NCBI RefSeq assembly: GCF_039654945.1
Contig: NW_027361807.1
Coordinates: 496,001 to 560,000 of the forward strand
DNA length: 64,000 bases
Source of the DNA: Dendrobates tinctorius
Taxonomy: Eukaryota
Direction: 5' to 3'
The notes under the pieces are model-generated. The model worked only from the letters and a program-made list of their open reading frames with translations. It was not told the DNA's origin and ran no database searches. Positions 1-64,000 of the stretch are shown piece by piece. Made by a program: the position numbers and the translations under genes. The stretch's first letter is position 1; every line of letters starts with the position of its first letter.

Positions 1-460
1 ATAAGATTACACCTTACGTTCTGCCTGTCACAAAAGATTTACAACAGGATTTGTCCGCGTTCAGTTTGGCCTGCAGCAGCAGGCATTTTCCAGGGGCACC
101 ACGAGGAGGAACGGACTCACCGCCATTTACTGCTTAGTCTTCTTCTGCTTATAATTTTGATTTCTTCTATGCTGATTTTTTGTCTTATGCTTAATGTTCT
201 TCTGCTTTCTGTTCTTCTGCTTTTGCTTCTTCTGCTTCTTGTTCTTCTGTCTTTTGTTCTGTATCTTGGTGGTTGTCTTCATGTTCTTTGTCCTCTTGGT
301 CTTATTATTTAGGGTCATATTTCTGGTCTTCTTTGGTGTGGTCTTCAGGGTTGTCATCATCAGGGTCATCGTCATGGAGATGAATAAGGATTACCAAAGA
401 CAATTTCAAAAAGCTTGATCTTGGAAATGTAGCAGAAGGTACAAGAAGGCTGAGAAACTG

Positions 461-1500
461 GCGAGAACCAGCAGACAGTGCTGGCACCCGGATGGGTAGC
501 AGAAGGAACAAGAGCCAATGGCACTACCGAGGACCAACTGACGGTGCTGGACCACGGTTACTAAGCAGAAGGTACCTGTGCTAAAAAGCACTACCAAGGA
601 CCAGCTGATGGTGCTGGACCTCGGATACCGAGATGGAGGCACCTAGGCCAAAGGCTGTGGCGAGAACCAGCAGACAGTGCTGGCACCCGGATGGGTAGCA
701 GAAGGTACAAGAGCCAATGGCACTACCGAGGACCAACTGACGGTGCTGGACCACGGTTACTAAGCAGAAGGTACCTGTGCTAAAAAGCACTACCAAGGAC
801 CAGCTGACGGTTCTGGACCTCGGATACCGAGATGGAGGCACCTAGGCCAAAGGCTGTGGCGAGAACCAGCAGACAGTGCTGGCACCCGGATGGGTAGCAG
901 AAGGAACAAGAGCCAATGGCACTACCGAGGACCAACTGACGGTGCTGGACCACGGTTACTAAGCAGAAGGTACCTGTGCTAAAAAGCACTACCAAGGACC
1001 AGCTGACGGTGCTGGACCTCGGATACCGAGATGGAGGCACCTAGGCAAAAGGCTGTGGCGAGAACCAGCAGACAGTGCTGGCACCCGGATGGGTAGCAGA
1101 AGGAACAAGAGCCAATGGCACTACCGAGGACCAACTGACGGTGCTGGACCACGGTTACTAAGCAGAAGGTACCTGTGCTAAAAAGCACTACCAAGGACCA
1201 GCTGACGGTGCTGGACCTCGGATACCGAGATGGAGGCACCTAGGCCAAAGGCTGTGGCGAGATCCAGCAGACAGTGCTGGCACCCGGATGGGTAGCAGAA
1301 GGAACAAGAGCCAATGGCACTACCGAGGACCAACTGACGGTGCTGGACCACGGTTACTAAGCAGAAGGTACCTGTGCTAAAAAGCACTACCAAGGACCAG
1401 CTGACGGTGCTGGACCTCGGATACCGAGATGGAGGCACCTAGGCCAAAGGCTCTGGCGAGAACCAGCAGACAGTGCTGGAACCCGGGTGGGTAGCAGAAG
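461..1500. repeat. Tandem array of about five 199-bp units
   Basis: GGCGAGAACCAGCAGACAGTGCTGG recurs at about 461, 659, 858, 1057, 1256 and 1455; near-identical spurious ORFs recur every 199 bp. Confidence 0.95.
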
Positions 1501-2340
1501 GTACCCATTGAAAGCAAAGTAGCCAGGCCGCAAGCCGGCCGCTGTTACCGAAACCCACAGTCCTACAGGGGGTCCATGTCCCATTAGCACTATGGATCCA
1601 GCCTTCAGTGCCAGTTCCCGCAGCCCACATAGGAGTCACCTAAACTGCAGGCACCGTAGAGTCGGCTAACCCGGCCGCAAGACGACAGGACAACGGATTG
1701 GTGGCATTGACCTTGACACTACCCGGAAACAGCAGGCGTGCTTGAACCAGGCTGGGCAACAGGGAGTCCCCGTGCCAAAGACACTGCCAAGAACCAGCTG
1801 ACGGTGCTGGAACCCAGATGGGTAGCAAAAGCTACAAGAGCCAATGGCACTACCGAGGAACAGCTGACGGTGCTGGACCACGGTTACTAGGCAGGAGGTA
1901 CCTGTGCTAGAAAGCACTACCAAAGACCAGCTGACGGTGCTGGACCTCGGATACCGAGATGGAGGCACCTAGGCCAAAGGCTCTGGCGAGAACCAGCAGA
2001 CAGTGCTGGAACCCGGGTGGGTAGCAGAAGGTACCCATTGAAAGCAAAGTAGCTAGGCCGCAAGCCGGCCGCAGTTACCGAAACCCACAGTCCTACAGGG
2101 GGTCCATGTCTCATTGGCACTACGGATCCAGCCTTCAGTGCCAGTTCCCGCAGCCCACATAGGAGTCACCAAAACTGCAGGCACCGTAGAGTCAGCTAAC
2201 CCGGCCACAAGACGACAGGACAACGGATTGGTGGCATAGTGACCTTGACAGTACCCGGAAACAGCAGGCGTGCTGGAACCAGGCTGGGCAACAGGGAGTC
2301 CCTGTGCCAAAGACACTGCCGAGCACCAACTGGCGTTGTT
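1387..2340. repeat. 530-bp tandem duplication derived partly from the 199-bp unit
   Basis: Sequence at 1387-1800 reappears at 1917-2330 (offset 530). Confidence 0.9.
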
Positions 2341-5300
2341 GGAGCCCAGGGACAATCATGGTGTAGGCCGAGGCCTACTTGGTGGTAGTTTTAGATTGTT
2401 TGTAGGCTACAACAGACTGTCAACGTGCTCCAATTAGGCATCTGTCTCCACTCTGTTTCCAGGATTTCACGTGACCACCAACACCGCCAGTTTATGCGTA
2501 CAGCAGCCGTCTGCCCAATCCACACGTGTTGCTGTGTTACTGGGATTCTGTAATGTCAGCAGATCCCCTGATGTGTGTCTGCCACTGTCTCCTGCTCTGT
2601 CCACATTCCCACCGTTTGCAGTGGGAAGGTGGACAGCGCAGGAGACAGTGGTGGACACATATTGGGGGATCTGCTGACGTTACAGAACCCCAGTAACACA
2701 GGAACACGTGTGGAATGCGTGGACGGCAACTGTGAGCAGGAACTGGCGGTGTTGGAGGTCAGGGGAAATACTAGAGACAGAGTGGAGACAGAGGCCAAAT
2801 CAGAGAATGTTTAAATCTGAAGTAGTTACAATTTGGAGGCAGCAGCAGTTTGCCCTCCACACTGCAGGGGATCAGCTGACGTTACTGACCCCCACTTTCA
2901 CATGAACGAGTGTGTTTTTCTGTGTGGACAGCACTTCCGAGCACCAACTAGCATTGTTGGAGCCCAGGGAGAACCAGGGTGCAGGCCGAGGCATACTTGG
3001 TGGCAGTTTTACATTGTTTGTAGGCTACAACAGACTGTCAACATGCTCCAATTAGGCATCTGTCTCCACTCTGTTTCCAGGATTTCACGTGACTACCAAC
3101 ACCGCCAGTTTATGCGTACAGTAGCCGTCTGCCCAATCCACACGTGTCCCTGTGTTACTGGTGTTCTGTAATGTCAGCAGATCCCCTGATGTGTGTCTGC
3201 CACTGTCTCCTGCTCTGTCCACCTTCCCACCGCTTGCAGTGGGAAGGTGGACAGCGCAGGAGACAGTGGCGGACACATATCGGGGGATCTGCTGACGTTA
3301 CAGAACCCCAGTAGCACAGGAACACGTGTGGAATGCGTGGACAGCAACTGTGAGCAGGAACTGGTGGTGTTGGAGGTCAGGGGAAATACTAGAGACAGAG
3401 TGGAGACAGAGGCCAAATCAGAGAATGTTTAAATCTTAAGTAGTTACAATTTGGAGGCAGCAGCAGGTTTGCCCTCCACACAGCAGGGGATCAGCTGACG
3501 TTACTGAACCCCACTTTAACATGAACGAGTGTGTTTTTCTGTGTGGACAGCACTTCCGAGCACCAACTAGCGTTGTTGGAGCCCAGGGAGAACCAGGGTG
3601 CAGGCCAAGGCCTACTAGGAGCCAGGTGTAAAGCTGAGGTATTTTGACTTTGGAGGGAGCAGGACACTTTGCCCTCCACACAGCAGGGGATCAGCTGACG
3701 TTACTGACCCCCACTTTCACATGAACGAGTGTGTTTTTCTGTGTGGACAGCACTTCCGAGCACCAACTAGCGTTGTTGGAGCCCAGGGAGAACCAGGGTG
3801 CAGGCCGAGGCCTACTTGGTGGCAGTTTCACATTGTTTGTAGGCTACAACAGACTGTCAACGTGCTCCAATTAGGCATCTGTCTCCACTCTGTTTCCAGG
3901 ATTTCACGTGACTACCAACACCGCCAGTTTATGCGTACAGTAGCCGTCTGCCCAATCCACACGTGTTCCTGTGTTACTGGTGTTCTGTAATGTCAGCAGA
4001 TCCCCTGATGTTTGTCTGCCAATGTCTCCTGCTCTGTCCACATTCCCACCACTTGCAGTGGGAAGGTGGACAGCGCAGGAGACAGTGCCGGACACACATT
4101 GGGGGATCAGCTCACATTACAGAACACCAGGAACACAGGAACAAGTGTGGAATGCGTGGACGGCAACTGTGAGCAGGAACTGGCGGTGTTGGAGGTCAGG
4201 GGAAATACTAGAGACAGAGTGGAGACAGAGGCCAAATCAGAGAATGTTTAAATCTGAAGTAGTTACAATTTGGAGGCAGCAGCAGTTTGCCCTCCACACA
4301 GCAGGGGATCAGCTGACGTTACTGAACCCCACTTTCACATGAACGAGTGTGTTTTTCTGTGTGGACAGCACTTCCGAGCACCAACTAGCGTTGTTGGAGC
4401 CCAGGGAGAACCAGGGTGCAGGCCGAGGCCTACTAGGAGCCAGGTGTAAAGCTGAGGAATTTTGACTTTGGAGGTAGCAGGACACTTTGCCCTCCACACA
4501 GCAGGGGATCAGCTGACGTTACTGACCCCCACTTTCACATGAACGAGTGTGTTTTTCTGTGTGGACAGCACTTCCGAGCACCAACTAGCGTTGTTGGAGC
4601 CCAGGGAGAACCAGGGTGCAGGCCGAGGCCTACTTGGTGGCATTTTTACATTGTTTGTAGGCTACAACAGACTGTCAACGTGCTCCAATTAGGCATCTGT
4701 CTCCACTCTGTTTCCAGGATTTCACATGACTACCAACACCGCCAGTTTATGCGTACAGTAGCCGTCTGCCCAATCCACACGTGTTCCTGTGTTACTGGTG
4801 TTCTGAAATGTCAGCAGATCCCCTGATGTTTGTCTGCCAATGTCTCCTGCTCTGTCCACATTCCCACCACTTGCAGTGGGAAGGTGGACAGCGCAGGAGA
4901 CAGTGCCGGACACACATTGGGGGATCAGCTCACGTTACAGAACTCCAGGAACACAGGAACAAGTGTGGAATGCGTGGACGGCAACTGTGAGCAGGAACTG
5001 GCGGTGTTGGAGGTCAGGGGAAATACTAGAGACAGAGTGGAGACAGAGGCCAAATCAGAGAATGTTTAAATCTGAAGTAGTTACAATTTGGAGGCAGCAG
5101 CAGTTTGCCCTCCACACAGCAGGGGATCAGCTGACGTTACTGAACCCCACTTTCACATGAACGAGTGTGTTTTTCTGTGTGGACAGCACTTCCTAGCACC
5201 AACTGGCGGTGTTGGAGCCCAGGGACAATCATGGTGCAGGCCGAGGCCTACTAGGAGCCAGGTGTAAAGCTGAGGTATTTTGACTTTGGAGGGAGCAGGA

Positions 5301-8080
5301 CACTTTGCCCTCCACACAGCAGGGGATCAGCCGACGTTACCGAACCCCATTTTCACATGAACGAGTGTGTTTGTTTCTGTATGGACGGCACTTCCGAGCA
5401 ACAACTGACGATGTTGGAGCCCAGGGATAGTCATTTTGTAGGCTGAGGCCTACTTGGAGGCAGTTTAAGATAAGACGTTGTTTGAATTTGGAGGCAGCAG
5501 CAGTTTGCCCTCCACACAGCAGGGGATCAGCTGACGTTACCGAACCCCACTTTCACATGAACGAGTGTGTTTTTCTGTGTGGACAGCACTTCCGAGCACC
5601 AACTGGCGTCGGAGCCCAGGGAAAATGAGGTAGTAGGCCGAGGCCTACTTGGAGCCAGGTGTAAACCTGAGGTTGTTTGACTGTGGAGGGAGCAGGACAC
5701 TTTGCCATACACACAGCAGGGGATCAGCTAACGTTACCGAACCCCACTTACACATGAGCGAGTGTTTTGTCTGTGCGGACAGCACTTCTGAGCACCAACT
5801 GGCGGTGTCGGAGCCCAGGGAAAATCAGGTAGTAGGCCGAGGCCTACTTGGTGACAGTTTGCGATTGTTTCTAGACTACTACTAACTGTCAACGTACTCC
5901 AATTAGGCCTCTGTCTTCACTCTGTTTCGAGTATTTCCGCTGGCTTCCAACCACGCCAGTTGCTGCTCTGAAATGCCGTCTGCACAACCCACACTTGTTC
6001 CTGTGTTACTGGGGTTCTGTAACAGCAGCTTCTCCCTAGAGGTGAGCCAGGCAATGTCTCCTGCTCTGTCCACATTTCCACTACAAGTAGTGGGAATGTA
6101 GACAAAGCAGGAGACATTGCCGTGCTCAACTCTGGAGATGAGCAGATGTTACAGGACCCAGGTACCACAGGAACAAGTGTGGATTGTGCAGACGGCACTT
6201 GAGAGCAGAAACAGGCATTGTTGTAGGCCGGAGGAAATACTCAAAACAGAGTGGAGACAGAGGGCAAATCAGAGAACATATTAAATCAGAGGTAGTCAGA
6301 AGTTGTAGGCAGCAGGAGAGTTTGCCGTACACACAGCAGGGGATCAGCTGACGTTACCGAACCCCACTTACACATGAGCGAGTGTTTTGTCTGTGCGGAC
6401 AGCACTTCCGAGCACCAACTGGCGTTGTCGGAGCCCAGGAAAAATGAGGTAGTAGGCCGAGGCCTACTTGGAGCCAGGTGTAAATCTGAGGTTGTTTGAC
6501 TGTGGAGGGAGCAGGACACTTTGCCATACACACAGCAGGGGATCAGCTGACATTACCGAACCCCACTCACACATGAGCGAGTGTTTTGTCTGTGCGGACA
6601 GCACTTCTGAGCACCAACTGGCGGTGTCGGAGCCCAGGGAAAATCAGGTAGTAGGCCGAGGCCTACTTGGTGGCAGTTTGCGATTGTTTCTAGACTACTA
6701 CTAACTGTCAACGTACTCCAATTAGGCCTCTGTCTTCACTCTGTTTTGAGTATTTCCGCTGGCTTCCAACCATGCCAGTTGCTGCTCTGAAATGCCGTCT
6801 GCACAACCCACACTTGTTCCTGTGTTACTGGGGTTCTGTAGCAGCAGCTTCTCCCTAGAGGTGAGTCAGGCAATGTCTCCTGCTCTGTCCACATTTCCAC
6901 TACAAGTAGTGGGAATGTAGACAAAGCAGGAGACATTGCCGTGCTCAACTCTGGAGATGAGCAGATGTTACAGGACCCAGGTACCACAGGAACAAGTGTG
7001 GATTGTGCAGACGGCACTTGAGAGCAGAAACAGGCGTTGTTGTAGGCCGGAGGAAATACTCAAAACAGAGTGGAGACAGAGGGCAAATCAGAGAACATAT
7101 TAAATCAGAGGTAGTCAGAAGTTGTAGGCAGCAAGAGAGTTTGCCGTACACACAGCAGGGGATCAGCTGACGTTACCGAACCCCACTTACACATGAGCGA
7201 GTGTTTTGTCTGTGCGGACAGCACTTCCGAGCACCAACTGGCGTTGTCGGAGCCCAGGGAAAATGAGGTAGTAGGCCGAGGCCTACTTGGAGCCAGGTGT
7301 AAATCTGAGGTTGTTTGACTGTGGAGGGAGCAGGACACTTTGCCATACACACAGCAGGGGATCAGCTGACGTTACCGAACCCCACTTACACGTGAGCGAG
7401 TGTTTTGTCTGTGCGGACAGCACTTCTGAGCACCAACTGGCGGTGTCGGAGCCCAGGGAAAATCAGGTAGTAGGCCGAGGCCTACTTGGTGGCAGTTTGC
7501 GATTGTTTCTAGACTACTACTAACTGTCAACGTACTCCAATTAGGCCTCTGTCTTCACTCTGTTTCGAGTATTTCCGCTGGCTTCCAACCACGCCAGTTG
7601 CTGCTCTGAAATGCCGTCTGCACAACCCACACTTGTTCCTGTGTTACTGGGGATCTGTAACAGCAACTTCTCCCTAGAGGTGAGTCAGGCAATGTCTCCT
7701 GCTCTGTCCACATTTCCACTACAAGTAGTGGGAATGTAGACAAAGCAGGAGACATTGCCGTGCTCAACTCTGGAGATGAGCAGATGTTACAGGACCCAGG
7801 TACCACAGGAACAAGTGTGGATTGTGCAGACGGCACTTGAGAGCAGAAACAGGCGGTGTTGTAGGCCGGAGGAAATACTCAAAACAGAGTGGAGACAGAG
7901 GGCAAATCAGAGAACATATTAAATCAGAGGTAGTCAGAAGTTGTAGGCAGCAGGAGAGTTTGCCGTACACGCAGCAGGGGATCAGCTGACGTTACTGAAC
8001 CCCACTTACACATGAGCGAGTGTTTTGTCTGTGCGGACAGCACTTCTGAGCAACAACGGGCGTTGCTGTAGCCCAGGAAA
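2340..8080. repeat. Higher-order tandem array (618-bp then 818/819-bp units) built from ~200-bp monomers; each unit contains a ~350-bp imperfect palindrome
   Basis: Offsets 2467>3085 (618), 3085>3904 (819), 3904>4722 (818), 5917>6736>7555 (819). Monomer landmark GGGGATCAGCTGACGTTAC. Inverted pair TCTGTCTCCACTCTGT...ACAGAGTGGAGACAGA within each unit. Confidence 0.92.
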
Positions 8081-8144
8081 TAAAGTTCAGGTCATAGAAA
8101 CATGAACACAACAGGAGACCTGGATCCTGTTGCCAGCCAATTAT

Positions 8145-11100
8145 TTATTCTGGAAGAGGACTGGCAAATTCAGGTGAGATCCAGGCCTTGTTCATTTTCA
8201 CAAAAGTAAGCCGGTCAACATTATCGGCGGATAGTCGCGTGCGACGGTCTGTTACCACACCACCTGCAGCACTAAAGACACGTTCCGATAATACACTGGC
8301 AGCAGGGCAAGCCAGCACCTCCAATGCATACTGGCTAAGCTCTGGCCATGTATCCAGCTTAGAGACCCAATACTTGAACGGGGAAGAGCCGTCTGGGAGA
8401 ACACTAACAGGGCACGACAAGTAGTCTGTCACCATCTGACGGAAACGTTGCCTCCTGCTGACTGGAGCTGTCTGTGATGGTGTAGCCGTTTGTGGCGGTC
8501 CCACAAAACTTTTCCACATTTGGGCCATACTGGCCTTGCCTTGTCCTGCGGCACTGCCTCTGCTACCTCTTTGTGCAGAGCTTCCTCCACTGCCTCTACC
8601 CACATGGCTGCTTTGAAAAGCATTACCAGCAACACTTGTGGGGGGAATGGAGAACATGATGGCCTGCACAAGTGTTTCTTGGTACTCCCGCATTTTTCGC
8701 TCCCGGTTCAACTGTGGTATGAGGTTTTGTAAGTTGTCCCGGTAGCGAGGATCTAGGAGGGTGTACACCCAATAATCAGCCGTGTGGAGAATGTTGGCGA
8801 TGCGGCGGTCATTTAACAAGCACTGCAGCATGAAATCAACCATGTGCTGCAGACTGCCAACTGGACCGGAAACCCTGTCCCCAGCTTGAGGCAGCATCTC
8901 TGCCTGCTCAGCATCACCCCACCCTCGCTGTACACACTGACTACTAGAGCCTTGTGTACCTCCCTCCTCTGGAGAGATGTGTTCCTCCTCCTCCATTGAC
9001 TCCTCGTCATCCTCCTCACTAAGTGTCCCCTGCCTGGGCCTTTGTGTGGAAGCACGTTGCGCAGACTTGCCAGAAGCAGATGGCATTTCTGACTGCTCAT
9101 CCTCGACCTCTTCAAAAACCTCCTCACTTGATGCTTGTAAGGTTTTTTGAAGCAGAGAGATGAGGGGGACAGTCATGCTGATTAGTGCATCATCTGCACT
9201 GGCCATCCGCGTGGAGTCATCGAAGGCACGCAAAACTTGGCAGATGTCCCTCATAGTGGCCCACTCAGTGGTGGTGAAGTGTGTCCGGCGCACAGTGCGA
9301 CTTGTTTGCGCCTGATGCAGCTGGTACTCCATTACTGCTGCCTGCTGCTCACACAACCGCTCCAACATATGTAACGTTGAATTCCACCTGGTGGGGAGGT
9401 CACATATGATGCGATGTTCTGGCAGGCGGAATCGGCGTTGCAGAGATGCAATGCGTAATCTTGCCATGCTGGAACGCCGCAAGTGAGCACACTCTAGGCG
9501 AGCCTTGTGCAGCAGTGCATCAAGATCCGGATAGTCCCTCAGAAAGCTCTGCACGACCAAATTGAGCACGTGTGCCAGACATGGTATGTGAGTGAGGTTG
9601 CCTAGGCCCAGAGCTGCCACTAGATTTCGGCCATTGTCACTCACTACCAAACCTGGCTGGAGATTCGCTGGCACAAACCACACATCGCTCTCCTGCTTGA
9701 TGGCATTCCAGAGCTCCTGTGCTGTGTGGCTCCGATTCCTCAAAGAAATTAATTTAAGGACGGCCTGTTGACGTTTGGCCACACCTGTGCTCATATCTGG
9801 CCTAACAGGCTCACGCAGTGCTGATTCCGAGGAACTAGAGTAGGAGGAGGACTCAATATGTACAGACTGCATTCCTGCAATCCTTGGAGTTGGCAGAATA
9901 CGTACAGAGCCACTCTCCAGATCTGTACCCGGCTCCACAACATTGACCCAATGGGCAGTGAGGGAAAGGTATCGTCCCTGTCCATGGCTACTGGTCCACG
10001 CATCGGTGGTCAGGTGGACCTTGCTACTGACGGCATTTAGTAGCGCATTTTTAATTTTTCCCTCCACATGCTTTTGCGGGGCAGGGACAGCTTGCCTGCT
10101 GAAATAAAAGCAGCTGGGCACATTGTATTGTGGAACTGCCAATGACATAAAGTTCCGGAATGTGTCAGTCTCCACCAGCCTGAATGACAGCATCTCAAGG
10201 GCCAGTAGTTTGGCAATGCCGGCATTCAGAGCCAGTGCTCGGGGATGGTTTGCCGAGTATGGCCACTTTTTCTCCCATGCCTGTGCTGCCGATTGCTGGT
10301 GAGTGGCCTGGGAGGGTGCTGATGACTGCGAACGTGGTTCAGTGGGTGGAATTTCACTGGGTCTCTGGACAACAGTGGCAGTGGTTCTTCCATGGCGTTC
10401 CAGTGAGGAAGCCGAACCAGCTGTGTGTGAGCTGGAGGAAGAGGCCCCAACACGAGCTGAAGAGGTGGTAGGTGCTGCTGAAGGTTGGCCTACATCTTCA
10501 GTGTGTCTGTGTAACTCCACCTCGTGCTTGGTACGCACATGTTTCCACATATTTGTGGTATTGAGGTTGCTCACATTTTTCCCTCGTTTCACTTTCTGAT
10601 GACACAGCTTGCATTTGACAAAGCAAATGTCATCTGCAACTGTGTCAAAAAAAGACCACGCACTGCAAGTCCTGGGAGCGCCCGTTTTGTGTTTTGGAAG
10701 AGGATTGCTCCTCACGGGTGCCAAAGTGGAGGCTACAGGCAACGAAGTCTGCCCCCGCCCTCTCCCTCCTCTTTTGGCCGTTCGGGGAATCTCTTCCTCA
10801 GAGCTGCTCCCACCACCTTCCTGTGGCTGACGCCATGATGGGTCAAGGACCTCATCATTTCCACTCCCCTCTTCAAGCACCGGCTGGTCCTGGGTTGTCT
10901 CACCAGCACCGTACGCACCAGAAATTGGCAACTGAGTCTCATCATCATCTGATGCATACTGAGGTGTGCTGACCATAGGCACTGGCCCACCCGCCTCTTC
11001 AGATTCAGAGGGACAAAGCAGTTGCGCATCACTGCATACTCCCTCTTCTTCACGCTCTAGAATGCTGCTTGGCTGGCCACCTCTTTCCAAGCCAACAGAT

Positions 11101-11552
11101 TCTGAGAACAGAAGTAAAGATCGAGATGGCTCCTGTCCAGGGCTCTCAGACTGCCTGGGCAATTTGGCAGGTGGTGAAGAGACAGATGGTTGCTCTTCAG
11201 TGCTCTGGCCTTGGGAGGATGCGGAAGTCATTGAAGTGGATGCGTTAGCTGCCATCCATCCGACAACGGCTTCAATTTGTTCGTCACGCAGCAGTGGGGT
11301 ACGGCGAGGTCCTACAAAGCTGCGCATGAAGGACTGTTGCCTGGTAAAAGTGGGGGATGCCGGGTCACTGGTGGCCGCAGCAGATACCGAATCCCCACGT
11401 CCTCTCCCTGCTGAATCCCCCCATCCTCTCCCTGCTGAAACTCCACGGCCACGACCACGTGCCTTACTCCCTGCCTTCTTTATCTTGGTAGACTGATAAA
11501 GATAGGCAGAAAAGTAAAAAAGGGGTGGCTTAGTGTTCTTATTCCTGAACAC
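8145..11552 (-). CDS. hAT transposase with N-terminal BED zinc finger and C-terminal hAT dimerisation domain (ZBED-like); ORF uninterrupted, true start uncertain
   Basis: 1135-aa ORF. BED finger AWSFF...CKLC...TTNMWKHVRTKH; catalytic D in LTTDAWTS; second D in VSDNGRN; CxxH (CLAH); DLPTRWNST; catalytic E in CPAASVLSERVFSAAG; RG-rich N-terminus. The track start is a GTG upstream of a splice-acceptor-like tract. Confidence 0.95.
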   Translation of the reverse strand: MFRNKNTKPPLFYFSAYLYQSTKIKKAGSKARGRGRGVSAGRGWGDSAGRGRGDSVSAAATSDPASPTFTRQQSFMRSFVGPRRTPLLRDEQIEAVVGWMAANASTSMTSASSQGQSTEEQPSVSSPPAKLPRQSESPGQEPSRSLLLFSESVGLERGGQPSSILEREEEGVCSDAQLLCPSESEEAGGPVPMVSTPQYASDDDETQLPISGAYGAGETTQDQPVLEEGSGNDEVLDPSWRQPQEGGGSSSEEEIPRTAKRGGRGRGQTSLPVASTLAPVRSNPLPKHKTGAPRTCSAWSFFDTVADDICFVKCKLCHQKVKRGKNVSNLNTTNMWKHVRTKHEVELHRHTEDVGQPSAAPTTSSARVGASSSSSHTAGSASSLERHGRTTATVVQRPSEIPPTEPRSQSSAPSQATHQQSAAQAWEKKWPYSANHPRALALNAGIAKLLALEMLSFRLVETDTFRNFMSLAVPQYNVPSCFYFSRQAVPAPQKHVEGKIKNALLNAVSSKVHLTTDAWTSSHGQGRYLSLTAHWVNVVEPGTDLESGSVRILPTPRIAGMQSVHIESSSYSSSSESALREPVRPDMSTGVAKRQQAVLKLISLRNRSHTAQELWNAIKQESDVWFVPANLQPGLVVSDNGRNLVAALGLGNLTHIPCLAHVLNLVVQSFLRDYPDLDALLHKARLECAHLRRSSMARLRIASLQRRFRLPEHRIICDLPTRWNSTLHMLERLCEQQAAVMEYQLHQAQTSRTVRRTHFTTTEWATMRDICQVLRAFDDSTRMASADDALISMTVPLISLLQKTLQASSEEVFEEVEDEQSEMPSASGKSAQRASTQRPRQGTLSEEDDEESMEEEEHISPEEGGTQGSSSQCVQRGWGDAEQAEMLPQAGDRVSGPVGSLQHMVDFMLQCLLNDRRIANILHTADYWVYTLLDPRYRDNLQNLIPQLNRERKMREYQETLVQAIMFSIPPTSVAGNAFQSSHVGRGSGGSSAQRGSRGSAAGQGKASMAQMWKSFVGPPQTATPSQTAPVSRRQRFRQMVTDYLSCPVSVLPDGSSPFKYWVSKLDTWPELSQYALEVLACPAASVLSERVFSAAGGVVTDRRTRLSADNVDRLTFVKMNKAWISPEFASPLPE

Positions 11553-12469
11553 CTGCTAACCAGTGTAAGAAACACTAATTTGGCTAAGAGTGTGTGTACT
11601 ACACTTTAATATGATCTAATGTGGCCTAGACAACTGTAAAGTGGAGTGTTTGGTGAACTTTATTTCCTTTTTTTTTTTTGGGTGGGGGGAAAGGAAAGGA
11701 TGTGACCAAAGTTTGAAAGCTATAGTATCACAAACTTTTTGGAGCGATTACAATGCAGGAAGCTAACCTACAATGCAATTGATGAGGCTCCAAAAAATAG
11801 GGTGATACTAGCCTGGCTGGCCCTGAAGGGCACAAGCCAGCAAAAAGGCTCTTCTATCTAATCCTATATAGTGTTTGCAACCAACCAATGACAATGGATG
11901 CGGTTGGAAGCACACTAATATAGGAGCAAATATCTGGCTAAATTTGCTGCAAAAAAAGGACTATGTATGAGGCAGTGACGCACGCTGAGTGTACTACAGC
12001 TAGCGGTGGCTGTAGAACACACTGAAACGTGAGCTGCACTCACACACAGAGAGACCTATCAGACAGCCAAAAACAGTGCAGAGAAATGGGCTATAGCACT
12101 GAAAGGCTGCTGAAAGGCTCCGCTGTCCACTCCTTTAGTGTTTGCAACCGTGTATGGATACGTATGGAAGCACACTATACAGGAGAAAAAAAAAGCAGCA
12201 ATAAAAGAAAAATGTGTATGAGGCAGAGACACACGCTGGCCGGCCTACAAGCAGATGTGCCTGCAGGACACACTACACAGCGTGGGTCTGCACTCACACA
12301 GCCCTTGCAGACAGCTGTGAAAACAGCGCTGCTAGGGAAAAGCAAGCTACAGTGGTGGTTTATGTAGCCTGGATAAAGCACAATATTGTTTTTAGAATCT
12401 CTGTTTCTAACTGTCCCTCACAGTCTTCAACAGCAGCCTGTCCCTAACTGAATTCACAGCAGAGTGACC

Positions 12470-12600
12470 AGAAATGGCGGCTGCAGCGCTTTTTATAGTG
12501 CATCATGACATCATTTCAGCAGCCAATCACAGCCATGCCAGTAGTTAACATGCCTACATGCCTAACAGGATGTGCCCACACTTCTGAGGATCCCCATTGG
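12470..12600 (-). promoter_or_regulatory. Putative Pol II promoter of the hAT transposase
   Basis: On the minus strand: CCAAT-box motifs (12596-12600, 12523-12527), TGATGTCA (CRE-like), TATAAAAA (12490-12497), then a YY1-like GCCGCCATTT (12472-12481). It points toward the transposase from just inside the terminus. Confidence 0.55.
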
Positions 12601-12750
12601 CTGAATCAAATCGAGCGGGCTCCTAGCATTATGGGAACTTCCGATTCCGGTATTCGATATGAAAAAAGTATCGGAACTAAGTATCGGAATTCCGATACAG
12701 CTAATATCGGCCGATACCCGATACTTGCGGTATCGGAATGCTCAACACTA

Positions 12751-13551
12751 TTCACCCCTTGTTTGGATGAGAAACGCAAAAGAGAGGAATGCCTGAGTCA
12801 CCAGATGGTTTCAGTCCCTACAAAACTTCAGTTTCTCAATGGGACATCGGGCAGGGAAATCACAGGGAAATGCGGATGCACTGTCAAGGGCCCGCTGTAT
12901 GGTGACAAATGTTCAACCCCACAAGTTTGAACAGAGGGTGGGGTATGTGAGACCGTGACCGGTGTCATATGCGAGGGTCGCTATGTATCCCCCAGGATGA
13001 GGATGGAGTCCTATTATATCCGCTGAAGTGCCTTGTGTTAACATTAGGACACATGTGAGTCAAAAGCAGAGTTAAAAGTGAGCGTGGACCTGGTCAGGTT
13101 ATTTGGCCAAGGCATTATTCAGTAAAAACCCAGCATGGGCTTTTAATTTTTGAGCGCTCTACAGGATGGTAGTGGGGCAGGTCGCTCCACTCCAGGGCCG
13201 GGTCTCACAAGTGGCCATGGCCACAGATTCTTGTTTAAACCCTGCAGTATAGGGTTTTGGGTGTGTCAGTGTTGGTCTTGGAAGCAGACTGAGCAGGAGG
13301 CTTTGCAGAGCTCTTTCTGTGAGAGGCAACACAGGGCCAAGCGGTGCCAAAAGCCTGGCACCCCAGCGTACACGGTGGTGCAGTCGGCCACGGCAATCAT
13401 TCATGGACTGTCTTTGTTTTCCTGGCTGCGAACCAGAGGATCCTTTGTACTTTCTATTTTGTGAGTACGCTGTACATTAAACAAGACTTTATTTTGAACT
13501 TTCCCTGGTCACTCCCTTCTAACTGCACAGCAAGGACACCGCTGCTCTACA
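12751..13551 (+). mobile_element. Possible LTR remnant into which the hAT inserted
   Basis: GC-richer non-coding block with ATTAAA and a T-rich tract near its end, terminating in ...CTCTACA. The 5' end is not visible. Confidence 0.3.
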
Positions 13552-14023
13552 CCTCCAATAAAAAAAACCTGGAAGCACACGGACATTTCACACAAATGTG
13601 AGAATGTAGAATAAAGTATTTTACAAATAACATTATCATTCCAAATTACACAGTGCAGATACAGAGTAATATTTACATCCAGGCACTTACCACTGACGTA
13701 TTGTCTAATTATAGCCACTTTCTCATATTTCTTCTCCATCTGGTCAGACCTTCTTTCCAACATCTCCCAGCCATGACACGTCTTGTCACGATGATCGTTG
13801 CAGCCCTGAAAATAACAAGGTCACATACATTGTATACATACATGTGTTTCCTCCCTGAATACAGATATGTACCCCACCATTTAAAAATATTAAGTGATAA
13901 GCATTAAGCATCATTGTGTCCCTCTTTAAATATAATCTTTGACTCCCAATAATATAAATGATTTTGTCTGTGACTCTCCCCATTTAACTGTACAGTACAA
14001 GCAAAGTGAATGAGATTCCTGAA

Positions 14024-14250
14024 GTCTCATGCACACGTTGCTTATTTTTTCCTTGCAGATTTGCAGCAGATTAAAAATCTGCATAATGTCAATTCTTGCA
14101 CGTATTTCACACGTACTAAAGGGGGAAAATATATAAAGCATGGGAAAACTGTTTAAAAACAATGCATTTTAGGCAACTTTCTTCTTGCCAACACATTAGG
14201 ATATGCAGCGGAATATTGTCCTGCAAATCCTGAACTTGTGTACATAGCTT
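14024..14250. mobile_element. Degenerate PIF/Harbinger-type MITE
   Basis: Imperfect termini AGTCTCATGCACACG...TTGTGTACATAGCT; internal GCAGATTT/AAATCTGC motifs as in the 29734 MITE. Confidence 0.45.
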
Positions 14251-14629
14251 TAGTCCCTGTCGTGTGTCCCCCCCCATCCATTATAAGTCTTTGATAGCAT
14301 CATAATGAATTTGGGGGTGGGAGAAGATGCTATTAGGTACTGAGCATCCTCCGCCACCTCCCAATTTATTACAAGTCTGACAGCGTCTTCTCCCACCTTT
14401 CAATTCATTATAAAGGGTCCTATGCACCTTATCGCCTCCTCTCTCACTCCCTAATAAATTTTAAGTCCCCAATATCATCACAATGAATTGTGAGATGGAG
14501 GAGGACACTATCAGGGTCTTAGCACCCTCCTCCACCACCCAATTAATTTTACATCCATATCTAACGTCCTCCTCCCCTTGTTCGTAAGCCCATTATAAGT
14601 CCCCCATCCTCCCATCCCAATCCCGCACA

Positions 14630-15400
14630 TCCCTCATTGTCCTCCTCCCCCCACATCCCATCATTGTTCTCTCCCCACCTCCATCATTGCCCTCTCCACC
14701 ATCCTCATCATTGCCCTCTCCACTGCCTCCATCATTGCCTTCTCCACCACCCTCATCGTTGCCCTCTCCACGATACTCATCATTGCCCTCTCCACCACCC
14801 CATCATTGCCCTCTGCTTCACCTCCATCATTGCTCCATCACCTCCATCATTGCCTTCTCCACCACATCCATCATTGCCTTCTCCCCACCTCCATCACTGC
14901 CCTCTCCAACACCCCCATCATTGCCCTCTCCAACACCCCCATCATTGCCCTCTCCACCACCCTCATCGTTGCCCTCTCCACGATACTCATCATTGCCCTC
15001 TCCACCACCCCATCATTGCCCTCTGCTTCACCTCCATCATTGCCCCATCACCTCCATCATTGCCTTCTCCACCATATACATCATTGCCTTCTCCCCACCT
15101 CCATCATTGCCCTCTCCACCACATCCATCGTTGTCTTCTCCACCACTCCAATCATTGCCTTCTCAACCACCCCAAACATTGCCCTTTCCACCACACCAAT
15201 TATGGTCCTGCCCATCACCGCCATCATTGCCCTCTCCACCACCACAATCATTGTTCTCCCCCACCACTCCCATCATTTCCCTCTCCCCCACCTCCATCAT
15301 TACCCTCTCCAACAACCCAATCATTGTTCTCCCACACCACCTCTATCATTGCCTTCCCCCCATTTCCATCACCACCCAACATTGCCTCACACACACCACC
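14630..15400. repeat. C-rich ~21-bp minisatellite (CCATCATTGCCCTCTCCACC-like) with a 210-bp higher-order duplication
   Basis: CATCATTGCC recurs about every 21 bp; the block at 14761 reappears at 14971. Confidence 0.9.
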
Positions 15401-15765
15401 ACTCACCTCTCCGCATGTTCCCCACAGCCGCATCATCTTCATCACCGGCAGCTTTTTCTCTGACACAGGCGCGCTGAATGCTGACGTCATCCAGACATGC
15501 GGCTGTGTCAGACAGTAAAGTACTGGGCAGGAAGCGGTGGATGGATTTGTGCAGCTCCACTCCTCTGCCATTTTCTTCTGTGATCACTCCCTACCCATCG
15601 CATATGAGGGCAATCTGACCAGGACCCCCCCGAAAGTCAGGGTCGGAGAAACAGGTCATATTGCCCCCAGTGTTAGCCGCCCTGCAGAGGCCCCCCCTAC
15701 ACCTCCAGGCCCCGATGCAGCTGCACCAGCTGCACATGTGGTATGTCCGCCCCTGGTGTAGGGAC

Positions 15766-18295
15766 ATCATCCTTATTCTCATTTGCACATGGAAACATGA
15801 GAAACAATGGAATGAAACTGAAAGGAAGAAGAAACAGATTAGATATTAGAGTAATAACAACAGCTGATAAAAAGTTGGCATAATTAATAGATAATTGTGT
15901 GTTTAAACCTAATATAGGAGTAGTATCCACATCTGCCAGGTAATAGACTAATAAAAGACTAATAGTCATGTACAATACTTTATTAATTACAACATAGTCA
16001 TAATTTAAATACAGGCAAGGGAAAAGACATGGATGTAGCACATAGGCAAAAAAAAAACAACCAAGGGGCACAGAAGGCAATGGACTGGTAGGGTGTCACT
16101 TATACTGAATTAGAGATCACTGTGGAAACAGAGCCATGACATCCTGCAGCACAATCAAGTAACTGTATAACCCTAGTAATCAGACCATGTGGTCTGGTGT
16201 GCATCACAAAGAAAGGAGAATCTTGCTAACAATGTAGCATAATGCAGTGACCAAGTAAATATACCTGGTAATTAATATCATGTGGGCAATGTAGCCCAAG
16301 TTATAAAGTTATTATCATAATAAAAACATGTAACTGCCGGAAGTGACGCCTGCCATTGCCAGGGTAACCATGTTGCTGGCCAGTGTCCGCACATGAGGCC
16401 AATGACACCATGGCCACATGAGGAATCACATGACCCGACATCACCACCCAATAGAGATTCAGAGAGCTGGCCGGGGCAGAGACGCAGATGCGTGCAGGAC
16501 CACAATGTGGAGAGCAACAAAGCAGGGGTAATTAGGCCACAATAAACAATTAACAAAAAGGTGTGCAAGTGATAAAAAATGTTGCAGTATAGGATACCAT
16601 CACAAACAGCATGGCATGCCACACATATTGGTTAATGTAAACAAATGCCCAAATATGCTAATATATCATATTTTCAAAGACAAGGAGACTTATTAAGTAC
16701 TATCAAAAATAAAAATATACAAAAATAGCAAGAGATACACAACAGATATCTATACCAAATTACACGATGGAAAGTATTCAAGTATATTCTTGATAGCAGG
16801 CATATAAAGGATCCATGCATGCAGCTGCTAGTTCAGATGGGATACCATCAAAGGCAAAACAACAAGGGTATGGTGTAGGTACAAGAGATCTAAAAGTGAT
16901 AATAATAGCACACAAAATTAAAAAGTATTAAAAACATTACATTTGCCTATGTAGGATGGCAAATATGTCAACACAGCAGAACAGCGATCACAGAAATGGG
17001 GTGAAACTCAAATTCTCATTGAGGCTCCGGGGTTGGATAGTCTGTAGCATCCAAATCCATTTAGATTCCAGGCAGGTCAACTGTTGGGTTATCCCTCCAC
17101 CGTGAATATTGATGGTAAGTATGTCTATGTCTCTAACTCTAAGCAAGTCACTATTGCATTGGTGATAAAGTTTAAAATGACGTGGTATTGTCTTTAGGGT
17201 GGAGGCGTCCATGTGGTTGACGGCAGCCTGTATACTCACAATACATGCTTACGCACCCATACTTTGAGTTGGGGTGATGTGAGCCACATAAATTAGTGTA
17301 CAGGGACATGTCACATGATAAATTACATTTGTTGATATACGCGTTACATATTTTTTGATCCTGTATGTCTTTGAGCCATCAGAGTTGGTAAACGAGTTGC
17401 AAGCGTCAATATTAGAACAGGCTACACATCGCCCACATGGAGCGCATCCAAGCCTAACGGCAACACAATTGAGGAATGTAGTCTTGGTTTCTCCCACATA
17501 GTGACTACAGACCAAATGGTCCTGAAGGAGTTTAGAGCGACTCACGGTAATGGCAGGCCTCTCAGGCAATATTTTTGAAAGAATGGGATCAATTTTTAGG
17601 ATGGGCCAAGATGTTTCTAAAGCTGCAAGCATCAATTCATATTGTGAATTGTAGTTAGTTATAAATCTTATTTCTTCTTTTTAATCTACACTCCTATTTT
17701 TATGTAGCAAATCATTTTGGCTTGAGCGTCTATCTCTATTATAGGCCTTTTTTATCATCCTATTACTATAGCCACAAATCTGAGTATTAATTCCGTCGCC
17801 TGCTTTTCAAAATCATGGTCCGTGGAGCATAGCCTCCGAGGACGGAGGAACTTACCAGTGGAGACCAATCTAATAATATGCTTTGGGTGGGCCGAGGAAG
17901 AGTGTAAAAGCATATTAGTGGATGTGGGTTTGCTGAACATCTCGGTTTGGATCATGTCATGCTGATCTCTCCTTAATGTGACATCGAGAAATTAAATTCT
18001 TTCAGTGTCACATATATAAATAACATGTATATTGAGGTCACTGCTGTCCAAAGTGGCCATGAATTTATGAAGGGAGGAGGATAAAATAGATTAGATATTA
18101 GAAAAAACTTTTGACAGTGAGGCGATCAATGAGTAGAACAGGCTGCCACGAGAGGTGGTGAATTCTCCTTCAATGGAAGTATTCAGAGACTGGACAGACA
18201 TCTGTCTGAGATGGTTTAGTGAATCCTGCATTGACCAGGGGATTGGACATGCTGAGCCTTGAAATCCCTTCCAACTCTAATATGCTATGATTCTA
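15766..18295 (+). mobile_element. CR1 LINE 3' end fragment split by a Penelope-like insertion (CR1 parts about 15766-15850 and 18088-18295)
   Basis: Both parts match consecutive stretches of the CR1 3' end at 36600-36886 (TTATTCTCATTTGCACA...AGATTAGATATTAGAAAAAACTTTT...CCCTTCCAACTCTA). Confidence 0.85.
15851..18087 (-). mobile_element. 5'-truncated Penelope-like retroelement (RT C-terminus plus GIY-YIG endonuclease pseudogene at about 16988-18000)
   Basis: Minus-strand fragments FLDVTL; FSKPTSTNMLLHSSSAHP...GKFLR (RT thumb); CGRCVAC; NVIYHVTCPCTLIYV (GIY-YIG); LESKWIWMLQTIQPRSLNE. Flanked by the direct repeat AGATTAGATATTAGA. Confidence 0.9.
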
Positions 18296-19611
18296 CTTAA
18301 GACACCTCCACCTGTTGGGAGGTGCCTGAACAACATTTGTGCAAAGTTAGATAATACTTGACAGCCTGCTGTTAGGTACCCTTGTCCACTTTGTCTGATC
18401 CTGACCCTGCTTTGTCTAATCTGAATCCTGCTTGCATTTTTGACCTGTCTGCTCTCCAGAAGACGCACAGTGTGTACCAGTACCAGTGGCAGCTCTCACT
18501 ACAGTGTAAAACCTGTACCAGTGGCTGTTGTATCTGCAGTCCAGAAGCCACACAGTCTGAACAAGTACCAGTGGTTGGCCTGACCTGCTTGGGACACACA
18601 ATCTGAATCAGCATCTGTGACCCTTGGGAACAGCTGCTACTGTTCAGGGCACTGGTAATGGTAAGGTTTTATTGTCAGAGGTTAGGACTATCCCAAATAG
18701 GGTCGCCATGATGTGGTGCGATGGCTTTTACATTCTTTTGATTTAAATTATATTAACTAAGCACCCTATATTATTTTCATGCACTATTGCTGTTTGTTTA
18801 TTTATTTACTGCAGAATATTTGCTTCAGCTGCTACTTTTCCTGACACTACCCTGAAGTGGCAAGTGGCAGCTACCTGCCACACAAGCCTGATCTCGCCAT
18901 CATAGGCTCCAGTGAATACCAGGTAGCCGCTTAGTTACGCCCCTCCAGGTTAAGCCTGGCCAAAGCGCAGTGTATTCACAATCCACAGGCATTACAATAT
19001 ATTTTTATATTCCCCATGTTGCTCTTACTTCCTTTTTTTGCCCCTGTCCTCTTGTTGCTTTTTTTTCTTCTTTTTTTAAATTTTTTGTATGTTAGTTTAT
19101 ATGTATATAACAATTCTTTTGTCTCTGACATGCAGGAACTGTAATGTGACCTCAATCTGTTGTCAGGTGATTCGATCACCACAGTTTCAACATAGCTTTA
19201 CTTGTGATTGGGCGTCATCCACGAAGGGGTAATGGTTATGTGACCGCAAAGTGATGACGCAAAAAGATTAGTCCAGGATTGGCCAATATCAGCGGGCGCG
19301 ATGTTTCCATATATCTAGGGATCTTTTGGATTGATTGAACTGTTGCCTTGACAGCAAAGATGCGGATATGAAAGAATATTATGACATGTCATTTGTTTTA
19401 TGATATCTGGGATCTGTGATTTATGTGTTTACAATCTGCTATGATGTTCACTAATGTTTTCATCTGCATTGTACGTAATGCGTAAAGTATATAGAGAGTT
19501 TTACAGGTAATGTGTTTGATGGGCGGTCTTGTAAGGGGGAGGTGACATGAATTCTCATTGGTGCTTCTCTAATCAGTATTATTTAAACCTGCTGTTTGCA
19601 TTATGTTGATA

Positions 19612-19648
19612 TGTTTGGCAAAGACTGGTTTATGGTCGAAACGTTGCA
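19612..19648 (+). ncRNA. Degenerate minimal hammerhead-like motif in an AT-rich Penelope-type insert (about 19000-19730)
   Basis: TGT-TTGGCAA-A-GAC-TGGTTTATG-GTC-GAAACGTT-GCA. Stem II GAC/GTC, GAAA and palindromic AACGTT are present; the first core box is degenerate; AATAAA follows. Confidence 0.45.
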
Positions 19649-19734
19649 CTGCTTTGGCAGAATAAAAGCAGATTTGGTAACTTCACCAAAGCTTGATGCT
19701 GTCTTTCTACTCAGCTTATAGTGATAACAGCTAA

Positions 19735-19891
19735 GGCCTCTTTCACACTTCAGTTTTTTGCATCAGTCAAGATCCGCCAAAGGGACGGATGGCGGATCCG
19801 TTTTAGTACTGATGACAACGGATGTCACCCGTCCGTTTTTTTGATGGATCCGACAAATCAAGAATTTTAAAGGAATCGCAGCCTGGAAAAG

Positions 19892-19923
<32 letters not shown>

Positions 19924-20215
19924 TTTTTTGTCTGGCACCCAGAAAGAATTTCGGGTTAAATGAGTGTCTGGAGAATCCGCCACAGAAAAAAACGTTGCAA
20001 GCTCCGTTTTGAAATCTTTGAGGATGGTGACGGACAGGAACTTTTGGCGGATCCGCAAAAAAAACGGATGCAACGGACGGCAATCCGTCACAATCCGCCA
20101 ATAATGGAAGTCAATGGGGAAAAAAACGGATCCTCAAAAGAAAATTGCGGATCCGTTTTTTTCAAAACCTGGCGGATTGTGACTGATTGTAAAAAACGGA
20201 AGTGTGAAAGAGGCC
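19735..20215. mobile_element. PIF/Harbinger-type MITE with central (GA)n
   Basis: TIR GGCCTCTTTCACACTTC / GAAGTGTGAAAGAGGCC; TAA on both sides; internal CGGATCCG motifs. Confidence 0.9.
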
Positions 20216-21817
20216 TAAGTCATGAGACATAGGCAATTTCACAATTGCCTCTAAGGTTTAAGTGCAATCAGGATATAGCAGCTTTTTAGGTTGCAGCGTA
20301 TTTTCGTTCTAATCACGCAGGTAAATCCGCGTATGTTCAGTGAGCCATGCGGATTTACCGCAAGTAATGAATGGCTATGGGTGAGACTACGTAGCAGAGA
20401 CTAGCGTCTCCTCTGCAGATAATTGACCGAGGGTGAGTTTACGCTGCGTCAAATAGAAGCACGGTGAGCATGGAGTTTCTATAAAACCCATTCACTGTGC
20501 TTGTAGCCTAGAACGCAGCAGTTTGGAAGCAGTTCAGGTGAGCTGCGTTCAAACCACTGCTATTCCGGATCGTGGGCACATAACCTTAGCTGGTGTAACT
20601 GGCATCCTGGAATTTGCAATTTAATCCAGACCTGCTTCTTGTTACAGGCAGGTGGCTAAAGTTCCGATATCATTTTATCAGGTGCTTTCTCTTTATGCAA
20701 ATCACTATTATTCCAAGAATCTACAGTCATTTCCATTGTGTTCTGTATGCACATTAGGCCAAACCTAAGAAACTCTTTTTAGTAGACACTGATGGCTATT
20801 TATTAACTTCAGTCATTGCCATCCTGTTTCTTTTGTCTGTGAGTGTCTCTTCTTTGTCGAACATTGTCTAGATACACAGCATTTTTCAATGATAACAAGC
20901 AGGAGTGGGTATGAAAGACTCCTTAAACCTCACTACAAACATTAATGCTACAATAGCGAGTTTCTCTAACGCATTGACAGTTTTTCTGTGACAGCTATAG
21001 TGAGAGGAATCAAAATGACAGTAGTGCCAGAACTGTAACCTGATATACACAAATGGCACCTGATGAACCCATATGTCCAACATTTTACTCAAAAGAATAG
21101 TGCTTCATGCGGCGCTATTTTTCTACCACTTATGGTAAAATCTACCTCAAAGGCTTCTAATAGAGCATTCGAAGCAGATGCTAACCAAGTCTAAGACATA
21201 TGGAGGCTGATAGATCAAAGTGTTTATGTCAAAGAAAAACTGTCTTAAAACACTTTGAAAAGTTGCAAATTTTGAGAGTTTCTAAAAATGTTTACAACTT
21301 TTGGTGTTTTCACACCAGTTTCAAGCAGCTCTGCCCAAAAAGGATGGAACTGAGGAGGAGCTGGGACTGATGTGAATACGCTCTCCTGTCCCATTCATGG
21401 AAAGTGGCGGCAAAAAGTGGCAGCGATTCTTACACGAGAAATGCTAATCCTGAGTCTGCCTGAAGTAACAATTCTGGTGAGGTGCAAGCCACTGATAAAA
21501 TGTGGTAAATTCATTAAGTGTGCCTCTAAATGAATTATGCACATCTAATTCCTGCAAGAGTATGAAATGCCAGTCATAATGACTCTGGGCCATGGTCTAT
21601 ATGGTTCATTATTATGGAGTTGTGTGCTACTGTACATTATAGTACCTGTGTACATTTTTATATACTGATCGAGAAGCAGAACAGCTCTCTAATGTGGCAT
21701 CACATTTTTTTCTTAAAACCTTCATAAGTCTTCATATGAAATTGAAGGCATCTATGACTGCTTTATCACAGATCTGTACTCTCCATGGTCCTTTTCCGAA
21801 ATATAGTTGTGTGTGAG

Positions 21818-23462
21818 TGTAAGCAGAAGGACTGGGCTAGGGGTACCTTTCTTGCGCTGGGTCTGGAACTGTCGGGGCTGTCTCCTTTGTTGTCTGAGGG
21901 AAAGCTTAAAGAACCGGACCAACCATTGCACTTGGTAGCAGAGGGCGTGTCTGAGGCTAAAAAGCAAAAGCGCGCTCAGAAACAGGAAGACTTGGCAGGA
22001 ACTGACAGCGCGCAGCAGGAGGAGGTGAGTGCTCTGTCACTCGAACACCATACCAGCATAGGCCCACACTCCAGCATCCCCGCTGTCATCTGCAGAGACT
22101 GTGAACAGAGACATACTGTGTGCCTGTTGGACCACGCAAGGCAAGGTGCCAAACGCTCCTAGCTCTTGAGTACCGCACGCGTGCTGCCTAAGAAGGACCG
22201 GGGGTGTGACCGTGAATTGAACCCTGACCACCCGGTGCATATTTGTCAGGCCATGTTGGGCTCCGACATTGCTGTGGCTAGTGCCTTACCCTCCACAGCA
22301 CCTACTGGACTTAGGATCCTGCAGAAGGCATCAGAGACTCACCTCTGCCGAGAGGACACAGCTCGTCATTGTCTTCAGGACTACACCAGATTAACCCTGC
22401 GCTGACCTTTGTTGGTGCCATCGCTTGTTTAGTGGACTCTACAGTCTGGAAGCCATCGGATTGGATAAGTTATACCTTTAGAACTGCTACCGTCATTGTC
22501 CCCTGCATTTTCCCAAACCGCATACCCTTTATGACCTATTTCCTGCATTATCCCTGCATGGAGTATTGGGCAGCAACCAACAGAATGTTTTTTAACAGGG
22601 AAAAATGCAAAGTACTACATCTGGGCAATAAAAATGAAAAAAGCATATACAGAATGGGAGGAGTAGGGCTAAGCAACAGCACATGTGAAAAAGACTTGGG
22701 TATACTAATAGATCACAGACTGAATATGAGTCAACAGTGTGATGCAGCAGCAAAAAAAGGCAAATCCAATTCTAGGATCTATTAACAGAAGCATACAGTC
22801 TAGATCACATGAAGTCATTATTGCCCTCTACTCCTCTTTGGTCAGACCTCATCTGGAATACTGTGTCCAGTTTTGGGCACCACATTTTACAAAAGACATG
22901 AACAAACTGGAGCAAGTTCAGAAAAGAGAGACCAGAATGGTGGCTGGTCTGCATACCCTGTCTTATGAGGAAAGGTTGCAGGATTTGGGAATGTTTAGCT
23001 TGCAGAAGACAAGACTGAGAGGAGACTTAATAGCTGTCTACAAATATCTCAAGGGCTGTCACATTGTAGAAGGATCATCTTTATTCTCATTTGCACAAGG
23101 AAAGACTAGAAGCAATGGGATGAAACTGAATGGGAGGAGACACAGATTAGAAAAAACTTTTTGATAGTTATAGTGATCAATGAGTGGAACAGACTGCCAA
23201 GAGAGGTGGTGAGTTCTCCTTCAATAGAAGTCTTCAAACAGAGGCTGGACAGACATCTGTCTGGGATGATTTAGCGAATCCTGCTTTGAGCAGGGGGTTG
23301 GACCAGATGGCCCAGGAGGTCCCTTCCAACTCTACGATTCTATGATTCTATGATCCCTGTTTAACTCTTTATCTCCCTGCGTGGAGTGCGTACTTGTTAA
23401 AGTAAAATACGTTAACCCTTGCTCTGTCTCCTTCCATCACTACATCCCGCAACCTGCTCACA
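21818..23462 (+). mobile_element. Solo LTR (Gypsy-type) containing a CR1 insertion
   Basis: Begins TGTAAGCAG and ends CTGCTCACA (TG...CA, imperfect inverted ends); 4-bp direct repeat TGAG at 21814-21817 and 23463-23466. Confidence 0.7.
22560..23353 (+). mobile_element. CR1 LINE 3' fragment (ORF2 C-terminus, frameshifted)
   Basis: FNREKCKVLHLG, EKDLG, LVRPHLEYCVQFWAP, RLRGDLI; (ATTCTATG)n tail; near-identical to 36085-36886. Confidence 0.95.
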
Positions 23463-24231
23463 TGAGAATGGATGAAAAGATTCAAATGTACGCCTTCTTA
23501 TTATGAGCTTATTTACATTGGATGAAAGTTGAAAGAAATGGATGATTTTGGACAAAATGATCAGTCTTCAGCTGGGTTATTGAAATAAATGACTGACATT
23601 CGAACCATTGTAGCAGTTAAAAATACTGATTTGGTGTATTGTATTTTTCCGCTCAATGATCAGTACTGCTTGGAAGGATGTGTGTGTATTAGGCCTCCTT
23701 CACACGTCCTGGTAATTCTTGTACAGGAAAAAACAATACTAGTGAGATTTGTGCCCATGTATACGTATGTGACATGCAATCCATGTGTCCGTATGACACG
23801 AACCGACTCCTGGGAACAGGCGGTACAGTTTGCGCTGTTCCCAGGTGCCAGCTGGCTGCTAAAGGCAGTGCTCATTATTATCTCCTGCTCGCGCTGAAAT
23901 CAGCGTGACCCAGAGACAATAATGGAAGTTGCATTGAGCAGTAGCTGTGTCCCTAATTTGTAAAATAGCAAACCGTAGAGGGTGGCACCACCAAGTAAAA
24001 GAGAGATCAACTTAATGCATATGGAAATGTCAAGTCTGGCACTTAGTGGAGTAATAGGGTTGGGGGTTGATGTCACTTTTGCATTGTCAGGTGATATCAA
24101 GCCCGGGGGTTACTACTGGAGAGACGTCTATAAGACGCCCCCATTATTAACTCCTAGTCAGTTTGTAAGTAAACATATAGCAAGAATAAAGTCCCTTATA
24201 ATACAAACACTCTGCTTAGCACATTTATTTA

Positions 24232-25890
24232 AGTGACAGAGCCAATTTGGTACTTAATGACCAAGCCAATTTTTACAATTCTGACCATTGTCACTTTATG
24301 AGGTTATAGCTTTGGAACACTTTAACGTATTCCACTGATTCTGAGAATGTTTTTAGTGACATATTGTAATTCATATCAGTGGCAAAATTTGTTTGATATA
24401 ACTTATGAAAAAAATGGAAATTTGGCAAAAAATTTAGAAAAGTTTGCAATTTTCAAACTTTTAATTTTTGTATACTTAAATCAGAGAGTGGTGTCACACA
24501 AAATAGTTAATAAATAACATTTTCCACATGTGTACTTTACATCAGCACAATTTTGGAAACATAATTTTTTTTGTAAGGACGTTATAAGGGTTAAAAGTTG
24601 ACCAGCGATTTTTTTTTTCCAACAAAATTTACAAAACCATTTTTTTAAGGGACCACCTCACATTTGAAGTGAGTTTTGGGGGTCAATGTAACAGAAAATA
24701 CCCAAAAGTGACACTATTCTAAAAACTGCACCCCTCAAGGTGCGCAAAACCACAGTCAAGAAGTTTATTAACCCTTCACGTGCTTCACGAAAACTAAAGC
24801 AATGTGGTAGGAAAAAATGAACATTTATACTTTTTTTTCATAAAAAAAATTACTTTGGAACCATTTTTTTTATTTTCACAAGGGAATCTAGAGAAAATGG
24901 ACCACAAAGCTTGTTGTGCAATTTCACCTGAGTACGCTGATACCCGATATGTGGGTAGACCATTTTATGGTGCATGACAGGGCTCAGAAGGGAGGGAGAA
25001 CCGTTTGACTTTTTGAAAACAAAATTGGCTGGAATCAATGGTGTTTGGAGACCCCCTGATGTATCTAAACAGTGGAAACCCCCCCAAATCTAACTCCAAC
25101 CCTAACCCCAACACACCCCTAACCCTTATTCCAACCCTAACCATAAGCCTAACCACAAACCTATCCCTAACACACCCCTAACCCTATCCCCAACCCTAAC
25201 CCTAATCCCAACCCTAACCGTAATCCCAACCCTAGCTTCAATCATAATCCTAGTCCCAACCCTAACCCTAACTTTAGCCCCAACCCTAACCCTAACTTTA
25301 GCTCCAGCCATAACCCTAACTTTAGCCCCAACCCTGACCCTAACAGCCCAACTTACTTTAGCCCAACTCATTTAAACCCAACTCTAACCCTAATGGGAAA
25401 ATGGAAATAAATACATTTTTTATTTTATTATTTTCCCTAAATAAGGGAGGTTTGAATTACTATTTTTTTTATTTTGATCACTGTGATAGTGTCTATCACA
25501 ATGATCAAAATGGACCAATAGGAAAAATTTCCTATTGTTGCCGGGTGCTGGCCAGCACATCTCTGCGGGCACACTGCGCATGCACCCCCCATTTTCTCCC
25601 AGAAGAAGACGCCAGCGACCCAGAAGATTTCACGGGGGGTTGCAGGGACAACGGACGTACGGGAGGAGATCGGGGGACCCTATTTCTCTCTCCTCTGATG
25701 TGCGATCACATCAGAGGAGAGAGAAATTAAATGGAAAATCGGACTTTTTTTTGTGATCGCCGTTATGCCGTTACTAACGGCAGCCGCAACCCCGGGGTCA
25801 GTAAAAACCAACTTGAATCATGTTGTCTGGGGTCTCAGCTATCCCTGGTAGCTGAGATTCAGGAGAAATTCTGACTCTGGGGGGTGTTAT
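24232..25890. mobile_element. Truncated non-autonomous element related to the TTAA-flanked element at 50458-52896
   Basis: 24250-25150 is collinear with 50490-51330 and 52080-52180; termini not visible. Confidence 0.75.
25091..25393 (+). repeat. Degenerate telomere-like (CCCTAA)n tract
   Basis: Numerous AACCCT/CCCTAA hexamers with variants. Confidence 0.85.
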
Positions 25891-26859
25891 ACTTTGATTC
25901 CTAGTAGTCAATGGTATATTACCTAAAATATTGTACAGAGTGAGCAGCTCCTGGTGAAGATCCAGAGGGGTGTGTGTGCCCGCCTCAATGCAAATTAGTT
26001 TATATGGGGCTGTATTATGGACTTTTTGAAAGTCTAATAAATGTTATGTGTGGTCTATGCCCAGTGGGTTTCTATACATTGTGCAGTTTTAATGTTGTCC
26101 TATGATATGGGATATATTGATTAAATGTGTATACTGTTGATGAATAGATTTTTTTTATTTTCTCCATATTGCTTCCTGTTGGGGTATTCATGTGGGGTGG
26201 GTGTGCCCCTTTGTAACAGCATATATGCACAATTATGTGTGATTTTTATGTCGCTTCCCATTGTCTACTTGTCAATTTTTAATACTTTTTCAAATAATAA
26301 AGATTGAATGTTTTAAATTTTGGACTAGTACATCATTGTTTCCTTTGGTAACTGTTTATGTGTCTAGTTTAATGTGTCCATATAAGTCAAACACTTCACA
26401 TGAGGTCCATATGAAACAAGGTGGCACGGGGAGGTAGCTATGGCCGAGTCACTTAACGCTACAGTCCACGAACAGAGTCCACTGAGCAAACAGTCAACGA
26501 GCCCCGTGCACATAAAATAGACAGGACAGATGCACCTCAGACAATTTACCTATTCTCCACAGTCACTGCAATCAGGATCCAGGAACACCATTAAAATCCA
26601 CAGGGATAACAGTTTATTGTAGAGGCAATAAAAGTAGAAAACCGTGGAAAAAGGTAGTTACAATTATTCAGGTAAACTTCTTGCTCTTTCCCTAGTTCTT
26701 TCACTACCGTAACAGAGGTAGCAGCAATGGCGGCAGAGACAACAGACACAGAAACAGTCACAGTCCTCAAGCCGATTCCTGGATGCTTATAATCCTCGGC
26801 GGGGCACTATTCAGTCCCGATGCCCAACAGTCCTGGCAGCCAATATTCTCCCAAGCTGG

Positions 26860-27045
26860 AGATCCCTTCTGTCCCCGACGGGGATCCACTTATACCCCAA
26901 ATGGGGGTCCTCACTGTTCCAGATGGGAAAACACTTATACTCCAGATGGGAATCTCTTCTGTCCCAGACTGGGATGCACATATACCCCAGATGGGGGCTC
27001 CTTCTGTCCCAAGAGGGGACGCATCTGTGCCCCAGACGGGGACAC
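26860..27045. repeat. About four copies of a 45-bp tandem repeat
   Basis: TATAC(C/T)CC...CAGATGGG...CTGTCCC; TATAC at 26891, 26936 and 26981. Confidence 0.8.
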
Positions 27046-29151
27046 ACACTTTGCCTCAGGCCGTCTTGCCTGGGCACTGACCAGGAAGCAGGATCTTCCT
27101 CTTTCCTAGAGGCTGCTGGCTCAGCCCCCTAAATTAACCCATTCTGTCCCTGCCTCTAGTATGTGCATAACAAACACAACACCACATTAATATAATACAA
27201 GTTAATACAGTACAGAATAAAAGGGGCATCACACATTGCATCAACACATATATGAAACATTGCAAGCACAGCACATTAATATGTTATCATACAGATACAC
27301 CATTCGGGTGTCGCATAAAGTGCACAGGGCCAGCACACGGGAGAAAGGGCAGGAAATGAGGTTCTCCGCCACCTCCTTACACATATACACAGTCTTATAA
27401 TAGTTTCTGGACTTGATATCATGTGGTTTTGTTGGTTGAGTATTTTGTGTTCCGAAGGTCAAGCCGCGTAGATCCACAAGGAGTCAACGACTAGAGAGGC
27501 CACCTGTGGGATTAGGGCAACAGGTTGGGATGGGGCAATTAGTGTGAGAGGCTCAACTTGCTCTAATAGACTACATCAGAAAGATTTGCAGCCTAGCAGG
27601 AAACCTGGTGACCCTCACTAGGGACAAACGTATAAGAAGGACTTGCATGGTAAACCCTGTGAATGGGTGTACCGTCTCTTCAAGGAAAGACAACATTAGT
27701 AATATATAGAGAAGAACTTGCATTGCTATTTCAATCATGTTGTTATTTCGTTCATGTTTGATGTGCTTTGCTGTTATCACTAATTGTTTAGAATTACTGT
27801 AAATTACTATTTTATTTAAACCCAATTATACCGTTTGATGACTGTTACTGCCTCATGTTGCTCCAATGGTATGTCTGTTATTTATAAAACTCAAGGAAAA
27901 TGGCAAAATAGTCTGTTCTGACAGCATGTGGGCGCATTTACAATATCTCTGGAAATGAATCTAACCATACAAGTCAAGCTTTTTAGTTTTCTAATATTTG
28001 ACCATATTATTATCTACCATTGTGTAGGATGGTTCTTTTCTCCTAGATATGATTTTACAGATGTATTTATAGACATTTTATAAATCAATTTCTACTTACC
28101 ACATTGATTCAAGATCTGATGCATTATCAGATTAACTTTCTATATGGATTCTTTTAAATGTTTTATAGATTTATTTGAATTCAGTGTATAATTCCTTTTA
28201 TTTATCTTATTCAGTGATATTTTTAAAATTGATTGTTGAGTACTATGAGATTATAGAAATAGGGAGATTTGGTTATTGATATGCTATTGGTTATAATTAT
28301 TTATTATCGACAATAAATATCATCTGCAAATGTTCGGTTTAAGGCCCCATACACACTACTGTATATTCAAATTGACTGAATCAGCAGATTTCTATGGAAT
28401 TGGCCCATCATTTATTATTTTATGGAAATCTCCAAACTGTCCCAATGGATGAATTTCAATTGCCCAATCCTTTTGTTTAGTTGGGACATAACTTGCTGCC
28501 ACATGATTTTGGCAGCAGCTTTCTCATAGAAAACACAAGAAAGCTTGGCTGAACGTTCCTGTGGACGGGGAACGTGTAACAAGAAAAGGTAGAGGGAATC
28601 TAGTCGGGATCTACCTGTCACATACCATATGAGAATCAAGAGAAAATAAAAAAAGGAAATATGCAAAGACAAGGATCACCTAAATATAATAAATATTTAT
28701 TAGCACACAAGACATTTAAAAACACTTAGAAAAGCACAAAGAGCCGTAACAATATTACAGACAGCAAAACTATAGTGTTAGAATCTAATTCATCTGTCTA
28801 CAAGATAATACATAAGGAACCAATGGAATATATGCCATAATACTATAATTAATGCATGATAATGTCAAAAAGCACCAAATAAGCTGAAATCTGTGTTTCA
28901 AGCCCTCCAAAAGAGAAGCAGAAATAAACTAAAGTGCACCAGAAATTACAATTTTAAACATCCCATAAAATATTTTCAGAATGTAAATAAACCATTAGCC
29001 AAATTCATAATAAAGGCATAAAATTGATAATAGGCTAAGACAGACGCAGTGTATACTGATGGCACAATAGTAACTCTGTGTGCCTAATAGTGCCACTGAA
29101 AATATTAAGGCTTAAGAGGTAACCTGTTGGGATAGACAGACATGGATAGGA

Positions 29152-29199
29152 ATACCCCACGCGTATCACCATTCAGGATTGTGGCTTCTTCAGGGGTAT
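29152..29199 (-). ncRNA. Variant minimal hammerhead-like motif in an AT-rich insert (about 28620-29235)
   Basis: Minus strand AUACCC-CUGAAGA-A-GCCA-(10 nt)-UGGU-GAUA-CGCG-UG-GGGUAU. Perfect 6-bp stem I, canonical CUGANGA, stem II and palindromic ACGCGU; GAUA replaces GAAA and G occupies the cleavage position. Confidence 0.65.
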
Positions 29200-29733
29200 G
29201 AACATGTCAGCTTTAATCTCCCTTATACATTTTATACAAATTGGCTAAAACCACAGATTTCCATGGAATTGGAGGATAATCGATTGTTTTATGGAAATCT
29301 CCCAGCTGTTCCTATCGGTTGGAATTCAATTGCCCAATCCTTTTGTTTGGTTGGGACATAAAATGCTGCCAGATTCTTTTGGTAGCAGCTCTCACAGAGA
29401 CCACAAGAACATTTGGTTAGGCATTCCTGTGGACAGGGGAGTCAGGAGAAATGGTTATCAGTCGAAGGATCCTTAGGCTAAGGGCTCGCTCACACTAGCA
29501 TATAAATCAGACGAGTGAAAATCATATTGCTTTCGGACCAATGTTATTCAATCAGGCATTGCAGATCTGTGTATTTTTTTTCTGCTGTATTTGAAATCGG
29601 TACAGCGGGAGAAAAAGGGAATGCATTCCACACGGACCATCAGTATACGGACCATCAGTTTGGCATCCAAGTTTTACAGATACATTACAATTCTGTAGCA
29701 TAGGAATCTATAAATTGTCCTGTAAAAGATTAA

Positions 29734-30100
29734 GGGTATGTGCACATGTTGCAGATTTGCCCCTGCGGATCCGCTGCAGATCTGCAAGTGCTTCAGAGTA
29801 CAATGTTATTCTATGGGGAAAAAAACGCTGTGCACATGCTGCGGAAAAATCCTCGCGGAAACACAGTGGGTTATTTTCCGCAGCATGTCAATTTATTGTG
29901 CGGATTCCACAGCATTTTTACACCCATTCCATTATAGGAATCTGCAGGTGTAAAAATGCATCCCAAATCCACACAAAATCCGCAATAAATCCGCAGGAAA
30001 TCATAAAAAACATGCAGATTTTGACCTGCGGATTCTGCCGAAAGATGCAGATTCCATGCGGAAAAGTCCGCACAGCAATCCGCAACGTATGCACATCCCC
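29734..30100. mobile_element. PIF/Harbinger-type MITE nested in another MITE (outer one starts about 29480)
   Basis: TIR GGGTATGTGCACATGTTGC / GCAACGTATGCACATCCCC preceded by TAA; repeated TGCGGA/TCCGCA. Confidence 0.8.
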
Positions 30101-30212
30101 TACGGACAGCATATGGATGACAACTGAAAAAAAAATCATCCCACTCTCCTGAAAGAGAAAGGGACTGATTTTTTTTATTTGATACAGTAGTATGAGTTAA
30201 CCCTGAAAGTTA

Positions 30213-31847
<1,635 letters not shown>

Positions 31848-32158
31848 TATCTAATGTGTATGGTCAGCTTAAATGTGTTTTTTTGGACTTTGTGTTTTTG
31901 GTATACCACTGCAAATGTTTATTTAGCTGTTTAGAAACATGCATAAGTGGTTTAATAATACAGTATATGTTTGAAGGAAATTTGAATACAAAAGTTCTCA
32001 TATTTAAGAAGGAACTTGGAGAGTCAGCTCATTTGATTTCTGTTGATTTCTGTGCGGCCTATTATGTTAAATGGAAGGCTATGTGGGGCCTATTATGTTA
32101 AATGGAAGGCTATGTGGTGTCATTTTATTATGTGGAAAGGTATGTGGAGTCCAATTAA

Positions 32159-32613
32159 GGCTAGTTTCACACTAGCGCTTTGGAGCGCAGCGACGGCCTG
32201 CGCACGGCCGCCGCTAAGCCCCGCCCCCTGCCGCGCCTCCGCCGGTAGCTCCGCCTACCGGCGCATGACGCTGCATGCATCCTGCGTCCCCTATCTTTAT
32301 CACGGGGGGCGCAGGCCATGCGCAATATGCATTTGGCGGCGCATGCGCCTTTTTGACGGTGCGCCGAGCGCAACCAAACTGCAGCAGGTTGCGTTTGGCG
32401 CAGGTCGGCGCACCGTTAAAAGGACACATGCGCCGCCAAACGCATACTGCGCACGGCCTGCGCCCCCCGTGATAAAGATAGGGGACGCAGGATGCATGCA
32501 GCGTCATGCGCCCGTAGGCGGAGCTATCGGAGGAGGCGCGGCAGGGGGCAGGGCTTAGCGGCGGCCGTGCGCAGGCCGTCGCTGTGCTCCAAAGCGCTAG
32601 TGTGAAACTAGCC
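32159..32613. mobile_element. GC-rich, almost fully palindromic Harbinger-type MITE
   Basis: GGCTAGTTTCACACTAGCGCTTTGGAGC ... GCTCCAAAGCGCTAGTGTGAAACTAGCC; the two halves are near reverse complements; TAA on the left. Confidence 0.92.
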
Positions 32614-32715
32614 ATACAGTTGTGCACAAAAAATTACATACCCCAGCAGAATTTGTGCTTTCTTGGCCTTTTTTTTTCAGAGAATATGAATGATAACACC
32701 AAAACTTTTTCTCCA

Positions 32716-32760
32716 CTCCCCTTGATGAAGGCCATTTAGCCGAAACGTGCGTCAGGGAGG
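32716..32760 (+). ncRNA. Minimal hammerhead-like ribozyme motif
   Basis: CUCCCC-UUGAUGA-A-GGC-CAUUUA-GCC-GAAA-CGUGCG-UC-AGGGAG. (U)UGAUGA box, stem II, GAAA, near-palindromic stem III, GUC triplet, stem I. Confidence 0.75.
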
Positions 32761-33413
32761 GTACACCTTGGTGGACTTCTACTATTGACCAGTCTAAAGG
32801 TAATACTATGCGGTGAACCTATTATGGTGTGATTATTGTTTTTTGTGTTCATCGCTATTGGTGGCTGGTTCCACTATTTGTGATGACTACTTTTGTGCTT
32901 CAACTTTGCACAACATAACTGGTTGCTCTATATTAATATGGGACAAATGTTGAATATTTTATTCCTATACTATGTATTGATAAAATTATTGGTATCCCTA
33001 TGTCCATGTACCGATGTTGTACCCCATTTCTGCCCATGTGCTATTTATGGTCATTATTGACTCTTACTCCACCTTTCCCTTTATTCCTGTTATATTCTAA
33101 TAAAATCATTTTGTAATTTTGTAAAAATTGCAGTGTTGGACTTTTTTCGCGGTTCTTTTCTTACATATTTCTTATATATATATTTGCGATTGTCCTATTA
33201 TGTCCACAGTAAAACCCATTTTTGTAGTGATACACTTGTATGTCATTTCTTGATTTATATAAATGGGGTGTTTTTTCATGAAACTATTATGACTCATGGT
33301 TAGTGGTTGGGTGAAGCCATTTACTGTCAAACGACTGTGTTTTCTTTTTTTAAATCATAATGACAACCAAAACATCCAAATGACCCTGATCAAAAGTTCA
33401 TATACCCGATTTC

Positions 33414-34435
33414 TTAATACCGTGTATTGCCCCTTCTAACATCAATGACAGCTTGAAGTATTTTGTGATAGTTGTGTTTGAGGTTCTTTATTTTCTCAGA
33501 TGGTAAAGCTGCCCACTCTTCTTGGCAAAATTTCCAGTTCCTGTAAATTCCTAAGCTGTCTAGCAGGAACTGCGCGCTTGAGATCTCCCCAGAGTGGCTC
33601 AATGATATTGAGGTCAGGAGACTGAGATGGCCACTCCAGAACCTTCACTTTGTTCTGCTGTAGCCAATGACAGGTCGACTTGGCCTTGTGTTTTGAATTG
33701 TTGTTATGTTGGAACGTAGAAGTACGTCCCATACACGCTTCTGATTTGATGAGTGCAAATTTGCCTCCAGTATTTGCTAATAATGTGCTACATTCTTCTT
33801 TCCTTCAACTTTGACCAAGTTTCCTGTGCCTTTGTAGCTCACACATCCCTAAAACATCAGCGATCCACCTCTGTGCTTTTCAATAGGAATAGTGTTCCTT
33901 TCATCATAGGTCTTGTTGACCTCTCTCCAAATGTAACGTTTATAGTTGTGGCCAAAAAGTTCAATTTTAGTCTTATCATTCCAAATTCCTTTGTTCCAGA
34001 AGTTTTCAAGTCTTGTCCCTGTGCTGTTTTGCGCATTGTAGACAAGATACGTTGTGACATTTGCGCAGTAATGGCTTTCTTCTGGTGACTCAACCATGCA
34101 GCCAATTTTTCTTCAAGGTGCCTCCTTATTGTGCATCTTGAAGCAGCCACACCACCAGTTTTCAGAGAGTCCAATATTTCTGCTGATGTTATTTGTGGGT
34201 TTTTCGTTGCATCCCGAACAATTTTCCTGGCAGTTGTGGATGAAATTTTTGTTGATCTACCTGACCATGGTTTTGTTTTGACAGAGCCCCTGATTTTCTA
34301 TTTCTTAATCACAGTTTGAATGCTGCTGACTGGCATAATCAATTCATTGGGTATCTTTTTGTATCCCTTTCCTGTTTTATACAGTTCAACTACCTTTTCC
34401 CGTAGATCCGTTGACAATTCTTTTACTTTCCCCAT
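33414..34435 (-). pseudogene. Tc1 transposase pseudogene
   Basis: MGKVKELSTDLREKVV...GKGYKKI; IWNDKTKIELFG; FQHNNNSKH (second D lost); [15 protein letters not shown]; several frameshifts and stops. Confidence 0.9.
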
Positions 34436-34929
34436 GACTCACAATACAGAAATGTCAGTGGCTGGATGAAAGATGCAAGAGTCTGTCTGGATCCCAGAAA
34501 CTCACTCAGCTTTTATGCACACACACTGATTACAAGCAAACAGGTAAAGGGGAGTATGTTACCTTTAGTAGCCATTCAAACCCATTTGTGTTAACTTCCG
34601 TGCATGTTATCAGGCAAAAATCACTAGGGTATGTGATCTTTTGATCAGGCTCATTTGAATGTTTTGCGTTGTCCTTATGATTTAAAAAGAGAAATCACAG
34701 TAGTTTGACAATAAATGGCTTCACCAAACAACTAACCACGAGTTTAGAAAAGTTTTGGTGCTATCATTCATCTTCTCTGAAAAAAGGCCAAGAAAACAAA
34801 AATTCTGCCAGAGTATGCAAACTTTTGAGCACAACTGTATTAAAAGGAAGGCTGTTTTTGGCCCATTATGCTATATTGAAGGCTATCTGTGGGGCATTGT
34901 ACTGTTTTGAGGGATATGTTGGCTATATC

Positions 34930-36886
34930 CTTAATTGGGAAACCAGGATGGATGAACACAGAACTTAAACACATGCTAAAAAGGAAGAAAGAATGGTTTT
35001 TAAAATGGAAAGAGGGAGGCATATCTAAAGAAGAATATAATGCTGTCTGCAGAACTTGCGGGGCACAAATCAGATTAACTAAAGCTGACAATGAATTGAG
35101 GCTTGCAAGAGACGTCAAAAGCAATAATAAAGGATTTTGGGGATATGTAAAAAGTAAAAGAAAAGTCAAAGATGATATAGGATTTTTACAGGATGAAAAT
35201 GATGAAATGGTAAGACAGGATATTGAGAATGCCAAACTTTTAAATTCCTATTTTGCATCTGTTTTCTCTCAGAAAGGAAATCTAACATCAACTGTTCTTC
35301 AATGTCCTATTAAGGGAATAGAAGAATCCAGTATATCTATAAACAGAAATATAGTAAGGAAACATTTAGCTAACCTAAATGAATTTAAGTCTCCAGGTCC
35401 AGATGAATTACACCCCAGAGTACTGAAGGAGACAGCAAAAGAAATTTTTGAACCCCTCTCCCTAATCTTTGAAAATTCTTGGAGAACAGGAGAAGTCCCT
35501 GAAGACTGGAGAAGAGCAAATGTTGTTCCTATCTTCAAAAAGGTGAAGAAGGTGGACCCAGGGAACTATAGGCTGGTGAGTTTGACTTCTATACCAGGAA
35601 ATATATTTGAACAAATCATTAAACAACATGTATGTAAGTACCTGGATAAGAATGAAGTGATTAAACAGAGTCAGCATGGATTTGTAACTAATAAGTTATG
35701 TCAGACTAACTTAATTTCCTTCTATGACAGAATCACTGATTGGGTGGATCAGGGAAATGCTGTAGATATAGTATATCTTGACTTCAGTAAAGCATTTGAC
35801 AAAGTATCTCACACAATCCTTATTGAAAAAAATGGCTAAGTATGGAATGGACAAGGCAACTGTTAGGTGGATTCATAACTGGCTTAGTGATCGAACCCAA
35901 AGAGTGGTCGTAAATTGCTGCATATCCAGTTGGAAGAATGTCTCAAGTGGGGTACCACAGGGCTCTGTCCTGGGCCCTGTAATGTTCAACATCTTTATCA
36001 ACGATTTAGATGAAGGAATTGAGGGTAAACTGATTAAATTTGCTGATGACACAAAGGTAGGAGGGATAAAAGATATAATTAAACTGGAGCAGTGGGCAGC
36101 AACTAACAGAATGGTTTTTAACAGGGAAAAATGCAAAGTACTACATCTGGGCAATAAAATTGAAAAAAGCATATACAGAATGGGAGGAATAGGGCTAAGC
36201 AACAGCACATGTGAAAAAGACTTGGGTATACTAATAGATCACAGACTGAATATGAGTCAACAGTGTGATTTAGCAGCAAAAAAGGCAAATGCAATTCTAG
36301 GATGTATTAACAGAAGCATACAGTCTAGATCACATGAAGTCATTATTGCCCTCTACTCCTCTTTGGTCAGACCTCATCTGGAATACTGTGTCCAGTTTTG
36401 GGCACCACATTTTAAAAAAGACATCAACAAACTGGAGCAAGTTCAGAAAAGAGCGACCAGAATGGTGACTGGTCTGCATACCCTGTCTTATGAGGAAAGG
36501 TTGCAGGATTTGGGAATGTTTAGCTTGCAGAAGACAAGACTGAGAGGAGACTTAATAGCTGTCTACAAATATCTCAAGGGCTGTCACATTTTAGAAGGAT
36601 GATCTTTATTCTCATTTGCACAAGGAAAGACTAGAAGCAATGGGGTGAAACTGAATGGGAGTAGACACAGATTAGATATTAGAAAAAACTTTTTGACAGT
36701 TAGAGTGATCAATGAGTGGAACAGGCTGCCACGAGAGGTGGTGAGTTCTCCTTCAACAGAAGTCTTCAAACAGAGGCTGGACAGACATCTATCTGGGATG
36801 ATTTAGCGAATCCTGCTTTTGAGCAGGGGGTTGGACCAGATGGCCCAGGAGGTCCCTTCCAACTCTACGATTCTATGATTCTATGA
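34930..36886 (+). mobile_element. 5'-truncated CR1 LINE with reverse transcriptase domain (frameshifted ORF2)
   Basis: KSPGPDELHP, ANVVPIFKK, NYRLVSLTS, QHGF, YLDFSKAFDKV, GVPQGSVLGP, FADDTK; frameshift in an A-run near 35830; (ATTCTATG)n tail. Confidence 0.97.
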
Positions 36887-37485
36887 TAATACTGTTTGGA
36901 AGGCTATGTGAGGGCCAATATTCCATTTGAAGGGCTATGTGGGTGCCATTATACTTTTTAGTGTATTAAACAGATTGGAGCGCTATTTGGGGGCTATTAT
37001 ATTGTTTGGACGACTATGTAGGGGCCATTATACTTTTTGGAGAGCTATGTGGGGGCCATTATACTGTTTGGAGGGCTATGTGGGAACCATTATACAGTGC
37101 GGATGATTGCTTGAGGTCCATCATATTGTGCAGGGATCATCATAATGTGTGGAGGGCTGTGTTGGGGTCACAGTTGGGGCATCATACTGTGTTGGGGTCA
37201 CAATACTTTGCCAGGTGAGTACAGTAGGGTCATCATTCTGTGCATCTGGATAGTGCCATGTAGGAATTCACTGTGTGGGTATCATACTGTGTTTTTGGGA
37301 AATGAGAATCTAGGGCTTCAATAGGAGGAAAATTACTTTGTGAGGGCTGCAAAGTTGTGAGATATGCTCTTCTGTGCGCCACCAAATATTTTCTTTTTTT
37401 ATCTTGTGGTGTGATTACAACTTCTGCTATGGGGCACCAAGATTTCTAGGTATGTCCTGGGTCATAGACAAAGGTAACATGACCC

Positions 37486-39768
37486 TATTCTTCCCCGAGT
37501 GCAAAAGTACTGGCAGCAGGTTTTAGTTTGGGCCTCTTTTATATTTCTAACGGTACCCGTCAGGGGTGCCCCTTATCTCCTGCAATTTTTGCATTGGTGA
37601 TGGAACCTCTGGCGGAGAAGATACGTACCTGCGAAGCTATCACAGGAGTAAGGATAGGGAAAGTGGCCTACCCGGTCGGGCTATACGCAGATGATGTAAT
37701 TGTTTCTGTGACAAATCCCGAAAAATCTCTTCAAGCTCTTTTATCTATTCTCTCTCAATTTTCTAAGGTATCATTTTACAACTTGAACTCCTCAAAGTCG
37801 ATGTCCCTTCCGATTGGTTGTCTTCCCGGATTGATTAATAGATTAAAAAACTCCTTGCCGTTTACTTGGGCTAAAAATTCTATTACCTACCTGGGAATTC
37901 ACCTGGTTTCCCCTTCCAATGACTTAGTATCCAAAAACATTGCGGAATTGATACATTCCATTAAGCCTGAATTAAATAGAATAAGCGCCCTAGAAATCTC
38001 ATGGATGGCACGCATACAGACTTGTAAGATGATATTTTTGCCAAAATTTTATACATTTTAAGATGTGTCCCACTACCCATACCTAGAAAATTGCTGGATG
38101 AGATCCAGTCCCTGCTACTCTGCTTCATTTGGGGTGGTAAAAAGTCTAGATTTCAGAGTTCTTTGCTATTTTATAAGATGGGAGAGGGAAGTTTGGGACT
38201 GCCGAATATTCATCTTTATTATAAGTCATGCATGATTGATGCCCTTAAAGAGTGGTGGGATACTACATCCAAACACTCTTGGGTGCAAATGGAAAAATCC
38301 AACACCAAACTCCACTCTACTAGACTAATGCTGGAGGCGGAGTTCTTACACCCGGGATCACAGTCTTGCTCGCTTCCTGTGATGTAATGGAACACGCCCT
38401 CAAAATGTGGAAAGAGTTGATCTCTAGAAAGCTGATACACATCCCGTTGAAATATGTCTCATTTAAAAGCTTTGATTTGGTGGTCCCATTTTCCCAATTC
38501 CATCGCTGCGATGATTATGGTGTGCCTAATTTGCAAGCCATACTTTCAGGAGTCTTCCTCAAAACTTTTGAGGCTCTAAGATCATCATACCGACTCCCTG
38601 GTAATTTTTATTTCTCCTATGTCCAAATGAAAAGATTCCTATCTTCTCATACAGCAATTTTTTCCCAAGTAGCCCCGTCTTCAATCCAACATTTTATCAT
38701 GGGGAAAAAAGGATTTTCTAGAGGGATCTCAGTCGCCTATAATTATGTTAATTCTCCCACAAATGATAAGCTTCAATACATGGTCAAATGGGAAAATGAC
38801 CTAGGCACTTCCTTTACCCAAGAACAATGGCAATTAGCCATATCCTGGCCCCTTAAAAGCTCATCGTGTATTAACCACATGAAAATTGCAAAAAAAATTC
38901 AACTTCGCTGGTACCTCCCCCCTAATCGTATAGCCCATTTCTTTCAAGGAACTTCCCCTCTTTGTTGGAAAAACTATGGTGAAATAGGCATGCTTTTACA
39001 CTCTTGGTCGTCTTGTTGTAAATTAAAACCCTTTTGGGATGATATAGTTCAGATACTATCAGCTTGTACTGGATGAGCAGTTCCAATGAGCCCTGCATTA
39101 GCTTTATTAAACATAGGCATCACTGATCTTCCTTATGCTAATAGATGGCTCTGTTCTTTTGTACTTACTGCCCCAAGACAAGCCCTCGCCTCCAATTGGA
39201 AATCACAATCAATCCCATCACTGGATGACATTTGGAGGAGAATGGACTCTTTCTATTCACATGAACTAATTCTATCATGGGACATTTCTAAAAAGGATAA
39301 AACTCAACAAAGATGGAGCGCGTGGCCTGACGTAAAAAAATTATTCTGTATTTAACAAATCTATGTATAGCAAGTACATCTTCCACCATTGAGGGAAACG
39401 ATCAGATATTCTGTGGAGTTTTGAATTAGCCAATTTACTTGGTGGATTCCTATAGATTTGTACACTTGGAGAATATACCCTTTCATATATATATATTTTT
39501 TTTCTCCCCCCTTTGTTAACTTACTGTTTTGATGTCCCTGTTCTTTACCCTGCCCCAGCCAAGAGGAAAGTTTCAACATTTTCAGTTTATCCTCTCTCAT
39601 TCCCTGGTTCATTACTTCAGTGTATTTTTTGTCATATTATTTTTTAATGTATCAATACTGTACCCTTTATTGTACTTATAATGAACCTGTTAATCTACCC
39701 CTCCCCCTTTGTTATACCTGTTATTTCCAAAAATCCTTAATAAAAAACTATTGAATAGAAAAAAAAAA
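37486..39768 (+). mobile_element. 5'-truncated L1-clade LINE (ORF2 RT C-terminal half, disrupted) with poly(A) tail and 16-bp TSD
   Basis: GTRQGCPLSP, LYADDV, ITYLGI, LGLPNI; AATAAA plus A-tail at about 39740-39770; AAAGGTAACATGACCC at 37470-37485 and 39769-39784. Confidence 0.95.
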
Positions 39769-42700
39769 AAAGGTAACATGACCCCTAATACACCTTCCTT
39801 TGAGGGGTCAGATAGCAAGCTTTAACAACAACTTCCACTATACTTGTTACTCTCTTCACCAAAAAATACCTGCAAAAGTTTAAAAAAAAGTGATGTACTT
39901 TATGAATGTGCCTTAATAGGGAGCGTAATTTCAAAGTTAGATATAAAATCAATCCATGTTTGCAGACCTTTTACACAATACAAGGGACAAATAGCAATAT
40001 TCGTGACATACTATATTTTAGATGTCAGTACCAAAGATAGTCATTGGAAACTAATATAGTTTTGCCATAAAAGGAGCCATTTAGTTTCAATTATGGTGTC
40101 CAAACGGCTGGAGGAAGGTGTCGTGAAGCTGTATACGTTAATCAATGTAATCATTTTTCTTTTACAACAAGTTTCCTCTTCGGGGAGGCAAGAGGTACCA
40201 CCCTAGGTGGGTGCCTACCTTACCTACCTGTCATCCCAGCCCTGCATATGAGCTTTCTTTGCATGATAAATCCAACTCAGTCACTCAGCCCTTGGCCTTT
40301 TAGTGTGTCAGAGGTGAGGCACTCATCTTTGACTTCAATCTAGAAAAGGTGTTTGAAGACTTTTTCCTTTAATCTTTTTAGGAGATAAAAGATCAGTCAG
40401 GAGAAATGCATATTCTGTACCATCTGTTTGCAATAACTAATACGCAAACGAAACTTTGAGTGAAACCAGACTCAGAAGACCATGCTCTTCTGGTTCCTTT
40501 GGACTGAGCAGACAATTCAGTAGCACTACTGGTTATCTGGGCAAACAGGACATAATCCCACATCATTACAAAGGGAAAAGAACAATATAGCCAGAATGAT
40601 GAGAGATAACCTGAAGCCAGACATACACTGCTTCTAAGCAGCTCTAAGAATGAATGTCAAAAGTGTATGCCTGTTCTGGACAAATCTGGATTGACCAAGC
40701 CAGAGCTACAGGTGTACACAACAAAGTGCAACAGAAAGAAAAGATGTAAAAAACAGTTAATACTATGAATGTGTAACAGTCAGATATGGTAGTAATGTGC
40801 AAATCCTATTATATGAATTTCATTTTGCATTGCCCTCTCTAAAATAATGCCCTGGCTGCAAGATAGAGGTGACAGATCTCCTACTGGTGATGTACAGTAT
40901 GTAACTGAAGATCTCAATATTGTAGGGAAAGTAATTAATTAATCTTCCACGTGACACAGTAAACTCCAAATCCTAAATGTTTGTATTTGGAAAATTCTCT
41001 TTATTCCCGATAATGATTTTTTTCACTGTTATTATTATTATTTAGGCTCTAAGACAATAGAAAAGTCAGCACTCAATTAGATGAATGATAATTTATTGGT
41101 CCGAATCAAATTCCAAAATACAATATGGCATTTCTAAATGCACGTAGCAGGATCCACTGTGACATTCTGGAATACACTAAGGAGCCAATTCATCATATAC
41201 ATTTTTTATTAAGTCACTTTCTTTTTTGACTCATAGGTTACACTGATGTTTTTTGCACAAAATTCATCAAAAAGGCACACGTCATGCACAAATGGGAAAA
41301 GTCGAATGTTTTAAAAATGTTCCAAAATAATTGGTCTACATAAAATCACTCCAGGATGGGACTTGAGTAGGCTTGCACCAAATTTTGCACCTTGTTAAAA
41401 TAGTTGTATATCATAAATTTGACTAAAACATCAAGAAATGCCACACTGGCATAAAAATAAGAAAGCTAACTAAACTACCAAAGACAACTTTTAAAAAGGC
41501 GCAAATTCTTTGTTGAATTTGTTGTAAATAAAAGTCACTAATAGGGAGGTATTCATGATTTTAAAAAATTGGCGGCAATGCAATGATGAATCAGGCCCTG
41601 ACTTTTGTATTTGTTTATATTTTTTTCTCTTTTATGGATGTTGTCTATACACTGTGATTATTACTATGATCCATCGGTCCTGCAGACTTCAATATGGATA
41701 TTCTCTTAACAAAACTTTTCACCAGGTAGCAGCATTAGAGTCGATAGCAGTAGCAGCATTAACATAATTGTATCTACCTGTTTTTTGCTGTATGCATTAT
41801 AACCAGGAATGAGTGCACCTGATCTGCAAAGTTTGGGGTTTATACCGGACATCTGGTGTCTGGTGCCGAACTCCAAACACAGGCTTCTTCCTAGAAGTCC
41901 ATTTTACTGTTCAGGGCCAAATAAAGTTTGTTAAAAGGCTGCAGCGCAGCCAGTCAACAAGCTTTTAGGCCGTGGGCACTTCCAGAGCCATCACAGCCAA
42001 GCCAAGCATTGGCATGGCTATGATTGGCCAGTGCAACATGTGACCCAGCCTGAATAAACACTGGATCACTGGTTGTGCCGCCATTGTGGCCTGACTATCA
42101 TAGGACAGGGATGTTACTGACATCTTCACTCGTGAGATATGACCGGGAATGACCTATAGAGTGTCATTCTCAGAACAATGCTCCATAGGTTGCAGTCGAC
42201 AATCACTGGACATCGTGGAAACAATGGATTACATAAACGGGTGAACCAGTGAATGTGTCGGGGAGTATTTATTCAAATAAACTTTTTTTTCCTGTGTGTG
42301 TCTTTTTATTTTTAAATATAGGGTTAGTAATTGGTGTGTCTGATAGACACCTCTCCATTACTAACCTCTGGGCTTGATGCCAGCTGACATTACACAGCTA
42401 ACCTCAACCTCAAAAATGATTACCCCGATTGTCACCGCACCAGGATAGTTGGAAAAAGCAGACATTAAGCACCAGAATTGGTGCATCTAATGGACCAACT
42501 GAGGGCTGGTCTTATTAAGCTGGGAAGGGAACAATATCCATGGACCTTCCCTGCCTATTAATATTAGCCCGCTGATGTCTACTTTGCCTCAGTTGGTTAT
42601 TAAAAATAGGGGGACCCAACGTATGTTTTGGGGGGCCCCCCTATTTTTTATAGCCAGCAAGTGCAAAGCAGACAGATGGGGGTTGATATTAGTCTGGGAA

Positions 42701-44923
42701 GATCAATGGATATTGGCCTCTTTCCAGCTCACAGCTGTCTGCTTTCCCTTGGCTGATTATTAAAAGTAGAGGGGACTACACTTTGTTTTTTATATTAATT
42801 GATTTATTAATTAGTATAGTAAACTACACACGCAAAGCACTACTCCACTTGGACCTCCGCCTCCTGGTTCAAGATTATTATTTGTTATTATTTTTTATTC
42901 TAGGTTATTTTAAGTAATTCCTTATCCAGATTTGATTGAAGGGCAATTGTCCTACTCTTAACCCCATTTTGCTTCCTTTTGCAGCCTCCTAGCTATTACT
43001 ATGACTATTTTACAGCCATTTTACAACACCAAAGATCTGGTCACCATTGGCTTCTGTGGGGTTCAGGGTAATTACAACACTTTTTTTTTTACAAGAGAAA
43101 GGATGGTGGTCCATACTCTGTCTTCTTAAAAAGAGATTGACGTTTCATAGTAGACAGGGCTGCTGTACAAAGGAAGCAGTTCCACAGAATAGCAATTTCG
43201 TAGTTTTTATTTGTACACATTTCATGCTCACACAGAGATATTATTGATATTTTTCAAAAATAAACTACATTGAATGCTATGTACTTTGTTTTTTTAAAAA
43301 AGCTCTGTGCGAGCATGAAACACGTAAAAATAAAATACCAAATTGCTATTCTAATGTGGAACTGCTCCCTTTATACAGCAGCACGGTCTACTATGAAACG
43401 TCAATCTCCTTTTTTTACTAATCGATATGTAAAAGAGGGTTTACCTTCACTTGCCAAAGGAACTTCAGAAGCTGTACAGTAATATTCATTGGCTATTATT
43501 GTAGTTGTGACAATCACATCCCTTTCTGGTGAGCAACTCCATAACTCCCTTATCATCTTTACCTTTCACCCTATAAGCGCTTGCCCCCCACTTTTTTTTC
43601 TCCTTGGATTGGTAGCACACATTTCATATTACTTTTTTAAATTCATCCAAAATTTACAACCTTTTTTACTCTATCATTTGTCATTTTAGCTCATCCAATA
43701 TAACAATTATAATTACATAGCTGCTATTATAAATGGATCACGTTGAAAGTGTGCCGTTAATGTGTCCCATTCCTATTGTGACCTCTTAATTCTGTGATTA
43801 TTTGTCTTTATTTCCCAATCCAGATACCTGTGCAGCCATCAGACTCAAATGGCTGAAGTGCTTTGTGTGTAAAACAGTGATAAGAGGCCGGTGATAGGAG
43901 TTATTGATCAGATTTCCACAAGTCTCCATTGCTCAGCATGTGCTGGAGATAAAGCCTCCATATAAATGCTGGTATCAGTACATTACTGTCACTGAACATT
44001 CTAGGAATAGGCTTTTTGCTGTTCACTTCACTTCATAATGGACAGCGCGTTCCCCTCTCAGGACAACTTAGGATCCATGATTCTTCTAACTAACAAGACC
44101 AATGTAAGTAGAGAAGCTACAATATGGCTCAGCTAGGTAATGCAGCTTGTATGTTGTGGTGCAAAAAGTCATACATGGGCCCTAGGGTTAGATCAGTAGG
44201 TAGTGGGATTGGGACACAATTTATTTATTTATGCATTCATTTATATGTTTAAATACAACATTTGATTTTAAATTTCTTTGCTAGCATACATGTCTGTTTT
44301 AATGTACAGCACACGGAAGGCATCCTTGTGTTGACCATTAAATCATGAACCTTTTCATTGACAGGTTTAAATTTGACACCACAAATTGGACCAATATTTA
44401 ACATAGTTCTGTGAAAAGACCCATAGACTATATTTTGTACATGTAATTTGTACAACAAAGAAAACATGCATGTGAAAATTGGACACGTCAGTGGGGCCTT
44501 ACTCAGATCTGAGAGCTGTACAATAAACTGTGTTCAACCAAGAGACATCATCTTAAGCTTTAGTGACTGAGGGTCCATTCTAAACATCAGCCTTGGGCAC
44601 CAAGAATGAGCATTCCCCCTCTGACTGGGTCAACTACATACCCACCCATAACGTAAACAGGTTTTTCCCCAAAATACAAGATTCCCCTATTCATAAGGGA
44701 TAACTCCTTGATTGCTTGAGGTTGAACTCTGGGACCCCAGAAAATCTGATGATGGGATTCTGGAACCCTGGGAATGAAGGTTATTTGTGTCTGCTCCAGG
44801 CATTGTAGGAGTGTTAGAATAGGTGAGCAGTGTGCCTTGCTTTCTTTTGCTGTCACGCAGACAATCAATGAATGAAGTGGAATGCAGAGCCCCGTTTTGA
44901 GGATTCTGTGGCCCCATTCTAAA

Positions 44924-45316
44924 GGCCCCTTTACATTTAGCGATGCACCAGCGATCCCGACCACGATACGACCCGGTCAGGATCGCTGGTGCATCGCTAA
45001 ATGGTCGCTAGTGAGCTGCCACACAGGCAGATCTCACAGCGATGCAGCAGCGATACAGCCGTCGTTACTTACCTTTCAGACGCGGCGATCCTGACGTCCT
45101 CGCGTCCGCGTGCACGCGTCGCTCATCGGCGCCAGCAGGAAGCCCAGCAGGAAGCGCCCGACGAGAAATGGAGCTGCGCGATCTCGTGCGATCAGCGATG
45201 GACAGCGGGGGAGCCGGTCGGAGGTAAGTATCACACATAGCGATATCGCTGCTGTGTCACCAAATCGGTGATGCTTTAGCGATATTGTTAGCGATATCGC
45301 TATGTGTAAAACCCCC
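44924..45316. mobile_element. Harbinger-type MITE (AGCGAT/ATCGCT-rich)
   Basis: Termini GGCCCCTTTACATTTAGCGAT / ATCGCTATGTGTAAAACCCCC with TAA/TTA-like flanks. Confidence 0.75.
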
Positions 45317-46018
45317 TTAAGGCTCCAAGTGGTGAGACTCCCAAAGATTTGCCAATGATACCCTTAACGGAGGTCAGGGAATAAGTTGCAATTTTGGGAA
45401 ACCCCTTTATTATGTCACATTATCTAATAACATGCTTTACATGACAATATGTACTTTAGTTGAAATGTTTATAATAATTGCTTCATCATTTAACATTGAA
45501 ATGCCATTGTCACCACCCTCTTCATATGTGACTAGGTGTTACGGTGTTGTAGCCCATTGTAACTTCTGCAAACACAAAAAATACTAAACTTGTCTTTTTA
45601 ATTTTATGGCTAATTTTATTGTTTCTTAAGCAGAAAAGAAGGCAAACAAGTAGTTAAATGCTGTGCATGCAGATGATTTTCACAAGGGATTTTGTTAGTA
45701 GGCATCCAATAAACAGAATAGCTAAACAAATTGGATTACTAATTTGCACATACAAAGTTATGTAGCAGGAATGGAAATTTGATGCATAATTACTTAAAAA
45801 CCTATTGTCTGGTAATAGCTCATTTTAAGTGCTATGTTTCACTGATACATTTCATGCTGAGGTACAATTAATTCACACTCTAGGTTTCAGTTTTTATTTA
45901 ACCGTGGATAAATCAGACAATGCTTAATTTATCATAAAAAAACAGGGAAAATAGAATCCTACGCTATTGTTGGGTGAGAATGAAAAAAGTCTAGCAGTTC
46001 AATACTCAGGATTTATTA

Positions 46019-46617
46019 AGCCCCCGTCACACAAAGCGACGCACCAGCGATCCCGACAACGACAAGACCTGGTCAGGATCGCTGGTGTGTTGCTACATGA
46101 TCGCTGGTGAGCTGCCAAACAGGCATATCTCACTAGCGATCAGGACCAGCGACGACGCGGGTAACAAGCGCGCGCATCGCTTAGTTACTCGCTGTGTACC
46201 CTGGTAAACAGTGGGTAACTAAGCGCACGCGGCACTTAGTTACCCGCTGATTACCTTAGATACCAGCTCCCAGCGCGAGCACGCTGGTATCCAGGGTACA
46301 CAGCTGGTAACTAAGCGCTGCGCACGCTTATAACCCACTGATTACCTTGGATACCAGCTCCCAGCATCTGCTTACAGCTCTGGGAGCTCGCTGATCGATG
46401 GTCTCCTGCTGCCACACCCAGCGATGCGTGCTGGCCAGCGGGAGACCAACGATCAAAAAACGGCCCAGGACATTCGTGCACGATCAGAGATACCCGGCGG
46501 GCGCAGTCTCTGATAGGTGTCACACACAGCAAGATCGCTGCTGAGGTCGCTGTTGTGTCACAGCGTTAAGACTCAGCAGCGATCTCGCTAGCGATCTCGC
46601 TTAGTGTGACAGGGGCT
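46019..46617. mobile_element. Harbinger-type MITE related to the 44924 element
   Basis: AGCCCCCGTCACACAAAGCGA / TCGCTTAGTGTGACAGGGGCT; TTA on both sides. Confidence 0.85.
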
Positions 46618-46659
46618 TTAGTCGAAAAATTAAAATTCTTGTACGTTGCATACTAACGT

Positions 46660-46862
46660 GGGCAGCACGGTGGCTCAATGGTTAGCGCTGCAGCCTTGCA
46701 GTGCTGGAGTCCTGGGTTCGAATCTCACCAAGGACAACATCTGCAAGGAGTTTGTATGTTCTCCCCGTGTTTGCGTGGGTTTCCTCCCACATTCAAAAAA
46801 CATACTGATAGGGAATATAGATTGTGAGCGACAGTGATGATAATGTGTGCAAACTGTAAAGC
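46660..46862 (+). mobile_element. tRNA-derived SINE with V-domain-like core
   Basis: A box TGGCTCAATGG (46671), B box GGTTCGAATC (46715), then GTTTGTATGTTCTCCCCGTGTTTGCGTGGGTTTCCTCC. Confidence 0.85.
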
Positions 46863-47830
46863 TATTTTACAAGTTATTTACACAACCCAAAATGGATGAA
46901 TATTATCCATTATTATTGTATGCTTGATTGTTTAGGGAAATCAATATCCTGTTCTGGGGGGGCATGAATGTAAGGCCTCATTATATATGTGTTTTTCACA
47001 GATAGAACACATACCCATTAAAGTCTATGACAATGTTCACATGTTCCTTTTTTTGCAGACCAGATGGCCATCAAAAAAATAAAAAGAAGAGTAACTATTT
47101 TGTATTCTTTTTGTGGATCAAGTGAACGGGTCCATTAAAAAAATGGATAGCAAATGGATGACATCCATGTGTCATCCGAGTGCTATTTTTTAATGCTTAA
47201 TGGGTAGGAGAAAATTGCATTTTTTTTAACACAAGAATAACAAATACACTGATGGTAGTCTTTTTTTTCAGACGGATACAAAAAGGGGTTGTCTGAATGA
47301 GTCCTAACAGAGGGGATCCCCAAAATATATTCATACTTTTAATAGTGACATCACTACTGTATCAATATAATTAACATTTTGTAAGACTAGCGGTACACTA
47401 TATGAAGGAAATATGTCACTGTTGCAATTTTAAATAGCAGTTTCCCAGCAGTTATGTCACTTCTATAAAATAGGAATGATATTTAACTATCCCATAGATA
47501 AGGCAAGAAAATGACCAAGAACCAGCAAAAATCTGAGCACATTTGTAATAAAATATCATAGCAGAGATGCACCTGAATACTATTTATACCAGCAAAAAGT
47601 GACAAAATGGTGCTCGGAGGTCTCATAAATAAATGACAAAAATAGATAAAAAGCAGAGCAATACAATGGAGGAGCACCTAGGCAAATATATAGTAAAGTT
47701 TGTAAATTGTTTAGTATGCTTCCCAGTGCCTGTAGTATATATCACAGTGGAGAGTACAAATATGAAGTATACAATTGAAAGCACTTATATCATGTGATGA
47801 TGAGAAGACCTAATTTCCGGGTGTCCCTGG

Positions 47831-47870
47831 TGCCCCTACGCGCGTTTCACCCTAGCTTTGTCAGTGGGTA
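47831..47870 (-). ncRNA. Minimal hammerhead-like motif in an AT-rich Penelope-type element (about 47480-49100)
   Basis: Minus strand UACCCA-CUGACAA-AGCUAGGGU-GAAA-CGCGCG-UA-GGGGCA. One mismatch in CUGANGA, palindromic ACGCGCGU, GUA triplet; weak stem II. Confidence 0.65.
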
Positions 47871-47931
47871 AAATATCACAAACTTTATTGAGAAAATACA
47901 CTCAAGTGACCCTAGCCTTATAGGTATAAAT

Positions 47932-48850
47932 AGTTATACCCATGATCCTAAGTCAAAAGGGCAACAGTCACTTCGATAAACATATCCCAAACAAAAATCA
48001 TCACGGAAGGTGCCGTGAGGATCCAAGAAATGAAAAGCAATAATGTTGATAAAAAATGTAAATTTTTATTGATTATAGATTAAAAATAACATAAATTATA
48101 TTAAAAAGACAGGACTAATGGTCTCCAACATGGGGGGTAGGAAAAAAACCAGCAAAAGGTTTATGGTATCTTCCACAGTGTGCAAACAGATGTATCAATT
48201 ATATAACAGAATTCACAAAGAATCAAAGAAATCCCTCCAAAGCCAAAAAAGAGCAAAGTATTAAGGCCTATGTTCCAACAGCAGTTACAAAGAACTTGCC
48301 AAAATTGGGTGCTGTGGGCACTACAATAAGGAAAGAAAAAATGGCCTGGTGTGAAGAATGGCTAGGGAGGGAAATAAAAGGCCGGAGTTATATCCTGGCA
48401 AGGGGCACAGCATAAATTATGACATGGATGAAGACAGTGCAATAATAGTGATGGAATTTTACCTGTCGCTGACCACTGTGAAATGAGGCCGAAGAAATGG
48501 CTGAAAGCTGGCGTTCTGCCCCGGGAAGAAGCAACTCATGCGAAACAGTGCTGTCGGGCGGCGGTGGGGGAATTAGGTCCGCCAGCTTTCAGCCATTTCT
48601 TCGGCCTCATTTCACAGTGGTCAGCGACAGGTAAAATTCCATCACTATTATTGCACTGTCTTCATCCATGTCATAATTTATGCTGTGCCCCTTGTTTTTC
48701 CTACCCCCCATGTTGGAGACCATTAGTCCTGTCTTTTTAATATAATTTATGTTATTTTTAATCTATAATCAATAAAAATTTACATTTTTTATCAACATTA
48801 TTGCTTTTCATTTCTTGGATCCTCACGGCACCTTCCGTGATGATTTTTGT
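47932..48850. mobile_element. Fold-back non-coding insert with two nested inverted repeats, a hammerhead-like motif in the loop and a 13-14 bp TSD
   Basis: A 47991-48146 / A' 48695-48850; B 48399-48513 / B' 48580-48694; TTATAGGTATAAAT at 47918-47931 and 48850-48863. Confidence 0.85.
48517..48560 (+). ncRNA. Type I hammerhead-like motif
   Basis: UGCCC-CGGGAAGA-A-GCA-ACUCA-UGC-GAAA-CAG-UG-CUG-UC-GGGCG. All three stems pair; GAAA and GUC are canonical; the first box deviates from CUGANGA. Confidence 0.7.
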
Positions 48851-50457
48851 TATAGGTATAAATGTAAGGTGGGAGGCATATGAAAATGATAACATAAACA
48901 AATATAATTCACCCATAACAGACATAGTTAATATGAAAATATGTTATGAATTAAAAAATACGCCATTATACTAATGATCACTACCCATGATGATGATAGC
49001 AACTAAACAATAGCCAGTAATAATAACCATAGTGATGATAATCACAACAGAAAACAAATCAACTTAAGCACATAGACATAATACCAACCCAGATACCCAG
49101 ATACGGGATCAAAGTGTCCACTCAAACTGATGGTCAGCCAGTAGTGATGCCATTAGTATAAAATCTGATAATATTTATAAGGCTAAATTGTCATAATTGT
49201 ATTTAAAAAAATTCCTATTTTCATTTAGAAAAAGCGGATTATTTTTCATTTATATTGTCATACGTATGGCATCCATTTTTTTTACATATTAAAATTTAAA
49301 GCACCAAATACAGTTTCCAATGTTAAGAATTGCAAAGAGCCTGTAGATGTTCGACAGATAATTCATATGGAATTCAATATTGTTTTTTGTGCACCCATAG
49401 GCTTGAATAGATGAGTCTCATCTGAAATGCAGAAGATATATTGCAGGCTGTTATTCACATTGACATGTGAAAAAAACTCATCTGAACAGCCCTAATGAAT
49501 AATATTGGACCAAGCTCTGCCCGTGAAATGTTATTTTTTTCCATGGACAGCACTCGAACTGACATTACGGTCATGTGAGCAAAGCCGCCATACAGTAACA
49601 TTGCTTCTGCGGAATCCAATTAGATTTTTTTAATTAAGTGACGTCGATACAATATACAGTATTCTGATTTACATTATTGAAATGGCGACATGCTTGCTAT
49701 AAATTAGGAACTATATTTTGGATATGAGATTTACCGGTATTTGAATATTTCAGTGTGAATCAAGGCCAAAAGGCTTCAGGTTAGGCTTAGTGGTGCTGCA
49801 CTTATTTTGCATATTAGAGTGAATATAGATATGTAAGGTTTACAGATTGAAAAAGCATTTTGCATCGTTTGCATGTTATCAGCAAATCACGCCATTTGCA
49901 CCCTGTCTTTTCCCCTACGGCAATGTTCACACAGGTGAGCTTGGCATCCAATTCCATTGCCATGACAACTAAAAGGAAGGAATTGAGGTGATGTTATTCA
50001 CAGAAATGAGAAGGTAGCGGGGAAGGGGGATCACAACAACTTATTACCCATGTGTGGTGCTGCAAGAATGTTGTTGCTGTGAAAGTAATGAAATTATCAT
50101 CACTTCATCAACCTATACCAAAACCTTCATTGCTCACCTGTTACAAATGATATGTGGACCTTCTGCTGTTATTAGAAGTTTAAAAGGGTTTTACAGGATC
50201 CCCTTTATTTAAGGTGTTAGTTTGAAAATACCAAAATGAGCTTTACTCACTGACCGATGCTCCAGCACCACCTCTCCGCAGCTGTCCTGGTCATTGTTGA
50301 CAGGGCTGCATCGGTGATGTCTCGACTGCAGCATGTGACCACTGCAGCCAATCACTGTGCATGCCTGGGAAATAAGGCAATATCCTATAGCTTTAAGATT
50401 TGATGCACACCAGCATATTTGTTTCTGTATCACAAAATATGTTGAATACAATATTAA

Positions 50458-52896
50458 CCCCTTCGCACCCGAGCCTGTTTTTGCCTTAGTGACCGGGCCA
50501 ATTTTTTCAATTCTGACCAGTATCATAACTCTACAACGCTTCAACGGATCCTACTGATTCTGACATTGTCTTCTCGTGCCATATTGTACTTCATGATGGT
50601 GGTAAAATTTCTTAGATATGAACTGCGCTTATTTGTTAAAAAAATCGAAATTTGGCGAAAATGTAGAAAATTTTGCAATTTTCAAACTTTTAATTTTTAT
50701 GCCCTTAAATCAGAGAGTGATATCGCACAAAATAGTTAAGAAATAACATTTCCCACATGTCTAGTTTACATCTGCACAATTTTGGAAGCATAATTTTTTT
50801 TTTTTAGGAAGTTATAAGGGTTAAAATTTGACCAGCGGATTTCTCATTTTTACAACAAAATTTACAACACCATTTTTTTGGGGACCACTTCACATTTGAA
50901 GTGAGTTTGGGGGGTCAATATGACAGAAAATACCCAAAAGTGACACCATTCTAAAAACTTCACCTCTCAATGTACTCAAAACCACATTCAAGAAGTTTAT
51001 TAACCCTTCAGGTACTTCACATGAATGAATGGAATGTGGAAGGAAAAAATAAACATTTAACTTTTTTCACAAACATTTTACTTCAGAACCATTTTTTTTT
51101 ATTTTCACAAGTGTAAAAAGAGAAAATGAACCACAAAATTTTTTGTGCAATTTCTCCCGAATACGCCAATACCCCGTATGTGGGGCTAAACCACTGTTTG
51201 AGCACACGGCAGAGCTCAGAACGGAAGGAGTGCCGTTTGACTTTTTCAATGCAGAATTGGCAGGAATTGAGATCAGGTGCCATGTCGCATTTGGAGAGCC
51301 CCTGATGTACCTAAACAGTGGAAACCCCCCACAAGTGACCCCATTTTGGAAACTAGACCCCTTAAAGAACTTATCTAGATGTGTTGTGAACACTTTGAAC
51401 CCCAAAGTGCTTCACAGAAATTTATAACGTAGAGCCATGAAAATGAAAAATCATTTTTTTTCCACAAAATGACATTTTAGCCCCCAATTTTTGTTTTCAC
51501 AAGGGTAACAGGAGAAATTGGACCCCAAAAGTTGTTGTCCAATTTGTCCTGAATACGCTGATACCCCATATGTGGAAGAAAACTACTGTTTGGGCACACG
51601 GTGGGGCTCAGAAGGGAAGTAGTGACGTTCTGGAATGCAGACTTTGATGGAATGGTCAGCGGGTGTCATGTCGCGTTTGCAGAGCCCCTGATGTACCTAA
51701 ACAGTGGAAACCCCCCACAAATGACCCCATTTTGGAAACTAGACCCCCCAAGGAAGTTATCTAGATGTGTGGTGAGCACTTTGAACCCCAAGTGTTTCAC
51801 TAAAGTTTATAATGTAGAGCCGTGAAAATAAAAAAAATCATTTTTTTTCCACAAAAATGATCTTTTAGCCCCCAATTTTTATTTTCACAAGGGTAACAGG
51901 AGATATTGGACCCTAAGAGTTGTTGTCCAATTTGTCCTGAGTACGCTGGTATCCCATATGTGGGAGAAAACTACTGTTTGGGTACACGTCGGGGCTCTGA
52001 AGGGAAGTAGTGACGTTCTGAAATGCAGATTTTGATGGAATGGTCTGCGGGCGTCATGTTGCGTTTACAGAGCCCCTGATGTACCTAAACAGTGGAAACC
52101 CCCAATTCTAATTCCAACCCTAACCCCAACACACCCCTAACCCTAATCCCAACCCTAACCATAACCCTAACCACAAACCTAACACCAACACATCCATAAC
52201 CCTAATCCCAGCCCTAGCCCTAGCTCTAAGCCTAGCCCTAACCCTAGCCCTAACTCTAACCCTAGCCCTAACCTGCGTGCCTGCTTTTTTTTTCTTTACT
52301 TTTTTTTTCTTTTTTTGACAAGATCGCTGCCCTGCGATCTGACTCATAGTAACGCCACTTCTCCTCTGATCTCACACTGACAGATGATCAGAGGAGAAGC
52401 AGCGTTACTATTTGACAAGATCGCTGCCTGGCACATAGTAACGCGACTTCTCCTCTGATCTCACACTGACAGATGATCAGAGGAGAAGCAGCGTTACTGT
52501 GTGACAAGATCGCTGCCTGGCACAGCTGTGCCAGGCAGCGATCAGCTGTGCCAGGCAGCGATCTAGTCACACAGTAACGCTGCTTCACCTCTGATCATCT
52601 GTCAGTGTGAGATCAGAGGAGAAGTCGCATTACAATGAGTGAGATCGCCGGGAAACAAGCAGCTTTCCCAGCGAGCGCTCTCATTGGCTGCTGTGACGCT
52701 GACGTCATCAGGACCTGAACCAATCAGGTCTCGATGATGTCGGGGGTCCCAGCATGCATTGTGCACCGGGATCCCCACGTTATAAGGTATGTGGGGGTCC
52801 CGGGGGGCACAAAACTGCCGACAGTAGATAAACGTCGGCGCTGCACAAAGCCCAGCAAGCGCCAACGTTTATCTACTGTGGGCGGTCGGGAAGCGG
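50458..52896. mobile_element. Non-autonomous TTAA-specific (piggyBac-like) DNA element with internal ~387-bp repeats, a telomere-like tract and a palindrome
   Basis: TTAA-CCCCTTCGC ... GGGAAGCGG-TTAA; landmark AGAGCCCCTGATGTACCTAAACAGTGG at 51295, 51681 and 52069; no transposase ORF. Confidence 0.8.
52101..52273 (+). repeat. Degenerate telomere-like (CCCTAA)n tract
   Basis: CCCTAA/CCCTAG hexamer run. Confidence 0.85.
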
Positions 52897-54885
52897 TTAA
52901 TGCATAGGTCTGTGTCATGAATTGGCAGTAAAATGTAGATCTGCTCTGACCAATTTCTTCCCTAATACTTAGTGCTTGCAGAAGAAAACAAGAAACAGTT
53001 TATCACTTGTAACTAAGAAGGTTTTAAATTGGGCTGCCCAGTGCCCACCTTACGGATAATTTTTTATTTGTAGTCTTTTTTTACTTAAATGTATGTATTT
53101 TGGGCTAACAACATTTTTGTAACTGGGCTCCATTAAAAATTTTGCACCGTGTGCCTTCTAGAGCCTTTGTGTTGCACTGTCTATTGCTGGATGTGGAATG
53201 GGTTAACTTAGAATCTGTCTGTCAGCCCACTATGACAGACTGATAAGGAATCTGTAAGTCTTTTATCTGTCTTTTTGTGGTCTCCTCTCAGTGATTTATA
53301 ACCACATCAAAGTTGAAGGTGTAAGAAAAAAAAAGAGCCTGTACCATTCAAACCATGCAAAAGTGTTAACGAAACTCGATTGCAAAAATTATTTTTAGCT
53401 TCAAATACATGTATGTAAGTATAAATTAACTGACCTCAAAAGTGGACAATCCCTTTAAATAAAACACAACCACATAGTGTATCCTATTATAAACATAAGT
53501 ACATGAACTTCTGTGCATAAGCTCTAAAGAGAAAAGGTGATAAACCCAAGGCATTCAGTGGGACAGACCAATTATCTGATGTGTACTGGGGCCTCTCGAT
53601 CCCGTCAAACATCATGTTTCGGGTTTGTTAAATTTTAATGTCCAATCCTTTTGTGTTTGGAAGTGACTTACTCCCTTCTCCTCATTGAACCCATATACAT
53701 GGAGTAGTAAAAGGAAGCAGCTTTTGAACAACAGCTATTTAAGTTATATGATCATCTTAAGGGGTTATCCATTATCTAGCTATAGATGTCTATTAACTTC
53801 AGGAGCTAAACTGCAGTACCAGAAAACGGCTTCTACACCATGTACAGAGCAATGCTCTTCCAATTTCGTGAACTGTTTACAATGAGCCAGAAATGCAAAT
53901 TCCTTCCCGTCTAACCTAAGGATGGGTCATCAATATCTACTTAATGGACAACCGATTTTAGCCAAATAAAAAGAGGGCAGTAGAGTACTCTACTGACTTG
54001 AGCTTTGCCCAAGATCTCATGATATGTTACTAAAAACAGTTTACCTTCATTATCTCAGCAGATATCAACTAAACTGCTGTCATTGGCAAGTCCAACACCA
54101 AGAAGAACACGGATCTGCAGGCATATACAAATCACCATGCCATCCATTGGTGAGTAGTCATTTACAAAGTAACAAAAGCAGCACATAATCACTCTACCTT
54201 GAGGACACCGTAAGACCAGAGGAAGCTGAAATACCACATCCCATTTACCTGTTTCCCTAATGGCACTTGATTAATGATGAATGTTGCAAATGCATATACA
54301 CATAGCAACCATATGGAGAAAGTTCACCATTCGCACAAGAGTATTGGCAACAAAGCTAACCATTTTCAGTGGGATCAGACTCTTCCCCGACAGTAAGAAG
54401 GATTTGGTAGTTGGATTTTAACTGGTCGGTTTGTTTTCAGTGGAGATAAGATGCCTCCAGAGCTGTCTAGCAGTGGCCAACTCTCCATTCCTCTGTGAAA
54501 ACACTTGCACTCTCTCCCAAACCAAGCGTGTTTGTGTATAGGGGAGTGAGTCAAGAGAAATAGCTGTTAGTTCAGAGTTCAGTTAATCTCCATGTAAAGT
54601 ATATACCTAGCTTAAAGTGTACCTGCTGTTTCAGATCTTACAGCAGGATGTCTGCATCTGCCTATAGTTCCTCACTCTTCCTTTCCCCACCTTTTTACAT
54701 CGAATTGTTTGTGCACCAACTGTCATTTCCTATCTAAGTACTTAGAAAGTCTGCATTGACTGGATGCAGATTTTATCCTTGAATTGAGACTGAAAGATCA
54801 ATCCGGGAGGTAAAAGAAGTCAATGGTTAATCTTTAAGGCAAAGTTGAACCATTGGCACTAAAAACCTTACATATAACTATAACA

Positions 54886-55570
54886 TAGCAAATCAAATTA
54901 GCAAACTGTATCAATTCACACCAGTGAAGGAGGGTAAGCAAGGTAAACTCTTTAAATACAAAAATACATTTTTATTAATGAATACACATAATAACAGTAA
55001 GTTTAAAAACCAATAGCAACGGTGCCTCACAATGTGGGGGAAGGCCTGACAAAAAAGCCCATGTAAGCCAGCCAAATAATAGAAAAATAGCAAGGTAAAT
55101 ACAATAAATATTATGAAATAAGCCCAGTGCAAACTCTCTGCATATTAATAGACAGAATACAAGTAAAAAAAGGCAAAGCCCTAAAGAAAGGTATATGCTG
55201 CCCCCTGAGGAAGTGTTGTCAAAACGCGCGTTGAGGTTGGAGAATGCCTGTCAAGTTCCTGACCTTTGCTTTGCACTTTATACTAGAGGTAATGTAACAT
55301 AATTTCTTATTCCCTACTGCCGTGCTTCATTTCTCCTACATGCACTTTACCTAGTGATATTTGTTGGCTACCCTTACGCACTTTGCACCTTATATTTTTG
55401 CCACTGCCTGTATGTAATACTGGGATATAAATCTCTAGTAGCAGCATACACCTTTCTTTAGTGCTTTGCCTTTTTTTTTAAATAAAAATGATTTTTATAT
55501 TTAAAGTGATTACCTTGCTTACCTGCCTTCACTGGTGTGAATTGGTATGGTTTGCTAATTTGATTTGCTA
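54886..55570. mobile_element. Second, older fold-back insert with nested inverted repeats and a hammerhead-like motif in the loop
   Basis: A 54886-54976 / A' 55481-55570; B 55165-55201 / B' 55441-55477; the arms are diverged. Confidence 0.75.
55201..55236 (+). ncRNA. Degenerate minimal hammerhead-like motif
   Basis: CCCC-CUGAGGA-AGUGUUGUC-AAAA-CGCGCG-UU-GAGG. Canonical CUGANGA and palindromic ACGCGCGU; GAAA>AAAA is consistent with CpG decay; stem II degraded. Confidence 0.6.
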
Positions 55571-55629
55571 GTCTCTAATAGAGACACTATATATTATGCT
55601 ATGGTTCATACATTTATGATTTAATATAG

Positions 55630-57370
55630 TTTCATAGGTTGAAAAAAGACCTAAGGTGAACCTTTCTCCACCACTTATACATTTTGTAACTAGTTTAACT
55701 ATAACCCACAATGTGTGTTGTGCTGAGAAAATCATCCAGCCCTTTTTTAAAAGCTGTTATAGTGTTTGCTATCACTACCTCTTGTGGTCGGCATTCCACA
55801 TTCTGACTGCACTAGCTGTAAAGAACCTTTTACTATTTTGCTGCCAGAATTGCCTTTCCTCCACCTGTAATGAGTGCTTTGTATGGTCTTTGGAATGAAT
55901 AAGTCTGTATAGGTCTTTTGTGTTGATCACACATACAGTATATTTAGGCATCTTTTTTCTGAGCTAAACAAGCCCAACTTTTCCAAACTCTCCTCATATG
56001 AGAGGCCTTCCATCCCTCGTAATAATCTAGTTGCACGTCTTTGAATTCAAACTTATGAATATCTTTTTTAAAATGTGGGGCCCAAAACCAATCCCATATG
56101 TGGCTTCATCAGTGATTTTTAAAGGGGTAACAATACATTGTGACCACGTTATTATATCTCACTATTTTTACACCTTAAAATCTTGTTTGCTTTTGCGGCT
56201 GCTGCTTGACATTAAGTACTGCTGCTCAGCTTACTTGTAACTAGAATACCCAAGTCCTTATCCTGTTCTGTAGTCCTGGGTAAACTCCTGTTTAATGTAT
56301 ATGCAGCAATAGGATTACTCCATCCTAGGTGCATTACCCTGCATTTATCTACATTAAATCTCATTTGCCAAGTGGCTTCCCATTCAGACATCTTATCCAG
56401 ATTGTTTTGCAATATTTTAATTTCAAGGTCAGATTTTAATATCCTACATAGTTTGGTGTCATCAGCAGAGACTGACACTTTACTTTCAATCCCATCCATA
56501 AGGTCATTAATAAAGAGGTTAAAAAGAATCGGTCCTAGCACAGATTACTGCGGTACCCCATTGCTGACTATACCCCATTTAGAGAACGTACCATTTATGA
56601 CGATTCTTTGATTTCTGTCATTTAGCAAACTCCTTACCCATATGCATATAGTTTCCTCCAGTCCTTGCTTCTGTAGCATCAGTATAAGGCCGGGGTCGCA
56701 CTGCTGCCGGCACTCGGGACCGGAGTGTGCAGCTGCATGTATTTCTATGCAGCCACACACTACGGTCCGTGTGCCAGCAGCAGTGCAGGGTAATGATGTG
56801 AGAGACTAGCGCGAGTTTCTCGCATCACACCCACAAGTGTGACCCCAGCCTATGGTTGTTATGTGGTACAGTATCAAATGCCTTTGCAAAGTCCAGATAA
56901 ATCACATCAGCTGCATTGCTAACATCCAAATTTGCACTTACCTCCTCATAGAAACCCAACATATTAGTTAGACACAACCTATCTTTCATGAATCCATTCT
57001 GGCTGTCATTTATTATATTATCTACAATAGATTTCTGCAGGTCATCTCTTATAATTCCCTCAAACATATTTCACACTACTGATGTCAGGCTTACCAGACG
57101 GTAGTTGCCTGGCACCACCTTCTTACCTTTCTTAAATATCGGTACATTAGCCAGCCTCCAATCCTGTGTCACCACCCCTGTTACAAGAGAGTCTAAGAAT
57201 GTAAGATACAGTGTTCTGTCAATTACTGAGCTTAATTCCCTCACTATCCATGGATGAATGCCATCTGGGCCGGGGGATTTGTCAATGTTTAATTTGCTCA
57301 GATGCAAGCATACTTCTTCATGTGTTAAAATATACTGCTTTACTGGATTTATAGAAAATGTTATCATTTA
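55630..57370 (-). mobile_element. Older CR1 LINE fragment (RT pseudogene), interrupted by a MITE
   Basis: KSPGPDGIHP, NYRLVSLTS, YLDFAKAFDTVPH, GVPQ*, SADDTKL, QMRFNVDKC on the minus strand. Confidence 0.93.
56688..56850. mobile_element. Short palindromic Harbinger-type MITE inside CR1
   Basis: GGCCGGGGTCGCAC / GTGTGACCCCAGCC; centre GCTGCATGTATTTCTATGCAGC shared with the 63360 element. Confidence 0.8.
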
Positions 57371-59044
57371 AGTTATGTCAGGTAATGCTGAAGATGTGTC
57401 AGACTTACAATGAGATTTCAATGTATGTTCTAACTGGAAATTATTGTCATTAAAGGTATAGTCTGGTATCTTCCTGTCTGTTGGCTCTTTCACATCTACT
57501 TGGTAATAATCTGCATTAGAGAAATGGATCTTACACAGGATAGTCCTGGCAATTCAGGTAATCTTGAACAGAATTATTACAATTATTGTAATTTAATATT
57601 GAAATTTGGGTAGTGTTTTTAACTGAAAAACCTCATAGACTATAAGTACTACTACCCTTACTACTACTGCTACTTTGTGCAAATGACCCATATTCTTAGA
57701 TGAGTGCTGTCCATTATTTTCACGGATAGAAACACACCCCCATGTTACTCTATGGTGCTGTGCATTTGTACAACTTATTCCTGGGACGGGTCCACGTAAA
57801 TTTAAGTGCCGTTCGATTTTCATGCACTGACATAATGGAGAAGGTAGAGTAACTTTTTTCTAACCACCTCTGAAAAAAACTGATGCCAATCTGATCAAAC
57901 TGTGATCAAAATTTAATCAGAATAAGTGGACAAATGTTCTCAAATGTGAAGACATCCTTGAAATGAATCTACTCTAATAATATTATAAATACCATGACCC
58001 TCCTTAATATAAACCAATATGTTTCTAATGTAACCTGGGCTGCCACCAGGAATTTCAGAGCCTCATACTGGCAAAATAGTCGGGCCCAAATGAGACTCTG
58101 CCCAGGCTCTACCCCAGCTCCGCCTCCACCCATCAAATCTTCCACAGTCCCAACCACCTACTTTTGGAAAAACTCAACTTCTGCATTACATCCTCACCAA
58201 TCGCACATTATCAGTTCCCATCGAACAACATATCACATACATAGCCAGCAGCTTCTATTTTGGCCAAAAGATTTTTTAAACCTGCCGTCACAACAAGATT
58301 CTTTTGGCCGGGCCCTTCTCTACTCTAAGCCATTAAAATTTACCTAAAATATCCAATACCGTTTTAGGTTTTAGGTATATTTTTATTTATTTTTCTTTAA
58401 GGGAATGTGTCACATACATTTTTTAAAATGACTAATAATACCACAAACAAGGGACAAATACCATCACACCATAGCTGCACCATATATTACCATCACATAG
58501 TGACCGAATAATACCACATACAAGGAGCAAATACTGCAACACCATGGCCAGACCACATATTACCACCACATAGTAACTGAATACTACAATACTGATCATT
58601 TATGAAAAAACAACAATACTAATATTACCATAAGTGCCATAATACACAGGAGCTCTGTACATAATATACAGTGTATAGTGTCAGTGTATAGGTAACAAAC
58701 TGACTCACCAGTGATGTCTCTAGTTGAATCCCTTCATCTTCACTTTTCTTCTTCATCCCACACAAACCACCATCACTTCTTCCAGGCAGTGCTCAACGCT
58801 GCAGAAAATAACATTCAGTTATCTAGAGCACCGCTTCCAGAGCACATTCCCCACTTTTTCCCCAACTTCTACACTACTCCTGATGAAGAAAAAAGTGATA
58901 TAGTGCTGCCCTGCACAGTAACATTAAAAACAGTATCCTCAAAAAATAAAATACGTCACAGCACTAATATCACATAATTAGCCACTACAGTAATAATATT
59001 CCACATCCTGGCTCCTTACTGTAATAATATTTCATCCAGCCCCC

Positions 59045-59390
59045 AATTTGTCTAATTCCTGGCCCCCATGTGTCTCTTTCCTGGCCCCCATGTGTTTCAT
59101 GCCTGACCCACATGTGTCTTATTTATGTCCACCATGTGTCTCATTTCTGACCCCCATGTGTCTCATTCCTGACCCCCCATGTGTCTCATTCCTGGACCCC
59201 ACGTGTCTGTTTCCTGGTCCCTATGTGCCTTATTCCTGACACCCATAAATCTCATTCTAGGACCCCATGAATTTCATTCCTGGACCCATGTGTCTCATTT
59301 CTGACCCTCATGTCTCTCATTTCTGGTCTCCATGTGTCTCATTTCTGGCCCCAATGTGTCACATTTCTGGTCCCCACTTGTCTCATTCCT
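59045..59390. repeat. ~21-bp minisatellite (ATGTGTCTCATTCCTGGCCCC)
   Basis: The unit recurs roughly 15 times. Confidence 0.9.
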
Positions 59391-60509
59391 GAAAAAAGTT
59401 TCTTCTTACCTGGCCCTAATCCAGTGGGTCCTCTTCCTTCTTGATATGCTGCGCGTACGTGCCAGCACATGGCAGTGATATACGCCGGTGACATGTGCAT
59501 CGATGTCAGCTGCCAGCCTCTGATTGGTGGATGGCTGTTAACTAGTGGTATGCAGGAAGCCATCGGCAATATATTTCAACTGTCCAAGTCTAGGATTCGT
59601 TTACTCAGAAGAGAATAAGTACACTTCCAGAGGCAGGGGCTTTCTCTGTTCAAAGGAATTATCTCAGACGCTCTGGAACCAGTGGTCAGAGAGAAATATT
59701 GGGGTTTGCAATGATCCAATGTTTATGGGAGATATATTTTTGGCGCCATGGAAAAGTGATGAACATAACGCAATTACTCTCATCACCATAAGGCCAGTCT
59801 AACGCCTCCAACTTAATATTGAATAGAAATGTAAAATCGTGAGAGGAAACATGATAGCAATATACCCTGTCTGGGACTTCACGTCCAGGAGAAAAAATAT
59901 GTAAGTTGGGGATCTCATAATCTTCTAAAGACCTAGCACATCCCACGTCAAGCCCCCTATATGAACTCACCAAGGAAAGATATGTGGGTGTAACCTTGAG
60001 CTAATAAAAATCAAAGTTTGGATTTTTGTTATTTATCAGTACTGAAAAGCACAGTGCTCTGTGGGTCTGTCCTTTGCTTTAAGGAGTGCTTCCCTCCGCT
60101 AAGCTCTGAGCCATTTCTGTGACACAGGTTCAGCACTTTTTCTTTTGTTATTCCTTGGATCGCATGAGATTGCATACATTGTTTTTTTCCCATTTTGTAA
60201 AATCTGTTTATAATTTTTTTTAAAAAACACTGCCTACTTTTGCGGATTAAATATATAAAATTTAATCGGTCCTTTCCTCTTCCTCTGTAAATCACATCCC
60301 TGAAGCCATACGCAACATGTAAATACTATATGTTCGCTGTGAGCTCCCTAATATCCAGCCTAGTAGTGAAAGCAGCCGTGGCCTTGTCCATCATTTGTCA
60401 GCTAATTGCGTAATTTTCTTGACAATTGCAGCGGGAGGAGTGCTAGTTCGTGAGCATCAGGCTATGGCAAGAGATACCTGCTGATTCTCCCAGCTGTTCC
60501 CTAACAAAT

Positions 60510-60528
60510 TTGTGACAAGCGGTGGGAT
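60510..60528 (+). other. Degenerate tRNA-Leu primer-binding site of a Gypsy element
   Basis: TTGTGACAAGCGGTGGGAT versus the tRNA-Leu complement TGGTGGCAGCGGTGGGAT, just after an LTR-like ...CCCTAACA end and upstream of gag remnants. Confidence 0.5.
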
Positions 60529-60576
60529 GCCACAGAATTAGTGATCTGGTTTGAGCAATCATTCCGGTCACTAAAA

Positions 60577-61315
60577 ACAAATTTCAAAAACTGACCGTCA
60601 CATCCAAGCATAAACATTGTGTGAACAGGTGCTTAACCTAGAGTCACCAACTCACATACATTCAAGCAAAAAAGGAAGCACACTGTAGCGCCATAACATG
60701 CAAATATGAAAATAGAAAAATAAATTGCATTACTGCATTAGAAATATGAAAAATTGAGAAAGTTTAGTGCATAAAATGGCCAAGTTATGTGTACCTGGAA
60801 GCCACGTTAAGGCATTTCTCATTTTCCAGGTCCCTGTCTATGCCAATCCTCACTAAGACTGAAGTCTCCATCTGAATGGGTCAGTTTTTGAAATTTGTAT
60901 TCCATTACTTTCTGACTGAGCACTCCACCTGTTAGCTGCAGGTGTTTTTAATCAAAGCAGGGCCACTTCCCCTCCACAAGACTTCAGTCTAAACAGAGGA
61001 TTTTTCATAGGTTCCCATTCAGATGGAGACTTCAGTCTTAGTGAGGATTGGCATAGACAGGGACCTGGAAAATGAGAAATGCCTTAACGTGGCTTCCAGG
61101 TAGATAACTTGGCCATTTTATGCACTAAACTTTCTCAAATTTTCATATTTCTAATGCAGTAATGCAATTTATTTTTCTATTTTCATATTTGCATGTTATG
61201 GCGCTACAGTGTGCTTCCTTTTTTGCTTGAATGTATATGAGTTGGTGACTCTAGGTTAAGCACCATTTCACACAATGTTTATGCTTGGATGTGACGGTCA
61301 GTTTTTGAAATTTGT
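60577..61315. mobile_element. ~300-bp-arm fold-back insert
   Basis: 60577-60880 is a near-perfect reverse complement of 61014-61315; 133-bp loop. Confidence 0.9.
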
Positions 61316-61319
61316 ACTC

Positions 61320-62090
61320 AACACAGCTACAGTGAGGTGGTGGATGGGCTCAGAACCAACTTCTAGCAGTGCATCCAGGGACTATCGATTACCACATTCA
61401 AGTACTTGAAGGACCTGATGGTGAAGGACTAATTTCTTTATCATTACCTTGTGGAGGTGCAACAGTTTTTGATGGACAGGGAGCCAAAGGAAGCTGCCAA
61501 AGCCACATATATCATAGATACCTATGAGGCCAACCGTACACCTGAGGTGCAGAAGTCAGCTGTCATCAGCTGGAAAGGGGGCAAGCCAACCCCAATACCC
61601 CTGCCAGATGATTCTCGGGTGTTTTGTCCCATCTTCCATCACTCGGCCTGCATCTGACTCCCACCGATGCTATACCTGCAACCGACCTGGATATATTAGC
61701 ATCACCTGCCCAGAGAGGCAGAAGAGTAACCCCACATCTGAGGCTCAGTGGTCTAATGTGGAAGTCCTTTTTATGTGTGGGTGGGATGGTTGTGAGGGCC
61801 CTTGAAAGCTTGCAACCGGTCACTGTGAGCTACACCATCACTGTGGGGCTCAAGGACACAATGGCAGAACAGATTTTAATCTGCCATGAATTTGTGTTCC
61901 CTGGAGAACTTATCCCTGGGAAGATGCTGACTGTCACTGAGTTTGGGATTGTTTGATGACTTTTACCCATGGCTCTGGTTTTCTTAGACTGGAGTGCTGG
62001 TAGGGGGTTAAGGGAAGTAGGGGTGTCCGAGAATCTCTCCATAAATCTTTTTTTCGGTCTGATCTGGGATGGTTGGTCCCTCAATATGTT
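61320..62090 (+). pseudogene. Gypsy (Gmr1-like) gag-protease remnant: SCAN-like capsid, CCHC knuckle, aspartic protease
   Basis: LKDLMVKD*FL...EVQQFLMDREP...A..IDTY (SCAN-like); RCYTCNRPGYISITCP (knuckle with H>Y); VTV...GLKDTMA...GVREVGV (protease-like). Confidence 0.75.
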
Positions 62091-63359
62091 CCTGACAACA
62101 CTCCCAGATCTGGCTTTTCATGTGAGTCAAATGTCGATAGCTTGAATGTGAATGTTATGCATGATGATAACGTGTTTTATTGTATAGGAGAACTAAGCCA
62201 TATCATGCTGTGGGATGACATTGCTGAGGATTCCCTAAAAGGAGCGAGCATCAGTGCTAAGGGCAATGGGAACAGGCATGGGGAACATGAAGTAGGTGGT
62301 CTCGTGCTGCTGGCCAGTGTCATGACGGACAGTGACATGTTCGGTATTAGCTGCCACATAATTAGCACTGCTCCTGAAATATTAGGGGAGGATGGGGACG
62401 GCACGGGAATTATAAATAAGGTGGTCACATGCACCTGACCAGTGTCATGATGGACTTTGAAATGGTCTTTGGCACTTGTCCCTTTATTAACACAGGTTTC
62501 TTCGCATCTTCGAATCTTCAGCGGTTAATCCACTTTTACAATGCTTGTAAAAAGTAACTGAAGGTGAAAACTACTTGCCCTTTGTGCTGTATGCATCTTT
62601 AGAAGATATCTTCGATGTAAAACATTTTGCAAATACTTATTACTATTATGATGATAATTGCAATATAGCCAAATGAGAGTTGGTGTAGATTGGTGACATT
62701 TTCAACAGAAATTAACAATACATAAAGATTGATGCTATATCGGTGCACATTATAAATGATCATTTATCTGTTCCCTCTTTTATATAGTTGTACAGTTCCT
62801 GTTAGCCATCTCCACAACAGCCATAGTTCTCTTCACTGCCTCCACCTTTTTGAAAAGGAAGCAAACTGTCGTGGATCCTAGCTCTGGTTGGACATATCAA
62901 AAACACCCCTCAATGAAATACATTGCTCAAGCCTTAAGAAGTCAGAAGTATCACCTTCAAGCCCTGGCAGCATTCATTCTGGTCAACAGCTACCTGCTCT
63001 TACAACTTAGTCAGCTGGCTCCAGTTTACCTGGGCAAGACAATGCGCAATGGTAAGCGACCTTCATCACTGTGCTTTTTGTCATAAATGTTGGCTTTACA
63101 GTGGAAGAGGAATAATTATAAACTTTGGAAAACAAAGCTAAAACAACAATATTATAAAATGCCAAAAGAAAAAAAACCTAATTGTCTCTTCAATGCCCTA
63201 CAACACAGCCACAGGAGCTTTGACAGTGTTCCTGGTCTTTGATTAGTATACTTGCATCAAAACTCAGTGATAGGAGTCATGAAGTGATGCTAGTAATACA
63301 GCACCTGACTGCTGAAGCCATTGATTGGCTGCAGTGGTCATCTACCAGCTGCTTTCTAA

Positions 63360-63556
63360 GGCCGAGGTCAGACATGCGAGAAACTCGGACAAGTCTCGCA
63401 TCTTAATACTCGGCACTGCCGCCGGCCCTCGGGGAGCGGAGCATGTGGCTGCATGTATTTCTATCCAGCCGAACGCTCCGCTCCCAAGTGCTGGCGGCAG
63501 TGCCTAGTATTAAGATGCGAGATCCGTCCGAGTTTCTCGCATGTCTGACCCCGGCC
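63360..63556. mobile_element. Palindromic Harbinger-type MITE
   Basis: GGCCGAGGTCAGACATGCGAGAAACTCGGAC / GTCCGAGTTTCTCGCATGTCTGACCCCGGCC. Confidence 0.88.
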
Positions 63557-63660
63557 AAACATAGACTGTAAGGATCGAAGGATTTTCTGCACTAGAAGAG
63601 ATTGGAGAGGTGGGCAGTACTTTTTTGCTGCTGTTTTTGCTTTCTGCTACAAATGTCATA

Positions 63661-63856
63661 GGCCACGTGCACACGTTGAGTATTTGTTGAGTTTTTTGCC
63701 TCAGTATTGGTAAGTCAAAACCAGGAGTGGGTGATAAGTACAGATGTGGTGATGTGTTTCTATTATATTTTTCCTCTGATTGTTCCACTCCTGGTTTTGG
63801 CTTACAAATACCGATGTAAAATACTGACCAAATACTGAAAGTGTGAATTTGACTTT
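63661..63856. mobile_element. Degenerate palindromic MITE
   Basis: Inverted arms CAGTATTGGTAAGTCAAAACCAGGAGTGG / CCACTCCTGGTTTTGGCTTACAAATAC; starts TA-GGCCACGTGCACAC. Confidence 0.7.
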
Positions 63857-64000
63857 ATAGTCTTATTTTGAACCAAAAAGAATATTTTTTTGCTGTAACA
63901 TGAAAATCAAAAGCATTAAATACATTTTTATTGAAGTTACCTAATAGAATAGGATGACAATATCACCTTATTAATAACTGACTTAAAATGACACAGTCCT

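Follow-up and report, generated by a model that had tools for sequence, protein, structure and literature searches.

A probable Penelope-like pseudo-LTR folded back at its hammerhead motif, and one-arm gaps in a minority of inverted insertions

The window, as the whole 64-kb stretch of Dendrobates tinctorius DNA analysed here is called, holds a short insertion in which two nested inverted arms, A and B, enclose a loop that opens on a hammerhead motif, while the returning arms B′ and A′ lie side by side with the spacer between them missing. A second element near 48 kb follows the same plan. Does this layout record a reproducible mechanism? The initial annotation, made from the sequence alone, proposed an inversion starting at the ribozyme and then a jump in the downstream arm.

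Anatomy of the Insertion

Self-BLAST supports both pairs of arms (Table 1). A and A′ span 93 nt and are 86% identical (80/93 aligned matches, E 2.5e-27), and the 37-nt B and B′ are 95% identical (E 7e-9). B′ abuts A′, and the 186-nt spacer has no counterpart in the right arm. Thus the arms and coordinates of the nested arrangement, with the hammerhead at the first base of the loop, stand as first described. The start at 54886 was also correct, but the end had been placed at 55570, which missed a tail running to ~55625. This tail gives BLAST matches to 10 other family ends (L002, L010, L013, L017, L018, L024, L025, L094, L097, and L329) and is missing from the left arm, the one-sided arrangement of EN+ Penelope-like elements (PLEs). 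Read against the family unit, the window copy consists of the inverted 3′ part of the unit and, after it, a second copy that sets out from the hammerhead, skips 186 nt, and continues to the end of the unit and the tail. The final GC of B equals the bases ahead of the hammerhead in family copies L011 and L020, a 2-nt microhomology as judged by eye; at the A′/B′ deletion junction the microhomology is 0–3 nt, its placement being ambiguous within a T/A run.

Table 1. Features of the insertion in window coordinates
Feature	Position	Strand	Remarks
Whole PLE pseudo-LTR insertion	54886..55625	.	Inverted 5′-truncated copy, then hammerhead-starting copy with internal deletion, and tail
A, unit 3′ end of the inverted copy, without tail	54886..54978	-	
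Spacer, 186 nt, unit middle, only in the inverted copy	54979..55164	-	Contiguous in other family copies
B, inner end and 5′ truncation point of the inverted copy	55165..55201	-	
Decayed minimal type I hammerhead	55202..55236	+	Predicted cleavage after 55232
Loop, unit 5′ part, single occurrence	55237..55440	+	
B′, last 37 nt ahead of the deletion	55441..55477	+	35/37 match B
A′, unit 3′ end, resumed past the ~186-nt jump	55478..55570	+	
PLE tail, ~55 nt, right end only	55571..55625	+	Shared with 10 other family ends

No direct (head-to-tail) repeat of the unit is present in the locus, and a non-LTR retrozyme was rejected because head-to-tail tandem monomers are lacking there. A MITE or DNA transposon was rejected as well, since most family copies have no inverted repeat and the flanks show no target-site duplication. 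Splicing was rejected as the cause of the deletion because GT and AG are absent from its ends. Elsewhere in the unit alignment, a conserved donor-like GGTAATG and an acceptor-like T-rich CAG, at window ~55290 and 55045 (−), may mark an intron. Directly right of the tail, 55630–56300 is a very high-copy repeat, with contig depth in the thousands.

Presence of the Junctions in Sequencing Runs

Both the fold-back and the deletion junction are spanned in run X1, which may be the assembly's own sample, by contigs with 0 differences across 55100–55412 and 55388–55753. Run X5 carries the label of another organism and has one contig over both junctions, at 55171–55521, with 5 differences and 1 gap. 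The insertion is old, as runs labelled organisms C and D contain the left flank-to-A junction at ~8% divergence, together with a contig that has the same B-to-hammerhead junction. None of the contigs listed for organisms C and D bridges 55477/55478; their strand-switch joints at 55131/55146–55473 appear to be derived from other copies.

A Decayed Hammerhead Opens the Loop

The loop begins at 55202 with the helix I strand of a hammerhead, the sole match to the hammerhead expression on either strand of the window; Rfam at its gathering threshold gave no match anywhere in the window. Minimal hammerheads are described in metazoan PLE repeats (excerpts of PMC4209133), and the motif here is of this kind and lies within the pseudo-LTR, in decayed form. 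G12 reads as A, so that the window copy does not have the intact core (CUGANGA, GAAA, NUH) of an active hammerhead, and the cleavage triplet reads GTT. The hammerhead fold is not the predicted minimum for the window copy (z −0.73), and the z-scores from folding four hammerhead stretches were all non-significant. Intact-core hammerheads of the same family are found in L011, L016, and L020. Genome-wide, a general pattern recovered 685 intact hammerheads of the same type compared with 0 for the control, and 134 and 194 further hammerheads show CpG-type decay, the window copy being among the 134. A separate hammerhead-like stretch with one core change lies at window 47780–47890 (−), beside the tail of the 48-kb element.

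Family Copies and the Link to PLE Proteins

In the organism's own genome, of 6.36 Gb, 31 candidates yielded 61 matches. The other family copies form one contiguous ~560-nt unit in the order hammerhead–loop–B′–spacer′–A′, and the deletion was thus rejected as a family trait. The unit is repeated in the genome with a common 3′ end and variable 5′ truncation, as in EN+ PLEs, and an inverted 5′-truncated copy lies beside the 5′ end in L001, as well as in L094 and L097. The element at 54886–55625 is a PLE pseudo-LTR, probably of the Neptune clade. Many hammerheads of the same type have, upstream of them, the end of an ORF with a Cys-rich linker (CxxC) and a GIY-YIG-like motif; Pfam GIY-YIG matched one of two proteins at E 7e-4 and 20.3 bits, below the 22.6 cut-off. 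The Cys-rich linker between the reverse transcriptase (RT) and endonuclease is named as a Neptune feature in a section of PMC3846280. These CxxC motifs were seen in ORFs of families that share the hammerhead type. Among 47 loci tested, no full RT plus GIY-YIG ORF was found for the window family; an inverted ORF-end piece abuts its copy L002 (39% over 59 aa, E 2e-8).

The 48-kb element was initially annotated as different in sequence, and a unit-to-unit comparison confirms this, revealing no similarity between the two family units. RT and endonuclease matches adjoin units of the 48-kb family (L092 and L093). The window also contains the C-terminal part of a PLE ORF with a GIY-YIG-like region at 16991–17773 (−; tblastn E 1e-81), an array of ~820-nt units at 2300–8100, each with an imperfect palindrome of ~400 nt, and further palindromes or long inverted repeats, possibly MITE-like, at 32156–32616, 43128–43413, 52330–52652, 60577–61315, and 63360–63556.

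Copies Begin at the Hammerhead Whether or Not They Are Inverted

We surveyed 5′ ends at 113 sites from unenriched searches, 60 of which are in families known to reach more than 150 nt upstream. At 15 of these 60 classifiable sites (7 of 15 inverted, 8 of 45 solo) the 5′ end lies within 12 nt of the hammerhead start, an excess with p 1e-17 among the 37 sites that end within 780 nt. The hammerhead is therefore placed non-randomly relative to the arms, as had been proposed. The hot spot, though, shows no difference between the classes (7/15 inverted versus 8/22 solo ending within 780 nt, p 0.73), which speaks against the ribozyme as the cause of the inversion. The loop opens on the hammerhead because templates end at this point, and 5′ ends of units accumulate there in inverted and solo copies alike. 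A transcription start just ahead of the hammerhead is probably what sets this RNA 5′ end.

Of 74 segment starts in the 48-kb family, 22 lie at −7 to 0 from the hammerhead and 4 come immediately after the GTC triplet, where cleavage is predicted; the retrieval of part of these loci used a motif within the hammerhead, and breaks in the alignment account for some of the starts. The copies beginning right after GTC are L035, L043, L056, and L058 (corresponding to window 48518–48560), and the family core reads CGGGAAGA instead of CUGANGA despite these starts at the predicted cleavage site. Two copies start again in tandem, L244 from the cleavage site (+31) and L245 with a repeat of the hammerhead only. 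In the window copy, the fold-back junction lies ~31 nt upstream of the predicted cleavage site, and no junction is found at that site.

One-Arm Gaps Recur in a Minority of Inverted Insertions

The recurrence set comprised 225 sites, 153 with a reference at at least 85% and 72 without a close reference. Within the 153, the hammerhead arm contained an internal jump in 4/51 inverted sites (one being the 48-kb element) versus 1/102 solo sites. Once 18 loci had been checked over 10 kb, we assembled a manually curated set of 52 inverted insertions whose arms adjoin, from which both window elements were excluded; some of its members were retrieved by searches that favoured hammerhead-start copies. 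Junctions could not be placed reliably by automatic calling in the focal copy, L083, L265, L116, and L166. Apparent truncations in L257, L294, L310, L317, and L322 are later insertions and were counted as unbroken, while L102, L127, and L130 are reference problems; L127 and L179 were excluded from the counts.

Three of the 52 (L083, L116, and L166), from unrelated families, are nested like the window copy, and 7 further insertions lose the hammerhead arm after a short overlap. The hammerhead arm is broken in 10/52 inverted insertions versus 3/97 solo copies (p 0.002) and is unbroken in 41/52, the latter figure counting as broken L094, whose ~70-nt deletion is in the loop and not close to the stem. 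Nested jumps taken alone are weakly enriched (3/52 versus 0/97, p 0.04, or p 0.12 if L157 is taken as solo). The breaks track the opposite arm, as 9 of 10 lie at −5 to +60 nt from its inner end (permutation p 5e-4), or 9 of 11 when L094 is added (permutation p 9e-5); L173 and L175 are visible mainly via their own arm, which biases these counts toward positive overlaps, and without both the tracking is 7/8 (p 0.012). The corresponding values for the two window elements are 36 and 113 nt.

A held-out set of 120 decayed sites, 36 with an inverted arm, contains one clearly nested case, L375, with a 34-nt overlap, a 2-nt microhomology, and a loop from ~98 nt before the hammerhead. In L429, also held out, the upstream arm is deleted at the cleavage site; the one-armed candidates L380, L397, L434, L428, L460, and L463, viewed over 1.4 kb, were left uncounted. 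The asymmetric deletion noted at the outset does recur in unrelated families, therefore, but it is not typical of inverted insertions: the extra one-arm gap is found in a minority of them and is not the rule. Nor is it confined to the downstream arm, as had been claimed, given the upstream-arm deletions in L315, L265, L152, L133, L176, and L429, which in the first five leave inner pieces of 24–48 nt. The tail is on the deleted arm in some cases and absent from it in others.

The inspection of junctions suggested at the outset gave microhomologies of 0–3 nt in 13 alignments (12 loci), several of them poorly placed, with 0–2 nt in the 48-kb element, L116, and L166. In L116, L166, L277, L397, and L429, the break lies no more than 4 nt from the predicted cleavage site. 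Tight palindromes are not clearly more often broken (6/23 versus 4/29, p 0.31). Near-perfect palindromes of ~2 × 430–540 nt, centred on the hammerhead start and most with a tail on one arm, persist undeleted in L114, L186, L198, L199, L203–L206, L208, L212, L213, L218, L232, L242, L248, and L295.

How the Fold-Back and the Gap Might Have Arisen

We give about even credence to the reading that the window copy is a decayed PLE pseudo-LTR, inserted as two head-to-head copies, whose 186-nt gap came from a polymerase skipping part of a hairpin. The head-to-head copies were likely made by priming of reverse transcription on both strands at a cut. One cDNA, primed at the tail start site, would have reached the RNA 5′ end and the other would have halted early, after which the 3′ ends of the two cDNAs would have been joined. 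The arms may then have paired, either while the second strand was being filled in or in a later round of replication, with synthesis stalling after A′ and restarting near the loop at the 0–3 nt microhomology. The ribozyme would thus mark the template end and would not drive the fold-back. Two cDNAs from two adjacent start sites on opposite strands fit the one-sided tail as well as in vitro data on an anole PLE, for which the available sections of PMC11167929 describe both strands being cut and extended, with two start sites.

What favours this hairpin-triggered polymerase jump is that breaks affect either arm and lie near the inner end of the stem. Several observations count against it. Tight palindromes should be the least stable on this route, yet they show no clear excess of breaks, and many palindromes of 2 × 530 nt persist intact. 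Breaks at or near the predicted cleavage site point instead to RNA ends. In addition, the enrichment of nested jumps alone is weak, the L094 deletion lies off the stem, and the junctions of the 48-kb element, L116, and L166 have 0–2 nt of microhomology.

A possible, though less probable, origin of the gap is a template jump of the RT during integration of the same PLE insertion, akin to L1 twin priming; both processes may operate. Here the second enzyme, having copied A′, would land on the uncopied 5′ RNA remnant near the point where the first cDNA stalled or, in a variant, on a ribozyme-cleaved RNA end. Such a jump agrees with break positions that track the stop of the other cDNA, with the survival of perfect palindromes, with blunt junctions (L031), and with young nested copies that are already deleted (the arms of the 48-kb element are 271/271 identical, those of L116 100%, and those of L166 99%). 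It is also in line with the cleavage-site positions of breaks or restarts in L116, L429, and L244 and with the starts right after GTC in the 48-kb family. In the in vitro experiments covered by those sections of PMC11167929, no reads were found at the hammerhead cleavage site. By itself, the RT jump leaves deletions in the shorter, upstream arm unexplained (L315, L265, L133, and L176), and there is no consistent link between the deletion and the tail arm. Further, the organism C contig that shares the fold-back junction ends in 10 unaligned letters where the deletion lies, which hints weakly that the orthologue might lack the deletion.

A broader reading, possible but less likely than not, is that PLE insertions record their integration chemistry: two cDNAs from two tail sites, ends at a transcription start or a ribozyme-cleaved RNA end, and a second enzyme that jumps onto the RNA remnant. 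If so, PLEs would have a twin-priming pathway of their own, and there would be genomic evidence that PLE hammerheads cut templates in vivo.

It is unlikely that the window copy is an ordinary inverted PLE insertion that later suffered a random deletion, its apparent recurrence reflecting chance and the selection made by the earlier reader. The copy is indeed old (A/A′ 80/93), other indels occur in old family members, and microhomology-mediated PLE deletions are reported in parts of PMC3846280. Breaks are nonetheless commoner in inverted copies and track the stem end, and deleted copies with identical arms exist. Less probable still is the initially proposed sequence of ribozyme cleavage that starts the inversion and a programmed jump in the downstream arm. 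The 5′-end hot spot at the hammerhead and the ends at the cleavage site in other copies suit it, but cleavage-dead ribozyme mutants still insert in vitro (PMC11167929, same sections). It is largely refuted already, as the window loop keeps the whole motif and starts upstream of the cleavage site, the loop of L375 starts earlier still, solo copies share the hot spot, and most inverted insertions have no break. Although fold-backs are a known read artefact, an assembly artefact has next to no probability and is refuted by arms that differ by 14% and by contigs of two runs from two studies that bridge both junctions.

Comparison with Known Systems

Taken alone, the window copy is dead and ordinary, a PLE end with an inverted partner and a tail, and its structure is mostly known. 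Inverted 5′-truncated copies and one-sided tails in PLEs are described in portions of PMC8557442 and PMC3846280, the latter also reporting short overlaps at inverted junctions and microhomology deletions. Like the Neptune PLEs in these sources, the window copy has head-to-head copies with 3′ ends outward, 5′ truncation, a tail at one end, a minimal hammerhead in the repeat, and AT-rich flanks. It differs in its tail (~55 nt versus 30–40), in the lack of an ORF, in the decay of its hammerhead, and in the extra 186-nt deletion beside a short residual stem. The core boxes, the short helix I, and the palindromic stretch that replaces helix III are shared with the PLE hammerheads of PMC4209133 and the animal non-LTR retrozymes of bioRxiv 10.64898/2026.07.22.740005, both as partially available; the former also mentions opposite-strand hammerhead pairs 100–700 bp apart. 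Unlike retrozymes, the window copy forms no tandem array, and its unit starts before the motif, not at the cleavage site. Hairpin-driven fork stalling and deletion at inverted repeats (PMC12708500) likewise makes a long inverted repeat lose part of one arm, although the sections at hand state no rule that would place the break close to the loop, and perfect palindromes here often persist. The origin of PLE tandem and inverted structures and the role of the hammerhead are stated to be open in passages of PMC8557442 and PMC11167929. The survey adds three footprints: copies whose 5′ ends coincide with the hammerhead start, others that begin at the cleavage site, and breaks in the arms that follow the end of the stem. 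All three are measurable, and they are open to the existing in vitro PLE assay and to any PLE-rich long-read genome. In the literature covered, from which subscription papers mostly fell out of scope, as did figures and supplements, we found no account of 5′-end hot spots, cleavage-site copy ends, or break tracking.

In L1 twin priming, the 5′ and 3′ parts of an insertion come to lie in opposite orientation and overlap briefly where they meet. The window copy resembles this outcome in its inverted part and short overlap but differs in that both outer ends are 3′ ends, with no poly(A) and no target duplication seen. The recurring, stem-linked break in one arm is a modest new element in a layout that is otherwise mostly known PLE architecture.
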